Positions 1 to 64,000 of a DNA stretch of 64,000 nt are shown piece by piece (positions within the stretch are counted from its first letter, which is position 1; every line of letters starts with the position of its first letter). The notes under the pieces are model-generated. The model saw only the letters and a list, made by a program, of their open reading frames with translations. It had not been told where the DNA came from and searched no databases. The DNA comes from an uncultured Gemmatimonadota bacterium (GTDB lineage Bacteria; Latescibacterota; UBA2968; UBA8231), in contig CAITNQ010000314.1 in the NCBI GenBank assembly GCA_903893785.1, positions 947 to 64,946 on the forward strand, written 5' to 3'. A program made the position numbers and the translations under genes.

Positions 1-1
1 G

Positions 2-811
2 GTGCACCACTACGAGATGCCGCGTGAGGAAGCGCGGGACCTGGCCGAGGTGGTGGCCGCGGCAACCCCCAGAACCCTGGAGCGCTTTCCCGGGGCGCCA
101 GCCAAGCGCCTCGCCGACCTGCCTTTCGCCGCCGCCGTGCTGCGGCGCCTGGTGCGTGCGACCGGGTGTCGCCGAGTGCTGTTCAGCGCCAACGGGGTCC
201 GTGAGGGGTGGTACGCGCAGGGACTTGGCGCGGACGTCCGGCAGCAGGACCCCATGCAGGCAGCCGCCGGCGACCTGGCGATGCGCTTCGGCCGGAGTGC
301 CGGTCTGCCCGCCGCCCTGGTGGCCTGGACCGAGCCGTTGTTCGCGCCCGAGAGCCCGGCTGAGGCCGCGCTGCGCACCGCCGCGTGCTGGGTCAGCGAC
401 GTAGGCAGTCACGATCACCCTGACTACCGTGCCGAACACGCCTTCCACCGCGTGTTGCGCCAGCCCGGAGCCGGCCTGGCCCATCCGGATCGGGCTTTTC
501 TGGCTGTGGCTACTGCCCAGCGCTACGAGGCTGCGGCGGATGCCGCGTACCTGAACACAGCGCACCGCCTGTTGGACGCTGCCGCGCGCCGACGGGCTGA
601 GGTGCTGGGGGCTGCGCTGCGCCTGGCGTACACGCTGTCGGCCGGCACGCCGCAACTACTGGCCGCCGCGACCCTGAACCGCCGCGGTCGGCGCCTGGTC
701 CTGCGCCTTAACCCGGGGGCCGGGGTGTTCGGCGGTGAGAGCATTCAGCGCCGGACCGAGGCGCTGGCAGCCATGTTGGGACTGGAAGCAACGGTGGAGA
801 CCGCTACCTGA
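2..811 (+). CDS. Ppx/GppA-family phosphatase, C-terminal part (5' end lies outside the window)
   Basis: The ORF is open from the window edge. '...RVLFSANGVREGWY...' looks like the end of the actin-like ATPase fold, followed by an HD-like helical region ('SHDHPDYRAEHAFHRVL') as in exopolyphosphatase/GppA proteins. Confidence 0.65.
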   Translation: MHHYEMPREEARDLAEVVAAATPRTLERFPGAPAKRLADLPFAAAVLRRLVRATGCRRVLFSANGVREGWYAQGLGADVRQQDPMQAAAGDLAMRFGRSAGLPAALVAWTEPLFAPESPAEAALRTAACWVSDVGSHDHPDYRAEHAFHRVLRQPGAGLAHPDRAFLAVATAQRYEAAADAAYLNTAHRLLDAAARRRAEVLGAALRLAYTLSAGTPQLLAAATLNRRGRRLVLRLNPGAGVFGGESIQRRTEALAAMLGLEATVETAT

Positions 812-914
812 CCCGGAGTTACCCCGGGCTGCCGACCGTCGCTCAGGCTTGACTGCCGCCCTCCCAGGATCGGGCGTCGCGGGAACTGCCGGCACCCGCG
901 GTGGGATCCCGATG

Positions 915-1280
915 TCAGGCTCCGGCAGCGCCGGCCCCGGCTTCGGCTGCCGCGATGGCCTGCCCCAGGTCGCCGTGGATGGGGAAGAGGCGGCTCGCAC
1001 GCGTGATGTCGAGAACCAGCTTGACGCTGTCACGCGGCCGGGCCAGTCTCACGCTACCGCCGCGCGATGCCGTCCGTCGGGCCAGGCCGATGAGGGCGCC
1101 CAATCCGGAACTGTCCATGAAGCCCACCTGGTCCAGGTCCACCACCACGTGCGCGACCTGGTCGCTGGCCTCCCACCAGGCAGCCATCTGGGCGTGGAAA
1201 GACTCGACGGCGGCCGCATCGAGCGGGCCGGACGGAGTGATGATACCCAGCGCGTTCCTGACCTCGAGTATGACGGCCAT
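915..1280 (-). CDS. STAS-domain protein (anti-sigma-factor antagonist, SpoIIAA-like)
   Basis: 'VVVDLDQVGFMDSSGLGALIGL' is the typical STAS/SpoIIAA phosphorylatable-Ser motif region. I chose the internal ATG at 1280 (MAVILEV...) rather than the ORF-track start at 1364, which would overlap glgP. Confidence 0.7.
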   Translation of the reverse strand: MAVILEVRNALGIITPSGPLDAAAVESFHAQMAAWWEASDQVAHVVVDLDQVGFMDSSGLGALIGLARRTASRGGSVRLARPRDSVKLVLDITRASRLFPIHGDLGQAIAAAEAGAGAAGA

Positions 1281-1324
1281 GGGTGCTTGCCTTTGCGAGC
1301 GAGTGTCGGGGGTCCCCAGCGCGA

Positions 1325-3862
<2,538 letters not shown>

Positions 3863-3891
3863 TCAGTTCGCGGGTTATGGGGAAGAGCGAA

Positions 3892-5058
3892 CTAAGCAGC
3901 GGCTTCCACCGCCGCGCGGGGCGCCAGTTTCAGGGCACACAGCACGCCGGCCGAGATGGTCACGAGGATGCCGCTGACGACATAGGGGGCGCTGACCGAG
4001 ATGCCGGCCAGGTAACCGGCCAGAACCGGGCCCACGGCACCGCCGAGCGCCGAGAACGCCAGGGTCTTGCTTAAGTCAAGCCCGCGCGATCCCTCGCGAC
4101 ATTCCTCCTGGATGATCGCGCTCTGGATGGGGATCCACACCCCGGCGCCCAACAGGTCGTGAAGCAACCAGACCGCCGCAGCCCAGAAGAAATTCGGGAT
4201 CAGCCCACCGGCGGCGATGGTCACGCCCTCGATGATGAATGCACCGATATATACGGATTTATAGTGCCTGGCGCTCAGATACCCGGCGAAGAGCAGCGGC
4301 AGCACCGAGGTGAGTCGGTGGAGCACCATGACGGTCGAGACCTGCGCCGCGTCGACACCGAACTTTTCGGTGAAGAACAGGGGCATGATGAACGAATGGC
4401 TCGTGCTGAGCCCGATGGAAAATATGAAGTTGGCGACCATGATGACCTGCAGGTTGCGCGGCAGGTCGAAACTCAACAGCGTGCCTAGTTTCGCACCGGG
4501 CGCCGGTTCACGGCGCGGCGTGGTGCGGACCCCCAGGCCCAGCAGCAGCAGGGCCAAGACCAGAGCCGCCGCCGCGGCCCAGAACATCCCCCGCAACCCG
4601 AGCATGACCCACCCCAGGCCGGCCAGCAGCGTGCCCAATGCCTGGAAGAAGAACTCGACGCCCCGGGTCTTGCCGATGAAGTCGGCGAACCGGCTGCGCC
4701 CTTCGGCAAACAGCAGAATGGGGTGGGCGGTGTCGCGCGCCAGAACCCCGACCTCGCGCAAGGTCTTGAAGATGATCAGCAACGCCAGGCCCGATGTCAG
4801 CGGGGTCCCGAAACAGGCCAGGGCCACGCTGGCCACGGCCACCGCGTACAGGCGCTTGCTGCCCCAGCGATCCGCCAGCCCGCCCAGGCCAATGCGCACC
4901 ACGAACATGGCCAATGTGGAAGCCGCGAACACATAACCCATGTTGGTGAAAGACAGACCCTGGTCCTTCAGGTAGTACGGCAGCACAATCTCGTAGATGC
5001 CACCGGCGACGCCGAACAGCACCGAGACCACGAGCAGAACTCTGACATTGCGCCCCAT
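3892..5058 (-). CDS. MFS transporter
   Basis: 388 aa and hydrophobic throughout, with about 12 predicted TM segments and the MFS loop motif 'GGLADRWGSKR'. AAGGAG RBS 5 nt upstream of the ATG at 5058. Confidence 0.8.
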   Translation of the reverse strand: MGRNVRVLLVVSVLFGVAGGIYEIVLPYYLKDQGLSFTNMGYVFAASTLAMFVVRIGLGGLADRWGSKRLYAVAVASVALACFGTPLTSGLALLIIFKTLREVGVLARDTAHPILLFAEGRSRFADFIGKTRGVEFFFQALGTLLAGLGWVMLGLRGMFWAAAAALVLALLLLGLGVRTTPRREPAPGAKLGTLLSFDLPRNLQVIMVANFIFSIGLSTSHSFIMPLFFTEKFGVDAAQVSTVMVLHRLTSVLPLLFAGYLSARHYKSVYIGAFIIEGVTIAAGGLIPNFFWAAAVWLLHDLLGAGVWIPIQSAIIQEECREGSRGLDLSKTLAFSALGGAVGPVLAGYLAGISVSAPYVVSGILVTISAGVLCALKLAPRAAVEAAA

Positions 5059-5289
5059 GGGACTCCTTGCCTTCCGGGGTGGTGGGGTCAGCGGCTGTGC
5101 GGACTAGCCCGGGCTATGGGAGAACGGGGTCCGCCGCTGGCCCGTCAACCCCCCCGGCAGGCACCGCTTGACGGTGACCGGGCTTTCCCCCTTCTTGCAC
5201 CCTGCGAGGCGCGGGACTCGCCTGGGCGGCACCACGGCCGACGCGCGACCCGCGTCCCATCTGTCTTGACGCGGAGGCAATCAGCCAAC

Positions 5290-6498
5290 ATGGAGAAAGT
5301 CCGGATCGGCATTCTCGGCACGGGCGGCATCGCCGGCGCCCACCTGGGGGGGTACCGGGCCCTGCTGGACGCGGGGTATGACCGCTTTGTGCTCAACGGC
5401 CTGTGCGACAAGAACGCCGCCCGCCGGGCCACGTTCGCGGCCAAGGTCAAAGAGATGTTCGGCGTCACGCCCCAGGAGTTCGACTCGGCCGAAGCCATGG
5501 CCGCCAGCGGCGCGGTGGACGCGGCGGACATCTGTACCCCCCATGCGTTCCATCACACTACTGCCATCGCCTGCCTGGACGGCGGCCTGGATGTCATGGT
5601 GGAGAAGCCGTGCGGCATCACCGTGAAAGCCAGCGACCTGATCATTGCGGCAGCGTCCCGCAACCAGCGTCTGGTCGCCGTTGCCGAACAGGTCCGCCGC
5701 GGGGTCAAAGCCCGCGCCATGAACTGGGCCGTCAACCAGGCGCGCATGATCGGCGACATCCGCTTCTGGTCCGTCGTCGGCTTCTCGTCGTGGGACTTCG
5801 CTGCGGAGAATTACCGCGATGCCTATGCCTGGCAGTGGCGCCTGCTGAAGCTCCTCACCGGCGGCGGCATGGTTTTCGACGCCGGCGCGCACTTCGCCGA
5901 CATGATGCTCTACCTGTTCGGGCCGGTCGAGGAAGTGTACGCCCGCACGATGACGTACCAGCAGCCACTAATTCAGTCGCCTGAGCTGGGAGCGCGGCCC
6001 ATGGACGTGGAGGACACCTGGGTCAGCACCTGGAAATTCGCCAACGGGATCGTCGGCCAATACTCGTGGTCCTTCTCGGCCCCGGGCGAAGCCGTGGCCA
6101 CCCAGATCTTTTACGGCACCGGCGGCAGCGCCCGCGACCGGGGCGGTTGGATGCACACCTTCCAGAACGGCGGTGACCTGACGCTGGCCGACGGTACGCG
6201 GCGCAGTTACGAAGAGATCGAGCCGATGTTCCGGGCGCAGCTGGACGCCACTGAGCGCGAGCGGCTCTTCCCCCACGGGGTCGAGAACGACATGGCCCTG
6301 GAGTGCTGGGACTTCATTGACTCGGTGCTCAACCGGCGCCGGCCCGAGATCAGCGCTGAAGACACGCTGCGCGCCAAGGCCGTGTGTCTGGCCATCTACG
6401 AGTCGGCCACCGCCGGTGTGCCGGTCAAGGTGCAGGATGTGATCGACGGCAAGGTCAGCGCGTACCAGGACCCGATCAACCAGCACTGGGGCATCTGA
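5290..6498 (+). CDS. Gfo/Idh/MocA-family oxidoreductase
   Basis: N-terminal Rossmann motif 'VRIGILGTGGIAGAHL' and 'DVMVEKPCG' (the EKP motif). The real start is the ATG at 5290; the 5' part of the 4723 ORF is an Arg/Gly-rich artefact overlapping the MFS gene. Confidence 0.85.
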   Translation: MEKVRIGILGTGGIAGAHLGGYRALLDAGYDRFVLNGLCDKNAARRATFAAKVKEMFGVTPQEFDSAEAMAASGAVDAADICTPHAFHHTTAIACLDGGLDVMVEKPCGITVKASDLIIAAASRNQRLVAVAEQVRRGVKARAMNWAVNQARMIGDIRFWSVVGFSSWDFAAENYRDAYAWQWRLLKLLTGGGMVFDAGAHFADMMLYLFGPVEEVYARTMTYQQPLIQSPELGARPMDVEDTWVSTWKFANGIVGQYSWSFSAPGEAVATQIFYGTGGSARDRGGWMHTFQNGGDLTLADGTRRSYEEIEPMFRAQLDATERERLFPHGVENDMALECWDFIDSVLNRRRPEISAEDTLRAKAVCLAIYESATAGVPVKVQDVIDGKVSAYQDPINQHWGI

Positions 6499-6519
6499 TC
6501 CCCGCCGCCGTGGCGGCGC

Positions 6520-6557
6520 GCTCAGCAGGGGGACGGTCACCGTCACCCCTGCTGAGC
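6520..6557. terminator. bidirectional stem-loop between convergent genes
   Basis: GCTCAGCAGGGG-GACGG-tca-CCGTC-a-CCCCTGCTGAGC: about 17 bp of stem with one bulge. It sits between the stop at 6498 (+) and the stop at 6593 (-). There is no U-tract on either side. Confidence 0.55.
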
Positions 6558-6592
6558 CGCAGCCCGGTAAGCAGCATGGCGCCCGGGCCGAA

Positions 6593-9500
6593 TCAGTAGG
6601 CGACGGCGATCACCTGCAGACGCTCGACGCTGCCCTGGTCGGCGTCAACGCGCACGCGGCACAGGTACGCCCCGGGCGGCACCATCTTCCCCTGTCCGTC
6701 GCGGCCATCCCAAGAGAAGCTAACCTCACCACTGGCTGTCTGCGGCGCCGTCACTGACGCTTGACCCACGCGTTGGCCGCGCAGGTCGTAGATGGATACC
6801 TCCACCGACCGTTCGGCGAGCATACGGAGGAGCAGGAAGCGGCCCACCAGCACGTCGTTGACGCCATCGCCATTGGGGCTGAAGCACCGTGGCAGGGCCA
6901 GTTCCTGCACCGGCCCGGCGCCCGTCATCAGCAATCCCACCGCGGTGCTCCGGCTGTCAACCAGCTCAGTAGCATCCTGGCCACTGCCGTCGACCCGCTG
7001 GTACTGCCGGGTCACACTGGTGGACATGGCGGCGAAACCATCGATCTGGGCATTCTGCCGGTACACCTGTGACTCGAACCGGACCTCCACCAAGGCCTGC
7101 TTCTGCGCCGGCAAGCCCACGTTGAGGGCCGCCGGGAAACGCAGTTGGACCGTGTCGCCAGTGGCTGCCGTTGTCAGCGTCAGGCGCTGCCCAGCCGCGT
7201 CGATCAGGGCGCCGTCCGCCGCCGGAACAAAGCTGCGCTGCCAGCGCGTGCCGCTGACCTGCACACCGTCACTGCTGCCGCTGGCGCCAGCCGGTACGGT
7301 CACCTGCCCCACCCGCACAGCCAGGACCCGCAGCGGCTGCGGCGCGGCCACCACCAGTTCGTCGACCCCGGCGCGCACCTCAGGGTCAAGGGGATCGGGA
7401 CCGGCCAGTCGGACGAAGTACGAGAATTGCTCAGGCCGGGTGGGGTCCACCTCGCGCGGCACGCCGTAGTCACCCGGGTCCACGGCCAGATCGGCCAGCC
7501 CCCTGGCCTGCCCGTTGGTGGTTAACCGCGCCAGTTCGCCGGCCAATTCGAGCGCTACCGGCGGGATCAGCTGCACTGAGAGCGAACGCAGGCACGCCGT
7601 GGCCTGCGGATCATCGGACTGGATGCGGACCCGCAACTGCAGGAAGCGACGCGGGCTGGGTGACAACATCTGGGCGGTGTTAACGGCCTCGCGCCCGCGG
7701 TAGGGGTCGCTCCACTCGGACCAACCGACCAGCGCCAGCTTGCCCTCGCGCCACGGTGACGACTTAGGTTTCTTGCCTGACCCCAACTTCTTGCCGTCCT
7801 CGTCGATCTTGCCGTCGCCATCGTTGTCCACCAGGTCGATTTCGTCTTCGTCGACGCTGCCGTCGCCGTCGTCATCGACGCCGGTCTGGTGCGGTTTGGT
7901 CAGCGATGTCCAACGGTCCCACACGGCCCAGCGGAACACCAACGCGTCGTACACGTCCTTGGTCACCTCGGTGCGGGATTCCTGGCCCGAGATATCCACC
8001 ACCTCGTAATAGGTCCAGTTGGTGTCGGTCTGGTCAGCGGTGCGGCTCTGCAGCTGCAGGTCGACATCGGGATGCAGGGACAAGGGCTCCCGGTGCTCAC
8101 CCGCGACGCCGTCCGCCCCTTTGGCGTCCCGCACCACGGCTTCGCTCTCCCACCGCAGGCTGGGCATGGTCTTGCGGACGAACCGGCCCTGGGCGTCGGT
8201 TAAAGACATGGGCGGCGATTCAAGCGAAGCACTCACCGGGTACCCGGCGCCGTAGACCTGCAGTTCGGCCAGACGGGCGCCATCGGCGCCGCCGTACGAG
8301 GGGTTGTTGCGCAGCTGCAGGAAGCGCACCTGGCGCAGGGGGAACTGCTCGCCGAACATCAGCACGCGCGAAGTGCGATTGTCGATGTGGCCAGGCGCCA
8401 CAATGCTGTTCCAGCGCAGGCCGTACTCAAGCTGCTCGAAATCAGCCACTGTTTCCAGGTGCACCGGCCGCACCTGCGTACCGTCGGACACCATGATCTC
8501 GTGACCAGTGAAGGACTCGTACTCCGACGCCCGCTGGACCACCATGTACACCGAATTGACCCAGAACGTCGCGCCCAGATCGAGCCACAGCGTGCCACGG
8601 CGATTGAGCGGGTTCCAGCCCCAGGCCATCCACTCGGTGGCATACACGCCATCAGTGGCCTTCCATGGAGTGCCGCGCCCGCCCAGTTCGTACGAGCCGC
8701 CGGCACGCGCCTCGGGATTCAGGGCCAGGTTATCGCCCCGAGCCCAAACGCGAACCTCGAGGATTCGTGGCAGCTCGCGGGCGTAGTAGCGCACCGGACC
8801 GCGCTGGGTCGGGTCCACCTCGCCCATGAAGACGTCGCGGGTAACCTCCACCAGGTCGCCGCCGGCGGTGATGCGCTGATACACCACGGTTCCGCGGCGG
8901 GCGGGCGGCAGGGCCTCCCAGGCGGCCTGGCCCGCCGCATCCACGCCCAGCAGGCGCGCCCGGTCCAGGTCGCTGTCGAGCACCTTGACACGCAGGTACT
9001 GCAGCGACGACCCGGTCATGTCGGCCCGTCCATCCAGGTCGAAGTCGGCGCGCAGCAACGGCTCCGGCACCACGGTGAGCTGCCGGTAGGCAGCGCCCTC
9101 AGGACACGGCTGCAACTCGGTGCGGGTGGCGCGCGCTAACTGCACATAGCTGAGCGTGCGCCCGGACGGAAAGGGGTAGCGCTCCCCGAGGGAACCAAAT
9201 ACCACGAAGCTCTTGGGCGCATCGCCGGCCACGTCGGCCGGACCGGGGACGATGACCGCCAGGCTGTCCACCTGTACCAGGCGGCCCAGGTCCAGCTCAA
9301 GGTCCCACTGGCGAACGCCTTCGGGGGTCATGTCCGCCGCCGCCGGTTCCCACCAGGTGTCCAGTCGACCGTCAGCGGCCAGGGGTGCGGCGGCGCTGTT
9401 GGACTGTGCGATCACGCCTCCCGCAACGACGGTACCGCTGCGGATCTGGTCGTCGTAACGGTATTGCCCGGCGTCGAGGGCAGCGTTGACATTGCTGCGG

Positions 9501-9742
9501 AAGAAACGCGGGCGAACGCCCTGCGCGTCGATGTCGAACAGGGCCGAACTCGCCATGGGCACGCTGAGGGCGCTGACGACATCATTCTGGTTGGTCCAGG
9601 CCTGCCAGTGCTCACTGCGGTCGACGCGGATGGCGTCAGCGGTGATACGGTATCCGTCGCTGGCCCGCGACGGCCCGGCCGCGAACAGGCCCAGCAGCGC
9701 CAGGAAACGGGCGGCCGCCAGCCGGCCCACCGAATGGTTCAT
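6593..9742 (-). CDS. giant secreted protein C: discoidin-like segments, two DxDxDG loops, C-terminal FlgD-Ig-like tail
   Basis: 1049 aa. Signal peptide 'MNHSVGRLAAARFLALLGLFAAGPSRASD'. GGAGGG RBS 8 nt upstream. F5/8-type-C-like ends ('VRFLQLRNN...LAELQVYGAGYP'). The last ~95 aa read 'FSPNGDGVNDV...SFSWDGRDGQGKMVPPGAYLCRV'. Confidence 0.8.
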   Translation of the reverse strand: MNHSVGRLAAARFLALLGLFAAGPSRASDGYRITADAIRVDRSEHWQAWTNQNDVVSALSVPMASSALFDIDAQGVRPRFFRSNVNAALDAGQYRYDDQIRSGTVVAGGVIAQSNSAAAPLAADGRLDTWWEPAAADMTPEGVRQWDLELDLGRLVQVDSLAVIVPGPADVAGDAPKSFVVFGSLGERYPFPSGRTLSYVQLARATRTELQPCPEGAAYRQLTVVPEPLLRADFDLDGRADMTGSSLQYLRVKVLDSDLDRARLLGVDAAGQAAWEALPPARRGTVVYQRITAGGDLVEVTRDVFMGEVDPTQRGPVRYYARELPRILEVRVWARGDNLALNPEARAGGSYELGGRGTPWKATDGVYATEWMAWGWNPLNRRGTLWLDLGATFWVNSVYMVVQRASEYESFTGHEIMVSDGTQVRPVHLETVADFEQLEYGLRWNSIVAPGHIDNRTSRVLMFGEQFPLRQVRFLQLRNNPSYGGADGARLAELQVYGAGYPVSASLESPPMSLTDAQGRFVRKTMPSLRWESEAVVRDAKGADGVAGEHREPLSLHPDVDLQLQSRTADQTDTNWTYYEVVDISGQESRTEVTKDVYDALVFRWAVWDRWTSLTKPHQTGVDDDGDGSVDEDEIDLVDNDGDGKIDEDGKKLGSGKKPKSSPWREGKLALVGWSEWSDPYRGREAVNTAQMLSPSPRRFLQLRVRIQSDDPQATACLRSLSVQLIPPVALELAGELARLTTNGQARGLADLAVDPGDYGVPREVDPTRPEQFSYFVRLAGPDPLDPEVRAGVDELVVAAPQPLRVLAVRVGQVTVPAGASGSSDGVQVSGTRWQRSFVPAADGALIDAAGQRLTLTTAATGDTVQLRFPAALNVGLPAQKQALVEVRFESQVYRQNAQIDGFAAMSTSVTRQYQRVDGSGQDATELVDSRSTAVGLLMTGAGPVQELALPRCFSPNGDGVNDVLVGRFLLLRMLAERSVEVSIYDLRGQRVGQASVTAPQTASGEVSFSWDGRDGQGKMVPPGAYLCRVRVDADQGSVERLQVIAVAY
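7793..7876 (-). repeat. two DxDxDG calcium-loop-like repeats inside protein C
   Basis: Encodes 'DDDGDGSVDEDEIDLVDNDGDGKIDEDG'. Confidence 0.6.
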
Positions 9743-9777
9743 GGTCTAACCCTCCCCCGCTGGGTGCCGTGGAGGCG

Positions 9778-12501
9778 CTAGTAAGCGACCGCAATAAGGC
9801 CCACCTGGCGGTCGATGGGGTGGTCGGACTGGACACGCAGGTCGTACAGGTAGTTGCCCGGTGGTACCAGACGCCCTTGATCGTCGCGCCCGTCCCAGGT
9901 AAGCACCACCTGCCCCGCAGCAGAGCGCTCCGACGGCAGGCGCCGGACGGCTCGCCCGGCCAGGTCGCAGATGGTCAGCTCGGTGGCCACGGGCTCAAGG
10001 ACCAGGTACAGGTCAAAGGTCAAGCGAGTGGCGTCGTTGACGCCGTCGCCATTGGGAGAGAACGGGTTGGGCTGGACCTGGACCCGTCCCCGACCGCCGC
10101 TGATCCCATCGGCTGTGACCAGGACCGCGTTGGTCGACACGTACGGCACGACGTCGCCATCCTGGACGGGCTGGGCGATGACCTCGCCGCGGCTACCGGC
10201 GCGGTCGTTCCAGAGGCGGGCTTCGAAACGGGCCGCGCCGCTGGACAGCCGCGAGCGCAGCACCACCTCCAGGGTCTGCCGGGCACGGAAATCGGCGACC
10301 CCCAGGGGCGGCAGTTTGAGCTGCAGCGTGGCCGGGCCGCCACTGCTCCCGGGGACTACCTGCCAGGCATACTCGCCGCCGCCAACCGTGCTGCCGGGCG
10401 CGGGCGCCAAGCGCCGGGGTTCAGCCGCGGTCAACGCGTCAGGGCCGCTGCCCAGGGCCACCGCCGCCCAAGCGCGCCCGTCGTAACGGACCGAATCCAC
10501 CCCCGAGCGGCTGTCCGGGACGTCGATCTCGAGCCGGTTGAAGCGGGTCGTGTCGGCTGCGGCAAAGTCCGGACGCAGGTAGTAGTGGAAGACCGTCTCC
10601 TGGCCCAGGGGAACGCGGTAGGGGAACACCTCGGCGGCCACCCCATTGCCGACCAACGGGGCGCTGTAGTCAAACTCCAGGTAATCTAGCGATACAGCAC
10701 CGGCGACGGTGCTGTCGAACAACAGGCGGAACTGCACGTAGCGCAGGCCGCCCGGCAGCTGCAGCGGCACCCCGGCCCGGGTCCAGTCGGCGGCCGGCTG
10801 CGCGGTGTCGATCAGCCCGTCGTCGAAGTACAGCGGCGCGGTCCAGTACGTCCACCCTTGCCGCCCATCGGCGCCCAGGTCCACGCCCAGCTCGTTGTAC
10901 ACCAGTTCGCGCTCGGGAATGCGCCCCTCCTTGAGCAGAACCCAGCTCAAGTAGGTCAGCGGGTTGCCGTCTTCGTCGCGGTAATCGGTCTCGTTCGGTC
11001 CGATCCGGCGGGCATACACGTGGGTGTCGGGCGTGTTGCCGGCCCGGAACTGCACGCGCACGTCGCCGCCGTTGCCGATGCGGCGCCCGCGCCAACGGAC
11101 TTTGCCGAAGTTGACCGAGCGTCCCGGCAGGGACGGGAACTGCGCCTCGATGGCGGCGGTAGCGGACGTGGGGAAGAGCTCCAGCAGCCGATCGTAGCGC
11201 CGCGGCCGCGGTCGCGCCCCTCCCAGATCGATTACCTCAGAGGTGTAGGATGCGTCCAGCGGGAAGCCGACGCCCGTCACGCGCGCTTCGGCGGTCTCAA
11301 CCTGGGTCCCCTCGGCGTCCATGGAGACCACGTCCAGGCGGCCCATGCGCACCGGGGGATCGAAACGCAGGTCCTTAATCACCTGCCGCGACTGGTCCTG
11401 ACGCAGTGGCACCAACAGCTTGGTAGGGATGATCTGCTCACGGTCGGTAGAAATCGTCGTCTGGTCGCCGTAGGCGATGTAGTAGCTGGACATGGTAAAG
11501 GCCGGCAGGGACGGGCGCGGCCGGAAGACGATCCGGTTGATGCAGTAATAGCCCATCAGGTTCAGGCTGATACCGCCCCGGTGCATGTTGTAGTAGGGGT
11601 TGCCCGGCACCAGGTTGCTCAAGGAGCCGTTGTTGTACATCGCGGCTCCGCCCATGGCGGTGTTCAGGTCGTTGTCGACCGCGAACTGGTATTCGGTACG
11701 GGCCACCGACGCGCCACCGCCCGGCATGAAGTGATCGCCGGAGACCGGGTCGGCGCCATCGGTGCGGGGCCCGTACTCGCTGGGGACGATCATGAACGGG
11801 TTGGCCAGGTCGGCGCCGGGGACAACGCCGCCGAACTCGCCATGCAGGTAGCGCTGGTTCAGCTCGGTGGCCAGGTTGCGCAGGCTGTCGAGGAAGATGG
11901 GCTGCAGCCAGCTGGCGCCCGCCCGACCGTCGTCACCGCGCCGCTGCGGCCCGTCTTCGTCCACCAGGCCGTCGCCATCGTTGTCCAGGCCGTCGGCCGG
12001 GTCCTCGTCGGTCCGTCCGTCGAAATCGTCGTCGCCGTCGGTGTAGCGCGGGTCCTCGCTCAGCCGGCCGTCTGCGTCGTTGTCCAGCTGAAGGTCCGGG
12101 CCGTCTTCGTCGACCAGCCCGTCCAGGTCCTGGTCAAAGGCCTCCACCGGGTCCTCATCGACGCGGCCGTCACCGTCGTCGTCCCGATTGTTGACCGGGT
12201 CTTCATTGAGCCGGCCATCGCCATCGTTGTCGACCTGCACATCAGGCGGATCCTCATTGACCAAGCCGTCGTCGTCGTTGTCGACCAACTCCACCGGATC
12301 TTCATCGACCAAGCCATCGGCGTCGTCGTCAACCAGGACCTCGCAGGCCCAGCCCCGGCCCCACGTCAGGCGCCCCGTGACGGGCACCAGATTCCAGGGC
12401 TGGTCGCGGTCACCGACGCGCCAACGGCTCAATTCCGCCGATACCATGACCGGGCCGGCCAGACACAGTATTCCGCTAAGCACCGCCGCCAAGTGACGCA
12501 C
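9778..12501 (-). CDS. giant secreted protein B (paralog of 16290-18965): 8x DxDxDG repeats, unknown central region, FlgD-Ig-like C-terminal tail
   Basis: The ORF is open to 12564, but AGGAGG followed by GTG at 12501 gives the signal peptide 'VRHLAAVLSGILCLAGPVMVSAE'. The C-terminus reads 'PNPFSPNGDGVNDATRLTFD...LTWDGRDDQGRLVPPGNYLYDLRV'. It is colinear with protein A over its full length. Confidence 0.85.
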   Translation of the reverse strand: MRHLAAVLSGILCLAGPVMVSAELSRWRVGDRDQPWNLVPVTGRLTWGRGWACEVLVDDDADGLVDEDPVELVDNDDDGLVNEDPPDVQVDNDGDGRLNEDPVNNRDDDGDGRVDEDPVEAFDQDLDGLVDEDGPDLQLDNDADGRLSEDPRYTDGDDDFDGRTDEDPADGLDNDGDGLVDEDGPQRRGDDGRAGASWLQPIFLDSLRNLATELNQRYLHGEFGGVVPGADLANPFMIVPSEYGPRTDGADPVSGDHFMPGGGASVARTEYQFAVDNDLNTAMGGAAMYNNGSLSNLVPGNPYYNMHRGGISLNLMGYYCINRIVFRPRPSLPAFTMSSYYIAYGDQTTISTDREQIIPTKLLVPLRQDQSRQVIKDLRFDPPVRMGRLDVVSMDAEGTQVETAEARVTGVGFPLDASYTSEVIDLGGARPRPRRYDRLLELFPTSATAAIEAQFPSLPGRSVNFGKVRWRGRRIGNGGDVRVQFRAGNTPDTHVYARRIGPNETDYRDEDGNPLTYLSWVLLKEGRIPERELVYNELGVDLGADGRQGWTYWTAPLYFDDGLIDTAQPAADWTRAGVPLQLPGGLRYVQFRLLFDSTVAGAVSLDYLEFDYSAPLVGNGVAAEVFPYRVPLGQETVFHYYLRPDFAAADTTRFNRLEIDVPDSRSGVDSVRYDGRAWAAVALGSGPDALTAAEPRRLAPAPGSTVGGGEYAWQVVPGSSGGPATLQLKLPPLGVADFRARQTLEVVLRSRLSSGAARFEARLWNDRAGSRGEVIAQPVQDGDVVPYVSTNAVLVTADGISGGRGRVQVQPNPFSPNGDGVNDATRLTFDLYLVLEPVATELTICDLAGRAVRRLPSERSAAGQVVLTWDGRDDQGRLVPPGNYLYDLRVQSDHPIDRQVGLIAVAY
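11950..12330 (-). repeat. array of 8 tandem 16-17-aa D-x-D-x-D-G-x-(V/L)-(D/N)-E-D-(P/G) repeats (coding)
   Basis: DDDADGLVDEDP / DNDDDGLVNEDP / DNDGDGRLNEDP / DDDGDGRVDEDP / DQDLDGLVDEDG / DNDADGRLSEDP / DDDFDGRTDEDP / DNDGDGLVDEDG. Confidence 0.8.
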
Positions 12502-12531
12502 GTGCACCTCCTGGTCAGCCAGTACCCTGTG

Positions 12532-12558
12532 GGGTTGGGCGGGCGTGCCGCCCAACCC
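12532..12558 (-). promoter_or_regulatory. intercistronic GC-rich stem-loop upstream of protein B
   Basis: GGGTTGGGCGG-gcgtg-CCGCCCAACCC: a perfect 11-bp stem with a 5-nt loop. It lies between the isomerase stop (12630) and the AGGAGG/GTG start of B. No U-tract. Confidence 0.5.
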
Positions 12559-12629
12559 GGGCAACCATGGGGAAACGAGGGGCGATTGTCAACCCGCAGG
12601 TAACGGCCGGGCAGAACCCCCACGCACGG

Positions 12630-13430
12630 TCAGCGGGTCACCGCGTCCCGGTACTGGCGCAGCACGGCCAGTTCGCGCGGCAAGTGGGTCTCCCAGGCCT
12701 CCCAGTTGATCCATTCGCCGCTGAGGAACCCCGTGTAGTTGATCTCGGCCAACCGCTCGATGGCTCGGCGGTGGTCAATGGCACCGGTCCCCATGGGCAC
12801 CAGGCGCAGCCCGTCGTCATGGGCGCCGTCATGGGCATGGAGGTGGCGGATCCAGGGCTTCAGGGCGGCGAATGACTCATCCACCGTGGCCAGTCCGGTC
12901 CGCACCGGATGCATGACATCCCAGTTCACGGCTACCGCCGGATGGCTGGCCGCCCGCATCACGGCCGCCACGTGATGAGGGTCACACCAGTCGTCGTGGG
13001 TCTCCATGCACAGAGAAACGCCGGCCGCCTGGGCCTGGTCGGCCACGGCCAGCAGCGAGGCCACCACGGTCTCGGTAGCTTCGGGACGGCCGACACCGGC
13101 CGGTATGGGGCCACCGAAAACGCGGACACAGGGCGCGCCCAGGGCCGCCGCCAGGTCAACGGCGCGCCGGGCGTCTTCACGCTGGACCGCGGCCTGGCCG
13201 GCGTCGGCGAACTGGCAGGACGTGGCGATACAGGCGAACACCACGCCGGATTCCGCGGCCAACCGTCGAGCCTCGGTGCGATAGGCAGGGGTGGAGTCGA
13301 ACTCCAGGCCATGGCCATGGCCGCAGGCGACCCGGGGTTCGATGCCGTCGTACCCCAACCGGGCTGCCGCGGCCAGGGTGTCCTGCAGGCTCAACTCTGG
13401 GGTGGAGAAAGTCATGAAGGCGAACTTCAT
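12630..13430 (-). CDS. sugar phosphate isomerase/epimerase (xylose-isomerase-like TIM barrel)
   Basis: 'MKFAFMTFSTPELSLQDTLAAAARLGYDGIEPR', '...CMETHDDW...' and 'HLHAHDG' are metal-ligand motifs typical of the AP-endonuclease-2/xylose-isomerase-like fold. AGGAG RBS 6 nt before the ATG at 13430. Confidence 0.85.
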   Translation of the reverse strand: MKFAFMTFSTPELSLQDTLAAAARLGYDGIEPRVACGHGHGLEFDSTPAYRTEARRLAAESGVVFACIATSCQFADAGQAAVQREDARRAVDLAAALGAPCVRVFGGPIPAGVGRPEATETVVASLLAVADQAQAAGVSLCMETHDDWCDPHHVAAVMRAASHPAVAVNWDVMHPVRTGLATVDESFAALKPWIRHLHAHDGAHDDGLRLVPMGTGAIDHRRAIERLAEINYTGFLSGEWINWEAWETHLPRELAVLRQYRDAVTR

Positions 13431-13534
13431 TGCGCTCTCCTGGGAGCAAAGGCGTGGCGCCGGAACCGCAGGCCGGCAGCAGCGCAACGCCGATTGGGGT
13501 GACCGCCCTGTGGGCCTTCCACGCAGGGCCCGGA

Positions 13535-14593
13535 TCAGGCGTCAATCTCGACCGCAGTCCCGGTGCTGGCAGACCGGTACACGGCGTCGGTAATGGTCTG
13601 CACCAGCAGGGCACGCCGCAGGTCGGTCCGCGGCGGCGCACCGGTAAGGATGGCATGGGCGAAGTCGGTCACGGGGCCACTGTGGACGACGGCGTAGTCT
13701 TCGGTCTGGTCCCAGACCGGGTGCGACACCACGCCCTGGTCTGAAGTGCCCTCGTCGTGCCACACCGCTGGCCCGCCCTGGGCCGTCATCGCCAACCGCA
13801 GGGAACCCCGTTCACCGATGATGGCCCAGGCCGACTGGCCGGTGGTCGGCATGTACTCACCGCGTTCGAGCGAGATGACCGTACCGCCGTCGCACAGCAG
13901 CAGGCCCGTGTAGTGCGACTCGGCATCGGATCCCGGCGCCACATGGTCGCGGAAGGGCTCGCCCACCGGCCAGGCCGCCGCCAGGCAGCGACGCGGCCGG
14001 AGCGACCAACCCGTGATCGTCATCAGGTAGTCCAGGTCATAACAACCCCAGTTGCACAGGATGCCGCCACCGTTGCGTTCGCGGCTCAGGCGCCAGTCCG
14101 GCGGCGATGTCGCCGGCGGTGGGCCGGCAGGACTGAAGTTCCGGCAGTATACCGTGCGCAACCGTCCCAGGGCCCCGGATGCCACCACGGCTGCCGCGGC
14201 CTGGGTCGAGGAAAGAGTGGCGTAGCGCGAGGAGCAGCTCGCCGCCACCCGCGGTCCCTGGGCCGCCAGGTAGGCCCTCAGACGCTGGCAACTGACCGCC
14301 GTCGGCTTCTCAATCAGGACGTGTTTGCCGGCCCGCAGTGCCACCTCCGGCAGTTCGATGCGGTCGCCGGCCGGAACGGCCAGCACCACTGCTTCCACAG
14401 CGGGATCGGCCAGCAGATCCAGGCCTTCGGAGTGCAGACACTGGACCCCGAAATTCTGCCGCGCGGCCTCCCTACGGGCCGCGATCCGGTCGGCGACCGC
14501 CACCACCTCTATATCAGGACAGGCCGTCGCGGCCTGCAGATGATGGGTACCGATGACGCCGCAGCCGATGATGCCCAACCGAACTCTCCCCAC
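13535..14593 (-). CDS. Gfo/Idh/MocA-family oxidoreductase
   Basis: 'VRLGIIGCGVIGTHH' Rossmann motif and 'GKHVLIEKP'. The GTG at 14593 is preceded by GGAGGAGG. The upstream part of the ORF (to 14779) is Arg/Gly-rich and overlaps the next gene. Confidence 0.85.
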   Translation of the reverse strand: MGRVRLGIIGCGVIGTHHLQAATACPDIEVVAVADRIAARREAARQNFGVQCLHSEGLDLLADPAVEAVVLAVPAGDRIELPEVALRAGKHVLIEKPTAVSCQRLRAYLAAQGPRVAASCSSRYATLSSTQAAAAVVASGALGRLRTVYCRNFSPAGPPPATSPPDWRLSRERNGGGILCNWGCYDLDYLMTITGWSLRPRRCLAAAWPVGEPFRDHVAPGSDAESHYTGLLLCDGGTVISLERGEYMPTTGQSAWAIIGERGSLRLAMTAQGGPAVWHDEGTSDQGVVSHPVWDQTEDYAVVHSGPVTDFAHAILTGAPPRTDLRRALLVQTITDAVYRSASTGTAVEIDA

Positions 14594-14661
14594 GACCAGT
14601 ACCTCCTCCCGGTGCAATGGCTGGCCATCGCTCACGATGCGCCCGCCGCCCCTCGCCTGAT

Positions 14662-14679
14662 GCCGTCCCCCTGGACGGC
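14662..14679 (-). other. small stem-loop just after the isomerase stop
   Basis: GCCGTCC-ccct-GGACGGC: 7-bp stem and 4-nt loop, 10 nt downstream of the stop at 14689 on the minus strand. Confidence 0.3.
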
Positions 14680-14688
14680 ACCACCCCT

Positions 14689-15546
14689 TCAGACCGCCAA
14701 CAGGCGGCGCAGATAGGCGCCCTGCCCGCCAACCTTCTCGTCGTCGTCGCCCGGACCGAAGTCCTCCAGCGATAGGCACGCCCCATAGCCAACGGCGCGG
14801 AAATCAGCCACGATCTGAGCGATGTCGGCCACCCCGGCCTGCAGTCCGCAGAACTGCCACTGCCAGGGGGTCTGGCCCTGACCGTCTGCCTGACCGGCCA
14901 CCGGCAGACCATTGCCGATGTGGCAGTGGGCCAGGTACGGGCCCAAGATCTCCATGCCCATGCGGCTGTCCTCGAGCCCCACGCGGACCATGTTGGGGAC
15001 GTCGTAGATGGCGCCGATGCCCGCCGGATCCAGATCGCGCAGGAGTTCGCGGGTGCGGGAACAGCTTACCGCAACGGTGCCCACATGGATCTCGTACAGG
15101 ATCCGGGCCCCGAAGGGCTGCGACGTGGCCAGCAGCGCGGCGTACCCCGCCCGGGCCGCATCGAACTGCGGCAGATAGGGCTGATGGCGGTCGTAGCGGG
15201 CGGCCCCGACGCGGATCATGGGCGGCCGCTCCGGATCGATGGCCACTGCCCCACGAAGGAGTTTGGTCAGTTCACCGTCCTGCCCCAGCTGTACCGCCGG
15301 CGCCAGGGCCGCGACACGCACGCCGGTGGCCGCCGCCGCCGCGCGGATGCGGGGCGCCAGCTGGACCACGTTGTCGGGGCTGACATCGGCCAGATGGCGC
15401 CCCCAGAATGAGGGCGTCGCCGCCGGATCGTCCGGGTTGTACCGACAGCGTAACTCGACCGCCCCATAGCCGTGCGTGGCCAGGCGTTCGAAGGTCTCCT
15501 CCAGCCCCCAACGCGGCAGCATGACTGAGGTGCAGCACAACTCCAT
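14689..15546 (-). CDS. sugar phosphate isomerase/epimerase (xylose-isomerase-like TIM barrel)
   Basis: 'MELCCTSVMLPRWGLEETFERLATHGYGAVELR', 'ILYEIHVGT' and 'HCHIGNG'. AAGGAGG RBS inside the end of the upstream gene. The ATG at 15546 shares one base with the upstream TGA. Confidence 0.85.
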   Translation of the reverse strand: MELCCTSVMLPRWGLEETFERLATHGYGAVELRCRYNPDDPAATPSFWGRHLADVSPDNVVQLAPRIRAAAAATGVRVAALAPAVQLGQDGELTKLLRGAVAIDPERPPMIRVGAARYDRHQPYLPQFDAARAGYAALLATSQPFGARILYEIHVGTVAVSCSRTRELLRDLDPAGIGAIYDVPNMVRVGLEDSRMGMEILGPYLAHCHIGNGLPVAGQADGQGQTPWQWQFCGLQAGVADIAQIVADFRAVGYGACLSLEDFGPGDDDEKVGGQGAYLRRLLAV

Positions 15547-16175
15547 CACCGGTCCTCCTTGGCAGAAGCCACCCGCGCCCCCCAGCGGGGCGCCGCGGCG
15601 ATCAGTTCGATGCACGCGCCCGGATCAACCCCCAGGGCGGTCCCCCACCGCTGCGGCAGCCCAGCCCACCACGCCGCCGCTTCGGGGACAGCCAGCAGAT
15701 GCGTGTGACCCGGGTCATCGCTGGCACCCAAGCCGCGGGCCGGAGCGCGCACCATGGGGTCGTCAGCCAGCACGCCGGCCAACGCCGTCTCACAGCCAAT
15801 CTCGCCCGGAATGGCGATGACGCCAACCAGGGCCGCGGCCGGGTGGTCCAGCAGGTAATCAATGTGCCAGCGTCGGGTCTTGTCGACCGGGGGACGCACC
15901 GAGGCGTCAGCCAGTCCCGCTGCCTTCAGGGCCCACCCCAGGCGGGCCCTGACACGCTGGGCAGAACCGTCGGTGCGCGTGGCATGCCGCAGGAGCCGGC
16001 GGGCCAGGGAGGGAACGCCGGGGCGTCCCAGCGCCGAACCTACGTAGGCGTAGACACCGGCGGCAAGGGGCAGCGCACGCCCGCCTTGGAAGCGGCCGAA
16101 ACCAAGCGCCAACGGGCGCCTTACCCGGATCCGCAAGAGATACGTGCCGCCCTGAACGCGTCGCTCCGCACCCAC
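15546..16175 (-). CDS. DUF123 / GIY-YIG-superfamily (Uri-like) protein
   Basis: 'GTYLLRIRV...GVYAYVGSALG...RRLLRH...RRWHIDYLLDHP' matches the DUF123 signature as I remember it (GxYxYVGSA ... HWHIDYL). AGGAGGG plus 5 nt precedes the GTG at 16175; the ORF is open to 16214. Confidence 0.75.
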   Translation of the reverse strand: MGAERRVQGGTYLLRIRVRRPLALGFGRFQGGRALPLAAGVYAYVGSALGRPGVPSLARRLLRHATRTDGSAQRVRARLGWALKAAGLADASVRPPVDKTRRWHIDYLLDHPAAALVGVIAIPGEIGCETALAGVLADDPMVRAPARGLGASDDPGHTHLLAVPEAAAWWAGLPQRWGTALGVDPGACIELIAAAPRWGARVASAKEDR

Positions 16176-16232
16176 CTTGTCCCTCCTGCAGGACGGCGCC
16201 GGGCCGGGCGGCACACGGCCTGGCGGTGTCCG

Positions 16233-16278
16233 GCCCGCCCCGGCGCCCCAGGGCGCGGCAGGCCGGGCCGGGGCGGGC
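16233..16278 (-). promoter_or_regulatory. intercistronic GC-only stem-loop after protein A
   Basis: GCCCGCCCCGGC ... GCCGGGGCGGGC: a perfect 12-bp stem with a ~22-nt loop, starting 12 nt after the stop of protein A (16290). No U-tract. Confidence 0.45.
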
Positions 16279-16289
16279 GCGCGGCGGGG

Positions 16290-24153: not shown

Positions 24154-25101
24154 ATGGCCGATGTGCTGATCCGCCCCTATCGAGGTGCTGACGAACCCGC
24201 CCTGTTGGAGTTGTGGCGGTCGGCCCTGCCCGCGGACCCGATCGACCGTGCCACCTTCCGCCGCAAGGTCCTGCTGGACCCGAATTTCGACCCTGGGTGG
24301 CTGCTGCTGGCGGAGCGCTCGGATCGCCTGGTGGGCTTCTGCCTGGTACTGATCCGTCGGGCGCCGCTGGAGAAGGTCGGCATGCAACCCGAAGCCGCCT
24401 GGATCTCTGCCTTTGGCGTCCACCCGAGCGTCCGACGCCAGGGGATCGGCGGGGCCCTGCTCGAACGTGCCATGGACCTGTGCCGGCAGGCGAGCCGGCA
24501 ATTCCTGACCGTGGCGGCGTACATCCCGAATTACTTCGTGCCCGGCGTCGACGTCGCGCGCTACGCCGACGGGGTGGAGTTCCTGGGGCGACGGGGTTTC
24601 GAGGAACTGGACCGTCCCATCGCCATGGACACCGCCTTGGTGGGCCGCGATCTGAGCCCGTTCACCGGGCGGGCCGAGGCCCTGGCCAGCGAGCGCGGCG
24701 TGGAGGTCGGCTGCCTGCGGCCGGGGGAACTGCCCGCCCTCATGGGCTTCCTGCAGGAGCATATGCCAGGCGACTGGGTCCGTCACGCGCGCGAGTTGCT
24801 GCTCGACATCTGCCGCGGTAACGGCGATTTCGATCAGTTCACGGTCGCCCGGCACAAAGGAGAGATCGTCGGCTACTGTCAGTTCGACGGCGAGCACTTC
24901 GGTCCTTTTGGCGTCCGCGATGGCCTGCAGGGCCAGGGCATCGGCACCGTGCTGCTGGCGGTCTGCCTGCAGGCCATGCAGGACCGCGGCCTGCACACGG
25001 CTTTCGTGCTGTGGACCAGCGACGCCAATGCTGACAAGGTCTATTCGCGGTTCGGCTTCCGCGAGTCGAGACGCTTCAGCGTGCGCCGCCGGCGCCTGTA
25101 G
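24154..25101 (+). CDS. tandem-GNAT N-acetyltransferase (two acetyltransferase domains, 315 aa)
   Basis: Two acetyl-CoA-binding motifs: 'VHPSVRRQGIGGALLERA' and 'VRDGLQGQGIGTVLLAVC'. GGAGGG RBS before the ATG at 24154. Confidence 0.8.
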   Translation: MADVLIRPYRGADEPALLELWRSALPADPIDRATFRRKVLLDPNFDPGWLLLAERSDRLVGFCLVLIRRAPLEKVGMQPEAAWISAFGVHPSVRRQGIGGALLERAMDLCRQASRQFLTVAAYIPNYFVPGVDVARYADGVEFLGRRGFEELDRPIAMDTALVGRDLSPFTGRAEALASERGVEVGCLRPGELPALMGFLQEHMPGDWVRHARELLLDICRGNGDFDQFTVARHKGEIVGYCQFDGEHFGPFGVRDGLQGQGIGTVLLAVCLQAMQDRGLHTAFVLWTSDANADKVYSRFGFRESRRFSVRRRRL

Positions 25102-25134
25102 AGTCGCCTCTGGCCCCGGCCACGCCCGGACGAT

Positions 25135-28100
25135 TCAGAACAGCGACAGCTGGTTCCGGGCCCCGCGCCGGGGCCGCGGTACCGCCGCCTCGCGCTCCAA
25201 CCAGGCAGGATCGATCGCATCGATAAAGGGCGACCAGGTGGTTTCCCGCCGCTCGCCAAAACGGAACCGCGTGCGCGCCCGCAGCAGCACCAGTTCATCC
25301 CTGGCCCGGGTCATGCCGACATAGAACAGCCGTCGTTCCTCGGCCATGTCATCGCCGGCCTCGCGGTGCGGCAGCAGGCCGCTTTCCACGCCGCAGATGA
25401 ACACCACCGGGAACTCGAGGCCCTTGGCGGCGTGCAGCGTCAGCAGGTTGACGGCGGCGCCGCTCGGGATCTGCTCGCCCACGCGGCGCTCGTAGTCAAC
25501 GCCGCGCCCGAGCAGGGCCCCGCGCAGGAACTCGGCCATGGACGGCACGCCCTGGGCCAGCCGGGCCAACTGCCCCAGATCGTCGTCATCGGGGCCGAAC
25601 TGGTCACGCCAGGCAGCGAACAGGGCTGCCGGACCCAACCCCTGGTATCGCTCCACCGCGGCCGCCAAGACCGGCGGGATCGCCGTATCGGATACCCCAG
25701 CGGCGGCATTAAGACGGTGCTCCAGGTCCGCGCGGGCCGGCGCAGCCAGCTGGAAGGGCCCGGCGCTGACCACCGCCAGGAGGCGTAGCGGGCGCCCCGG
25801 GTCCGCCAGGTAACGGGCAAAGGCCACCGCGGCGCGCACCGCCGGCGAGCTCAACAGAGCCCTGGACCCGCTGGAACGGAACGGCAGCCCGCCTCGCTGC
25901 AGCGCCTCCTCGAGCACCCCAGCCTGGGCGCCGGTGCGGTACAGAACGGCCAGGTCATCCAGGGCGTAACGTGCCTCGCGCCCGGCCGTGCGGTGCATTT
26001 CCAGCCCGCCGACCAACTGATCGATCTGCTCGACCACGATGGCGGCCTCGCCAGTTTCGTCAACCGCCTCGAGCTGACGGAGGCGCGCCCCGCGGTCGCG
26101 CACCGCGCGCCACCAGCCCGGGGGCCGACGGCGCTCCGGGTCGATCGCCTCGGCAGCGGCAGCGACGATGGCGGCCTGAGTGCGGTAGTTGGCGGCCAGG
26201 CGGTACTGGGTGGCCTGGGGCCAGTCGGTGTTGACCTTGGCCAGCAGGGCTGGCGACGCACCGCGGAAGGCGTAGATGGCCTGGTCCGGATCACCGATGG
26301 CGACCAGCCCCTCGCCGTTGCCGGCGAGCAACCGCACCAGGCGGTACTGGGTTGGATTGAGGTCCTGGAATTCGTCCACCAGCAGGTGGGCGGACCGGCG
26401 CTGCTCCTGTTCGCGGTAGCCCGGGTCAGCCTCCAGAGCCGCGATCCAGTCTAGCAGCAGGTCGTCGTAATCGCGCCCCTGGCAAGCGCACAGGCGCTGC
26501 TGATAGGCCTCGTAGGCACGGGCCAGCTGCGGATCGCTGTCGGCCGTTGGTACCACCCCGGCGGCCTTGGCGAGCGAAATGCCCCCTGCCAGACGCTCGA
26601 CGGTGCCCGCGTCCGTGCCGTCGGGCAGGCACGTCACGAGCAGCTGCCGAGCCTCAGCTTCGGCCAGCAATTCCCGACGGCCGGCCTCGCGCTGGGACAG
26701 CGCCGCCAGAGCCAGCGAATGGAAGGTGCCCAGGCGCAACCGTGCCGCGCCGGTGCTGCCCGGCAGGAGCCTTTCGAGGCGCTGCCGCAGCTCGTTTGCG
26801 GCCCGGTGCGTGAAGGTGACCAGAGTAATGGCTTGGGGCGAGACGCCGCACTGCTGCACCAGGTGCACGACCCGGCTGACGAGCACGCGCGTCTTGCCGG
26901 AACCCGGGCCGGCAACCACCACCAGCGGGCCGGGGCCGGCCTGGACCACGCGCTGTTGGTCTGCATCGAGACGGTCGGCGGCCACCGAGGGCAGGTCGGC
27001 CCGCGCGGGCGTCGGTGCGGGCAGGACCCCGGCTGGTCCGCGCGGCTTGCCGCGCCGGGGCGAAGCCACGCCCAGCAACCCCAACTGGCCCAGGAGCCGC
27101 TGCCGTTCCTCGTCCGTGAATACCTCGATCCGCCCGAACTCGCCGTCATAGCCCGGCGCGATCGCCACCTCGCCGCGGCGCATGCGCGTCAGTCCTGCGG
27201 CGACGAGCGGCTCGCCCTGGCGGGATAGCTCCTCAGGGTCCAGGTGACGGAGGACGTGCAGCTCGGGACCGAGCGCTGCCAGCAGGCGGTGGTACACCTG
27301 CTGCACGCGTTGACTGGCCACCCCCACGCCCAGGGACGACGCAATGACCTCGGCCAGCGGAATGATGTAATCGAAGGGCGGACGTTCGCCGCGTCCGGCC
27401 CCCTCCGGGCGGTCCGCCAGGCGCGCCACGCGATGCAGGACGCCGACAGTCACCGGCCGCCCGCAGACCGGGCAGCGGCCTTGGGCGCTGACCGTCTGAC
27501 GGGGATGCCAGCAGGTGCCGCAATTACGGTGACCGTCGTAGTGGTACTTACCCTCCTCGGGGTAGAACTCGATGGTGCCGGCCAGGCCGCCCGGGCTCGC
27601 TCCGGAAAGAGCCGTGAAGATGCCACGGTAGCTCAACTCAGTATCGAAACAGGTGGCCTCGCGGCCCAGTTTGGCAGGCGAATGCGCGTCCGAGTTGGAC
27701 ACCAGGGCGACGCGGTCGAGGGCGGAGAGCTGCCAGTTCATCGGCGGGTCCGACGACAGGCCGGTCTCAACCGCATGGACATGGGGCAACAGGTCGCCGA
27801 AGCACTCCTCAAGGCTGTCGAACCCGGAGCTGGCGCCGAGGACCGAGAAGTGGGGTGTCCAGATGTGAGCGGGGATGAACAGGACCTCGGAACACACCTC
27901 CAGGCAGATGGCCAGAAGATCGCGGCAGCTCAGGCCCAGGATGGGCCGGCCGTCGGCGGTCAGGTTGCCGATGGCACTGAGGCGCCCATTGAGGGCAGCG
28001 GCCGCGGCCAGGCTGGGCAGCATGACAATGGAGTGGACTTTGCGCGTGCGGCCGCCCTGTTTGTAGATGGTGCTGATCTCGCCGGTCAGCAGGAACCGGA

Positions 28101-28356
28101 CCGGACCCCGGCACGGCGACGGCAGGGCAGACACCAGCGGTTCGCGCCAGGTTGGCCGCAGTTGATAGAGCCCGGCCTCGGCCGGTTCCAGGTACTCGGC
28201 CAGTTCGGCCATCCAGACCGGATGCGTCAGGTCGCCGGTGCCGACCACAGTGATGCCCTTCAGCGCTGACCAGCGGTGCAGGGATACAGGGTTGAGCTCC
28301 TGGCTGGTGGCGCGGGCAAAGCGCGAGTGCAGGTGCAGGTCGGCAATGAAGCGCAT
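25135..28356 (-). CDS. fusion protein: EndoQ-like PHP/Zn-finger nuclease domain + UvrD/PcrA-type SF1 helicase
   Basis: N-terminus: 'MRFIADLHLHSRFARATS...GITVVGTGDLTHP' and a 4-Cys finger 'HRNCGTCW...GRCPVCGRPVTVGVLHRV'. Helicase motifs: I 'AGPGSGKT', II 'VDEFQD', III 'GDPDQAIYAFRGA', IV 'LYRTGAQ', V 'TLHAAKGLEFPVV', VI 'LFYVGMTRARDEL'. GGAGG RBS before the ATG at 28356. Confidence 0.85.
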   Translation of the reverse strand: MRFIADLHLHSRFARATSQELNPVSLHRWSALKGITVVGTGDLTHPVWMAELAEYLEPAEAGLYQLRPTWREPLVSALPSPCRGPVRFLLTGEISTIYKQGGRTRKVHSIVMLPSLAAAAALNGRLSAIGNLTADGRPILGLSCRDLLAICLEVCSEVLFIPAHIWTPHFSVLGASSGFDSLEECFGDLLPHVHAVETGLSSDPPMNWQLSALDRVALVSNSDAHSPAKLGREATCFDTELSYRGIFTALSGASPGGLAGTIEFYPEEGKYHYDGHRNCGTCWHPRQTVSAQGRCPVCGRPVTVGVLHRVARLADRPEGAGRGERPPFDYIIPLAEVIASSLGVGVASQRVQQVYHRLLAALGPELHVLRHLDPEELSRQGEPLVAAGLTRMRRGEVAIAPGYDGEFGRIEVFTDEERQRLLGQLGLLGVASPRRGKPRGPAGVLPAPTPARADLPSVAADRLDADQQRVVQAGPGPLVVVAGPGSGKTRVLVSRVVHLVQQCGVSPQAITLVTFTHRAANELRQRLERLLPGSTGAARLRLGTFHSLALAALSQREAGRRELLAEAEARQLLVTCLPDGTDAGTVERLAGGISLAKAAGVVPTADSDPQLARAYEAYQQRLCACQGRDYDDLLLDWIAALEADPGYREQEQRRSAHLLVDEFQDLNPTQYRLVRLLAGNGEGLVAIGDPDQAIYAFRGASPALLAKVNTDWPQATQYRLAANYRTQAAIVAAAAEAIDPERRRPPGWWRAVRDRGARLRQLEAVDETGEAAIVVEQIDQLVGGLEMHRTAGREARYALDDLAVLYRTGAQAGVLEEALQRGGLPFRSSGSRALLSSPAVRAAVAFARYLADPGRPLRLLAVVSAGPFQLAAPARADLEHRLNAAAGVSDTAIPPVLAAAVERYQGLGPAALFAAWRDQFGPDDDDLGQLARLAQGVPSMAEFLRGALLGRGVDYERRVGEQIPSGAAVNLLTLHAAKGLEFPVVFICGVESGLLPHREAGDDMAEERRLFYVGMTRARDELVLLRARTRFRFGERRETTWSPFIDAIDPAWLEREAAVPRPRRGARNQLSLF

Positions 28357-28517
28357 GGGAGATCCTCCGGCGCCGCAGCGGCAAACAGGGAGGACCAGTA
28401 TACGGGGGCTCGGGGGCCACCTCAAGGCGCCGCCCGGACAGCACCTGGCTTGCAGGCCCGGCAGGGCATAGGTTCTGGTTCCCCTCACGCCCACCCCACC
28501 TGAGGAGGTCCGCATCC

Positions 28518-29696
28518 ATGCACCTGTGCAGACGGCACTGGTTCCGCCTGTTGCTGACCACTGGCCTGGCCGCCGCGTTGCCGGCTGGCGCTGACAACGT
28601 CATCCTGTTCATCGGCGACGGCGCCGGACTGGCGCAGGTGGCCGCGGCCCGCATGGCCGCGCGCGGGCCGGACGGGCGCCTGGCGGTGGACGAGCTGGAA
28701 GACATCGGCCTGGTGACCACGCATTCGGCCAGCGGCCTGACCACTGACTCAGCCGCCGGCGCCACGGCCTATGCCACCGGCCACAAGACGACCAACGGCT
28801 GGCTCTCGGTGGCACCGGACGGCACGCGCCTGAAGACCCTGGTCGAGTACGCGCGCGAGGCCGGGATGGGGACCGGGATAGTCACCACGACCGGGGTAAC
28901 CCACGCCACGCCGGCGGCCTTCGCCGCCCACGTCAATGACCGTGGCGCGCAGGCCCAGATTGCGCCCATGATGGTGGCCACCGGACCGGACGTCCTGCTC
29001 GGCGGCGGTCGCAGTCTGTGGCTCCCCAAAGGAGCCCCGGGTTCGGAACGAGCCGACAGTCTGGACGTTGTGGCGTTGGCTCAACAAGCGGGGTACATGG
29101 TGGTCACGGACCGTATCGGCTTGCTGGCGGCCAACCCGCGCGCAACGCCACGCCTGCTGGGCCTGTTCGCGCTTGGGCATCTGTCCTACGTCGTCGACAG
29201 CGTGAGCACGGCCGAGCCGTCCCTGGCCGAGATGACGCGCAGCGCCATCGACCGGCTGCAGCACTCCCGCCGCGGGTTCTTCCTGATGGTCGAGGGTGGC
29301 CGAATCGATCACGCCTGCCACGGTCATGAGGGCACCAAGGCCATCTGGGAGGTGCTGAGCTTGGACCAGGCCATCCGCGAGGCAATCGACTTCGCCCACC
29401 GAGACCGGCACACGCTGGTGATTTTCGTCGCCGATCACGAGACGGGTGGCCTGTCGGTGGCCAATGGGCTGTACGACGGCTTCCCCGCCATTCCTCGCCG
29501 CGATGGGCAACCAGAGCGCACGGCCCCGCTGCAGGATCAGCTCAAACTGGGCTGGACCACCGACGGCCACACCGGCCTGCCGGTGATCGCCATGGCCGCC
29601 GGACCGGGCGCCGGCCGCGTCCGCGGCGTGCTGGACAACACGCAGATCTTCACCATTGCCATGCAGGCACTGGGACTGGAGGACAGACTCCGATGA
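28518..29696 (+). CDS. alkaline phosphatase (PhoA family), secreted
   Basis: Signal peptide, then 'NVILFIGDGAG', active-site 'TDSAAGATAYATGHKT' and 'DHACHG'. GAGGAGG RBS. Confidence 0.9.
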   Translation: MHLCRRHWFRLLLTTGLAAALPAGADNVILFIGDGAGLAQVAAARMAARGPDGRLAVDELEDIGLVTTHSASGLTTDSAAGATAYATGHKTTNGWLSVAPDGTRLKTLVEYAREAGMGTGIVTTTGVTHATPAAFAAHVNDRGAQAQIAPMMVATGPDVLLGGGRSLWLPKGAPGSERADSLDVVALAQQAGYMVVTDRIGLLAANPRATPRLLGLFALGHLSYVVDSVSTAEPSLAEMTRSAIDRLQHSRRGFFLMVEGGRIDHACHGHEGTKAIWEVLSLDQAIREAIDFAHRDRHTLVIFVADHETGGLSVANGLYDGFPAIPRRDGQPERTAPLQDQLKLGWTTDGHTGLPVIAMAAGPGAGRVRGVLDNTQIFTIAMQALGLEDRLR

Positions 29697-30754
29697 CCTG
29701 GCGAGTCGGTATTGCGGGGCTGCGGCGGGGGGCCAGCCTGGCCCACGTGCTCCATATGCAGCCGGACTGCACCATCGCGGCTGGCTGTGATCCAGCCCCC
29801 GCGGCGCTCGACGCTTTCGGCGCGCGTTACCCGCAGGCGCGACTGTTCAGCACGTTCGCCGATATGCTTGACGCAGGCATCGATGTCTGCGTCGTGGCTT
29901 CGCCAGTGCCGCTTCATTGCGCCCAGACCGTAGCCGCCCTAGCGGCCGGGTGCCACGTTCTCCAGGAAGTTTGCCTGGCGCCTTCGGTAGCCGAGTGCCG
30001 GACCGTGTTCGAGGCAGTGCAGGCACACCCCAGGCAGCAGTTCATGCTGGCCGAGAACTGCAACTACTGGGGGCACATCCTGTCCTGGCAGAGCATGTTT
30101 GCCCAGGGACTGCTGGGCGAACTGGTGCACGCCGAAGCTGAGTATATCCACGACTGTCGTACCCTGATGCACGACGCCGAAGGACGCCCCACTTGGCGGG
30201 CCACCATGCCGCCCATTCACTATTGCACCCACAGCCTGGGCCCCCTGCTGAAAATCACCGGCGCCCGCTGCGTGACGGCGTGCGGCATGCTGTCGGCCTC
30301 GAAGACCGACCCGGGCCCCGGGCACATCGATATCGAGACTGCCCTGTTGCAGACCGACACCGGCGCCACGGTGAAGCTAGTGGCGGGTTTCCGCGTGGCG
30401 CGCGAACCGGCTTTCCACTACTACTCGGTGTACGGGACGCGCGGCAGCCTGGAGACCGCGCGACCGCCCGCCCCCGCCCAGACCCATGCGTACCTGGAAG
30501 CGATCCCGCACCTGCAGGGCATGATGGACCTGCCGTTGGGCACGGATGTGCCGCGGGCTCCCGCCGGTGCCGGCGTGGGTGGCCATGGTACTGCCGAGTA
30601 TTACCTGGCGGTGGACTTCATGCGGGCGGTGCGCGAGGGAACGCGTCCGGCGATCGACATCCATGCCGCCCTGGACATGTCGTTACCCGGATTATGCGCC
30701 CACGAGAGCGCCCTGCAGGGCGGCAGACCGGTGGAGGTACCCGACTGGCGATAG
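29693..30754 (+). CDS. Gfo/Idh/MocA-family oxidoreductase
   Basis: 'WRVGIAGLRRGASL' and 'GCHVLQEV' (a degenerate EKP motif), with family-typical length. ATGA overlap with the phosphatase gene. Confidence 0.8.
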   Translation: MTWRVGIAGLRRGASLAHVLHMQPDCTIAAGCDPAPAALDAFGARYPQARLFSTFADMLDAGIDVCVVASPVPLHCAQTVAALAAGCHVLQEVCLAPSVAECRTVFEAVQAHPRQQFMLAENCNYWGHILSWQSMFAQGLLGELVHAEAEYIHDCRTLMHDAEGRPTWRATMPPIHYCTHSLGPLLKITGARCVTACGMLSASKTDPGPGHIDIETALLQTDTGATVKLVAGFRVAREPAFHYYSVYGTRGSLETARPPAPAQTHAYLEAIPHLQGMMDLPLGTDVPRAPAGAGVGGHGTAEYYLAVDFMRAVREGTRPAIDIHAALDMSLPGLCAHESALQGGRPVEVPDWR

Positions 30755-30824
30755 GCCGGGTCCAGACCGCCTGTTGCGAGCGTAACCCGGCGGCAGCGCT
30801 CGTACCGTCGGATGGCGGCGGCGG

Positions 30825-31154
30825 CTAACCGCCCGCAGCCTGAGACACGTCGGCGACCGCCAGATCCGCCGCCGGGGCCAGCAGGCGCTCGATCTCGCGC
30901 TGGTACTGTCGCAGGTGGCGTTGGCAGATGCCGTGGCTGTAAAGGTCGTACGCCCGTGGCGCCGTTGCCATCCAGACGCCCTCCGGCCAGTTGGGCAGGC
31001 GGTGCAGAGGACACTCCGGCACCCAGCACTTGATCACCAGGCGACCGGCGGCGAAGGCCAGTTCCAGGTCTCGACCCCGTGCATCAACGGGGTCTAGGTC
31101 CACTAACCGCGGGACATCGAGCGCCACTAGCCCGGCCATGTCGCCCCTGACCAT
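30825..31154 (-). CDS. small hypothetical Cys/His-containing protein (109 aa)
   Basis: GGAGG RBS 6 nt before the ATG at 31154. Contains 'CWVPEC...HGICQRH'. The longer ORF-track version (to 31547) is Arg/Pro/Gly-rich upstream and looks non-coding. Confidence 0.4.
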   Translation of the reverse strand: MVRGDMAGLVALDVPRLVDLDPVDARGRDLELAFAAGRLVIKCWVPECPLHRLPNWPEGVWMATAPRAYDLYSHGICQRHLRQYQREIERLLAPAADLAVADVSQAAGG

Positions 31155-31351
31155 GCTTGCCTCCGATCCGTGTGCCTGCGTCGTCCCTCCTTCTATCGGC
31201 CTGGCACGGGCTTCCTTGACCTTGATCACCCGGTCTGCTGACCTGCGGCCGCGCGTCACGGGGCGCGGGGCCCGGGCCCCGGGGCCCGGTCGCCCCCCCG
31301 GGGCGTCCGTGGGCCACCACGAACGCCCCGGGTTCGTCGGCACAAGGTGCC

Positions 31352-32335
31352 TCAACCCGCGCGCAGCCAGGCCAGAATCGCGTCGCCGCTGTCCCCGAGA
31401 CCCTTGTACACCCTGGACGCCGGCGTCATCGACTCCACCGCCGCGCACAGGGCGTCGCGACGCACGGGATCTTGACGGATCTCTTGGGCATCCCAGAAAC
31501 TGGTTCGGATCGTCAACAGGGCTGCTTCCTGTGCCGGGAAGCTCCACAGCACTTCCCGCTCCACGCGCAGGAATAGCCGGGGCGCCGCCGGGTCGAAAGC
31601 CGACCGGGCCCAGGCTGCGGCCGGTACGCCTGGCGGCGGTTCAGGATGGTGGTTCAAACGCCGATCGGTGGTCAATTCCCAGACAAACCGCACCAACGGG
31701 CCCTTCTGCAGCATGACATTGACCATGCCCGGTCGGCGGAAATTCTCCATGCCGGGCACGGGCAGGTGCATGGTAACGAAATCGAGGCCGACCTTCTCCT
31801 CTGCGGTCCAGCGGTATGGGAAGCACAGATGGACCGCGCAGCACCAGTCGCGCCCATCGACCCGCCGCACCACGGCCAGGTCCTCCTGCACCTGGGCCGA
31901 CAGGGCGTCCAACGGATCCACATAGGCCGGGCTGCCACCGCCCGTGACCTGGGTCATCGCCCGGTTGAAGACCAGCGTCTCATCCGACGGCGCGTGGTGC
32001 AGACGGGGGCTATCGGCGTCATCGACCCAGGTGAAGCGATCTGGATGCTCGCTGGCCAGGCGCGCGGCGATGAAACGGCAGATCACTCCGGCCAGGTCGG
32101 CGTCGAAACCGCGCGTCTGGTAGTACTTGCCCAGGCGTTCGCCGCGTGCCTGCTCTTTGACGCCGCGGTAATCGGCCCAGGAACTGTCAAACTGGAAGAC
32201 CTGGGCATCGCGAGGCCCGTTGCCCCAGTCCGTGCTCAACGGCGTCAGTCCGGGCTTGACGTCGTAAACGCCGCTGGCCGGCGGGAAATACCGGGCGCCA
32301 TCCTCCGGCAGTGCCCCTTCATGCAGCCATTCCAC
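31352..32335 (-). CDS. DUF3445-family protein (heme-dependent oxidative N-demethylase alpha-like)
   Basis: 'QEDLAVV...AVHLCFPYRWTAEEKVGLDFVTMHLPVPGM' matches the conserved DUF3445 core as I remember it. The GTG at 32335 is preceded by AAGGAGGG, which lies in the end of the upstream gene. Confidence 0.65.
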   Translation of the reverse strand: MEWLHEGALPEDGARYFPPASGVYDVKPGLTPLSTDWGNGPRDAQVFQFDSSWADYRGVKEQARGERLGKYYQTRGFDADLAGVICRFIAARLASEHPDRFTWVDDADSPRLHHAPSDETLVFNRAMTQVTGGGSPAYVDPLDALSAQVQEDLAVVRRVDGRDWCCAVHLCFPYRWTAEEKVGLDFVTMHLPVPGMENFRRPGMVNVMLQKGPLVRFVWELTTDRRLNHHPEPPPGVPAAAWARSAFDPAAPRLFLRVEREVLWSFPAQEAALLTIRTSFWDAQEIRQDPVRRDALCAAVESMTPASRVYKGLGDSGDAILAWLRAG

Positions 32336-32339
32336 TGGG

Positions 32340-33155
32340 TCATCCCTCCTTGGTGACAGGCCACCACAGGTGATCCCGCGTGAGTCCGAAGCGTCCGCAG
32401 ATATCGACCACATCGCCGGCCCAGCGGGTCAGACCGACCAGCCGATGGGCGTCGCTGCCCAGGGCCACGCGGCCACCCAAAGCCAACCAGTCCTCGTACA
32501 GCTGCGCCAACCGCGAAGCGGGTTTCTCCGCCCGCCAGAACTTGGGCTGCAGTTCCAGCGCAATGCCCGTCGCCACGGCCTGAGACAGGAGCTCGCGCAG
32601 GCGGCCCTGATCGCACGCCAGGTACAGGTCGTCGGGTGCGGGTGCCATCCCGGTGGTGGCAAAGGGATGGGCCACAATGTCGGTGTGCGGCCAGGCCAAC
32701 GCAGTGGCGAGGTTATCCAGTTCGAAAGCCGCCGCGTCGCGCAGCAGGCCAGGCGGCGGCTGGACCCACGGGCACTGGTAGTGGTTCGGGGCCACAACGG
32801 CGCATTCAGCAGCCTCCACCAGATCAGCAGGCGCAGTGATCCTCCCGGGCGCCACCACCTCGAACTCAGCGCCGATCACCACTCGCAGCGGGGGCTGTCG
32901 CACGCCGCGGCAGGCGCGGTACCAGGCCGATGTGGCCAGGTGCTGCTCGTAGTCGGTCACGGTCGGAGAGTGGACGTGATCGGTCACGATCAGCAGCTCG
33001 AAGCCCAACTCGGCCGCCCGATCGACGACCGCGTCAAAAGTCATCTCCCAGTCTCCGCACAGCGATAGATTGGTGTGCGTGTGGGTCGACACCACCGGCA
33101 CGGCGCGGCCGCCGGCAGCCGGGGCGGCGGCGCGCGCAGGCGCTTCGGAAGCCAT
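32340..33155 (-). CDS. PHP-domain metal-dependent phosphoesterase
   Basis: 'VVSTHTHTNLSLCG', 'LIVTDHVHS', 'VAHPF' and 'SDAH' are PHP His/Asp ligand motifs. I chose the ATG at 33155. Confidence 0.7.
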   Translation of the reverse strand: MASEAPARAAAPAAGGRAVPVVSTHTHTNLSLCGDWEMTFDAVVDRAAELGFELLIVTDHVHSPTVTDYEQHLATSAWYRACRGVRQPPLRVVIGAEFEVVAPGRITAPADLVEAAECAVVAPNHYQCPWVQPPPGLLRDAAAFELDNLATALAWPHTDIVAHPFATTGMAPAPDDLYLACDQGRLRELLSQAVATGIALELQPKFWRAEKPASRLAQLYEDWLALGGRVALGSDAHRLVGLTRWAGDVVDICGRFGLTRDHLWWPVTKEG

Positions 33156-33196
33156 CTTCTGTTCCCCTCTGCCCAGGGCTAACCCCGTCGGCAAGA

Positions 33197-33225
33197 TTGA
33201 CCGCCCGACCTGGGGCGGCTATACT
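33197..33225 (+). promoter_or_regulatory. sigma70-like promoter (TTGACC-N17-TATACT) for pepF
   Basis: Near-consensus hexamers with exactly 17-nt spacing, ~30 nt upstream of the ATG at 33257. The spacer contains the inverted repeat GCCGCCC...GGGCGGC. Confidence 0.6.
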
Positions 33226-33256
33226 CACCGCCCCCTTGTTGCCGCCGGAGCCGCCC

Positions 33257-35047
33257 ATGATCAGCAAGACCGACTCATTGCCGAAGTGGGACCTGACCGA
33301 CCTGTACGCTAGCCGCGAAGATCCCCAACTGGAAGCCGATTTGACAGCCACGCGTGCCGCGGCCGCGGCGTTCGAAAGCCGTTACCGCGGCACCATCGCC
33401 ACGGCCGAATTGACGGCAGGGCATCTGCGCGCGGCCTTGGACGCTTACGAATCACTCCTGCGGCAGGAGTACCGCCCGCAGGCCTACGCCATGCTGCTCT
33501 ACTCGACCGACACCCGTGACGCCGGACGCGGCGCGCTGCTGCAGCGTGTGCGCGAGTTCGGCAGCAGCGTTGCCGCGCGGTTGGTGTTCTTCGAACTCGA
33601 GATCGCCCGCATCCCGACGCCCACCTATGCCAGCGTCGCGGCCAGCCCGGAGCTGGAGCGCTATCGCCACTACCTGGAGCACCAGCGCCGACTGGCGGCG
33701 CACTACCTGTCCGAACCCGAAGAGAGAATACTGGTCGAGACGGCCAACGCCCGGGGCCAAGCCTTCGCCCGGCTGTTCACCGAAATCAATGGCCGCACGC
33801 AGTACCGCCTGGACGACCACGGCGAGACCCGCGAACTCAACCAGTCGGAGCTGCTGGCCCTCCTGTACCACCCGGAACGCGAGCACCGGGCCGCTGCCGC
33901 GCGCGCCCTGACCGACGGGCTGCAGCGCAACGCGCACGTCTGCACCTTCGTGTACAATACGCTGATGCACGAGAAGGACGTGCTCGACCGTCTCCGCTCC
34001 TATCCCTCACCCGAGACCAGTCGCCACCTGGACAACGAGCTGGATCCCGAAGTGGTGGAGACGGTCACTTCGGTCTGCACTGCCAACTATGGCACCGTGG
34101 CCCGTTACTACCACCTGAAGCGCGAGCTCCTTGGCCTGGACCAGTTGGTTCACTACGATCGCTATGCGCCCATCGCCGGTGAGCAGAGCGAGATTCCGTT
34201 CGCCCAGGCCCGCGACCTGGTCCTGGCGGCCTTCGGACAATTCTCACCCCGGTTGGTAGAGATCGCCGAGCCCTTTTTCGAGCGTCGCTGGATCGACGCC
34301 GAAGCCGCCGATGGCAAACGCGGGGGCGCCTTCTGCGCCGGCATCACGCCGGATCTGCACCCGTACGTCTTGATGAACTACACGGGCCAGCCACGCGACG
34401 TGATGACCCTGGCCCACGAACTGGGACACGGCATCCACGATGTCATGGCCGCCGGGAACCACCTGCTGGACTATCACCCGGTGCTGCCGATGGCCGAGAC
34501 CGCCAGCACGTTCGCTGAGATGCTTGTTTTCGATCATCTGCAACAGACGTTGACCTCGGACAGCGAGCGCCTGGCGCTGCTCTGCAGTCGTATCGAAGGC
34601 ACGTTCGCCACGGTGTTCCGCCAGACGGCCATGTTCCGCTTCGAGCAAAATGCCCACCAGGCCCGGCGCGACCAGGGCGAACTGGCCACCGAGAAACTGA
34701 ACGGCCTGTGGCAGGCGGCGATGCAGGACATGTTCGGCGACTCGCTCACGCTGGGCGACGACCACGGGTGGTGGTGGCTGTATATCCCCCACGTGATCAG
34801 CACGCCCTTCTACGTCTACGCCTATGCCTTCGGCGAGCTGCTAGTGCTATCGCTGTACGCCCGGTACCAACTCGAAGGCGCGGATTTCGTCGACCGCTAC
34901 TTCCGCCTGCTGGAAGCCGGCGGTGCGGCGTCGCCAGCGTGCCTGCTGCAGCGGCTAGGGGTAGACATTGCCGACCGGGCATTCTGGCAGGGCGGCTGCG
35001 ACCAGATCCGTGGTCTGGTCGATCGGGCGCAGGATTTGGCCCGCTGA
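33257..35047 (+). CDS. pepF: oligoendopeptidase F (M3B metallopeptidase)
   Basis: 596 aa from the ATG at 33257. Zinc motif 'LAHELGHGIHD' and family-typical overall length and layout. The 5' part of the 32930 ORF is an artefact. Confidence 0.9.
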   Translation: MISKTDSLPKWDLTDLYASREDPQLEADLTATRAAAAAFESRYRGTIATAELTAGHLRAALDAYESLLRQEYRPQAYAMLLYSTDTRDAGRGALLQRVREFGSSVAARLVFFELEIARIPTPTYASVAASPELERYRHYLEHQRRLAAHYLSEPEERILVETANARGQAFARLFTEINGRTQYRLDDHGETRELNQSELLALLYHPEREHRAAAARALTDGLQRNAHVCTFVYNTLMHEKDVLDRLRSYPSPETSRHLDNELDPEVVETVTSVCTANYGTVARYYHLKRELLGLDQLVHYDRYAPIAGEQSEIPFAQARDLVLAAFGQFSPRLVEIAEPFFERRWIDAEAADGKRGGAFCAGITPDLHPYVLMNYTGQPRDVMTLAHELGHGIHDVMAAGNHLLDYHPVLPMAETASTFAEMLVFDHLQQTLTSDSERLALLCSRIEGTFATVFRQTAMFRFEQNAHQARRDQGELATEKLNGLWQAAMQDMFGDSLTLGDDHGWWWLYIPHVISTPFYVYAYAFGELLVLSLYARYQLEGADFVDRYFRLLEAGGAASPACLLQRLGVDIADRAFWQGGCDQIRGLVDRAQDLAR

Positions 35048-35142
35048 CCCAACGGCACCCGTCGGTTGCCCTGCGAGCGTCAGCTCAGGCCAGGCGAGGA
35101 CCGCCGCCTCGGGCGCTGGTTCCGCCCGGCCGCTGACGGCAC

Positions 35143-35784
35143 TCAGTTGACGACGCGCGCCTCCCTGATGTAGTCCAGTGCCGGGAATTGCTCCTGCAGG
35201 TAGCTGTTGCCCTGCTGACGGATCTGCATCTGATCAGGCTTCTCACCGTACTGGGCATTGATCTTCTCGACCACGTCCAGCCCCTCAACGACCGTGCCGA
35301 ACGGGGCGAAACCGTGGGCGTCCAGGTAGGCATTGTCGCCCAGATTGACGAAGATCTGCGTAGTTCGGCTGTTTGGGGCCTGAGTGGCGGCAAAACACAA
35401 CGTGCCGCGTTTGTTCGAACCCCGCACGGGGTCGTCGGCAATCCCGGCGCTCTGCCACTGCGCCCCGATCTGCGGGTCGCCGTGCATACCCCACTGAACG
35501 ACGAAACCCGGCACGACACGGAAGAAGCGCTGCTCGTTGTAGAACCCGTGGCGCGCCAGGTTGTAGAACCGGTCAGCACCGGCGGGCGCCAGAGAGCGGT
35601 CCACGGCCACCGTGAAAGATCCGGCCGAGGTCTCGAAAACGACCTTGAACTGAGCCGGAGCGGGTTCTTTGAAGGCCGCGTGAGCGGGGTTCATGATCAC
35701 CTCCCGGTTGACGCGGTGACCGCCGAAACCGCAGCCGGCTGCCAGGCTGACCCAGGCCACGGCGAACAGGACGAACGGGCGCAT
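35143..35784 (-). CDS. cyclophilin-type peptidyl-prolyl cis-trans isomerase, secreted
   Basis: Signal peptide 'MRPFVLFAVAWVSLAAGC', then 'FYNEQRFFRVVPGFVVQWG' and 'GTLCFA...NSRTTQIFVNL'. Confidence 0.9.
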   Translation of the reverse strand: MRPFVLFAVAWVSLAAGCGFGGHRVNREVIMNPAHAAFKEPAPAQFKVVFETSAGSFTVAVDRSLAPAGADRFYNLARHGFYNEQRFFRVVPGFVVQWGMHGDPQIGAQWQSAGIADDPVRGSNKRGTLCFAATQAPNSRTTQIFVNLGDNAYLDAHGFAPFGTVVEGLDVVEKINAQYGEKPDQMQIRQQGNSYLQEQFPALDYIREARVVN

Positions 35785-35810
35785 GGTGTTCCTCCCGGCT
35801 GAACGTGCTG

Positions 35811-38081
35811 TCAGCCCAGCGAACGGACCGCGGCCACCAACGCTTCGGCGGTGATACCGAAATGGGCCCAGGTCTCCAGATGTCCATCGGAAGGCGCTAC
35901 GCGGGGATCGGTGATGCCAACGTGCTCGGTGCGCACGTGACTGCGCCGAGCTCGGGTCGCGACCACGCCGGCAAACCCGCAGAGCGCCGCGTCGGCGCCA
36001 CCGATCAATCCGTCTTCCACCGTCACCACACCCTCGGGGTAACGGCGGATCAGGTTCTCAAGCACCTCGCCGCGGACCGGCAGGCCGTTGACAATGTGAA
36101 CGTCCACCGGCACGCCCAGGCGGCGCAGTTCGGCGGCCGCCTCGCCAGCCAGGAACGCCGGGGCGCCCATCGCCAGGATCGCTCGCCGGGCACCCTCCGC
36201 GAGCCGGTACGCCGTCACCGGCTCCCACTCGGAGTCGGCCTCCCACAATGGGCCAGACCCATCGGGTCGGTCCAGGATCGGCAAGTTGTCACGCGGAATA
36301 CCGATGACATGTCCGCCGTAGTGAGCCGCCAGGTCGAGAGTGGCCACAAAGGCGGCGCGGGCATCGGCCGGGGCGTAGAACCGGTGCAGATAGGGCAGGT
36401 ACGTCAGGCCGAGGTTGATCCAGTCCAGGCCCCAGCCCGAGAAGTGGTCACGCCCGGTGCAGGCGCCCACATGCGAGAGGTGGAACGTGACGTTCAGGCC
36501 TTCGTTGACACCGGTCAGGTTGCGCTGATAGCGCCACATGTCAAAGCCTTCGCGGGCTATGCCCTCGAAGAACGCGGCGAAGGTGGACACCACACACAAC
36601 CGTGGCCCGGGTCCGCTCATGGCCAGGCCGTTGGCCATCAGCGTGGCGGCCTGTTCCTCGATGCTGACCTCGAACTGGTGGGCCTCGTCGAGGCAACCGC
36701 GCGCCTTGCCCAGTTTGGTGGAGGCATCCAGGTCGCAGGAGACCACGAACACGCGCTGGGGAAACTGGCGCGCCACCAGGGCATAGGCAGCCTCGCTGCC
36801 GGCTCTTGGGCTTTCGGCCTTGCCGACCGGCGGCAGCGCCGCGGCGGCCAGAGTGGCGCCCGGCAGGACCAGATTGGGCGTTCCGGGTTCCGGCCGGGCA
36901 GCCGTCACCACCAGGCGCGGCGTCTGATGGCCCAGGCTGGCCAGCGCCTGGTCGTGCGCCGAGGTCCGACGGAACATGGGCCCGTTCACCAGGCGTTCGG
37001 TGTCACGGCCCTTCATGTGACCGTCGTGGTGCCCCTTGCCCCCGGGCAGGCGGTTGACCAGGAAGAGACACTCGATCATGGCCTCGACGTCCCGGAAACT
37101 CATCAGCGATCCGGGCACCCAGACCTGCCGATCCATCGGCACGCCATGGGCCGCGGCAAAAGCCTCCACATCGGCAGTAATGCCGTATGTACGACCGAAC
37201 CACGCCAGGTCAATGCGCTGACCGGGGGCGGTCTGGTAACCGACCGGGTAGATCATGTTGGGCCGGCCGCGGCGGGCCAGATCATACCCTTCGCGATAGG
37301 CGGCGTACAGGGCCCGCGTGTCGTGCAGCGTGTCGACCTCGATGATCTCGACGCCCAGCGACTCGATGATCGGCCGCGGATCGCGGTCCATCACGCTTGC
37401 GGTAGCGCCGGAAAGCTGGATGCCGTTGCGGTGCATGACAAAGCTGATGGGGGCCCGGTGCAGATCGGCAATGTTGAAACCGTTGAGCGCCTGGCCCGAG
37501 ATCCACCCGGCATCGCCACAGTGGCAGATCACCCAGGCCTCGCTCCCGTGATCGGCGCGCTTGCCCAGAGCCTGGCCCACGGCGACCGGTACCATGACCC
37601 CAAGGCGGCCGCCGCTCAACTGCGTGCCTCCGGGCAGCCACGAGACGTGCCCGGGCAAGTCGAGACCGCGGCGGAAACCGGCGATGACATCGCGACGGTC
37701 CACATAGCCCAACGCCGCCAACGCGGCGAAATACCCCACGCTGGTGTGGGCGTGCTCAATGGTGTAGGCAACACGCTCGTAGTCCGTCACCGCCAGGGTC
37801 AGCAGCAGGGCCGGAATCAGTTCGAGCCCCCCGCCCAAGTGATCGGCCTCGCCCAACCGGCCCAATTCCGCCACCGAACGCACCGCGATCTCCGCCGCCT
37901 CGATCTGCAACCCCTCGAGGGCATCCAACTCAGCCGGCCCCAGGTCAGGGGTGGTTCGCACGTTGATCGACAAGGGCAGAACGCGCGACTCCTGGCGTCG
38001 ACCCAGGTAGCGGCAGGAACCGATCAGGGCCTGGTTGCGCTCCTGCTGGTCCCCCGATGCCGTAGACCACACTGCGCTCAT
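35811..38081 (-). CDS. transketolase-family thiamine-diphosphate enzyme (fused N- and C-terminal halves)
   Basis: 'DHLGGGLE', the TPP-binding 'CHCGDAGWISGQALNG...HRNGIQLSG', and a Pyr/C-terminal-like second half. 756 aa. Confidence 0.75.
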   Translation of the reverse strand: MSAVWSTASGDQQERNQALIGSCRYLGRRQESRVLPLSINVRTTPDLGPAELDALEGLQIEAAEIAVRSVAELGRLGEADHLGGGLELIPALLLTLAVTDYERVAYTIEHAHTSVGYFAALAALGYVDRRDVIAGFRRGLDLPGHVSWLPGGTQLSGGRLGVMVPVAVGQALGKRADHGSEAWVICHCGDAGWISGQALNGFNIADLHRAPISFVMHRNGIQLSGATASVMDRDPRPIIESLGVEIIEVDTLHDTRALYAAYREGYDLARRGRPNMIYPVGYQTAPGQRIDLAWFGRTYGITADVEAFAAAHGVPMDRQVWVPGSLMSFRDVEAMIECLFLVNRLPGGKGHHDGHMKGRDTERLVNGPMFRRTSAHDQALASLGHQTPRLVVTAARPEPGTPNLVLPGATLAAAALPPVGKAESPRAGSEAAYALVARQFPQRVFVVSCDLDASTKLGKARGCLDEAHQFEVSIEEQAATLMANGLAMSGPGPRLCVVSTFAAFFEGIAREGFDMWRYQRNLTGVNEGLNVTFHLSHVGACTGRDHFSGWGLDWINLGLTYLPYLHRFYAPADARAAFVATLDLAAHYGGHVIGIPRDNLPILDRPDGSGPLWEADSEWEPVTAYRLAEGARRAILAMGAPAFLAGEAAAELRRLGVPVDVHIVNGLPVRGEVLENLIRRYPEGVVTVEDGLIGGADAALCGFAGVVATRARRSHVRTEHVGITDPRVAPSDGHLETWAHFGITAEALVAAVRSLG

Positions 38082-38143
38082 GCGCTACTCCTGAAGTGGA
38101 ACGTGGCGGATACGTGCCGACAGACTGGCCTGGGGTGTGGGGG

Positions 38144-39022
38144 TCAAGGCACGACGAAAAACGGCTGCGTCCAGGCAAACGCCTCACCGCAGCCCCAGCA
38201 CTCGAAACGCACGTAACGGGCGTCGGCGGGCACCTCGACCTCGAGCGACGGCGCGTCCACCTGAGCCAGACGCTGCGCCCCTTCGCGCAGTGCCACTACG
38301 CGGGCGGCGTTGGCGGTCTCGATCCTCAGCGACAAGCCGTCGGTTTCGATATCGGTGATCTCGACGCCGGTGGAGGCGTAGAAACGACCTTCACGCAGCG
38401 CCCGGGTGACCCCGGCGGCCGTTTCGTCGGTGACGTAAGCCACGTTCCAGCCTAGGCCCACATCGAACTGAGCCGCATGGCTGTCGTCGTTGGCAAATCC
38501 CCACAGGCGACGGCCCCGCGTCAGCAGCATGTCCCACCTGTTAGTGGCATACGGGCTGCCCGGAAGACGAGAAATCACCCCGTTATAGATCTCCAGCCCA
38601 AGATAGCCCTGGACCTCGCTCAGCAGGCTCTGCGGGCAGTGATCGAAGTCGGCGAACCAGTTCGGGTGGTTGAAGACGGCGAAACCACCGGTGGCGGCAA
38701 TATCGTTGACCACCTGCTGTCGGTCGGCGTGCGGGGCCACGGGTCCGGGCGCGCCCACGTGGAGCATATGGGGTCCGTGGGCGGTGATCTCGGTGCCCGG
38801 GACCAAGATCATGCCCATTGGTTCAAGCGCGGCCAATTCAGCGTCACCGAACCAGCAGTCGTGGTCGGAAAGCATCAGGAAGCCGTGGCCCCGCTCGGCG
38901 TAGTCGGCAATTACAGCCTGCGGATCCCGCTGCCCATCACTTCGCGTGGTGTGGGTGTGCAGATTACCGAGCAACCATCGGCCGCCGGTCAACTCGCCAT
39001 AGGGGTTGTGCAGGGTCGCCAA
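38144..39022 (-). CDS. PHP-domain (CehA/McbA-like) metallohydrolase
   Basis: 'LGNLHTHTTRSDGQ', 'LMLSDHD', 'FNHPNW' and 'NDDSH'. Confidence 0.75.
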   Translation of the reverse strand: MATLHNPYGELTGGRWLLGNLHTHTTRSDGQRDPQAVIADYAERGHGFLMLSDHDCWFGDAELAALEPMGMILVPGTEITAHGPHMLHVGAPGPVAPHADRQQVVNDIAATGGFAVFNHPNWFADFDHCPQSLLSEVQGYLGLEIYNGVISRLPGSPYATNRWDMLLTRGRRLWGFANDDSHAAQFDVGLGWNVAYVTDETAAGVTRALREGRFYASTGVEITDIETDGLSLRIETANAARVVALREGAQRLAQVDAPSLEVEVPADARYVRFECWGCGEAFAWTQPFFVVP

Positions 39023-39217
39023 CTCGGTCTCCTCTGCCGTCGGCCCGGCCGGGCCGCCGCCAGAGCCGATCAGCGCGCCGGGCCGGGAGGCCCGTGAGGT
39101 TGGCCGACACCGCCCGGTGGCGGTCCAGCCAAGGGTGTGAACCAGTCAAAATAACCGGCGCGCGCCCGACCCACAAGTCGGCCCGGGCACGGGTACGCTA
39201 CGGCTGGCCCCCATGGG

Positions 39218-39246
39218 TTGACGCGAACGCGCCGATGGGATACTAG
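39218..39246 (+). promoter_or_regulatory. weak sigma70-like promoter candidate (TTGACG-N17-TACTAG)
   Basis: Good -35 hexamer and mediocre -10 hexamer, ~85 nt upstream of the ATG at 39333. Confidence 0.3.
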
Positions 39247-39332
39247 ATCGGCTGCAGGAAGGCGTGACCGCACCGCCCCGCGCCCACCCGCGGCGCCGTT
39301 GGCCGCGCCCCGATCCTACCACGGAGGAGTCC

Positions 39333-39899
39333 ATGGCTGACCGCGTCCCGACCCGGGCCGAGGCCCTCGACCTGTTGCACCGCTACAACGCCAACCCCTC
39401 GCTGCTGGCCCATGCCCGCGCGGTCGAGGCCACCATGCGGCACTTCGCCCGGCGCCATGGCGAGGACGAGGAGACCTGGGGGCTGATCGGCCTGGTACAC
39501 GATCTCGACTATGAGCAGTTCCCCGACCAGCACTGCCACAAGACAGCGGAGATCCTGCGCGCCGCCGACTGGCCCGAGACCTGGGTGCGCGCCACTTTGG
39601 CCCACGGGTGGGGGATCTGCACCGATGTGGAACCCCAGTCGGCGCTGGAGCAAACGCTGTATGCCATCGACGAATTGACGGGGTTTGTTGCTGCCTGCGC
39701 CCTCGTCCGTCCGTCACGGAGCGTCGTTGACCTGGAAGTGAAATCAGTTCGCAAGAAATGGCGTCAGGCCAGTTTCGCCGCCGGTGTCGATCGAACCGTG
39801 GTCGAACGCGGGGCCGCCCGGCTCGGAGTCGAGTTGGACGAGTTGACGGCCGAGGTGATCGAGGCCATGCGCGGAGTAGCCGCAGAGTTGGGCCTGTAA
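39333..39899 (+). CDS. HD-domain phosphohydrolase
   Basis: 'HARAVEATMRHFA' and 'GLVHDLDYE' (the HD motif). GGAGGAG RBS before the ATG at 39333. Confidence 0.8.
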   Translation: MADRVPTRAEALDLLHRYNANPSLLAHARAVEATMRHFARRHGEDEETWGLIGLVHDLDYEQFPDQHCHKTAEILRAADWPETWVRATLAHGWGICTDVEPQSALEQTLYAIDELTGFVAACALVRPSRSVVDLEVKSVRKKWRQASFAAGVDRTVVERGAARLGVELDELTAEVIEAMRGVAAELGL

Positions 39900-40085
39900 C
39901 CCGGCGCGCCGGCTCGGAGTCGCGCGGGCGAGGCCGACGGCCGCGGCGATCGAGGCCACGCCGGCGGTCGCCGTCGAATCTGGCCGGTAGCCTGACGCCG
40001 ACGCTCGGAATCGCGCCGGCGGAGCGGATGGCCGAGGTGATCGCGGCCAGGCGCGGAGTAGCCGCGGAGTTGGGTCTGTAGCCCG
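39813..40085 (+). repeat. 91-bp tandem repeat x3: the last 87 nt plus stop of the HD gene and two degenerate downstream copies
   Basis: GCTCGGA(G/A)TC recurs at 39821, 39912 and 40003. Stop codons recur at 39897 (TAA), 39988 (TAG) and 40079 (TAG). The 3' half of copy 3 again encodes '...RGVAAELGL*'. Confidence 0.85.
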
Positions 40086-40217
40086 ACGCGCCGACCTTGC
40101 GCGGAGCCGGCACTTTCACGTTTGCGCCTCCTGCCATAGCTTTGCCGCCGCCGGTGGCCGTCGGGTCCTCGTCCCGAACAGGCCGCCGTCCCCGTCCATC
40201 CCAGAGGACCCGACGCC

Positions 40218-41411
40218 ATGGCCAGACGCCCGAAGATCGCGGCGGTGGTAACGACGTACCACCCCTATGCCCACGCGCAGCACATCGTCGATCGCTTCCT
40301 GGAGGGCTACGGCTGGAATGGCCGCCACCACCGGCCGGCGATGGATCTGGTGTCGATGTACGTTGACCAGGTCGGGGAGAACGACCTCAGCCGCGACCGC
40401 GAGCGTCGCTTTCCGCCGCTGCGAATCTACCCGACGATCGCCGATACACTGACGCTGGGCGGCTCGTCGCTGGCCGTCGACGGTGTGCTGCTGATCGCCG
40501 AGCATGGGCAGTACGGCCGCAACGAGAAGGGACAGGCGCTGTACCCGCGGTACGAGATGTTCCGGCAGATCGTCTCCGTATTCCGCCAGAGCGGCCGGGC
40601 AGTCCCGGTGTTCAACGACAAGCACCTGTCGTGGAAATGGGAGTGGTGCCAGGAAATGTGCGACACAGCCAGGGAACTGGGCTTCGCGTTCATGGCCGGG
40701 TCGTCGCTGCCGGTAACCTGGCGCACGCCGCAGATCGACATGCCCTTGGGGGCCCGCGTCACTGAAGCCATGTGCGTTGGCTACGGCGGCGTGGACAGCT
40801 ACGACTACCACGCCCTGGAGACCCTGCAGTGCATGGTCGAGCGACGCGCCGGGGGCGAGAGCGGCGTCCGCTGGTTCCAGGCTTTCCGCGGCGATCGTTT
40901 CTGGGCCGCCCACCATCAGCGACGCTGGTCGCGCGAGCTGTTCGAGGCCTGTCTGTGTCGCTCGCACACGCTGCATCCGGCCCGCGCCGGGTTCAACGAC
41001 GTGTTCCCGAACGAAGACGAGATGCGCCAAATCGTCACCGATCCCATCGCTTACCAGTACGAGCATCGGGACGGGCTTCTGTCGACCATGATCATGATGA
41101 ATGGCCTAGTGCAGGACTTCAATTTCGCGGCCACCCTAGCCGACCAGGACGAGCCCCTGTCGACCCAGATGTACCTGCCCATGCCGCCGGCGCGGACGAC
41201 ACTGGCGAACTTCTTCAGCCCGCTGGTCAACAACGTCGAGTTGATGTTCCTCACCGGCCGCGCGACGTATCCGGTCGAACGCACCTTGCTCACCTCCGGG
41301 CTGGTGATCGCCGGGGTCGACAGCCTGCACCAGGACCAGGCCCGGCTCGACACGCCCCACCTGGCGGTGGCCTATCAGGCCACCTCGGAATCGACCTTCT
41401 GGAGAACGTGA
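40218..41411 (+). CDS. uncharacterised protein P1 (tandem paralog of P2)
   Basis: 397 aa and no family I can name. The N-terminus 'KIAAVVTTYHPYAHAQHIVDRF...VDGVLLIAEHG' has the layout of a Gfo/Idh/MocA Rossmann domain but lacks the GxGxxG and EKP motifs. Confidence 0.8.
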   Translation: MARRPKIAAVVTTYHPYAHAQHIVDRFLEGYGWNGRHHRPAMDLVSMYVDQVGENDLSRDRERRFPPLRIYPTIADTLTLGGSSLAVDGVLLIAEHGQYGRNEKGQALYPRYEMFRQIVSVFRQSGRAVPVFNDKHLSWKWEWCQEMCDTARELGFAFMAGSSLPVTWRTPQIDMPLGARVTEAMCVGYGGVDSYDYHALETLQCMVERRAGGESGVRWFQAFRGDRFWAAHHQRRWSRELFEACLCRSHTLHPARAGFNDVFPNEDEMRQIVTDPIAYQYEHRDGLLSTMIMMNGLVQDFNFAATLADQDEPLSTQMYLPMPPARTTLANFFSPLVNNVELMFLTGRATYPVERTLLTSGLVIAGVDSLHQDQARLDTPHLAVAYQATSESTFWRT

Positions 41412-41540
41412 AACCCTGTACCGGGCGCCGTCAGGCCGTCCCGTGATGCCGCCGCGGCGCGGCACGCAGAGGCCCGGAACCCGTCCGTCCGTCCCGGCAC
41501 CCCGGTCGCCGCCCACCCTTTGCCGCCGAGCAGGCCAGCC

Positions 41541-42731
41541 ATGAGCACCCAAGCGCCCCAGCGCATTGCCGTGATCGCCACCATCTACAAGTACCTGTCC
41601 CACGCCCAGCACTTCGCCGACCGCTTCATGGTGGGTTACCCGTACGAAGGCCGGTGGCAGCGCCCGAATATGAAGGTCGTGTCGCTGTTCGTGGACCAGC
41701 GGCCCATGGGCGACCAGAGCGAGGACCGTGCCCGCGAATTCGGCTTCTGCGTCTACCCCACCATCGCCGCAGCCCTGCGCTGTGGCGGCGACCGTCTGGC
41801 AGTGGACGCCGTGCTCATCATCGGCGAGCACGGCGACTATCCGACCAACGAGCTGGGCCAGATCCTCTACCCACGCTATGAGTTCTTCAAAGAATGCGTG
41901 AAGGTGTTCGAAGCGGACGGCCGCAGTGTGCCGGTGTACAACGACAAACACCTTTCGTACAGCTTCGCCAAGGCCCGTGAAATGGTCGACGATGGTCACC
42001 GCCTGGGCTTCCCCATCCTGGCGGGTTCGTCGCTGCCGGTTACCTGGCGCCTGCCCGATGTGGAGCTGCCGCTCGGCGCGCCTGTGGAAGAGGCGGTCAT
42101 GGTGGGCTGCGGCGGTTCGGACCCGATGGACTACCATGCGCTGGAGGCCATGCAGTGCATGGTGGAGCGTCGGCGGGGCGGTGAGACGGGCATCAAAGCT
42201 GTGCAGTTGCTCGACGGCGACGATGTCTGGCGGGCGCTGGATGCCGGTCGCTGGTCGCGCGCGCTGTTGGAAGCGGCGCTGTCGCGCAGCGACTCACCCT
42301 GCGGCCTGACGCTGGAGGACGGCCGCACGCAGGACATGCTGGGCAACGGCGAACTGCCGCGCTTGGTGGAGAAGCCAGCTGCATATTTGATCGAGTACAA
42401 CGACGGGCTGCGGGCCACGCTGTTGATGCTCAACGGCGCGGTACGCGACTTCTGCTTCGCCTGCCGCCTGACGGGCCAGGCAGAACCCGTGTCGACCCAG
42501 TTCTTCCTGACGCCGGTGCCCAACGTCACGTACTCGGCTTGCCTGGTAGCCAAGATCGTCGAGATGTTCCAGACCGGTTCGGCGCCTTTCCCTGCCGAAC
42601 GCACGCTCATCGTCAGCGGCATGCTGGAGAGCTGCCTGCAGTCGCGCGCGCACGGGCACCAGCGCCTCGAGACGCCCCACCTGTCGGTGGTCTATCAGGC
42701 CCCTGCCGAGTCCCATCACGCCCGACGGTGA
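41541..42731 (+). CDS. uncharacterised protein P2 (tandem paralog of P1)
   Basis: Colinear with P1, for example 'YPRYEFFKECVKVF', 'VPVYNDKHLS', 'LAGSSLPVTWR', 'YHALEAMQCMVERRRGGETG' and 'ETPHLSVVYQA'. The start could be the ATG at 41541 or the TTG at 41520. Confidence 0.8.
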   Translation: MSTQAPQRIAVIATIYKYLSHAQHFADRFMVGYPYEGRWQRPNMKVVSLFVDQRPMGDQSEDRAREFGFCVYPTIAAALRCGGDRLAVDAVLIIGEHGDYPTNELGQILYPRYEFFKECVKVFEADGRSVPVYNDKHLSYSFAKAREMVDDGHRLGFPILAGSSLPVTWRLPDVELPLGAPVEEAVMVGCGGSDPMDYHALEAMQCMVERRRGGETGIKAVQLLDGDDVWRALDAGRWSRALLEAALSRSDSPCGLTLEDGRTQDMLGNGELPRLVEKPAAYLIEYNDGLRATLLMLNGAVRDFCFACRLTGQAEPVSTQFFLTPVPNVTYSACLVAKIVEMFQTGSAPFPAERTLIVSGMLESCLQSRAHGHQRLETPHLSVVYQAPAESHHARR

Positions 42732-43624
42732 GTTCGCCGGTCTCGACCGGCGAACTGGCGGCCCTGCTGTGCGCCCTGCTGTGGGCCGTCAACGGCATGC
42801 TGTTGCGCGCCCAGGCCGACCGTATTCCGCCGACCAGTGTCACGGTGGTGCGCTGCGCGGTGGCGGCGCTGATGTTTTGGCTGCTGCTGCCCTTCAGCGA
42901 CTCCCTGACCGAACTGGGCCGAGTACCCTGGGGCGAATGGGGGCTGTTGCTGGCTTCGGTGATGGCCGGTATCGGTGTCGGCGACACGCTCTATCTCATC
43001 GCCATCAAGCAGATTGGCCTGAGCCTGACCATGGCCCTGGCCGGCGTTTTCCCACTGACCACCCTGGTGTGGGAGTGGCTGCTGCTGGGGCGGCCGCCGG
43101 GCTGGTCGTTGGCCGTGGGCAGCGTGCTGGTAGTCGCCGGTGTCGTGCTCATGTCGCGCTCCGGCGACCGCCGGTCGGCCACCCTGGCGGCCTCGCCGCA
43201 GCACCTGCAACGAGGTTTGGCCCTGGCCCTGGGAGCGGCGGTGTTCTGGGGCCTGGCCTCGGTTCTGCTCAAACCGGCCATTGCCCACCTGTCGCTGCTG
43301 CAGGCCAATGCTGCCCGCATGACGATGGTCGCCGCGCTGCTCTACGCGCTGCGCGTGCTGCCGCAGGGCCGCCAGGGGCTGGGAACCTACGACCGCCGTT
43401 CCTTCCTCATCGTCAGCCTCACGGGCATCCTGGGCATGGGCGTGGGGGCCTACCTGTTTCTCTACGCCCTGGGCCATATGGGCGTGGCCAAGGCCGTGAC
43501 CCTGACCTCCAGCGCGCCGCTGTTCGGAGTCGCCCTGGGGATGGCCTTCCTGCACGAACGCCTCACACCCGCCGCGGGTTTGGGAGTGGCCTGCTGCATG
43601 GTGGGCGTCTGGGTCGTGTTGTGA
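42728..43624 (+). CDS. DMT-superfamily (EamA-like) transporter
   Basis: About 10 hydrophobic segments, with EamA-like repeats ('LLCALLWAVNGMLLR' and 'AVFWGLASVLLKP'). The GTG at 42728 overlaps the P2 stop (GTGA). Confidence 0.8.
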   Translation: MSSPVSTGELAALLCALLWAVNGMLLRAQADRIPPTSVTVVRCAVAALMFWLLLPFSDSLTELGRVPWGEWGLLLASVMAGIGVGDTLYLIAIKQIGLSLTMALAGVFPLTTLVWEWLLLGRPPGWSLAVGSVLVVAGVVLMSRSGDRRSATLAASPQHLQRGLALALGAAVFWGLASVLLKPAIAHLSLLQANAARMTMVAALLYALRVLPQGRQGLGTYDRRSFLIVSLTGILGMGVGAYLFLYALGHMGVAKAVTLTSSAPLFGVALGMAFLHERLTPAAGLGVACCMVGVWVVL

Positions 43625-43652
43625 CCGTGAATGACCGGACCGCAGCCGGCCC

Positions 43653-44564
43653 ATGAGCCCGATTGCCATCGCCCTGATCGTGGTGTCGGCCATCCTGCAC
43701 GCCACCTGGAACCTGCTGAGCAAACGCCGGCAACCCGCCTCGGGGTACTTCCTGCTGGCCAACCTGGCCGGCGTGGCGCTGCTCTCGCCGGTGGTGCTCG
43801 TTTATCGGGTCGTGCTGCAGCAGCGTACCTTGCCTTTGCTCGGGCTGCTGGCCCTGACGGGCGTGTTCCAAGCCACCTATTACGGGGGCCTGGCGCGCGC
43901 CTACCGCGCCGGGGACATCTCGGTGGCCTATCCGCTGGCCCGTTCGTCGCCGGTGCTGATGGTGACGGCAGCCAGTTTCCTTGCGGGCCGTGGCAGCCCC
44001 GTAAGCGGCGCCTGTATCGCCGGCATGCTGCTGGTGGTCTGCGGGTGTGCGCTGGTGCCCATGCACCACCTGGGCGACCTGCGGTGGCGCACCTACGCCA
44101 ACCCGACCTGCGCCTTCGCGCTGGTGGCCGCCGTAGGGACGGCAGGCTACTCACTGGTCGACGATCTGGCACTGCGCCTGCTGCGGGACACGCCCGCACG
44201 CGCCGCCGTCGGGGTGACCGGGGTGACACTGGTCTACGCCTGGATGGAGGGCATGTCCACCAGCGTCTGCTTGTTCGCCCTCAGCGCCTGCCGGCCCGCC
44301 GCCCGGCAGCGTCTGCGCCGCTACCTGGCCAATGACATCAAGGGTGCGTGCCTGGCGGGAGGGATGATCTACCTGACCTACTCGCTGGTATTGACTGCCA
44401 TGGCTTTCGTCACTCACGTCAGCTATGTGGTGGCCTTCCGGCAGCTGAGCATTCCATTGGGCGCCGTGTTCGGCGTGGTGGTGCTACGCGAACCCGCGTA
44501 CCGCCCCAAGGCCCTGGGCGTGGCGATCGTGCTGGGCGGTCTGGTGCTGGTGGCCACCGGCTGA
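43653..44564 (+). CDS. DMT-superfamily membrane protein
   Basis: 303 aa and about 10 TM segments ('IALIVVSAILHATWNLLSK'). Confidence 0.7.
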   Translation: MSPIAIALIVVSAILHATWNLLSKRRQPASGYFLLANLAGVALLSPVVLVYRVVLQQRTLPLLGLLALTGVFQATYYGGLARAYRAGDISVAYPLARSSPVLMVTAASFLAGRGSPVSGACIAGMLLVVCGCALVPMHHLGDLRWRTYANPTCAFALVAAVGTAGYSLVDDLALRLLRDTPARAAVGVTGVTLVYAWMEGMSTSVCLFALSACRPAARQRLRRYLANDIKGACLAGGMIYLTYSLVLTAMAFVTHVSYVVAFRQLSIPLGAVFGVVVLREPAYRPKALGVAIVLGGLVLVATG

Positions 44565-44651
44565 GAGGGGCCGCGCGCCGGCTGGTGGGGGCGGGCCTGC
44601 GTCGGCGCGACAACCTGTCACGGTGCGGCAGACGCACCAGGGAGACCGGCG

Positions 44652-45461
44652 ATGGAACTAAGCTTGCGCGGCAAGAGCGCCCTGATCACGGGCGGCGCCA
44701 GCGGCATCGGGCTGGGCATCGCGACAGTCCTGGCTGGCGAAGGCATGGACCTGGCCATTGCCAGCCGCTCGCCGGACGCCGAGGCGATCGCCACGCTACG
44801 CCGGCTGGGCACGCGGATCGAGGCTATTGCGGCCGATGTCAGCGACGAAGAGCAAGCCGTCGCCATGGTTGACAGGGCGGCCGAGTGCTTCGGTGGCCTG
44901 GACAGCTACGTCAACAACGCCGCCTGGGCCTGGCACGAACCGGTCACTCGGGTCACGTCCAAGGCGTGGAATGACACCCTCAACACCAACTTGAGCGCCG
45001 CCATGTGGGCCTGCCGGACGGCGGCGCGGCACATGGTACGACGCCGGGCCGGCAACATCGTATTGATCAGCTCCACCGCCAAACTGACGACCGGGTTCGG
45101 CGAGGCCGCGTACCGAGTCTCCAAACTGGGCTTGAACGCCTTGATGCAGAGCCTGTGCGTTGAGCTGGCTCCCCACGGCATCCGCGTCAACATGGTGACA
45201 CCCGGGCACTTCGTGACCCGCCTGACGGGTTGGGACCGTCTGGACCGGGACCGCGTCGAGCAGTTCCGCGACCGCTACATTCCGCTGCAGCGCTATGGCG
45301 AGGTAGAACAGATCGGTTCCGCCGTGGCCTTGCTGCTCTCCGACCGGGTCAGCGGGTACACTACCGGCGCTGACATCGTGGTGGATGGCGGCCTGCAGCA
45401 CGCCATGATCAAGGTTGCCGGCGACGACGAGCTCCGCGCCCTAAACGCTCCCCAGGGCTGA
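44652..45461 (+). CDS. short-chain dehydrogenase/reductase (SDR)
   Basis: 'ALITGGASGIGLGIA' (TGxxxGxG), 'NNAA' and 'YRVSK' (YxxxK). Confidence 0.9.
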   Translation: MELSLRGKSALITGGASGIGLGIATVLAGEGMDLAIASRSPDAEAIATLRRLGTRIEAIAADVSDEEQAVAMVDRAAECFGGLDSYVNNAAWAWHEPVTRVTSKAWNDTLNTNLSAAMWACRTAARHMVRRRAGNIVLISSTAKLTTGFGEAAYRVSKLGLNALMQSLCVELAPHGIRVNMVTPGHFVTRLTGWDRLDRDRVEQFRDRYIPLQRYGEVEQIGSAVALLLSDRVSGYTTGADIVVDGGLQHAMIKVAGDDELRALNAPQG

Positions 45462-45617
45462 GCCCGGGCACGCCTCCAGCCCCGCCATCGGGCTGCCGGC
45501 GCCAGGTCCGGCGCCAGGTCGATGGCAGCGCGGCCGACAGCCGCTGCGGCCGCCACAGCGGCCCATGCAACGGCGTCCATCGGCCCCCGCATGGGGCAGC
45601 GCCGGCCAAGCGTCGCC

Positions 45618-46973
45618 TCAGGCCAAGGGCGCCGGGGCCGACAGCCGCCGCACGAGCCGGAACGCCGGGTAACTGGCCGCCAACGCGCCGAGGGCGTACA
45701 GGCTGTTGGTGGTATCGCCGGCCACGGCCGCCACCAGGAACGCCACACCGCTGATCAGCGCCAGACCCGTGGTCCACGGATAACCCCAGGCCGGGTGCGG
45801 CGGCGGTTCTTCGGGCGCGCGACGCCGCAGGACGAAAACGGCAAGGAAGGTAACGACGTAGTTGGCGACAATCAGGAAGGTCAGGATGGCAATGGCCTTC
45901 TGGAAGGTGCCGCTGAGCACGAACAGCAACGACGCGACCAGGCACATGGCCAGGGTGACGGTGGGCGTGCCCGAGGCGTTTACCTGCGTGGCTCGGCGCG
46001 AGAACAGGCCATCGCGGCTCATGGCCAGCAAGATGCGTGGACCGCTCAGGAAGTAGGCGTTGAGCGTGCCCAGAAAGATGACCAGCGTCATGATGCCGAT
46101 GACGGTCTCGCCCGCAGCGCCAAACAGCACACGCGCGGCCGCCCCGCCCACCGACGCCTCGCCAGCCATCTGCGCCAGTGGCATTACATACAGGTAGCCG
46201 AGGTTCACGAACAGGTACAGGCCGATGGTCAGGAACACGCTGCCGTAGATGGATCGCGGCAGATCTCGCTCGGGGCGGCGCACCTCCTCGCCGAAGTACA
46301 CCGAGCCGTAGTACCCGTCATACACGTAGATAACCACTTGGAACGACGCGATCAGGGCAGTCAGTAACCCCATGCCTGCGGGGACCGCCCCGGGAGCGGC
46401 CGCGGCGCCGGGCACGTCGCCGCCGAGCGTGAAGGCCGCGGCCCCAAGGCCAAACACGGCCGCGACCTTTAGCAGACTGGCCAGGCCCTGCGCGCGGCTG
46501 CCCCAGCGGATACCGGCCCACTGCAGCATCCCGAACAAGACCACCAGAGCCAGCGACACCCGCGCAGCGCCCGGCGCCGACAGGGCGAATAGCCCGGCCG
46601 AGACGCTGCCGGCCAGCAGAGCAGCGGTCCCAATGGTGCCGCAGCTCTGCAGCCAGTCCATCCAGCCGACGACGAAACCGGCGTAGTCCCCCAGTGCCCG
46701 GTGGGCGAAGACGTAGAGTCCCCCGGAACGCGGCAGGCGGGTCGCCAATTCGGCAAAAGAGCCGGCGCAGACCAGCGCGTACAGACCACCGGCGACCCAC
46801 ACGGACAGGTACAGCCAGGGGTCCGGCAGTTGCGCCGCCACCTGCGCCGGCGTGATCAGAATGCTGCCGCCGATGGTGGCGCCGATGGTAACCGCCACCC
46901 CGAAGCCGACGCCAAGGATGCGCAGCAGCGAACCACTGCGGGCCGGAGCCGGTGGCGATGTGGACGGTCTCAT
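45618..46973 (-). CDS. APC-family amino acid/polyamine permease
   Basis: 451 aa and about 12 TM segments, with 'GGSILITPAQVA' and 'ELATRLPRSGGLYVF' typical of APC transporters. Confidence 0.85.
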   Translation of the reverse strand: MRPSTSPPAPARSGSLLRILGVGFGVAVTIGATIGGSILITPAQVAAQLPDPWLYLSVWVAGGLYALVCAGSFAELATRLPRSGGLYVFAHRALGDYAGFVVGWMDWLQSCGTIGTAALLAGSVSAGLFALSAPGAARVSLALVVLFGMLQWAGIRWGSRAQGLASLLKVAAVFGLGAAAFTLGGDVPGAAAAPGAVPAGMGLLTALIASFQVVIYVYDGYYGSVYFGEEVRRPERDLPRSIYGSVFLTIGLYLFVNLGYLYVMPLAQMAGEASVGGAAARVLFGAAGETVIGIMTLVIFLGTLNAYFLSGPRILLAMSRDGLFSRRATQVNASGTPTVTLAMCLVASLLFVLSGTFQKAIAILTFLIVANYVVTFLAVFVLRRRAPEEPPPHPAWGYPWTTGLALISGVAFLVAAVAGDTTNSLYALGALAASYPAFRLVRRLSAPAPLA

Positions 46974-47416
46974 CCGCGAACCTTGACGACAACCTTCCGG
47001 ACCCGCGTCGGGGCCGCCAGGGCCACACCGGGCATATGGGCGTCCTGGGGTGCCAGGACCATGAAGGTGCCGGCCCGCAACAAGGCGAAGTCGCCGTCGC
47101 CGTCCAGCTTGAGGAAGTCACGCTCGGAATCGTAGGCACCGGCCTGCAGGCGGTCGATGCAGGCGTAGCCCATCAACTCGGTACCGGTTACTACGTACTG
47201 GATGTCGATGTAGGCGCGATGGGCCTCCCAGGCACCCTGGTCGCGCGGCTTGGTGTCGTATTCCTGGACCAGGGCGAAAAGGTCCTGGCCCTGAATCTCG
47301 TACCGCCCCGGAGCCACGCTGGTGAAATCCGTCTCAGCCAGATAACGCAGCCCAGCGGCCAGCCGCGGACCCAAGCCGTAATACCAGGGGGCGCACCGCA
47401 GGTCATCGATGATCAC
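46970..47416 (-). CDS. YhcH/YjgK/YiaL-family protein (DUF386)
   Basis: 'GRYEIQGQDLFALVQEYDTKP...EAHRAYIDIQYVVTGTE...H.P'. ATGA overlap with the permease gene. Confidence 0.8.
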   Translation of the reverse strand: MIIDDLRCAPWYYGLGPRLAAGLRYLAETDFTSVAPGRYEIQGQDLFALVQEYDTKPRDQGAWEAHRAYIDIQYVVTGTELMGYACIDRLQAGAYDSERDFLKLDGDGDFALLRAGTFMVLAPQDAHMPGVALAAPTRVRKVVVKVRG

Positions 47417-47427
47417 GGCAGTTCCTT

Positions 47428-48057
47428 TCAGGCGGGGGCGTAGGTGGTCGAGCCGACCAGCGGCAGGGGCAGGGCCCAGATGTTGCGGTAGCAGACCAGG
47501 TTGCCGTGGTCCTGCAGCAGCAGTGGGCCCGGGGCGGCCAATTCCTCGTCGATGGCCGCCCCCGTGACCCCCGGCAACTGGATGTTGTTGTGGATGACCC
47601 GGCCGTTGTGCAGCACGGTCAGGCGGGGTCCGGGCTCATCGCCGCGAGGGGCGCGGAAGGCGACGTCATAGGTCTGCCAGTTCATGGCCGGGAGGCAAGC
47701 GTTGACCAGCGGCGCAAACTGGTTGTAGACGGCCCCGCAGTCGCCCAAGCCGGGCACGGCCCAGCCGTACGAGTCGAGGACCTGGATCTCGTATCGCCCC
47801 TGCAGGAACACCCCGCTGTTGCCCTTTGCCTGGCCCGTGGCCTCCGGCATATCGGGGCAACGGAACTCCAGATGGAGCACAAAATCAGTCAGGCGCTCAC
47901 GGGTCATGATGTCGCCCGTCCCCGGCACCACGTGCAACACGCCGTCGTCGACGCGCCAACCGGCGGTCTGGCCGTCGCGGGTGGTCCAGTTGCTGACATC
48001 ACGACCATTGAACAGCTGCACCGCCCCCGACGGCACCGGGGCTCCCATGGTCTTCAT
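47428..48057 (-). CDS. DUF1080-domain protein (3-keto-disaccharide hydrolase-like)
   Basis: 'LFNGRDVSNWT...GWRVDDGVL' and 'DFVLHLEFR...GNSGVFLQGRYEIQVLDS'. AGGAG RBS before the ATG at 48057. No signal peptide. Confidence 0.8.
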   Translation of the reverse strand: MKTMGAPVPSGAVQLFNGRDVSNWTTRDGQTAGWRVDDGVLHVVPGTGDIMTRERLTDFVLHLEFRCPDMPEATGQAKGNSGVFLQGRYEIQVLDSYGWAVPGLGDCGAVYNQFAPLVNACLPAMNWQTYDVAFRAPRGDEPGPRLTVLHNGRVIHNNIQLPGVTGAAIDEELAAPGPLLLQDHGNLVCYRNIWALPLPLVGSTTYAPA

Positions 48058-48125
48058 AGCCACGTCTCCTGTTGACGCCGCGTCGCCGTGGCCGCCTCCG
48101 CGGTCCTCGGCCAGCGCGGACCCGT

Positions 48126-50243
48126 TCACGAGATCCACAAGGACTGCTGCACCGCACCCGCCACCGGATCATCGGGTTGACCGCCACCCACGGCGACGAC
48201 GAACTCGCCGGGTTCGACGAAAGGGCGCCCCTGGTCGTCATAGGCAGCCAGCTGGGCCGGAGTCAGCACGAACTTGAGCTGACGCGCCTGGCCCGGCTGC
48301 AGGTGCACGCGCTGGACGCCCTCGAGGTGGTGCCGGGGCACGGGCACCGAGGCGACCCGGTCGGCGACGTAGAGCTGGACCACTTCGTCCCCAGCCACCG
48401 GACCCGTGTTCCGGACCCGCACGGACACGTCGATCGGCTGCTCCGGCGTGGCGCGCGCCGGGGCTATGCAGAGATCCTCGTAGGTGAAGGTGGTGTAGCT
48501 CAGGCCATACCCAAAGCGGAACAGGGGCGCCTGATCCAGGAAGCGGTAGGTACGTCCCTGCATCCGGTAGTCGCCGAAGGGTGGCAACTGATCGACGGAG
48601 GTGACGAAAGTGACGGGCAATCGGCCGGACGGGCTGACGGCACCGAACAGCAGGTCGGCGACGGCAGTGCCACCGTCAGCACCCGGGTACCAGGCCATGA
48701 GGATGGCCGGCAATCGGGCGGCGACAGTCGGGAAGGCGATCGGTGACCCGCCGGTCAGCACCAAGACCACCGGTTTGCCGGTTGCCTGCAAGCTCAGCAG
48801 CAGTTCTTCCTGCATCCCGGGCAGGCCAATGGCAGGGCGGTCTCCGGTGCCGTGGGAGGCCGGGACGTCGCCCTCCTCGCCTTCCAGTTCCGGCGAGTAC
48901 CCGAAGCAGGCGATGACTACCTCGGCGGCTTCGGCGACGCGCAACGCCTCGGCAAAACCGCGCCGGTCATCGGCGCGCACCGAGCAGCCCTCGGCGTAGG
49001 TCACCTGCGTGCCCGGCGAGACGGCGGCGACCACGCCGTCAAACAGGGTCACGGGCCGCGACGGGAAGCCGTTGTAGTTGCCCAGCAGCACCCGCACGGA
49101 GGCCGCCGTGGGCCCGATCACGGCCACCGAGCGCAGCTGCCGGCTCAACGGCAACAGCGAACCTTCGTTCTTGAGCAGCACGATGGACTCATGGGCCATC
49201 TGCAGGTTCAGCTGCCGGTGCTCGGCACAGTCCACGCGGCTGGCCGGAATGTCGGCATAGGGGACGCGCTCGTCGGGGTCGAACATGCCCAGTCGGAAGC
49301 GCGCGGTGAACAGCCGGCGACAGCAAGCATCGATCTCAGCCTCGGCGATCAGCCCGTCGTCAAGCGCCATCAACAGCGCCTCGTACGTCTGCCCGCAGTT
49401 GAGGTCGCAGCCGTGGCGCACGGCCAGAGCTGCCGATTCGGCGGCCGACGACGTAACGCCATGACGCAGGTGGATGTCGTCGATGGCGCCGCAGTCGGAC
49501 ACCACGTACCCGGCGAACCCCCAGGTGTGCCGCAGGATGCCGTCGAGCAGCGTCGGGCTGGCGCAGCAGGGTTCACCGTTGGTGCGATTGTACGCGCCCA
49601 TGACCGAAGCCGCCCCCGCCTCCTGGACGCAGGCCTTGAACGCCGGCAGGTAGGTCTCGTGCAGGTCACGCTGACTGACGCGGGCATCGAAATGGTGCCG
49701 CTCGGGTTCCGGGCCGCTGTGCACGGCATAGTGCTTGGGCGTGGCCACGACCTTCAGATAGCGGCCGTCCGATCCCTGCAAACCGCGCACAAAGGCGACC
49801 CCGAGACGAGCGGTCAGATAGGGGTCTTCGCCGTAGGTCTCCTGGCCCCGCCCCCAGCGAGGATCGCGGAAGATGTTGATGTTGGGGGACCAGAAGGTCA
49901 GACCGAAATACCAGCCACGGTGGTCCTGGCGCAGGGCCTGGTGGTACTTGGCCCGGGCTTCATCGGAGATCGCCCAGGCGACGCGCTCCAGCAGCGGTGG
50001 GTCAAAGGAGGCGGCCATGCCGATGGCCTGCGGAAACACCGTGGCCAGGCCCGCCCTGCCGACCCCGTGGAGGCACTCGTTCCACCAGTTGTACGCGGGG
50101 ATCCCGAGGCGCGGTACCGCGGGCGCGGTGTGGACCATCTGCGCCACCTTCTCAGCGGCGGTCAGGCGCGCGAGCAGGTCGTCGACCCGGGCCGCCAGCG
50201 GCTGGTCCGGGTCCCGGTACAGCGGTTCGTCTGCGGCGGCCAT
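48126..50243 (-). CDS. glycoside hydrolase family 3 (beta-glucosidase/xylosidase-like)
   Basis: 'AEKVAQM', 'WNECLHGV', 'KHYAVHSGPE' and 'GYVVSDCGAI' (the nucleophile region), with a C-terminal FnIII-like domain. GGGAGG RBS before the ATG at 50243. Confidence 0.9.
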   Translation of the reverse strand: MAAADEPLYRDPDQPLAARVDDLLARLTAAEKVAQMVHTAPAVPRLGIPAYNWWNECLHGVGRAGLATVFPQAIGMAASFDPPLLERVAWAISDEARAKYHQALRQDHRGWYFGLTFWSPNINIFRDPRWGRGQETYGEDPYLTARLGVAFVRGLQGSDGRYLKVVATPKHYAVHSGPEPERHHFDARVSQRDLHETYLPAFKACVQEAGAASVMGAYNRTNGEPCCASPTLLDGILRHTWGFAGYVVSDCGAIDDIHLRHGVTSSAAESAALAVRHGCDLNCGQTYEALLMALDDGLIAEAEIDACCRRLFTARFRLGMFDPDERVPYADIPASRVDCAEHRQLNLQMAHESIVLLKNEGSLLPLSRQLRSVAVIGPTAASVRVLLGNYNGFPSRPVTLFDGVVAAVSPGTQVTYAEGCSVRADDRRGFAEALRVAEAAEVVIACFGYSPELEGEEGDVPASHGTGDRPAIGLPGMQEELLLSLQATGKPVVLVLTGGSPIAFPTVAARLPAILMAWYPGADGGTAVADLLFGAVSPSGRLPVTFVTSVDQLPPFGDYRMQGRTYRFLDQAPLFRFGYGLSYTTFTYEDLCIAPARATPEQPIDVSVRVRNTGPVAGDEVVQLYVADRVASVPVPRHHLEGVQRVHLQPGQARQLKFVLTPAQLAAYDDQGRPFVEPGEFVVAVGGGQPDDPVAGAVQQSLWIS

Positions 50244-50274
50244 GCCTGCCTCCCCCCGGGGCTGCAGCGCCCGG

Positions 50275-50304
50275 TTGCCAAACGTCACCGGTTGCCAGTA
50301 CAAT
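50275..50304 (+). promoter_or_regulatory. sigma70-like promoter (TTGCCA-N18-TACAAT) with a 10-bp direct repeat
   Basis: CCGGTTGCCA occurs at 50271 and again at 50288. The first copy supplies the -35 hexamer and the second abuts the -10 hexamer. Confidence 0.5.
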
Positions 50305-50423
50305 GTGCTGCGCTCCGCCGCCAGTGACCCGCCGGTCCGGAGCGGTGCAGAGAATAGGGCATCGGCCGGGGCCCAACAACCCGGCACATGATCGGGCCCC
50401 AGAGCCGGGCCCACGGAGGCGGG

Positions 50424-51611
50424 ATGAAGCCGACCCTGATCGCCATCGGGTGCCTGGCGCTGATCGCCGGGGCCTGCGCCTCGGACTCCCACAACCCTGC
50501 CGCGCCCGAGGGGGGCACAACCATGTATGACCGCTGGCAGCACGGCCCGCCGACGGGTACGGACTACTTCCCGATCGCCGTATGGCTACAGGACCCCGCC
50601 AACGCCGCCCGGTACCGCGACGCCGGCATCAACCTCTACGTCGGTCTGTGGGATGGCCCCACGGAGAGCCAGCTCAGCGCGCTCGCCGCGGCCGGCATGC
50701 AGGTCATCTGCGACCAGAACTCGGTGGGCCTGCGCCACCTGGCCGACCCGGTCATCGTCGGTTGGATGCGCGGCGACGAACCGGACAATGCCCAGGCCCT
50801 GCCGGACAACAAAGGATGGGGCCCACCCATCGTGCCGGACACGGTGGTGGCCCAGTACCAGCGCATCAAGGCCGCCGATCCCTCACGCCCCACGCTGCTC
50901 AATCTGGGCCAGGGGGTGGCCTGGGATGAGTACGTCGGCCGCGGGGTGCGCACCGGCCACCCGGAGGACTACCCGGCCTACGCCCGCGCCGCGGATATCG
51001 TGTCCTTCGACATCTACCCGGCCGCGTCCGAGTACCCCCAGATAGCCGCGAATCTGTGGTACGTGGCCCGGGGCGTGCAGCGCCTGCGTCAGTGGGCTGC
51101 GGCCGACCAACCGGTATGGAACTGCATCGAGGTGGGCCGGATCTACGCCGCCGATCGGCAGGCGACTCCCAAACAGGTGCGCGCCGAGGTGTGGATGTCA
51201 CTTATCCACGGCTCCACCGGCCTGGTCTACTTTGTCCACGAGTGGTACCCGAAGTTCAACGAGCACGCGCTGCTGGACGACCCGGCCATGCTGGCAGAGG
51301 TGACGGCCATCAACAGCCAGATCCACGCCCTGGCTCCCGTGCTCAACTCACCCACCGTTGCTGATGGGGCCACGGTCACGCCGGCCGATGCCTCCGTGCC
51401 TCTGGCGGCCATGACCAAGCAGTACGATGGGGCCACGTATATCTTCGTGGTGTCACTGCGCGGCACGGCCACCGCCGCCACCGTGGCGCTGACCGGGTCC
51501 CGTCACACCACGGCGGAGGTCCTGGGCGAGAACCGCGGCGTGAGCGTGCAACAGGGGGCTTTCAGCGACACCTTCGAGCCCTGGGGGGTGCATCTGTACT
51601 GCCTTCGCTGA
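50424..51611 (+). CDS. secreted (possibly lipo-)protein, TIM-barrel glycosidase-like
   Basis: Signal peptide 'MKPTLIAIGCLALIAGACAS'. 'FPIAVW', 'GWMRGDEPDN' (NEP-like acid/base region) and 'SFDIYP' suggest a clan GH-A fold. Function is inferred weakly. GGAGG RBS. Confidence 0.6.
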   Translation: MKPTLIAIGCLALIAGACASDSHNPAAPEGGTTMYDRWQHGPPTGTDYFPIAVWLQDPANAARYRDAGINLYVGLWDGPTESQLSALAAAGMQVICDQNSVGLRHLADPVIVGWMRGDEPDNAQALPDNKGWGPPIVPDTVVAQYQRIKAADPSRPTLLNLGQGVAWDEYVGRGVRTGHPEDYPAYARAADIVSFDIYPAASEYPQIAANLWYVARGVQRLRQWAAADQPVWNCIEVGRIYAADRQATPKQVRAEVWMSLIHGSTGLVYFVHEWYPKFNEHALLDDPAMLAEVTAINSQIHALAPVLNSPTVADGATVTPADASVPLAAMTKQYDGATYIFVVSLRGTATAATVALTGSRHTTAEVLGENRGVSVQQGAFSDTFEPWGVHLYCLR

Positions 51612-51686
51612 GGTCGGGCTAGGCCACGGCGGCCCGGTGCGGGGTCGCGGCTCCCTCTTGGCCGCGGCCCCACACCCGCCGGTGGA

Positions 51687-53987
51687 TCAGGCGCCCGCCG
51701 GGACGATGGCGTACACCCGGCCGGGCTCGGCCGCGAAACGAAGGCGGTGCCCGTCCACCCGGGCGGCGATGATCCGGCCGTTGGCGTCGACCACCTGATA
51801 GCGACCGACGGCCTGGCGCACGACGCACTCGCGAGCTGTACTGGCGCGAATCTCGGCTCGTCGCAGCCGACCGTCACTCCAGGACAGATCCACGGTGAAC
51901 CCCCCCCGCGCCCGCAATCCGCGACACGTGCCGCTGGCCCACGCCGGCGGCAGCGCCGGCAGGAACTCCAGCTCGCTGCGGTAGCTCTGCAGCAGCATCT
52001 CAAGTACCGCGGCCACACCGCCGAAGTTGCCGTCGATCTGGAAAATGCGCGGCGGGTGCAAATCGAGCAGACTGTCAGTGGCAAAGTCAGTGATCAGGTG
52101 CAGCAGGTGTTCCCAGGCCGGTTCGGGCTCGCCCAGACGGGCGAAGAAACACGCCGTCCAGGCCCGACTCCAGCCGGTGTGGCCGCCGGCGTGAGCCAGT
52201 CGGCGGGCCAACGAGACGCGCGCCGCAGCCCACAGCTCTGGAGTACGCTCGGGGTCGAAGAGGTCGCCGGGATAGAGTCCGTAGAGATGGGAGTAGTGCC
52301 GGTGTCCTGGTTCGACTTCGGCGAAGTCCTCGTTCCACTCCTGCAGTTGGCCGTGCTGGCCCACCCGCAGCGGCGGCAGGTGCTGCAGCATCTGCCGCCA
52401 GCGCACCCGACGGTCCAGGTCGACGCCCAAGACTTCGGCGGCCGCCACCGCGTGTTCGAGCAGCTCCTGCGCCAGCTGCACGTCCATGGCGGCTGACACG
52501 CCCAGGGTCACGGGCAGGTCGCCACCCCCCGCAAAGCGATTCTCCGGCGACTGCGAGGGCACCACCTGCAGGAAACCGTCGGCGTCGGCGACCAGATAAC
52601 TCTCGTAGAAGGCAGCCACCTCCTTGAAGAAGGGGTAGGCACGCCGCCGCAGGAAGTCAACATCCTGGCTGTACTCGTAGTGCCACCACAGGTGCTGGGC
52701 TAGCCATGGCGCGGCCCCGATCCACACGGCCCAGCCGAACGCCTCGGGAGTACTGCGACCCCACGGGTCGGTCTGGATGGGGAACCAGATGCCGTCGCAG
52801 CCGTACACGTCGCGCGCGGCCTTGCGCGCGTGGGGAACGAAGCGCTCCAGATGCTGGAACAGCGCCTCGGTGGTGTACTGCAGGTGGCCCGCTTCGGCCG
52901 GCCAGTAATTCATCTGCAGGTTGACATCGTGGTGGTAGTCAGCCTGCCAGGGAGGATCCAGGTCTTCGTTCCACTTCCCCTGCAGGTTTGGCGGCAGGGT
53001 TGCCGTGGCCGTGGAGGCAACCAGCAGGTAACGGCCGTAGTTAAAGTAGAGCACCGGCAGGGCGGGATCGGGATCGCCCCGGCGAACCGCCGCCAGGCGC
53101 TGGTCCGTCGGCCAAGCCGCCAGATCAGGCCCCTCGACGTCCAACTCCAGGCCGCGGTAGAACCGGGCGTACTCAGCCAGGTGCTGGCGCAGCAGCGCCG
53201 CCCAGTCGCCCTCGGGCCAGCCGCGGGCGAAGCACTCCGCGGCGGGCGCTTGGGCCCTGGCCGAGGTGCCCACGTCCACGGCTACCAAGATCTCGCTGAC
53301 GCCCTCGAATTCCAGGCGCGTGTCCGCCGCGCGGAGCCGGCCGCCGCGAACGCGGACCCGGGCTTCGGCGCGGAAGCCGATGCCGCCATCGAACTGGCCG
53401 TCGAGGATCAGGCGATCGGGTTCGGCCACGCGCCGCAGGAAGCAACCCGGGTCAGGCACGCGGTCGAGCCACACCTGGCCCTCGAAGGGTCGGTCAGCGC
53501 AGACCCGGAGCCACAGCAGATCGTGCGCCAGATCGGCCAAGTATTCGCGGGTGAAGCGGCTGCCGTCGGCACGGTAGGTGACGCTCACGAGGCCCCGCTG
53601 CAGGTCGAGTTCGCGGCGGTAGTCCTCGGCCTGGCCGTGGGCGAGCGTCAGCCGCAGGTCGCCGGCGGGTTGATAGGGGTCCACGCGGTTGGGTTGTCCG
53701 CTGGTGCCGCCCGGGCCGCCAAAGGCTTCATTGGCCAATCGGGTCCCGCCGGCGTAATCGCCGGCCAGCAGTAGTCGACGGACCTCGGGCAGAAGGGAGG
53801 CGCTGCAGGCCGGTTCGCGCAGCCGCCCGGGACCACGCCACAGCCACTCGTGGTTGAGCGCCACGCGTTCGGGGGTGGTACCGATGACCATCGCCGCGAG
53901 GCGCCCGGTACCGATCGGCAGCCCGGCCATGTACTCGGCTGCAGGCGTGTTGTACCACAGACGCTGGTCGTGATCAGACTGAGCCAC
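51687..53987 (-). CDS. glycoside hydrolase family 95 (alpha-L-fucosidase-like)
   Basis: 'RLWYNTPA...LPIGTGRLAAMV', 'NLQGKWNEDLDPPWQADYHHDVNLQMNYW' and 'IDGNFGGVAAVLEMLLQS' are GH95 hallmark segments. GTG start with a GGGAG RBS. Confidence 0.85.
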   Translation of the reverse strand: MAQSDHDQRLWYNTPAAEYMAGLPIGTGRLAAMVIGTTPERVALNHEWLWRGPGRLREPACSASLLPEVRRLLLAGDYAGGTRLANEAFGGPGGTSGQPNRVDPYQPAGDLRLTLAHGQAEDYRRELDLQRGLVSVTYRADGSRFTREYLADLAHDLLWLRVCADRPFEGQVWLDRVPDPGCFLRRVAEPDRLILDGQFDGGIGFRAEARVRVRGGRLRAADTRLEFEGVSEILVAVDVGTSARAQAPAAECFARGWPEGDWAALLRQHLAEYARFYRGLELDVEGPDLAAWPTDQRLAAVRRGDPDPALPVLYFNYGRYLLVASTATATLPPNLQGKWNEDLDPPWQADYHHDVNLQMNYWPAEAGHLQYTTEALFQHLERFVPHARKAARDVYGCDGIWFPIQTDPWGRSTPEAFGWAVWIGAAPWLAQHLWWHYEYSQDVDFLRRRAYPFFKEVAAFYESYLVADADGFLQVVPSQSPENRFAGGGDLPVTLGVSAAMDVQLAQELLEHAVAAAEVLGVDLDRRVRWRQMLQHLPPLRVGQHGQLQEWNEDFAEVEPGHRHYSHLYGLYPGDLFDPERTPELWAAARVSLARRLAHAGGHTGWSRAWTACFFARLGEPEPAWEHLLHLITDFATDSLLDLHPPRIFQIDGNFGGVAAVLEMLLQSYRSELEFLPALPPAWASGTCRGLRARGGFTVDLSWSDGRLRRAEIRASTARECVVRQAVGRYQVVDANGRIIAARVDGHRLRFAAEPGRVYAIVPAGA

Positions 53988-54030
53988 TGCGGACTCCCGC
54001 GCTAGGGTGGGGGGGCAAGTGCGCGTAGGG

Positions 54031-54039
54031 AATATAGCA
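54031..54039 (-). promoter_or_regulatory. extended -10 element (TGCTATATT) for the GH95 gene
   Basis: The minus strand reads aaTGCTATATTcc, ~45 nt upstream of the GTG at 53987. Confidence 0.4.
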
Positions 54040-54085
54040 TTCAGGGCCGCCCTTCACCGGGTCTGGCCGCAGCCCGCCGCGACCG

Positions 54086-54114
54086 TTGTAAGGGTCCGCC
54101 CGCAGGTCTATATT
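54086..54114 (+). promoter_or_regulatory. sigma70-like promoter (TTGTAA-N17-TATATT)
   Basis: Exact 17-nt spacing, ~115 nt upstream of the ATG at 54232. Confidence 0.5.
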
Positions 54115-54231
54115 CCAGCCTCTGCCCCGGTTCCGGGCGCTGTACGGGTTGGGCCGATGGACGCAGACGGTCGGCGGCGCTACCGGGAAGTGAAGCACCT
54201 CGTCTTCGGGCGCAGAGAGGCGGCCGTAACG

Positions 54232-55110
54232 ATGCACATTCCTGGCCCCAGGTGGGTCGCGGCGGCGATCGGCGTTGCGGGGTGCCTGCTGCTAGCAGCG
54301 TTGGAGGCACAGGAGGTGCCGCCGGCGGGATCGAGCGCCTGTGACGAGAACGAGCAGCAGTTCGGTTCTCTGCTGTCGGGCGACAGCGACGCGACGCCCG
54401 ATCTGCTGGCCGGCTACTGCGAGTCGGAGTGCCTGTCGCCCGTGACGTCGGGGGTCACGCCACCGGCCAACGCCGATGCCCGCCTGGTGGCCATGGCCAG
54501 GCTGTGCGCCCGGCAGGACGGCGAGTACTGCTTCCCCGAGTTCGCCAGCGCCCTGCAGATCCTGGCCGAGACCGAGCGCGACCCGGTGCCGTCAGACGTG
54601 CTCCAGGCTGCCTGTACCCCCTGCGCGCGGGGCCTGTACCGGGAGCTGCTGGCCATCGGCACGGGCGATCCGCAGGGGCCCTCGCCCCTGGATCTGGCCT
54701 GCGACCGGCAAGGCGGTTTCTGCCTGGTAGGCACGCGGCAGATACTCGACCAGCTTGACGCTCTGGACACCACCTGCGCGCCGGATACGGGTTCGGCCTG
54801 CCAGCAGCAACTGTTCGAGTTCGCGACCGCCTTCAGCGCCCAGGACAGCTGCGTGCTCGGGTCGCTCAGCCCCTTCTGCGGCAGCCGTCTGCTCCCGACC
54901 GGCCGCGCTGCCCTGGCCGTCGCGTGGGCAGGCCTGCAGCAGTCAAGCGAGCGCCTGCGGCCGCAGCGCAACCAGCCGACGGCCAGCCGCGCCGCGCTGA
55001 TGGCTTACCAGCGGGAGGCGGCGTCAATGCAGCAGCAGTTGGGCTATGCCACGCTGCTGTTTCAGCCGACCGAGCTGCTGGACATGGAGTTCTCCGGCGC
55101 CAGTTTCTGA
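54232..55110 (+). CDS. secreted cysteine-rich hypothetical protein
   Basis: Signal peptide 'MHIPGPRWVAAAIGVAGCLLLAALEA', then about 14 Cys spread over 265 aa. I recognised no family. Confidence 0.55.
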   Translation: MHIPGPRWVAAAIGVAGCLLLAALEAQEVPPAGSSACDENEQQFGSLLSGDSDATPDLLAGYCESECLSPVTSGVTPPANADARLVAMARLCARQDGEYCFPEFASALQILAETERDPVPSDVLQAACTPCARGLYRELLAIGTGDPQGPSPLDLACDRQGGFCLVGTRQILDQLDALDTTCAPDTGSACQQQLFEFATAFSAQDSCVLGSLSPFCGSRLLPTGRAALAVAWAGLQQSSERLRPQRNQPTASRAALMAYQREAASMQQQLGYATLLFQPTELLDMEFSGASF

Positions 55111-55144
55111 CGCCGCGCCACGCCCCTTTGCCGAGGATCCTGAC

Positions 55145-56386
55145 TTGCCGGGTTGGCCCGCCCCTAACGCTGCGCTGCGCCACAGCCTGGACCGCTGGCG
55201 TCGGCAGCCCGTCGATCTGCGTCGTTTTGTGACTGCCCTGTGTATCGGTACGGTGGCGGGCTCGCTGGTCGACCCGGCTTTTAACAACTACCTGCGAGAC
55301 ACCTTCTCCCTGGGGGCGGATCAGCGCGGCAAGCTGGAGTTCCCACGCGAGTTGCCCGGGTTCCTGGTCACCTTTACCTCGGGGCTGCTGTTCTTCCTGC
55401 CCGAAGCCCGGACCGCGGCGGTTGCCACAGTAGTAACCGCGCTCGGGGTCGCGGGTCTGGCCTGGGCCGGGTCTAGTTACGCCACCATGGTGGCGTGCAT
55501 GTTCTGCTGGTCGCTGGGCATGCACCTGATGATGCCCATGCGTTCGGCCATCACGCTCTCCTTTGCCCGGCAGGGGCAGCAGGCCACCATCCTGGGCGTG
55601 ACCGGAAGTATCACTACCGTGGCGTCGATCTTGGGCTCCGCCGCCGGCTGGTGGCTCTTCGCCCGATTCGGCGCCAACGCACACAGCTACAACGCAGCCT
55701 TCCTGGCCAGCGCCGTGCTGATGATGGCCAGCGCCGTGCTGCTGCTGCGCCTTTCCACGCCCACGGTGGGCGAAGCGCGGCCGCGGGCCAAGCTGGTGGT
55801 GCGCCGTCGCTATTGGGTCTATTACGTGATGTCGATGCTGAGCGGGGCCCGCAAGCAGGTGTTCATCACCTTTGCTCCTTGGGTTCTGATCACCATCTTC
55901 CACCAGGGGCCCTCGACCTTCGCGGCGCTGGCCATCGTCGCGTCAATCCTGGGGACCGGTGTGCAGCCGCTGTTGGGCCGCCTCATCGACCGTTTCGGCG
56001 AGCGCCGCCTGCTGGTCCTGGAGGGGTTGCTCCTGGTGCTGGTCTGCCTGGGCTATGGCTTCGGGCACCGGCTGGGCGCGACCGAGTTCGTTCTGCCGCT
56101 CATCTGCGTCTGTTTTGTCTTCGACAACCTGCTGTTCTCGTTCGGCATGGCGCGCACGACCTATGTCACGAAAATCGCCGAGCGCCAGGAAGACTTGACC
56201 GCCACTCTGTCGCTGGGCGTAACGCTGGACCACGCAGTGTCGATGTCGATCCCGGTCTTGGGGGGTCTGACCTGGATGGCGTACGGATTCGAGTACGTCT
56301 TCCTGGGGGCAGCCGGGCTGGCGATCCTCAGCGCGGTGGTGGCTCTGCAGGTACGGTTACCCGCCTCGACAGCGGCGACCGGCTGA
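55145..56386 (+). CDS. MFS transporter
   Basis: About 12 TM segments. I prefer the TTG at 55145 (GAGGA RBS 7 nt upstream, clear of the upstream stop) over the ORF-track start at 55046. Start position uncertain. Confidence 0.75.
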   Translation: MPGWPAPNAALRHSLDRWRRQPVDLRRFVTALCIGTVAGSLVDPAFNNYLRDTFSLGADQRGKLEFPRELPGFLVTFTSGLLFFLPEARTAAVATVVTALGVAGLAWAGSSYATMVACMFCWSLGMHLMMPMRSAITLSFARQGQQATILGVTGSITTVASILGSAAGWWLFARFGANAHSYNAAFLASAVLMMASAVLLLRLSTPTVGEARPRAKLVVRRRYWVYYVMSMLSGARKQVFITFAPWVLITIFHQGPSTFAALAIVASILGTGVQPLLGRLIDRFGERRLLVLEGLLLVLVCLGYGFGHRLGATEFVLPLICVCFVFDNLLFSFGMARTTYVTKIAERQEDLTATLSLGVTLDHAVSMSIPVLGGLTWMAYGFEYVFLGAAGLAILSAVVALQVRLPASTAATG

Positions 56387-56396
56387 GCCGGGGCGC

Positions 56397-57644
56397 TCAG
56401 GACCCGGCGCGGGTGAAAACCAGCGCGGCGTTCTGGCCGCCGAAGCCGAAGGAATTGGACATGGCGGCCTCAAGAGCGGCCGGCCGAGCCTGGTTGGGAA
56501 CCACATCTAGGTCACACTGCGGATCGGGCGCGGTATAGTTGATCGTCGGCGGCATGACCCCATACCGCAGCGTCAGAACCGTGGCCGCAGCCTCGATGGC
56601 CCCGGCCGCACCCAAGGTGTGGCCAAGCATTGACTTGATCGAACTGACCGGGACACGTCGGCCATTGAACACGCGATGGATGGCCAGGGCTTCGGTGCGG
56701 TCGTTGGCTTCGGTCGACGTGCCATGGGCATTGATGTACCCGACTTGATCAGGTGCCACCCCAGCGTCTGCCAGGGCCGCTTCCATAGCCGCTGCAGCCC
56801 ACTCCCCGTTGGGCGACGGGGCGGCAATACTGTACGCATCACTGGTCAATCCGGCCCCTGCCAGCGCGGCGAGCACCGGCGCCCGGCGGGCCTGGGCGTG
56901 CTCAAGGGACTCCAGCACGATCACCCCAGCGCCCTCGCCGATGACGAAGCCGTCCCGCCCCGCGTCAAAGGGGCGACTCGCCTCGGACGGGGCGCTGTTG
57001 CGGCGCGACAGCACGCCCATGCAGCCGTAGGCATCGACCACGAGCGGGGTGATGGTAGACTCGGCCCCACCGGCCAGGACAACATCGGCACGGCCCAGTC
57101 GCAGCAGGTCCAGGGCCACGGCCACCGCCGCTGCGCCAGTGGCACAGGCAGCGCAGGGCGCCAGGTTCGGGCCGTGCAGGCCCAGCACCATGGCCGCGTT
57201 GCAGGCCGGCATGTTGGGGATGATCTTGGGTACCGCCAGAGGGTTGACCGAACCCGGGCCGGTGGCCAGGAAGCCGCGGTGCTGCTCTTCCAGCATGGCA
57301 TAGTCGCCGGCAGCCGAACCGATGACGCAACCGATGCGATGTCGATCGACGGTGTTCAGATCGAGGCCGGCATCGCGTACCGCCGTCACCGCAGCCGCGG
57401 TGGCCAATTGCGAGACTCGAGCCATGCGCCGAGCCTGCTTGCGCGGCATGTACGCCTCGGGATCGAAACCGATCACCTCCGAGGCGATCTGACTCAGGTG
57501 CCCGTCAGGCGGGAAAGCCTGGATGCGGCGGATACCGGAGCGACCCTGAACGAGTGAGTCCCAGAAGACGTCTGTGCGGCAACCCACCGAACTCATCACG
57601 CCGATCCCGGTGACCACCACCGGTGGGTTGGCTGCGGGCTTCAC
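56397..57644 (-). CDS. fabF: beta-ketoacyl-ACP synthase II
   Basis: 'VVVTGIGVMSSVG', active-site 'PCAACATGAAAV', 'NAHGTSTEANDRTE' and 'KSMLGHTLGAAG'. Confidence 0.9.
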   Translation of the reverse strand: MKPAANPPVVVTGIGVMSSVGCRTDVFWDSLVQGRSGIRRIQAFPPDGHLSQIASEVIGFDPEAYMPRKQARRMARVSQLATAAAVTAVRDAGLDLNTVDRHRIGCVIGSAAGDYAMLEEQHRGFLATGPGSVNPLAVPKIIPNMPACNAAMVLGLHGPNLAPCAACATGAAAVAVALDLLRLGRADVVLAGGAESTITPLVVDAYGCMGVLSRRNSAPSEASRPFDAGRDGFVIGEGAGVIVLESLEHAQARRAPVLAALAGAGLTSDAYSIAAPSPNGEWAAAAMEAALADAGVAPDQVGYINAHGTSTEANDRTEALAIHRVFNGRRVPVSSIKSMLGHTLGAAGAIEAAATVLTLRYGVMPPTINYTAPDPQCDLDVVPNQARPAALEAAMSNSFGFGGQNAALVFTRAGS

Positions 57645-58726
57645 GCGGGATCCTGCTGGAGGTGGAAAACCGCCTCGTCAACCAACTCGGCGACCAACTC
57701 GGCCACGGGAACGATCTTGTTGATGCGCCACGAATTGGCTCCCGAGAAGACAAAGGCCTCCTCGAGATTGCCCTCGGCGGCGTTGACCAGGACTTTGGCG
57801 ATGCAGTAGGGGACGGTCTTGGGGTTGCAGGTCTTGAGGCACTTGTAGGTGCAGCGGAAGGGCACGGTCTCACCCCGTTTGACGCGCTCGACAAAGTCGT
57901 TGTTGATCACGCGACCGGGCAGGCCAACCGGGCTGCGGATGATGGTAATGTCTTCGGGCCGGGCGTCCAGGTAAGCCTGCTTGAAGCGCGGGCTGACGTC
58001 GCATTCGTCCGTGCAGACGAAGCGCGTCGCCATCTGCACGCCGGCAGCACCGAGGCGAAGCACGCGGGCAATGTCGGCACCGTCGAAGATGCCGCCCGCG
58101 GCCACCACCGGTATCGGGCGTTCGTAACTGCTCGCCGCCTCGATAACCTCCACCAGGATCTGGTCCAAGTCCGGCGCAGTGCCCTCAGCCGCTTCCTCGA
58201 AGCTGAAACCGAGGTGGCCACCCGCTCGCACGCCTTCGACTACGACCGCATCCGGCAGCCGCCCGTAACTGCGCTGCCACTTGCGGGCGATGACGTTGAG
58301 GGCCCGGGCCGAGGAGACGATGGGGATCAGCTTGGTCGGTGTGCCGGCGACGAAACTGGGCAGATCGAGCGGCAGGCCCGCGCCCGAAATGATTAGTTCG
58401 ACACCCTCCGCGGCGGCCACCTTGGCCAGGTTATCGTAGTCGGTGAGCGCCACCATGACGTTGACGCCAATGATGCCTTTGGTCAGCTGGCGCGCCTGGC
58501 GGATTTCGTCCTGCAGTCCCTGCCCGTTGACGGCCACGTAACGGGACCCCGGATGATCCTCGAAGCGGCCCAGACCGACAGTGGCGATAACGCCGGCGCA
58601 TCCCTGGTTGGCAACGGCGGCGGCAAGGCTGGCACGCGAGACGCGCACGCCCATGCCGCCCTGGATGATCGGGGGATTGACTTCGAGGTCGCCGATATGC
58701 AGCGTGGGCAGTTTGCCGACCGCCAT
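57641..58726 (-). CDS. fabK: enoyl-ACP reductase FabK-like / nitronate monooxygenase-family flavoprotein
   Basis: 'PPIIQGGMGVRVS' and 'GVELIISGAGLP'. GAGGAGG RBS before the ATG at 58726. GTGA overlap with fabF. The remainder of the 984-aa ORF (to 60595) is an artefact antisense to the symporter gene. Confidence 0.8.
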   Translation of the reverse strand: MAVGKLPTLHIGDLEVNPPIIQGGMGVRVSRASLAAAVANQGCAGVIATVGLGRFEDHPGSRYVAVNGQGLQDEIRQARQLTKGIIGVNVMVALTDYDNLAKVAAAEGVELIISGAGLPLDLPSFVAGTPTKLIPIVSSARALNVIARKWQRSYGRLPDAVVVEGVRAGGHLGFSFEEAAEGTAPDLDQILVEVIEAASSYERPIPVVAAGGIFDGADIARVLRLGAAGVQMATRFVCTDECDVSPRFKQAYLDARPEDITIIRSPVGLPGRVINNDFVERVKRGETVPFRCTYKCLKTCNPKTVPYCIAKVLVNAAEGNLEEAFVFSGANSWRINKIVPVAELVAELVDEAVFHLQQDPA

Positions 58727-59008
58727 GTTGCCTCCTCTCGAGAACTCCCTGCACGGGGAACCGGGAGCAGCTGGCTGCGGCCAGCGCCCTGCCTCGGTGA
58801 AGACCAGCCCGGGACCCGGGCCAGCAGGCGCCGGAACGGAGAACAAGCAGATGGGATGGGCTCTGGTCAAGTGGCGGCAGCGCCGGATCCAGCGAGGCTG
58901 AGACGGCCGACCCGTCGCCTGGAGCGCGGCAGCCCTTGACGACGCGGCCGCGGGCGATCTGATTGCCGGCACTAGCGCCGTCCCTGACCCCGCCCTGCAG
59001 GAGCCGCC

Positions 59009-60331
59009 ATGAAGCGCGCCCCCATGCCGCTGCACACCCGGATCCTGCTTGGGCTCACGACCGGTGTAGTCAGTGGCTTGAGCGCCAATGCCGTGCTGGG
59101 AGGTGAATCGCCGACGGTCACCTGGGTGGTGACCCAGGTTACGGGTCCGGTGGGAACCCTGTTCCTGCGCTTGATCCTGATGGTGGTGGTGCCGCTGGTG
59201 TTGGCTTCGCTGGTCCTGGGCGTGGCCGGCATCGGCGACGTGCGGCGTCTCGGCCGCATCGGCCTGAAGTCGTTGGCCTACACCCTGGCTATCTCGGCCG
59301 TTTCGGTCGGCATCGGTCTGGGGCTGGCCAATTTGGTGCAACCGGGTCGGCGCGTGCCGGCGGCGACGGCGGCGCGCCTGGCTGAGCGCTTTGGCGGGGA
59401 CGCCGCCCGACGGGTGGCCGAGGCCGCCGCACCGCACCGCCAGACCGAGGCGCCGTTGATGACCGTCGTCAAGACCATTGTCCCGGCCAATCCGGTTTCC
59501 GCCCTGGCCAGCGACCCGCCCAACATGCTGCACCTGATGTTCTTCGCGGTGATCCTGGGGGTCGCCGCAACCCTGGTCCCGGGTGAACCGACCGCGGCCC
59601 TGCTGCGGGGCCTGCAGGGCCTGTACGGCTTGACTGTCCGCATCATCGACATGATCATGCGCCTGGCGCCGTATGCCGTCGCCTGTCTGCTGTTCAACAG
59701 CACCGCGCAATTCGGCCTTGACCTGGTCGGCACCCTGGCCTGGTTCGTGGCCACGGTACTGGCCGGCCTGTGCCTGCACATGTTCGGCGTGTATTCGCTG
59801 TCCGTGGCGCTGCTGTCGAAGATCCCACCGCGGGTGTTCTTTCGGCGCATCCGGCTGGCGATGGTAACGGCGTTCTCCACCTCGTCCTCCAACGCCACCT
59901 TGCCCACGGCACTGCGCGTGTCCGAGGAGAACCTTGGCGTACCGCCGCACATCAACAGCTTCGTCCTCACCGTGGGGGCGACGGCGAACCAGAACGGGAC
60001 CGCCCTGTACGAAGGTGTTACGGTGCTGTTCCTGGCCCAGCTGGCCGGCGTCGACCTGACCCTGGGCCAGCAGGTGATGGTGGTCTACTTCGCCCTGCTC
60101 GGCAGCATCGGCACGGCCGGGGTCCCTTCGGGCTCTATCCCATTCATCGTGGCGATTCTGGCCACCCTGGGCATCGCGCCCGAACTGATCGCCATCATCC
60201 TGGGCGTGGACCGCATTCTGGACATGTGCCGCACCACCCTGAACGTGGCGGGCGATATCACCGCCGCAACGTACGTCGCCCGCAGCGAGGGTTACGAGCT
60301 GCGGACGGATGGTCCCCTGGCCCGCGCCTGA
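59009..60331 (+). CDS. dicarboxylate/amino acid:cation symporter (DAACS, GltP-like)
   Basis: 'TAFSTSSSNATLP', 'GATANQNGTALYEG', 'SIGTAGVPS' and 'DRILDMCRTTLNVAGD'. Confidence 0.9.
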   Translation: MKRAPMPLHTRILLGLTTGVVSGLSANAVLGGESPTVTWVVTQVTGPVGTLFLRLILMVVVPLVLASLVLGVAGIGDVRRLGRIGLKSLAYTLAISAVSVGIGLGLANLVQPGRRVPAATAARLAERFGGDAARRVAEAAAPHRQTEAPLMTVVKTIVPANPVSALASDPPNMLHLMFFAVILGVAATLVPGEPTAALLRGLQGLYGLTVRIIDMIMRLAPYAVACLLFNSTAQFGLDLVGTLAWFVATVLAGLCLHMFGVYSLSVALLSKIPPRVFFRRIRLAMVTAFSTSSSNATLPTALRVSEENLGVPPHINSFVLTVGATANQNGTALYEGVTVLFLAQLAGVDLTLGQQVMVVYFALLGSIGTAGVPSGSIPFIVAILATLGIAPELIAIILGVDRILDMCRTTLNVAGDITAATYVARSEGYELRTDGPLARA

Positions 60332-61227
60332 CCGCCTCGCCGCGCCACGGGGCGTCGGCCCGAGCGCGAGCGCGCCGAGGCCGACCGTGGCGTCGCAGCG
60401 CCGACACGGTGGACCGGCTGACCCTCCCCCGCTGCCGGCCACAACAGTCGACACACCAGCCCGAAGTCGCGGGGCGACACCCGGAACACGGCGGCGGTCC
60501 GCAGGCGCCCGGGCAACTGCGCCTGAACAGCCTGTTGGGTTGCCGGCCCGACCCCGGGAATCACGGCCATGGACAACGCCTGCCCCAGTTCGCACTCGCG
60601 GTGGACAAACAGCGCCTCGAGCATCTGGCGGAAGAAGTCCTCGTCGGGCACGGCGAATCGGGGCCGCGTGCGACGCAGCAGCACCAGCGCCGAGTCTACG
60701 GCTGGAGGCGGTGAGAAGGCTTCAGGCGGCACGGTTTCCAGCAACTGGGTCTCGGCCAGGCGACCGATAGCGATGCCCAGGCGGCAATAGCCGCGCTCGC
60801 CGGGGCCGGCACAGATGCGTTCTGCCAGGCGGTGCTGGTACATGAGCACGGCGCGGTCGAAACGCTGTTGCAGTATCCGGTATGTCAGGGGCAGGGCAGC
60901 GCCATAGGGCAGGTTGGCGACGACCTTGTCAACCACCGGGAATCCGACCTCGAGCGCGTCGCCCCAGACCAGATCAAGGCTCGGATGGCGCTGCTGCAGG
61001 GCAAGCAGCGGGTCGCGGAAACGAAGGTCCTTCTCGATGGCGATGACCCGTCCCCCCGCCTGCAGCAGGGCTTCGGTAAGGATCCCGGGCCCGGGCCCGA
61101 TTTCCAGCACTGCGTCGCCCTGCCGCACCTCAGCGTAAGCGATCTGGCGGGCCAGGAGGCGCCGGTCGCGCAGGAAGTGCTGCCCGAGCGGGGGCCGGGT
61201 CGTCCGCCCACGTGCCCGATGAACCAT
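60292..61227 (-). CDS. rsmA: 16S rRNA (adenine1518/1519-N6)-dimethyltransferase
   Basis: 'LGQHFLRD', the SAM motif 'VLEIGPGPGILT' and 'VANLPY'. It has a ~45-aa Arg-rich C-terminal tail that overlaps the convergent symporter gene by 40 nt. Confidence 0.9.
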   Translation of the reverse strand: MVHRARGRTTRPPLGQHFLRDRRLLARQIAYAEVRQGDAVLEIGPGPGILTEALLQAGGRVIAIEKDLRFRDPLLALQQRHPSLDLVWGDALEVGFPVVDKVVANLPYGAALPLTYRILQQRFDRAVLMYQHRLAERICAGPGERGYCRLGIAIGRLAETQLLETVPPEAFSPPPAVDSALVLLRRTRPRFAVPDEDFFRQMLEALFVHRECELGQALSMAVIPGVGPATQQAVQAQLPGRLRTAAVFRVSPRDFGLVCRLLWPAAGEGQPVHRVGAATPRSASARSRSGRRPVARRGGQARARGPSVRSS

Positions 61228-61230
61228 GGT

Positions 61231-62223
61231 TCAGGCCGGATCGGCGGTGAGCCCGCCGACGCGGGCGAAAGTGTCATAGGCCCACTGATCCCACTCGGGC
61301 TGGACGCCGATGCCGTGTAGATCGCCGTACCGCGTGGCGATGAAACCGGTCCGGAAGGTGGCCACGAGGTGTTCGGTCTGCTGCTCGATGAACTGCCGAT
61401 CGCCGGTGGGCAGCACCTGTTGGATGTCACAGGGCGAGTACAGCCCCACGCGGTGCTGCTGCAGCTTGGCCGCCAGCGCGGGCATGTCGTACACCGCCGG
61501 TTGGTCGAACTGCAGGCAATCGATCCCGGCTTCGCACAGGTCGTCGATCAACTCCCAGTTGTACCCGCAGGAGTGCTGGATGACCTTCAGGCCATGGGTG
61601 TGGGCACGATGGGTCAAGCGCTCGTACAGTGGGCGGAACACCCGGCGCCACAGGCTGGGACTCATGAGCAGGCGGTCCTGGGTGCCCAGGTCCTCGCAGA
61701 AGAACACGCCGTCCAGACCGGCTTCGCCAAAGCGATCGATGACGCCCTCAAGGAGCGTTGTCACGCGATCGTGCAGGACCGCGATGCGCTCGGGCTCAGT
61801 GAGCAGATCGACGAAGTAGACCTCCATCTTGCGCATGTACCGGCAGATGGCAAAGGGCCAGCCCGGCAGGCTGCCCACGCGGAACAGGTCCGTGTCAGAC
61901 TGGCCGAGTTGGCGGGCAGAGGCGAAGTGCGCGGGGTTGGCCAGATCGGGCAACTCGAGCTGATCGAGCGCCGCCCAGTCGGCGATCAGCGGTCGATGTA
62001 TCTCGCCGCCCTGCGAGAGGCCTTTGACGCGGAACCACTCATTGCCCCAGATATCGGTGTAGAACTCGAAATCGCCGGTCTCCCACCGTCGCGTGGCGAT
62101 GCCGTGGTCGCAGCCGGCCCAGGTGAGGTCGTTCTGCCGAGCCGGGTTGCCGCCGAAGGCATAGCCGATGCGAGGCGGGCGGGCGCCCTCGATGTTGGCG
62201 GTGATCACCTGCCGCGGTGTCAT
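61231..62223 (-). CDS. uroporphyrinogen-decarboxylase (URO-D/MtaA-like) family protein
   Basis: 'GVFFCEDLGTQDRLLMSPSLWRRVFRPLYERL...VIQHSCGYNWELIDDLCEAGIDCLQFDQP' resembles the C-terminal half of URO-D-fold enzymes. Confidence 0.6.
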   Translation of the reverse strand: MTPRQVITANIEGARPPRIGYAFGGNPARQNDLTWAGCDHGIATRRWETGDFEFYTDIWGNEWFRVKGLSQGGEIHRPLIADWAALDQLELPDLANPAHFASARQLGQSDTDLFRVGSLPGWPFAICRYMRKMEVYFVDLLTEPERIAVLHDRVTTLLEGVIDRFGEAGLDGVFFCEDLGTQDRLLMSPSLWRRVFRPLYERLTHRAHTHGLKVIQHSCGYNWELIDDLCEAGIDCLQFDQPAVYDMPALAAKLQQHRVGLYSPCDIQQVLPTGDRQFIEQQTEHLVATFRTGFIATRYGDLHGIGVQPEWDQWAYDTFARVGGLTADPA

Positions 62224-63746
62224 GCGTCAGTCTCCTGGTTGCCGGGAACCTGGTACTCGATGTCTGTCATGCCGTACCCCACCTCGTCGCACAGCAGCGC
62301 CGTGAACCCCATACCGGACGCCGCTGCCGTGACGGCTACCTGCAGCCGATTCACGCCCTCGGCCAGGGTCACCTCGACCTGGTGCTGGCCCAGGGAATGG
62401 CCAGCGCCGGGAGGCGCCGCGACCACCACCTGGCCGTTGAGCCAGACGCGCAGCGAGCCGTTGGCGCTCGCCCACAGCCAGCCACGTTGGGTCCGCCGCG
62501 ACCGCACGTCGGTGATCGCCGTCACACTGTCGCCGCCTCGACCGGCCATGGCTCGTGCCAGGTCAATGTACCGTTCGCCACTGCGGTACACCCAAGTGTC
62601 GCCCGCTGCCTGAAGCTGCCACGCGCGACACCCGCGGGCAACGAAGGGAATGCCTTTGCGGCCTGCGGCGGTGGCGAAGCGGCGGCGCAGGGCCGCCAGC
62701 GGCTGCCCGACCAGGACCGTGTGGTCCAGGTCGAGCACGCCGAACCCCTTGGCCACCGCATAATGCAGGTAGTCCAGGTCTTGGGGGTTGAAACCCATCA
62801 CGGCCGACGCCACGGCATCGGCGGCCACAGGATCAGCGCCGGCGACGACCACATTGTGCTGGATGTTGTCACCCCACTGAGGGCCGTTGCCTTCGGTGCC
62901 CCAGAAGCCTTCGATGACGCAGTAGTCCGCCGGATGGTAGGCGAACAGGTCGATGAACCCCTTCTGGAAGTCACCGTTGTGTACCTCACCCTTGTTGACT
63001 TTGCCCGAAGGATGGGAAGGCAACACACCCACGTAATTCTTCAGCGCCAGCGTTGTACCGCAGGTGTGGGTCTTCATCGCCGGTACCGAGATCAGTCGAT
63101 CGCACTCCAGTACCGCACGTGGCATGTAGTACCCTTGCCGCGGTTGGCCCGTCCCGGGGACAAACGCGCCGCGACCGTACTCTGCCTCGGGCCGCGCTTC
63201 CTCGCCGACGAACTGGCAGGCGCCGATGCCACTGCCATAGGGGTCCGGCACAGGGCCGAAACGGATCTCGTCCTCGTTCAGGTCCACGATGTCCACCAAA
63301 CCCGGATGGGACCGCGCAAACTCGGCGACGATATCGGCGTAGGAAAGGCCGCCAAACTCGGGCCAGTGCACGGTCCAGCCGTCCTCCTTCGCCGGATCGC
63401 TGCTCCGGCGCCACTCGGCGCCTCCTTCGGCGATCGAGATGCGGGCCGGACAACAGCGCTCGACCAGGTACCGGACCAGGGCGTGGATAACGCGTGTGTC
63501 GGTGACCTGTCCGGGATGAGCCACGCCACCATACCAGTACGAGCAGTCGTGGGTCGGCGAAGTGACGATGTTCGGCTTAAGCAGAACCCAGTCGCGTCGC
63601 CGGACCTGCCGCGCCAGAGCCGCCGACGAGGGGTCCAGATCCAGGGCGCGCCAGACAACCGCGCGGACCTGCTCCCGGGTCAGGGCCGCGTCCAGGGGGG
63701 CCCCGGGGCATCCCAGGCCGGGGTCTGCCGACGACGTCAGGCACAC
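62220..63746 (-). CDS. DUF362-domain protein with a C-terminal beta-sandwich-like extension
   Basis: 'VLLKPNIV...', 'ISIAEGG', 'MKTHTCGTTLALKNYVG' and 'IEGFWGTEGNGP' are DUF362-like. ATGA overlap with the downstream gene. Start (GTG at 63746) uncertain. Confidence 0.7.
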   Translation of the reverse strand: MCLTSSADPGLGCPGAPLDAALTREQVRAVVWRALDLDPSSAALARQVRRRDWVLLKPNIVTSPTHDCSYWYGGVAHPGQVTDTRVIHALVRYLVERCCPARISIAEGGAEWRRSSDPAKEDGWTVHWPEFGGLSYADIVAEFARSHPGLVDIVDLNEDEIRFGPVPDPYGSGIGACQFVGEEARPEAEYGRGAFVPGTGQPRQGYYMPRAVLECDRLISVPAMKTHTCGTTLALKNYVGVLPSHPSGKVNKGEVHNGDFQKGFIDLFAYHPADYCVIEGFWGTEGNGPQWGDNIQHNVVVAGADPVAADAVASAVMGFNPQDLDYLHYAVAKGFGVLDLDHTVLVGQPLAALRRRFATAAGRKGIPFVARGCRAWQLQAAGDTWVYRSGERYIDLARAMAGRGGDSVTAITDVRSRRTQRGWLWASANGSLRVWLNGQVVVAAPPGAGHSLGQHQVEVTLAEGVNRLQVAVTAAASGMGFTALLCDEVGYGMTDIEYQVPGNQETDA

Positions 63747-63805
63747 AACGGGGGCCGGTCGCCGTCGGGCGGCCGGACCGACATGGAGCGGAACGCGATC
63801 GTCCG

Positions 63806-64000
63806 TCAGGGCAGGTCTCCTTCCTCAGTTCGGTCCTCGTCCGGCGAAGGCGGCACCGTTTCGTCCAGGTCGTGCATGATCGTCAGGATTTCGTCGCGCC
63901 AGACGGCCGGCGCTTCCACGTGGCCCCAGGTATCCGGGCGCAGGAACACGCCGTCGAAGGCCAGATCGCGGTAGCTTCGCACCAGGTGCGGGATATCACG
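63806..64000 (-). CDS. 3' end of an unidentified gene (5' part outside the window)
   Basis: The minus-strand frame is open from the window edge: 'RDIPHLVRSYRDLAFDGVFLRPDTWGHVEAPAVWRDEILTIMHDLDETVPPSPDEDRTEEGDLP*'. It has normal composition and a stop at 63806-63808. Confidence 0.5.
   Translation of the reverse strand, partial: RDIPHLVRSYRDLAFDGVFLRPDTWGHVEAPAVWRDEILTIMHDLDETVPPSPDEDRTEEGDLP

What the first reader, a model, noticed from the sequence alone, without database searches (positions are those of the whole stretch)
25135..28356. EndoQ-like PHP/Zn-finger nuclease fused to a complete UvrD/PcrA helicase
- Residues ~1-400 have the EndoQ/TIGR00375 layout: 'DLHLHS', 'GTGDLTHP', and a 4-Cys finger 'CGTC...CPVCGRPVTVGVLHRV'.
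- The remaining ~670 aa carry all SF1 motifs I-VI.
- EndoQ enzymes, as characterised in Thermococcales and Bacillus, nick DNA 5' of deaminated or abasic bases.
- Covalent coupling to a 3'-5' helicase would combine incision and strand displacement in one polypeptide.
- Nuclease-helicase fusions also recur in anti-phage systems, so a defence role cannot be excluded. The neighbouring genes are not defence-like.
Basis: partly seen in the sequence, partly recalled or inferred. Interest (0 to 1): 0.6.

Follow-up and report, generated by a model that had tools for sequence, protein, structure and literature searches.

The report
EndoQ nuclease fused to UvrD-type helicase
This gene encodes one protein that joins a complete endonuclease Q (an enzyme that nicks DNA next to deaminated or missing bases) to a complete UvrD/PcrA-type DNA-unwinding motor with sliding-clamp docking motifs. 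The fusion is real, common in bacteria, already listed in the literature but never characterised, and it looks like a DNA-repair enzyme rather than an anti-phage weapon.

Summary
A single 1073-aa ORF lies on the minus strand at 25135-28356, with a GGAGGA ribosome-binding site.

- **Nuclease half.** Residues 5-412 align end to end with P. furiosus EndoQ (E 4.5e-49). The model superposes on it with TM 0.87 and rmsd 2.6 Å. Every metal ligand, the base pocket and the C4 zinc finger are kept.
- **Helicase half.** Residues 462-1060 form a full four-subdomain UvrD/PcrA-type SF1A helicase (TM about 0.8 to D. radiodurans UvrD). All SF1 motifs checked except the Q-motif position are invariant or nearly so. 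It is a paralogue, because the genome also holds a true PcrA/UvrD.
- **Not an artefact.** Over 565 species in many phyla carry the same full-length layout, and the two halves co-evolve (r = 0.93).
- **Distribution.** In the window's own class the gene is single-copy and nearly core. It has no conserved neighbours, and the EndoQ module is absent from 50,697 phage genomes and found on only 1 of 72,556 plasmids.
- **Clamp motifs.** The protein ends in QLSLF and has a second clamp-like motif (QLGLL) at the EndoQ/linker junction.
- **Prior literature.** A 2016 paper already lists 34 long bacterial "EndoQ homologs" with this C-terminal motif, so the layout is known. Its biochemistry is not.

The most likely function is clamp-tethered nick-and-unwind excision repair of dU, dI and abasic sites.

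The parts
25135..28356 (-). Complete CDS (1073 aa plus stop) of the EndoQ-UvrD fusion protein
   Evidence: ORF and translation. Full-length homologues of 40-64% identity over 100% of the query.
28363..28368 (-). Ribosome-binding site GGAGGA, 6 nt upstream of the ATG at 28356
   Evidence: Read directly from the sequence.
28397..28425 (-). Promoter-like site TTGAGG-17-TATACT, about 40 nt upstream of the start codon
   Evidence: Consensus scan: 1 site found against 0.1 expected. This is a consensus match only.
27121..28356 (-). Endonuclease Q module (residues 1-412): PHP catalytic domain, Zn-binding domain and C-terminal helical domain
   Evidence: phmmer to 5zb8/7k30, E 4.5e-49, full length. TIGR00375, E 1.8e-45. 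Foldseek TMt 0.87-0.88, rmsd 2.6 Å. Metal ligands H8, H10, E93, H108, H164, D223 and H225 are invariant in 77 homologues.
27463..27522 (-). C4 zinc finger (C279, C282, C295, C298), equivalent to Pfu C249/C252/C268/C271
   Evidence: Alignment and residue roles from PMC5961232. C279, C295 and C298 are invariant. C282 is kept in 57 of 77 homologues.
27073..27087 (-). Internal clamp-binding-like motif QLGLL (residues 424-428) at the end of the EndoQ module; family consensus GQxxLF
   Evidence: Q424 is at least 90% conserved. The motif is present in 65 of 71 fused homologues. It sits where short bacterial EndoQs end in QxxLF.
26974..27072 (-). Pro/Ala/Arg-rich flexible linker (residues 429-461)
   Evidence: pLDDT is below 50 for residues 431-459. 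Length (about 30-90 aa) and sequence vary between homologues.
25177..26973 (-). UvrD/PcrA/Rep-type SF1A helicase module (residues 462-1060), with Walker A GPGSGKT at 483-489 and DEFQD at 661-665
   Evidence: PF00580, PF13361 and PF13245. PcrA 1pjr, E 1.1e-76. Foldseek to D. radiodurans UvrD, TMt 0.78-0.81 over about 650 columns. SF1 motifs other than the variable Q-motif position are invariant or nearly so.
25138..25152 (-). C-terminal beta-clamp-binding motif QLSLF (residues 1069-1073, the very last residues)
   Evidence: Exact match to the QL[S/D]LF consensus. Q1069 is invariant and L1072/F1073 are at least 90% conserved. 63 of 77 homologues have Q[LM]x[LF][FL] in the last 16 residues. The tail is disordered in the model. 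The same motif is tabulated for 34 long homologues in PMC4858679 Fig. S1.

Best explanation
The gene encodes a chromosomal housekeeping DNA-repair enzyme. One polypeptide carries four elements:
- a complete, catalytically intact endonuclease Q;
- a disordered linker;
- a complete UvrD/PcrA-type SF1A helicase, which is a paralogue of the genome's true PcrA/UvrD;
- two beta-sliding-clamp docking motifs, one at the EndoQ/linker junction and one at the extreme C-terminus.

Proposed mechanism (nick-and-unwind alternative excision repair):
1. The protein is held on DNA by the beta clamp.
2. The EndoQ module flips a deaminated base (dU, dI, dX) or an abasic site into its pocket. It cuts the phosphodiester bond immediately 5' of the lesion, leaving a 3'-OH and a 5'-phosphate that carries the lesion.
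3. The tethered helicase loads at this nick on the intact strand and moves 3'->5' along it. This peels off the lesion-bearing 5' end, as UvrD does from a nick in mismatch repair and PcrA does at a RepD nick.
4. A polymerase extends the 3'-OH, a 5'-flap or 5'-3' exonuclease removes the displaced strand, and ligase seals the nick.

Shown here: the architecture, the intact catalytic and motor residues, the clamp-type motifs, the distribution and the genomic context.
Inferred: substrate specificity, helicase polarity, loading strand, clamp binding and the order of events.
For: - **EndoQ identity.** Full-length match to PfuEndoQ. TM 0.87, rmsd 2.6 Å.
- **Active site.** All residues whose mutation abolishes or reduces PfuEndoQ activity (H8, H10, E76, H84, H139, D193; PMC5961232) are invariant in 77 fused homologues. 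So are pocket residues T142, E167, G169, L170 and S171; N191 is 95% conserved.
- **Helicase identity.** Best matches are PcrA, UvrD and Rep. SF1 motifs I-VI are invariant or nearly so at almost every position checked.
- **Paralogue, not the housekeeping helicase.** A separate gene scores 878 bits to the PcrA model, against 338 bits for this one.
- **One evolutionary unit.** Pairwise identities of the two halves correlate at r = 0.93 across 71 sequences from many phyla.
- **Clamp tethering.** A terminal QLSLF and an internal GQxxLF-type motif occur together in 64 of 71 homologues. Archaeal EndoQ binds PCNA through a C-terminal PIP box and is stimulated by it (PMC4858679). That paper also tabulates the beta-clamp motif in long bacterial homologues.
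- **Housekeeping pattern.** Single copy in 49 of 61 relatives and in 94 of 125 genomes of the phylum that are at least 90% complete, mostly inside open frames over 900 aa.
- **Genomic context.** G+C is the same as the surroundings. The gene is monocistronic, between a divergent alkaline phosphatase gene and a convergent GNAT gene. No neighbour is conserved across phyla.
- **Not mobile.** The EndoQ module has no match in 50,697 phage genomes and one in 72,556 plasmids.
- **Pathway logic.** A helicase step after the EndoQ nick is already part of published pathway models (PMC4357722 Fig. 10; PMC8438529).
- **Repair repertoire.** The MAG has a UDG but no EndoV hit, which leaves hypoxanthine repair to this enzyme.
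Against: - No biochemistry exists for any long-form member in the searchable literature.
- The protein scores below NCBIfam's curated cut-offs for TIGR00375 (156 against 326.6 bits) and for PcrA/UvrD/Rep.
- The lesion sits at the 5' end of the nick, so Pol I nick translation alone could remove it. The need for a helicase is therefore not obvious.
- Two close relatives (G014 with conserved synteny, and G059) carry a stand-alone EndoQ with no helicase and no clamp tail. The EndoQ-domain tree needs at least 11-18 switches between fused and short forms. The helicase is therefore dispensable in some lineages.
- The internal motif in this protein (QLGLL) is a weak version of the consensus and is modelled at the end of a helix.
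- Inter-domain geometry is not confidently predicted (pTM 0.65).
- The absence of EndoV rests on a 94%-complete MAG.
Confidence: 0.6

Rival explanations
1. Same protein, different division of labour. The helicase does not excise the lesion strand. Instead it serves the nuclease in one of two ways. It may act as a translocating motor that scans DNA behind the clamp or replisome and delivers EndoQ to lesions. Or it may act as a turnover factor that strips the tightly bound nuclease from its nicked product, as UvrD does for UvrC in nucleotide excision repair. Pol I nick translation then removes the lesion.
For: The lesion lies at the 5' end of the nick, where a 5'-3' exonuclease can remove it without unwinding (EndoQ product chemistry). 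The helicase half is far less constrained than the nuclease half (41% against 62% mean identity). It has been lost repeatedly without loss of EndoQ, as expected for an accessory enhancer. The long flexible linker allows the modules to act independently.
Against: All ATPase and DNA-translocation motifs are strictly conserved over very long evolutionary distances. This argues for a real motor function, but it does not separate scanning or turnover from strand displacement. No data here separate the two.
Confidence: 0.22
2. It is an anti-phage or anti-foreign-DNA defence enzyme. The EndoQ module recognises uracil-containing or otherwise non-canonical phage DNA, nicks it, and the helicase unwinds it for degradation. 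This would resemble other nuclease-helicase defence systems such as Gabija.
For: PADLOC GajB and DRT helicase models hit the helicase half (up to 246 bits). [quoted passage not shown]
Against: The GajB hits are generic UvrD-fold hits. PcrA, UvrD and Rep match far better (E 1e-76 against 1e-12 for solved GajB). No GajA/OLD partner or any other defence gene lies nearby, and no neighbour is conserved across 70 loci. The gene is single-copy and near-core in its class, not patchy. The EndoQ module is absent from phages and virtually absent from plasmids. G+C is native. Conserved beta-clamp motifs point to the host replisome.
Confidence: 0.07
3. The fusion is an artefact: an assembly or frameshift error joining a stand-alone endoQ gene to a neighbouring uvrD-like gene in this MAG.
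For: The genome is a fragmented MAG (561 contigs, 7.8% contamination). Stand-alone EndoQs exist in relatives.
Against: Over 565 species, including closed chromosomes, have the same continuous reading frame aligned over 100% of the query. The linker and both flanking motifs are conserved in position. A cluster with the identical protein exists in the public collection (P0003).
Confidence: 0.01

Closest known systems
Endonuclease Q of Pyrococcus furiosus / Thermococcus kodakarensis (PF1551, TK0887; PDB 5ZB8, 7K30-7K33)
   Same: Full-length collinearity over the PHP, Zn-binding and helical domains at about 30% identity. Identical metal ligands, the same base-pocket residues and a C4 zinc finger. 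Both carry a sliding-clamp docking motif in a C-terminal tail (PIP box in archaea).
   Different: The archaeal enzymes are about 420 aa with no helicase. Here a 600-aa SF1A helicase follows a linker. The clamp motif is of the bacterial beta type (QLSLF) and is duplicated (internal plus terminal). Pfu L168 is T in this protein. Pfu W144 is H here, and H or W across the fused family.
Short bacterial EndoQ (B. pumilus / B. subtilis enzymes characterised by Shiraishi et al. 2017; PGAP name 'endonuclease Q family protein')
   Same: The same EndoQ module. Short bacterial forms are 55-66% identical to the window's N-terminal 436 aa and share the bacterial T at the Pfu-L168 position. About half of the sampled short forms end in QxxLF, exactly where the fusion keeps its internal motif.
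   Different: They have no helicase. Short and fused forms interleave on the EndoQ-domain tree, with at least 11-18 switches. Only short forms have been assayed biochemically.
Long-form bacterial 'EndoQ homologs' listed in Shiraishi et al. 2016 (PMC4858679, Suppl. Fig. S1). Probably one of the bacterial 'families 2 and 3 by domain organization' of Shiraishi et al. 2017; that paper is not held, so this is not verified.
   Same: Same size class (about 950-1250 aa) and the same C-terminal QLxLF motif at the very end. The lineages are also found here (Caldilinea, Desulfobacterota, Clostridiales, Spirochaetes). The window protein is a member of this set.
   Different: The published table gives only accession numbers and the motif. 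The word helicase does not occur in that paper. No activity, structure or genetics has been reported for any long form in the library searched.
UvrD / PcrA / Rep (SF1A 3'-5' helicases; PDB 4C2T, 2IS6, 1PJR, 1UAA)
   Same: SF1A helicase motifs and the four-subdomain fold including 2B (TMt 0.78-0.81). They are known to start unwinding from nicks in mismatch repair, nucleotide excision repair and rolling-circle replication (established knowledge).
   Different: This is a paralogue, not an orthologue: 338 bits against a 911-bit cut-off, and a true PcrA/UvrD is encoded elsewhere. The alignment to PcrA ends about 70 residues before its C-terminus, so the C-terminal extension that binds RNA polymerase in PcrA/UvrD appears to be replaced by the clamp-binding tail (inference). 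An N-terminal nuclease is attached.
AddA / RecB / AdnB helicase-nucleases and Gabija GajB
   Same: A UvrD-like motor is combined with a nuclease in one protein or complex.
   Different: In those enzymes the nuclease is a C-terminal PD-(D/E)xK domain acting at DNA ends, or a separate OLD/TOPRIM GajA subunit. Here it is an N-terminal, lesion-specific PHP nuclease. Similarity to AddA, RecB and GajB is much weaker than to PcrA/UvrD, and no partner subunit gene is adjacent.

Membership tests
Endonuclease Q (EndoQ; TIGR00375 / PF27218) | Collinear three-domain layout (PHP catalytic, Zn-binding and C-terminal helical domains) over the whole length | tested here: met
   phmmer: residues 5-412 against PfuEndoQ 5-382, E 4.5e-49. 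Foldseek: TMt 0.87-0.88, rmsd 2.6 Å over about 416 columns.
Endonuclease Q (EndoQ; TIGR00375 / PF27218) | Zn ligands H8, H10, E76, H84, H139 and D193 (plus H195), whose mutation reduces or abolishes activity | tested here: met
   They are present as H8, H10, E93, H108, H164, D223 and H225, and are invariant in 77 fused homologues. Residue roles come from PMC5961232.
Endonuclease Q (EndoQ; TIGR00375 / PF27218) | C4 zinc finger (Pfu C249, C252, C268, C271) | tested here: met
   C279, C282, C295 and C298 are all present in the window protein. The second Cys is missing in 18 of 71 fused homologues from other lineages.
Endonuclease Q (EndoQ; TIGR00375 / PF27218) | Lesion-recognition pocket (Pfu H139, T142, E167, L168, G169, L170, S171, N191, D193) | tested here: met
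   Eight of nine residues are identical and invariant or 95% conserved. L168 is T here, as in 90 of 98 short bacterial EndoQs.
Endonuclease Q (EndoQ; TIGR00375 / PF27218) | Score above NCBIfam's curated cut-off for TIGR00375 | tested here: not met
   156 bits against a cut-off of 326.6; only profile positions 75-374 were aligned. None of the genomes searched in the phylum passes the cut-off either, so the model appears tuned to other lineages. PGAP nevertheless names short relatives 'endonuclease Q family protein'.
Endonuclease Q (EndoQ; TIGR00375 / PF27218) | Nicking immediately 5' of dU, dI, dX and AP sites | not testable with these tools
   This needs an enzyme assay.
Endonuclease Q (EndoQ; TIGR00375 / PF27218) | Sliding-clamp docking motif in a C-terminal tail | tested here: met
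   QLSLF forms the last five residues. The motif is conserved across the family and matches the published table. Actual binding was not tested.
UvrD/PcrA/Rep SF1A helicases | SF1 motifs Q, I, Ia, Ib, II, III, IV, V and VI | tested here: met
   GPGSGKT, TFT, TFH, DEFQD, GDPDQAIYAFRG, NYR, HAAKGLEF and YVGMTRA are present. Positions checked in motifs I, Ib and II-VI are invariant or nearly so in 77 sequences. The Q-motif position checked (Q468) and the Ia K/R position (R518) vary across the family.
UvrD/PcrA/Rep SF1A helicases | Four-subdomain fold 1A/1B/2A/2B | tested here: met
   The model aligns over about 650 columns to full-length D. radiodurans UvrD (645 aa), TMt 0.78-0.81.
UvrD/PcrA/Rep SF1A helicases | Orthology to PcrA, UvrD or Rep (equivalog cut-offs) | tested here: not met
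   338, 274 and 316 bits against cut-offs of 911, 1144 and 951. The genome's true PcrA/UvrD scores 878.6 bits. The fusion helicase is a paralogue.
UvrD/PcrA/Rep SF1A helicases | 3'-5' translocation and unwinding from a nick | not testable with these tools
   Inferred from family membership only.
Gabija (GajA/GajB) and similar nuclease-helicase defence systems | Adjacent partner gene (GajA OLD-type ATPase/TOPRIM nuclease) or another defence gene | tested here: not met
   The neighbours are alkaline phosphatase, a GFO/IDH/MocA oxidoreductase, a double GNAT and a PIG-L deacetylase. No neighbour cluster recurs across 70 loci.
Gabija (GajA/GajB) and similar nuclease-helicase defence systems | Patchy, accessory, mobile-element-linked distribution | tested here: not met
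   Single copy in 49 of 61 relatives and 94 of 125 genomes of the phylum. The EndoQ module has no phage hit and one plasmid hit. G+C is native.
AddA/RecB-type helicase-nucleases | C-terminal PD-(D/E)xK nuclease domain and a partner subunit (AddB, RecC) | tested here: not met
   There is no such domain. The nuclease is an N-terminal PHP/EndoQ module, and the AddA and RecB models match only the motor core. A separate AddA-like gene exists on contig C344.

The most novel reading that the evidence does not exclude
The EndoQ-UvrD fusion may define a self-contained, glycosylase-independent 'nick-and-unwind' excision pathway in which lesion recognition, incision and strand displacement reside in one polypeptide. 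Its two conserved clamp motifs (internal GQxxLF and terminal QLxLF) would hold it on the beta clamp, possibly filling both pockets of one beta2 dimer. That would couple removal of dU, dI and AP sites to replication or to the clamps left behind it. In lineages such as this one, which shows no EndoV hit, it would be the main route for hypoxanthine repair. It would also be one of the commonest natural forms of EndoQ in Bacteria.
Probability: 0.35. Interest if true: 0.6.

Novelty: new member of a known kind. Interest (0 to 1): 0.35.

Why it matters
EndoQ-initiated repair has been worked out only for short archaeal and Bacillus enzymes, and the steps after the nick remain a model: a helicase or strand-displacing polymerase, then a flap nuclease. 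The long bacterial form physically joins the nicking enzyme to a UvrD-type motor and a clamp tether. It is therefore a natural experiment that shows which activities belong together.

It occurs in hundreds of species. These include gut Clostridia (Blautia, Dorea, Lachnospiraceae) found. Cultivable taxa listed in the 2016 table include Desulfovibrio, Geobacter metallireducens, Zymomonas mobilis and Rhodothermus marinus.

A modest set of assays would establish a new bacterial excision-repair route for deaminated bases. For genome annotation, the practical point is that these genes are currently named only 'UvrD-helicase domain-containing protein', which hides the nuclease.

Tried and rejected
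- **Longer ORF from the ATG at 28515.** Rejected on the ribosome-binding site, the promoter-like site and the N-termini of homologues.
- **Generic PHP phosphoesterase.** Rejected.
- **Frameshift or assembly artefact.** Rejected.
- **Gabija/GajB reading of the PADLOC hits.** Rejected as generic UvrD-fold matches.
- **Conserved operon partners.** All-against-all clustering of neighbours in 70 loci found only a generic ABC ATPase (11 loci) and lineage-restricted synteny. Nth and Mfd each lie next to the gene in only 3 loci, too few to use.
- **Split-gene equivalents among relatives.** The two stand-alone EndoQ genes examined (G014, G059) have no helicase gene beside them.
- **Literature on the fusion.** Searches for EndoQ or endonuclease Q with helicase, UvrD, helicase domain, clamp or three families, and for TIGR00375, found no study of it.
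- **Papers not held.** Shiraishi et al. 2017 (BBB 81:931) and Shi et al. 2021 (PNAS) are not held. What 'families 2 and 3' are could therefore not be verified.
- **PF27218.** It appears in the precomputed annotations but is not in the local Pfam copy.
- **First look at the stand-alone UvrD locus.** It picked a spurious opposite-strand ORF. This was corrected.
- **First MAFFT run.** It timed out and was rerun.

Full report
**Observation.** The window has about 68% G+C. On the minus strand an ORF runs from an ATG at 28515 to a stop at 25135-25137. GGAGGA lies 6 nt upstream of it. A promoter-like TTGAGG-17-TATACT at 28425-28397 lies inside the longer version. All 70 aligned homologues begin MxIADLHIHS at this point. 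The product has 1073 residues. The gene stands alone. Upstream, an alkaline phosphatase gene is transcribed divergently, starting at 28518. Downstream, a double-GNAT gene converges on it, ending at 25101.

**The N-terminal module is endonuclease Q.** Residues 5-412 align without large gaps to residues 5-382 of P. furiosus EndoQ (PDB 5zb8, 7k30; E 4.5e-49). TIGR00375 matches at E 1.8e-45. The crystal-structure paper names H8, H10, E76, H84, H139 and D193 as Zn ligands whose mutation reduces or abolishes activity. It names C249, C252, C268 and C271 as the zinc finger. It names H139, T142, E167, L168, G169, L170, N191 and D193 as the lesion pocket (PMC5961232). A review adds G169 and S171 as the steric gate against T and A (PMC8307549).

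In the window protein these are H8, H10, E93, H108, H164, D223 and H225; C279, C282, C295 and C298; and T167, E197, G199, L200, S201 and N221. In 77 fused homologues from many phyla all metal ligands and almost all pocket residues are invariant. The one systematic difference is that Pfu L168 is T here. Short bacterial EndoQs share this (90 of 98), so it is a bacterial trait and not specific to the fusion.

An AlphaFold2 model built on a 71-sequence alignment has mean pLDDT 86.9. It superposes on 5zb8 with TM 0.87-0.88 and rmsd 2.6 Å. The score is below NCBIfam's curated cut-off (156 against 326.6 bits), and I report that as an unmet formal criterion. No genome of this phylum passes the cut-off either.

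**The C-terminal module is a complete SF1A helicase, but a paralogue.** Pfam finds UvrD-helicase (E 1e-57), UvrD_C and AAA_19. The best solved relatives are PcrA (E 1.1e-76), D. radiodurans UvrD, Rep and M. tuberculosis UvrD1. GajB is forty or more orders of magnitude weaker. The model aligns over about 650 columns to full-length UvrD with TM 0.78-0.81, so all four subdomains are present. Of the positions checked, those in motifs I, Ib and II-VI are invariant or nearly so in 77 sequences; the Q-motif position and one Ia position vary.

The scores are far below the PcrA, UvrD and Rep equivalog cut-offs. The same genome encodes a real PcrA/UvrD (878.6 bits, contig C355) and an AddA-like protein. 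The alignment to PcrA stops about 70 residues before its C-terminus. The C-terminal extension of PcrA/UvrD therefore seems to be replaced here by a short tail. This last point is inference.

**The junction is genuine.** They include Latescibacterota and Gemmatimonadota (54%), many Clostridia, Negativicutes, Chloroflexota, Nitrospirota, Desulfobacterota, Bacteroidota, Spirochaetota, Planctomycetota and KSB1. Pairwise identities of the two halves correlate at r = 0.93, so they have been inherited together. The nuclease half is the more constrained (62% against 41% mean identity). Between them lies a linker of about 30-90 residues. It is low in complexity, variable in length and disordered in the model (pLDDT below 50 at 431-459).

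**Clamp motifs.** The protein ends in ...NQLSLF, an exact QL[S/D]LF beta-clamp consensus. Q1069 is invariant and L1072/F1073 are at least 90% conserved. In 63 of 77 homologues Q[LM]x[LF][FL] lies in the last 16 residues. Most of the rest have QxxLF variants or are cut by contig ends. A second motif, with consensus GQxxLF, directly follows the EndoQ module. It is QLGLL (424-428) in the window protein and is present in 65 of 71 homologues. 64 of 71 have both motifs. This is the position where short bacterial EndoQs end in QxxLF, so it is probably the ancestral tail retained at the fusion point. Archaeal EndoQ binds PCNA through a C-terminal PIP box and is stimulated by it (PMC4858679).

**Repair or defence.** Five lines of evidence bear on this.
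- Within the window's family and class the gene is single-copy in 49 of 61 genomes. In the phylum it is in 94 of 125 genomes that are at least 90% complete, mostly inside open frames over 900 aa.
- Clustering the neighbours of 70 loci gave no partner conserved across phyla. Only lineage-restricted synteny appeared, such as the 646-aa gene at 21340-23280 in the closest relatives.
- The neighbours in the window are metabolic.
- The EndoQ module has no match in 50,697 phage genomes. It has one match in 72,556 plasmids, on a 733-kb Brevibacillus replicon where it is annotated 'endonuclease Q family protein'.
- The PADLOC GajB hits are what any UvrD-like helicase gives.

Together with the clamp motifs, this favours a housekeeping repair role. 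The MAG has a UDG but no EndoV hit. The MAG is 94% complete, so that absence is provisional.

**Fused and short forms.** Two relatives in the same family or class have a stand-alone EndoQ: G014 (420 aa) and G059 (432 aa). Neither has an adjacent helicase gene or a clamp tail. In G014 the syntenic 656-aa neighbour is still in place, so the helicase part was cleanly lost. Short 'endonuclease Q family proteins' that are 55-66% identical to the window's EndoQ module are abundant. On a FastTree of 101 fused and 100 short EndoQ modules, at least 11 (well-supported branches only) to 18 switches are needed. Some short entries may be truncated gene calls. The helicase is thus a frequent but not obligatory companion.

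**Mechanism.** Shown: the architecture and the conservation. Inferred from family knowledge:
1. EndoQ cuts 5' of dU, dI, dX or an AP site, leaving a 3'-OH and a 5'-P that carries the lesion.
2. An SF1A motor moving 3'->5' on the intact strand from that nick would travel in the direction that peels off the lesion-bearing 5' end. UvrD does this from a 5' nick in mismatch repair, and PcrA does it at a RepD nick.
3. A polymerase fills the gap, and a flap or 5'-3' nuclease plus ligase finish the repair.

A helicase step after the EndoQ nick already features in published models (PMC4357722 Fig. 10; PMC8438529). The main rival is that the motor serves scanning or product release rather than excision. 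It cannot be excluded, because Pol I could remove a 5'-terminal lesion unaided and the helicase is dispensable in some lineages.

**What is already known.** The supplement of Shiraishi et al. 2016 tabulates putative beta-clamp motifs in bacterial EndoQ homologues. It lists 10 short ones (motif at about residues 401-464) and 34 long ones (motif at residues 941-1244), including Caldilinea, Desulfovibrio, Geobacter metallireducens, Zymomonas, Rhodothermus and Sorangium. Miyazono et al. 2018 state that EndoQ proteins were classed into three families 'based on the domain organization', with families 2 and 3 bacterial. The 2017 paper itself is not held. The long form and its clamp tail are therefore on record. 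JGI labels such proteins TIGR00375 family, and PGAP labels them UvrD-helicase domain-containing. I found no paper that names the helicase domain, discusses the fusion or assays a long form.

**Earlier notes of this scan.** Notes on the same family in other genomes reached similar conclusions. I re-tested their specific claims here: the literature listing, the two clamp motifs and repair rather than defence.

**Verdict.** This is a new member of a listed but uncharacterised kind. It is of moderate interest as a well-defined biochemical target and is not a surprise to specialists.

Noticed in passing
L088 6391-7653 (-) [G014] and L087 6862-8160 (-) [G059]: Two relatives in the same family or class carry a stand-alone EndoQ (420 and 432 aa). 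It ends just after the GYDGE[YF]G motif, with no helicase, no clamp tail and no adjacent helicase gene. In G014 the syntenic 656-aa neighbour is retained, so the helicase half was cleanly deleted.
   Followed up: partly
window 21340-25101 (+): A 646-aa protein with no Pfam hit is followed by an overlapping PIG-L deacetylase and a double-GNAT protein. The 646-aa gene stays next to the fusion gene in the closest relatives (L007, L008, L009, L079, L088). An earlier first-reader note (e1-2955156) reads it as PlsB-like/MshD-like.
   Followed up: partly
alignment A1, column of query C282: In 18 of 71 fused homologues (for example Caldilineales, KSB1 and some Bacillota) the second Cys of the C4 zinc finger is really absent, replaced by R, V, S or W. 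The other three Cys and two upstream His (H272, H276) are invariant. This suggests a C3H-type site in those lineages.
   Followed up: partly
L027, L052, L078 (endonuclease III-like) and L015, L057, L082 (Mfd-like): In a few Clostridia loci the fusion gene lies next to an Nth-type glycosylase gene or an mfd-like gene. Three loci each is too few to call an association.
   Followed up: no
G000 whole genome: The MAG (7.26 Mb, 561 contigs, 94% complete, 7.8% contamination) has one UDG-family gene (C79) but no endonuclease V match. It also has a true PcrA/UvrD (C355) and an AddA-like 1298-aa frame (C344).
   Followed up: partly
window 42001-44000 and 54001-56000: AT skew turns strongly negative (-0.23 and -0.17) in two 2-kb bins, against slightly positive values elsewhere. 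This was not examined.
   Followed up: no
window 28518-30754 (+): An alkaline phosphatase gene (392 aa) and a GFO/IDH/MocA-type oxidoreductase gene (353 aa) overlap by 4 nt. They are transcribed divergently from the fusion gene.
   Followed up: no

What the first reader, a model, noticed from the sequence alone, without database searches (positions are those of the whole stretch)
40218..45461. Tandem uncharacterised paralogs (P1/P2) coupled to two DMT transporters and an SDR
- P1 (397 aa) and P2 (~397 aa) are colinear, at about 40-50% identity by eye.
- They share blocks such as 'YPRYE(M/F)F', 'VPV(F/Y)NDKHLS', 'AGSSLPVTWR', 'YHALE..QCMVERR.GGE.G' and 'TPHL.V.YQA'.
- Their N-termini mimic the beta1/'VDAV-I--E' layout of Gfo/Idh/MocA dehydrogenases but lack GxGxxG and EKP, so they may not bind NAD(P).
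- The P2 stop overlaps the start of an EamA-type transporter (GTGA). A second DMT protein and an SDR follow on the same strand with gaps of 29-88 nt.

Inference: this is a heteromeric enzyme or pseudo-enzyme pair acting on a small metabolite that the DMT proteins move. I know of no described function for this family.
Basis: partly seen in the sequence, partly recalled or inferred. Interest (0 to 1): 0.65.

Follow-up and report, generated by a model that had tools for sequence, protein, structure and literature searches.

The report
Paired divergent Gfo/Idh/MocA-fold proteins, function unknown
Two adjacent genes encode a conserved pair of proteins that probably work as one unit (other bacteria make them as a single fused protein); they have the fold of sugar dehydrogenases but lack the usual NAD-binding loop, and they belong to a large family that no database names.

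Summary
**Observation: confirmed.**
- P1 (40218-41411) and P2 (41541-42731) are colinear paralogs, 49% identical (E 3e-128).
- The P2 stop overlaps the GTG start of an EamA gene. A second EamA gene and an SDR gene follow.

**What it is**
- Pfam, NCBIfam and PDB sequence searches give no significant hit. Every public copy is called "hypothetical protein".
- An AlphaFold model of P1 (pLDDT 95.8) matches only Gfo/Idh/MocA structures (Foldseek E about 1e-11, TM 0.5-0.57).
- A family profile aligns VPVFNDKHLS with the VFCEKPIALS motif of that family. The catalytic lysine is kept; the GxGxxG loop is replaced by T-x-Y-x3-S-H-A.

**The pair is one unit**
- P2 lies downstream of P1 in 78 of 80 genomes from at least six phyla, at 73-89% identity.
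- At least 80 sequence clusters are natural P1-P2 fusions. One folds with pTM 0.91.
- Both halves keep every family motif, so this is not an enzyme/pseudo-enzyme pair.
- Single-copy relatives with Tat-type signals also exist.

**Context**
- The SDR link is not conserved.
- EamA, PHP or HD hydrolases and AKR reductases recur only in Latescibacterota and Gemmatimonadota, so the transporter link is partly supported.

**Verdict:** a new, unnamed variant of a known fold. Heterodimer: well supported. Chemistry, cofactor and substrate: inferred.

The parts
40218..41411 (+). P1, 397 aa. Subunit 1 of the pair, with a divergent Gfo/Idh/MocA fold and no signal peptide.
   Evidence: - ORF.
- No Pfam or NCBIfam hit.
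- AF2 model: pLDDT 95.8, pTM 0.94.
- Foldseek top hits are all Gfo/Idh/MocA structures.
- Orthologs are 73-84% identical in 80 genomes.
41541..42731 (+). P2, 396 aa (alternative TTG start at 41520 gives 403 aa). Subunit 2, a paralog of P1.
   Evidence: - 49% identical to P1.
- Orthologs are about 80% identical across phyla.
- Downstream of P1 in 78 of 80 loci.
- Fused to P1 in at least 80 sequence clusters.
42728..43624 (+). DMT1, an EamA-family transporter of 298 aa. Its GTG start overlaps the P2 stop codon.
   Evidence: - PF00892, E 2e-43.
- Overlap read directly from the sequence.
- Orthologs follow P2 only in L002, L039, L047 and L076.
43653..44564 (+). DMT2, a second EamA-type transporter of 303 aa.
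   Evidence: - PF00892, E 2.7e-7.
- TIGR03340 phn_DUF6, E 6.8e-51 (173.6 bits, below the 288-bit cut-off).
- Conserved only in L002.
44652..45461 (+). SDR-family oxidoreductase, 269 aa.
   Evidence: - adh_short and adh_short_C2, E 1e-49 to 1e-54.
- No NCBIfam model reaches its cut-off.
- Not next to P1/P2 in any of the 80 related loci.
39333..39899 (+). HD-domain protein, 188 aa in the public gene call (the longest ORF starts at 39264). It lies upstream on the same strand.
   Evidence: - PF01966, E 6e-6; gene call.
- Orthologs lie directly upstream of P1 in L002, L013, L029, L045, L064 and L067.
38144..39022 (-). PHP-type (CehA/McbA) metallohydrolase, 292 aa, transcribed divergently.
   Evidence: - NF038032, E 9e-26, above its cut-off.
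- A 30-31% identical PHP gene lies upstream of P1 on the same strand in 16 further loci; in L014 and L081 it ends 35 nt before P1.

Best explanation
**What it is**
- P1 and P2 are the two halves of one obligate hetero-oligomer, most simply a heterodimer.
- They belong to a large, unnamed and very divergent branch of the Gfo/Idh/MocA two-domain fold.
- In Planctomycetota, Chloroflexota and Acidobacteriota the same two modules are made as a single polypeptide of about 810-850 aa.

**Motifs, by alignment or analogy with Gfo/Idh/MocA motifs**
- V-P-V-F-N-D-K-H-L-S corresponds to the V-x-C-E-K-P motif, so the catalytic lysine is kept.
- A-G-S-S-L-P-V-T-W-R-x-P resembles the G-x3-R-F-x-P element (my reading by eye).
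- G-G-x-D-x-x-D-Y/F-H-A-L-E resembles the C-terminal-domain Asp/His element (my reading by eye).
- The Gly-rich dinucleotide loop is replaced by T-x-Y-x3-S-H-A.
- Two further conserved elements, E-H-G after strand 4 and L-Y-P-R, are added.

**How it most likely works**
- My best reading is a cytoplasmic enzyme with two equivalent active sites. It would act on a secondary alcohol or carbonyl of a sugar-like small molecule by oxidation/reduction or by redox-assisted isomerisation or elimination.
- The cofactor site is remodelled, so cofactor binding is non-canonical or absent.
- In this window the pair sits in a lineage-variable cassette that also moves the compound (two EamA carriers) and processes it (HD and PHP hydrolases, an SDR).

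**Status of each step**
- Shown: the fold, the paralogy, the pairing, the fusions and the motif retention.
- Inferred: the oligomer geometry, the catalytic roles, the cofactor and the substrate class.
For: **Fold**
- AF2 model of P1: pLDDT 95.8, pTM 0.94.
- Foldseek against PDB: 309 hits at E <= 1e-3. The top 50 are all Gfo/Idh/MocA-fold proteins, including GFOR, GenD2, myo-inositol dehydrogenase, NAD-dependent glycosidases, Gal80p and YjhC (E 4e-12 to 8e-10, probability 1.0).
- The family profile hits only Gfo/Idh/MocA chains in PDB (6z3b, 6z3c, 6o15). It aligns VPVFNDKHLS with VFCEKPIALS.
- hhalign shows the N-terminal domains are colinear.

**Heteromer**
- P2 lies downstream of P1 in 78 of 80 species genomes. 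The gap is <= 150 nt in 63 of those 78, and many overlap.
- 41 further, more divergent pairs turned up in metagenome contigs.
- At least 80 sequence clusters are natural P1-P2 fusions of 807-851 aa.
- The fusion P0433 folds with pLDDT 91.9 and pTM 0.91. Only the linker, residues 400-415, is disordered.

**Both halves look competent**
- 115 positions are at least 95% conserved and identical in both the P1 and P2 ortholog sets. These include SH-QH, EHG, LYPRY, NDKHLS, GSSLPVT-R-P, ERR-GGE-GV and ERTL.

**Looks like an enzyme rather than a scaffold**
- About 39% of near-full-length family representatives carry a twin-arginine motif.
- Relatives are fused to 3-keto-disaccharide-hydrolase domains (DUF1080) or to a PQQ sugar dehydrogenase plus cytochrome c.
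- The four N-domain motifs are all present in 62 of 89 representatives and all absent in 6, as expected if they form one functional site.

**Context**
- The array EamA - PHP - P1 - P2 - AKR lies on one strand in Latescibacterota. The array AKR - HD - P1 - P2 occurs in another group. This window has HD - P1 - P2 - EamA - EamA - SDR.
Against: - No Pfam Gfo/Idh/MocA model is matched.
- TM-scores are only 0.5-0.57 and sequence identity is 9-15%.
- The Gly-rich fingerprint, which the family's literature treats as the determinant of NAD(P) binding (PMC11612644), is absent. A hydride-transfer mechanism is therefore unproven.
- GFOD1 shows that a member of this fold can lose the cofactor and possibly catalysis.
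- I could not inspect model coordinates. The spatial clustering of the conserved residues and the P1:P2 interface are inferred only from topology and pTM.
- Neighbour genes differ strongly between lineages. Poribacteria have sulfatase, MBL, PhyH and a PEP-hydrolase-like gene. Soil pairs have DUF362, peptidase M19 and a TonB receptor. The substrate class is therefore weakly constrained.
- The link to the EamA and SDR genes may be local.
Confidence: 0.6

Rival explanations
1. An ordinary NAD(P)-dependent sugar or polyol dehydrogenase heterodimer. NAD(P) still binds, with the phosphate-binding role of GxGxxG taken over by the Thr/Tyr/Ser/His side chains of T-x-Y-x3-S-H-A. Cytoplasmic pairs would then simply be a new dehydrogenase subfamily.
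For: - Fold and catalytic Lys are retained.
- An acidic residue (D50, in VDQ) sits at the end of strand 2, where NAD-specific Rossmann proteins bind the adenosine ribose. It is >= 90% conserved among the fusions.
- Many relatives have Tat signals, as does cofactor-loaded GFOR (PDB title 1h6d).
Against: - No glycine is found at any of the three fingerprint positions in thousands of sequences.
- The loop is one residue longer, and bulky Tyr and His replace Gly.
- A 16-residue conserved insertion (EHG-Y-x-N-x-x-G-Q-x-L-Y-P-R) follows strand 4, next to where the nicotinamide ribose normally lies.
Confidence: 0.3
2. A cofactor-independent or metal-dependent enzyme (isomerase, dehydratase, lyase or hydrolase). 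The former dinucleotide cleft would be rebuilt into a His/Asp/Glu-rich centre (H19, H22, D25, E95, H96, D134, H136, H198, E201) that binds a metal or the substrate directly.
For: - Conserved His, Asp and Glu residues are dense in exactly the loops after strands 1, 4 and 5, which converge on the Rossmann cleft.
- These motifs are lost together in degenerate paralogs.
- Neighbours are mostly hydrolases, while separate NAD(P) reductases (AKR, SDR) could supply the redox step.
Against: - No member of this fold is known to me to work without NAD(P), apart from the GFOD pseudoenzymes (PMC11612644).
- No coordinates were available to test whether these residues form a metal-binding geometry.
- Retention of the Lys and His pair is equally expected for a dehydrogenase.
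Confidence: 0.25
3. A non-catalytic heterodimer (sensor, regulator or scaffold), as Gal80p and GFOD1 are within the same fold.
For: - Gal80p chains are among the best structural matches.
- GFOD1 is a cofactor-deficient member of the fold (PMC11612644).
- A sigma-54 activator gene follows the P1-P2-AKR array in Latescibacterota.
Against: - Orthologs are 73-89% identical across phyla, with invariant polar residues at enzyme-like positions.
- Relatives are Tat-exported, or fused to DUF1080, cytochrome c or a PQQ dehydrogenase.
- There is no DNA-binding or signalling domain.
Confidence: 0.08
4. The adjacency to the EamA genes and the SDR is accidental. P1/P2 would be a self-contained module unrelated to the downstream genes.
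For: - The SDR is absent from all 80 related loci. DMT2 is present only in L002. No Poribacteria locus has an EamA gene nearby.
Against: - The P2 stop and the DMT1 start overlap by 4 nt.
- EamA genes of two different ortholog groups lie next to P1/P2 in 17 loci, in three different arrangements.
Confidence: 0.35

Closest known systems
Gfo/Idh/MocA oxidoreductase superfamily (Z. mobilis GFOR, B. subtilis myo-inositol dehydrogenase, GenD2/KanD2, RgNanOx/YjhC, NAD-dependent glycosidases)
   Same: - Two-domain architecture: an N-terminal Rossmann-like sheet plus a C-terminal alpha/beta domain.
- Motifs are colinear. The lysine of the E-K-P motif is kept as D-K-H.
- A His-containing element in the C-terminal domain.
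- Oligomerisation as dimers is typical of the fold.
- Some members are Tat-exported, as GFOR is.
   Different: - No Pfam match.
- GxGxxG/A is replaced by T-x-Y-x3-S-H-A, and E-K-P by D-K-H.
- An extra conserved insertion, EHG...LYPR.
- An obligate pair of paralogs, or a tandem fusion, instead of a homo-oligomer.
- The cofactor is unknown.
GFOD1/GFOD2 (vertebrate cofactor-deficient Gfo/Idh/MocA proteins; PMC11612644)
   Same: - Same fold.
- Altered cofactor site, with the 'site 1/site 2' substrate-side residues retained (Arg/Tyr there, Lys/His here).
   Different: - GFOD1 still has a GxSxxA fingerprint and forms a homodimer.
- It is found only in vertebrates and is proposed to be a pseudoenzyme that binds NKIRAS2.
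- The present family is bacterial and huge. It is often Tat-exported or fused to enzyme domains, and it keeps far more invariant polar residues.
Gal80p (yeast GAL repressor with the Gfo/Idh/MocA fold)
   Same: Structural match at E about 1e-10. It is an example of the fold used without catalysis.
   Different: Gal80p is eukaryotic, forms a homodimer and is regulatory. No comparable partner proteins (Gal4/Gal3-like) or regulatory context are seen here.
Periplasmic Gfo/Idh/MocA + DUF1080 + cytochrome c sugar-oxidising systems of Planctomycetota and Bacteroidota (from my own knowledge of 3-keto-glycoside pathways)
   Same: Relatives of P1/P2 show the same fusion and export pattern: Tat signal, and fusion to DUF1080 or to GSDH plus cytochrome c.
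   Different: - Those systems use canonical NAD(P)-binding Gfo/Idh/MocA proteins.
- P1 and P2 themselves have no signal peptide and no such fusion.

Membership tests
Gfo/Idh/MocA superfamily (fold level) | Two-domain fold: an N-terminal Rossmann-like domain plus a C-terminal alpha/beta domain. | tested here: met
   AF2 model with pLDDT 95.8. The top 50 Foldseek PDB hits are all of this fold: E 4e-12 to 8e-10, probability 1.0, TM 0.44-0.57.
Gfo/Idh/MocA family (Pfam PF01408/PF02894/PF22725) | Sequence match to the family HMMs above the gathering score. | tested here: not met
   Zero Pfam families for P1 and P2 at E <= 0.01. No relevant NCBIfam hit. Precomputed Pfam is '-' for all 360 listed homologs except P0470, whose only entry is a peptidase M19 domain.
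Gfo/Idh/MocA family | Gly-rich fingerprint GxGxxG/A between strand 1 and helix 1 (PMC11612644). | tested here: not met
   P1 reads VVTTYHPYAHAQH and P2 reads IATIYKYLSHAQH. The family consensus is T-x-Y-x-x-x-S-H-A, with no conserved Gly.
Gfo/Idh/MocA family | GxxVxCEKP motif with the catalytic or substrate-binding Lys. | tested here: inconclusive
   The profile alignment places VPVFNDKHLS on VFCEKPIALS of 6z3b (E 1e-3). The Lys is >= 90% conserved, but Glu is Asp and Pro is His.
Gfo/Idh/MocA family | Catalytic His/Tyr, with a nearby Asp, in the C-terminal domain ('site 2/3', PMC11612644). | tested here: inconclusive
   H198 in G-G-V-D-S-Y-D-Y-H-A-L-E is >= 90% conserved and lies at the start of the C-terminal domain. 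The residue-level structural equivalence could not be checked because no coordinates or alignment were returned.
Gfo/Idh/MocA family | Binds NAD(P)(H). | not testable with these tools
   Needs co-folding or docking with coordinates, or biochemistry.
Obligate heteromer of paralogs ('Rosetta-stone' pair) | Conserved adjacency, natural gene fusions, and a confident relative placement of the two modules. | tested here: met
   78 of 80 genome loci plus 41 metagenome loci hold the pair. At least 80 sequence clusters are fusions. The fusion model has pTM 0.91. Physical interaction itself was not tested.
EamA/DMT transporters (DMT1, DMT2) | Match to PF00892 above the gathering score. | tested here: met
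   DMT1 scores 148.4 bits and DMT2 31.4 bits, against a cut-off of 28.2.
Short-chain dehydrogenase/reductase (SDR) | Match to PF00106/PF13561 above the gathering score. | tested here: met
   167.5 and 183.1 bits. No specific NCBIfam equivalog reaches its cut-off.

The most novel reading that the evidence does not exclude
This family may be the first large bacterial clade of the Gfo/Idh/MocA fold in which the dinucleotide site has been rebuilt. T-x-Y-x3-S-H-A, E-H-G, L-Y-P-R and D-K-H would together form a new catalytic centre that uses a different cofactor or a metal, or needs none. That would give the fold chemistry not described for it. The centre would be deployed both as a cytoplasmic obligate heterodimer or fusion and as Tat-exported single-gene forms.
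Probability: 0.3. Interest if true: 0.75.

Novelty: new variant of a known kind. Interest (0 to 1): 0.55.

Why it matters
- **Size and conservation.** The family has at least 2,835 clusters at 50% identity, and more than 8,000 close sequences for each of P1 and P2. Orthologs are 73-89% identical across at least six phyla. No database names it.
- **Where it occurs.** It is found in hard-to-culture glycan degraders: Poribacteria from sponges, Latescibacterota, Gemmatimonadota, Planctomycetota and Chloroflexota. Knowing its reaction would fill a recurrent gap in their metabolic reconstructions.
- **Enzymology.** It asks what a Gfo/Idh/MocA fold does once the Gly-rich NAD(P) loop is gone but the catalytic Lys and His remain.
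- **Evolution.** It offers a clean natural series: single-copy Tat-exported gene, paralogous pair, fused gene. This is useful for studying how heteromers evolve after duplication.

Tried and rejected
- **Sequence searches with nothing useful.** Pfam and NCBIfam scans of P1 and P2. phmmer of P1 and P2 against PDB gave only noise at E > 0.7.
- **Single-sequence profile comparison.** hhalign of the family against the window's own Gfo/Idh/MocA-like protein was uninformative. A 13-sequence profile gave only 47% probability, although the alignment was colinear.
- **Modelling the window's own P1+P2.** MAFFT would not place P1 and P2 orthologs on the two halves of a fusion. I solved this by collecting natural fusions.
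- **Context look-ups.** The look-up of encoding contigs for P0069 returned nothing.
- **Neighbour annotation.** NCBIfam gave no specific equivalog for the AKR, PHP, HD, PhyH, MBL, M19, DUF362 or unknown upstream proteins.
- **Phosphonate idea, considered and not adopted.** The cues were a phn_DUF6-like EamA, an HD protein, PhyH-family dioxygenases and a PEP-hydrolase-like gene. All hits are far below the family cut-offs, and the genes come from different lineages.
- **Literature.** Four accepted searches, including motif strings, found no paper on this family. Two earlier searches were rejected for a term-syntax error.
- **Promoter and terminator scan.** Nothing above background.

Full report
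**1. The observation**

The region lies in a window of about 68% G+C. It holds five same-strand ORFs:

| Gene | Coordinates | Size | Annotation |
|---|---|---|---|
| P1 | 40218-41411 | 397 aa | none |
| P2 | 41541-42731 | 396 aa (403 aa from the TTG at 41520) | none |
| DMT1 | 42728-43624 | 298 aa | EamA |
| DMT2 | 43653-44564 | 303 aa | EamA |
| SDR | 44652-45461 | 269 aa | short-chain dehydrogenase |

- The P2 stop (TGA, 42729-42731) overlaps the DMT1 start (GTG, 42728-42730).

**2. No sequence-level family**

- Pfam gives nothing for P1 or P2, and NCBIfam gives only one noise-level hit for P1 (E 0.056, 13 bits against a 270-bit cut-off).
- phmmer against all PDB chains gives only noise.
- Each protein has more than 8,000 close relatives in the 5.8-billion-protein collection.
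- The best 120 relatives of P1 are 74-84% identical. The best 120 relatives of P2 are 78-89% identical.
- All of them are named 'hypothetical protein' or unnamed, and none has a precomputed Pfam domain.
- A full HMMER scan of 1.84 billion cluster representatives finds 2,835 clusters (at 50% identity) with E <= 1e-3, and 564 with E <= 1e-30.
- Literature searches, including searches for the motif strings, found no paper on the family.

**3. Fold**

- I modelled P1 with a 71-sequence alignment (A1). The model is very confident: mean pLDDT 95.8, pTM 0.94.
- Foldseek against PDB returns 309 matches at E <= 1e-3.
- The top 50 are all Gfo/Idh/MocA-fold proteins: glucose-fructose oxidoreductase, GenD2/KanD2, myo-inositol dehydrogenases, NAD-dependent glycosidases and sulfoquinovosidases, aldose-aldose oxidoreductase, YjhC, biliverdin reductase and Gal80p.
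- These hits have E 4e-12 to 8e-10 and probability 1.0, but TM only 0.44-0.57 and 7-15% identity.
- The A1 profile searched against PDB sequences hits only Gfo/Idh/MocA chains (6z3b/6z3c at E 1e-3, 6o15 at E 0.1).
- That alignment places 'sgrsVPVFndkhLSyswedakemvdtarelgfplmAGS' on 'aehgVNVFCEKPIALSYQDCDEMVRTCQEHGVIFMAGH'.
- The family's D-K-H therefore sits where the E-K-P motif sits, and the lysine is >= 90% conserved.

Other correspondences below are my reading of the consensus, not a structural superposition:

| Canonical element | In this family |
|---|---|
| G-x-G-x-x-G (absent here) | T-x-Y-x3-S-H-A |
| G-x3-R-F-x-P | A-G-S-S-L-P-x-x-W-R-x-P |
| C-terminal-domain Asp/His element | G-x-G-x-x-E/D-x-Y-G-F-H-A-L-E |

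The family also has a conserved insertion after strand 4: E-H-G-x-Y-x-x-N-x-x-G-Q-x-L-Y-P-R.

**4. The pair is one unit**

*Genomes.*
- A scan of one genome per GTDB species found at least 546 matching stretches. The 80 best loci come from Latescibacterota, Poribacteria, Gemmatimonadota, Chloroflexota (Caldilineaceae), Armatimonadota (Chthonomonadaceae) and Handelsmanbacteria. They are 73-84% identical to P1.
- In 78 of the 80, a P2 ortholog (72-89% identical) follows on the same strand.
- The estimated gap is <= 150 nt in 63 of those 78, and many overlap.
- In nine Poribacteria loci one extra gene is inserted between the two.
- The two loci without P2 are contigs of 3.6-3.7 kb.

*Metagenomes.*
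- A scan seeded with the nearest single-copy relatives returned another 41 P1-P2 pairs, 53-77% identical to the window's P1 and P2, plus one locus with three tandem copies.

*Fusions.*
- Searching with a 799-aa representative returned at least 80 clusters of full-length P1-P2 fusion proteins, 807-851 aa. They come from Fuerstiella (Planctomycetota), Caldilineaceae and other Chloroflexota, and Bryobacteraceae.
- Locus L010 is one of them.
- I folded the fusion P0433 with 73 natural fusions as its alignment. It gives pLDDT 91.9 and pTM 0.91.
- Only the linker, residues 400-415, falls below pLDDT 50.
- A pTM this high for two 400-residue modules means their mutual arrangement is predicted confidently. 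That is my inference, because no PAE or coordinates were returned.

*Both halves look competent.*
- In 65 ortholog pairs, 115 positions are at least 95% conserved and identical in P1 and P2. These include all the family motifs.
- Another 46 positions are conserved but differ between P1 and P2, for example MPPAR..LANFFSP against TPTPNVT-YSAC.
- Both halves therefore look equally competent, and the 'pseudo-enzyme partner' idea is not supported.

**5. The wider family**

- The closest single-copy relatives are P0124-like: about 51% identical to both P1 and P2, with an N-terminal RRxFL twin-arginine motif.
- They occur alone in 34 metagenome loci, many with 8 kb of flank on each side.
- Their neighbours are often DUF1501 genes (13 of 34 loci) and PSCyt2-PSD1 genes (6 of 34).
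- Among 89 near-full-length representatives, 35 have a twin-arginine motif in the first 45 residues.
- Some relatives are fused to a 3-keto-disaccharide-hydrolase domain (DUF1080; P0151, P0216).
- Others are fused to a PQQ-type sugar dehydrogenase plus cytochrome c (P0227).
- The four N-domain motifs (SHA, EHG, YPR, DKH) are all present in 62 of the 89 representatives and all missing in 6. That fits a single functional site.
- These features point to enzymes of carbohydrate-type redox metabolism rather than scaffolds.

**6. Genomic context of the pair**

| Lineage or locus | Gene order around P1-P2 |
|---|---|
| This window and its closest relative L002 | PHP-type hydrolase (minus strand) - HD - P1 - P2 - EamA - EamA. 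The SDR is present only in the window. |
| Latescibacterota | One-strand array: PS-decarboxylase - UxuA-like TIM barrel - (DUF4159) - EamA - PHP (CehA/McbA) - P1 - P2 - aldo/keto reductase - sigma-54 activator. In L014 and L081 the PHP gene ends 35 nt before P1. |
| L013, L029, L045, L064 | AKR - HD - P1 - P2 |
| Gemmatimonadota | EamA ... PHP ... P1 - P2 - DMT1-like |
| Poribacteria | Sulfatase - MBL - PhyH - unknown ~190-aa protein - P1 - P2 - (WD40 or dockerin) - PEP-hydrolase-like - PhyH, with cytochrome c or an enolase-superfamily gene |
| Divergent soil and freshwater pairs | An unknown 307-aa protein, DUF362, peptidase M19, AKR or a TonB receptor |

These orders come unless noted.

- Transporter, phosphoesterase-type hydrolase and NAD(P) reductase genes recur with P1/P2 in several lineages and in different arrangements.
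- NCBIfam gives no specific equivalog for any neighbour.

**7. Interpretation**

*Shown*
- A confidently predicted Gfo/Idh/MocA fold.
- No Gly-rich loop.
- The lysine retained at the E-K-P position.
- An almost invariably paired or fused organisation.
- Both halves conserved.

*Inferred*
- P1 and P2 form a heterodimer of the kind usual for this fold, with two equivalent active sites.
- The protein is an enzyme acting on a sugar-like secondary alcohol or carbonyl.
- The cofactor site is non-canonical.

*What remains open*
- NAD(P) may still be bound. An acidic residue persists at the end of strand 2, and many relatives are Tat-exported.
- Alternatively a metal or another group may replace NAD(P), given the dense His/Asp/Glu in the loops after strands 1, 4 and 5.
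- These tools cannot decide this.
- GFOD1 lacks NAD(P) binding, and its authors describe the GFOD proteins as the only known cofactor-deficient members of the family (PMC11612644). It is the nearest precedent for loss of the cofactor. It still has a GxSxxA fingerprint, forms a homodimer and occurs only in vertebrates.

**8. Verdict**

- This is not a member of any named family. It is a new, very large and highly conserved variant of a known fold, organised as an obligate pair or fusion.
- The finding is real. It is wrong on 'pseudo-enzyme' and over-extended on the SDR.
- Interest is moderate to high for enzyme discovery. The function remains unknown.

Noticed in passing
window 39821-40093: Three tandem copies of a 91-nt unit (67-84% identical). 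The unit contains the 3' end and stop codon of the HD-domain gene. Copies 2 and 3 fill much of the HD-P1 intergenic region and create a spurious ORF ending in ...GVAAELGL.
   Followed up: partly
window 29693-30754 (+): A protein that Pfam assigns to GFO_IDH_MocA has a degenerate fingerprint (VGIAGLRRGAS) and a degenerate E-K-P motif (LQEVCLAP). It is a second, independent case of an eroded cofactor site in the same window.
   Followed up: no
L035, L049, L054, L058, L070, L073 (between P1 and P2); L053, L065, L079: In six Poribacteria genomes a conserved ORF of about 200-208 aa (MAFTDFKSIMQVQE...) is inserted between P1 and P2. In three others a WD40-like secreted protein is inserted there. The nature of the ~208-aa ORF is unknown.
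   Followed up: no
L055 11202-11552 and 12915-13790: The P2 ortholog is split by an insertion of about 1.36 kb inside the gene. It could be a mobile element or an assembly artefact.
   Followed up: no
L083-L115, L160 (metagenome loci): Single-copy relatives of P1/P2 with Tat-type signals lie next to DUF1501 genes (13 of 34 loci) and PSCyt2-PSD1 genes (6 of 34). These are themselves uncharacterised gene families.
   Followed up: partly
proteins P0129, P0130, P0138, P0154 and others: A minority of family members have lost all four N-domain motifs (SHA, EHG, YPR, DKH) together, while keeping the C-terminal-domain motifs. They are candidates for true pseudo-enzyme paralogs. Their genomic partners were not examined.
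   Followed up: no
window 35811-38081 (-): A 756-aa protein carries both E1_dh and transketolase pyrimidine-binding domains. It has only weak, sub-threshold similarity to transketolase models. It is conserved next to the PHP gene in L002 and L082.
   Followed up: no
protein P0470 (872 aa): A relative carries a precomputed peptidase M19 (PF01244) domain. Separate M19 genes lie next to divergent P1-P2 pairs in 6 of 42 loci.
   Followed up: no
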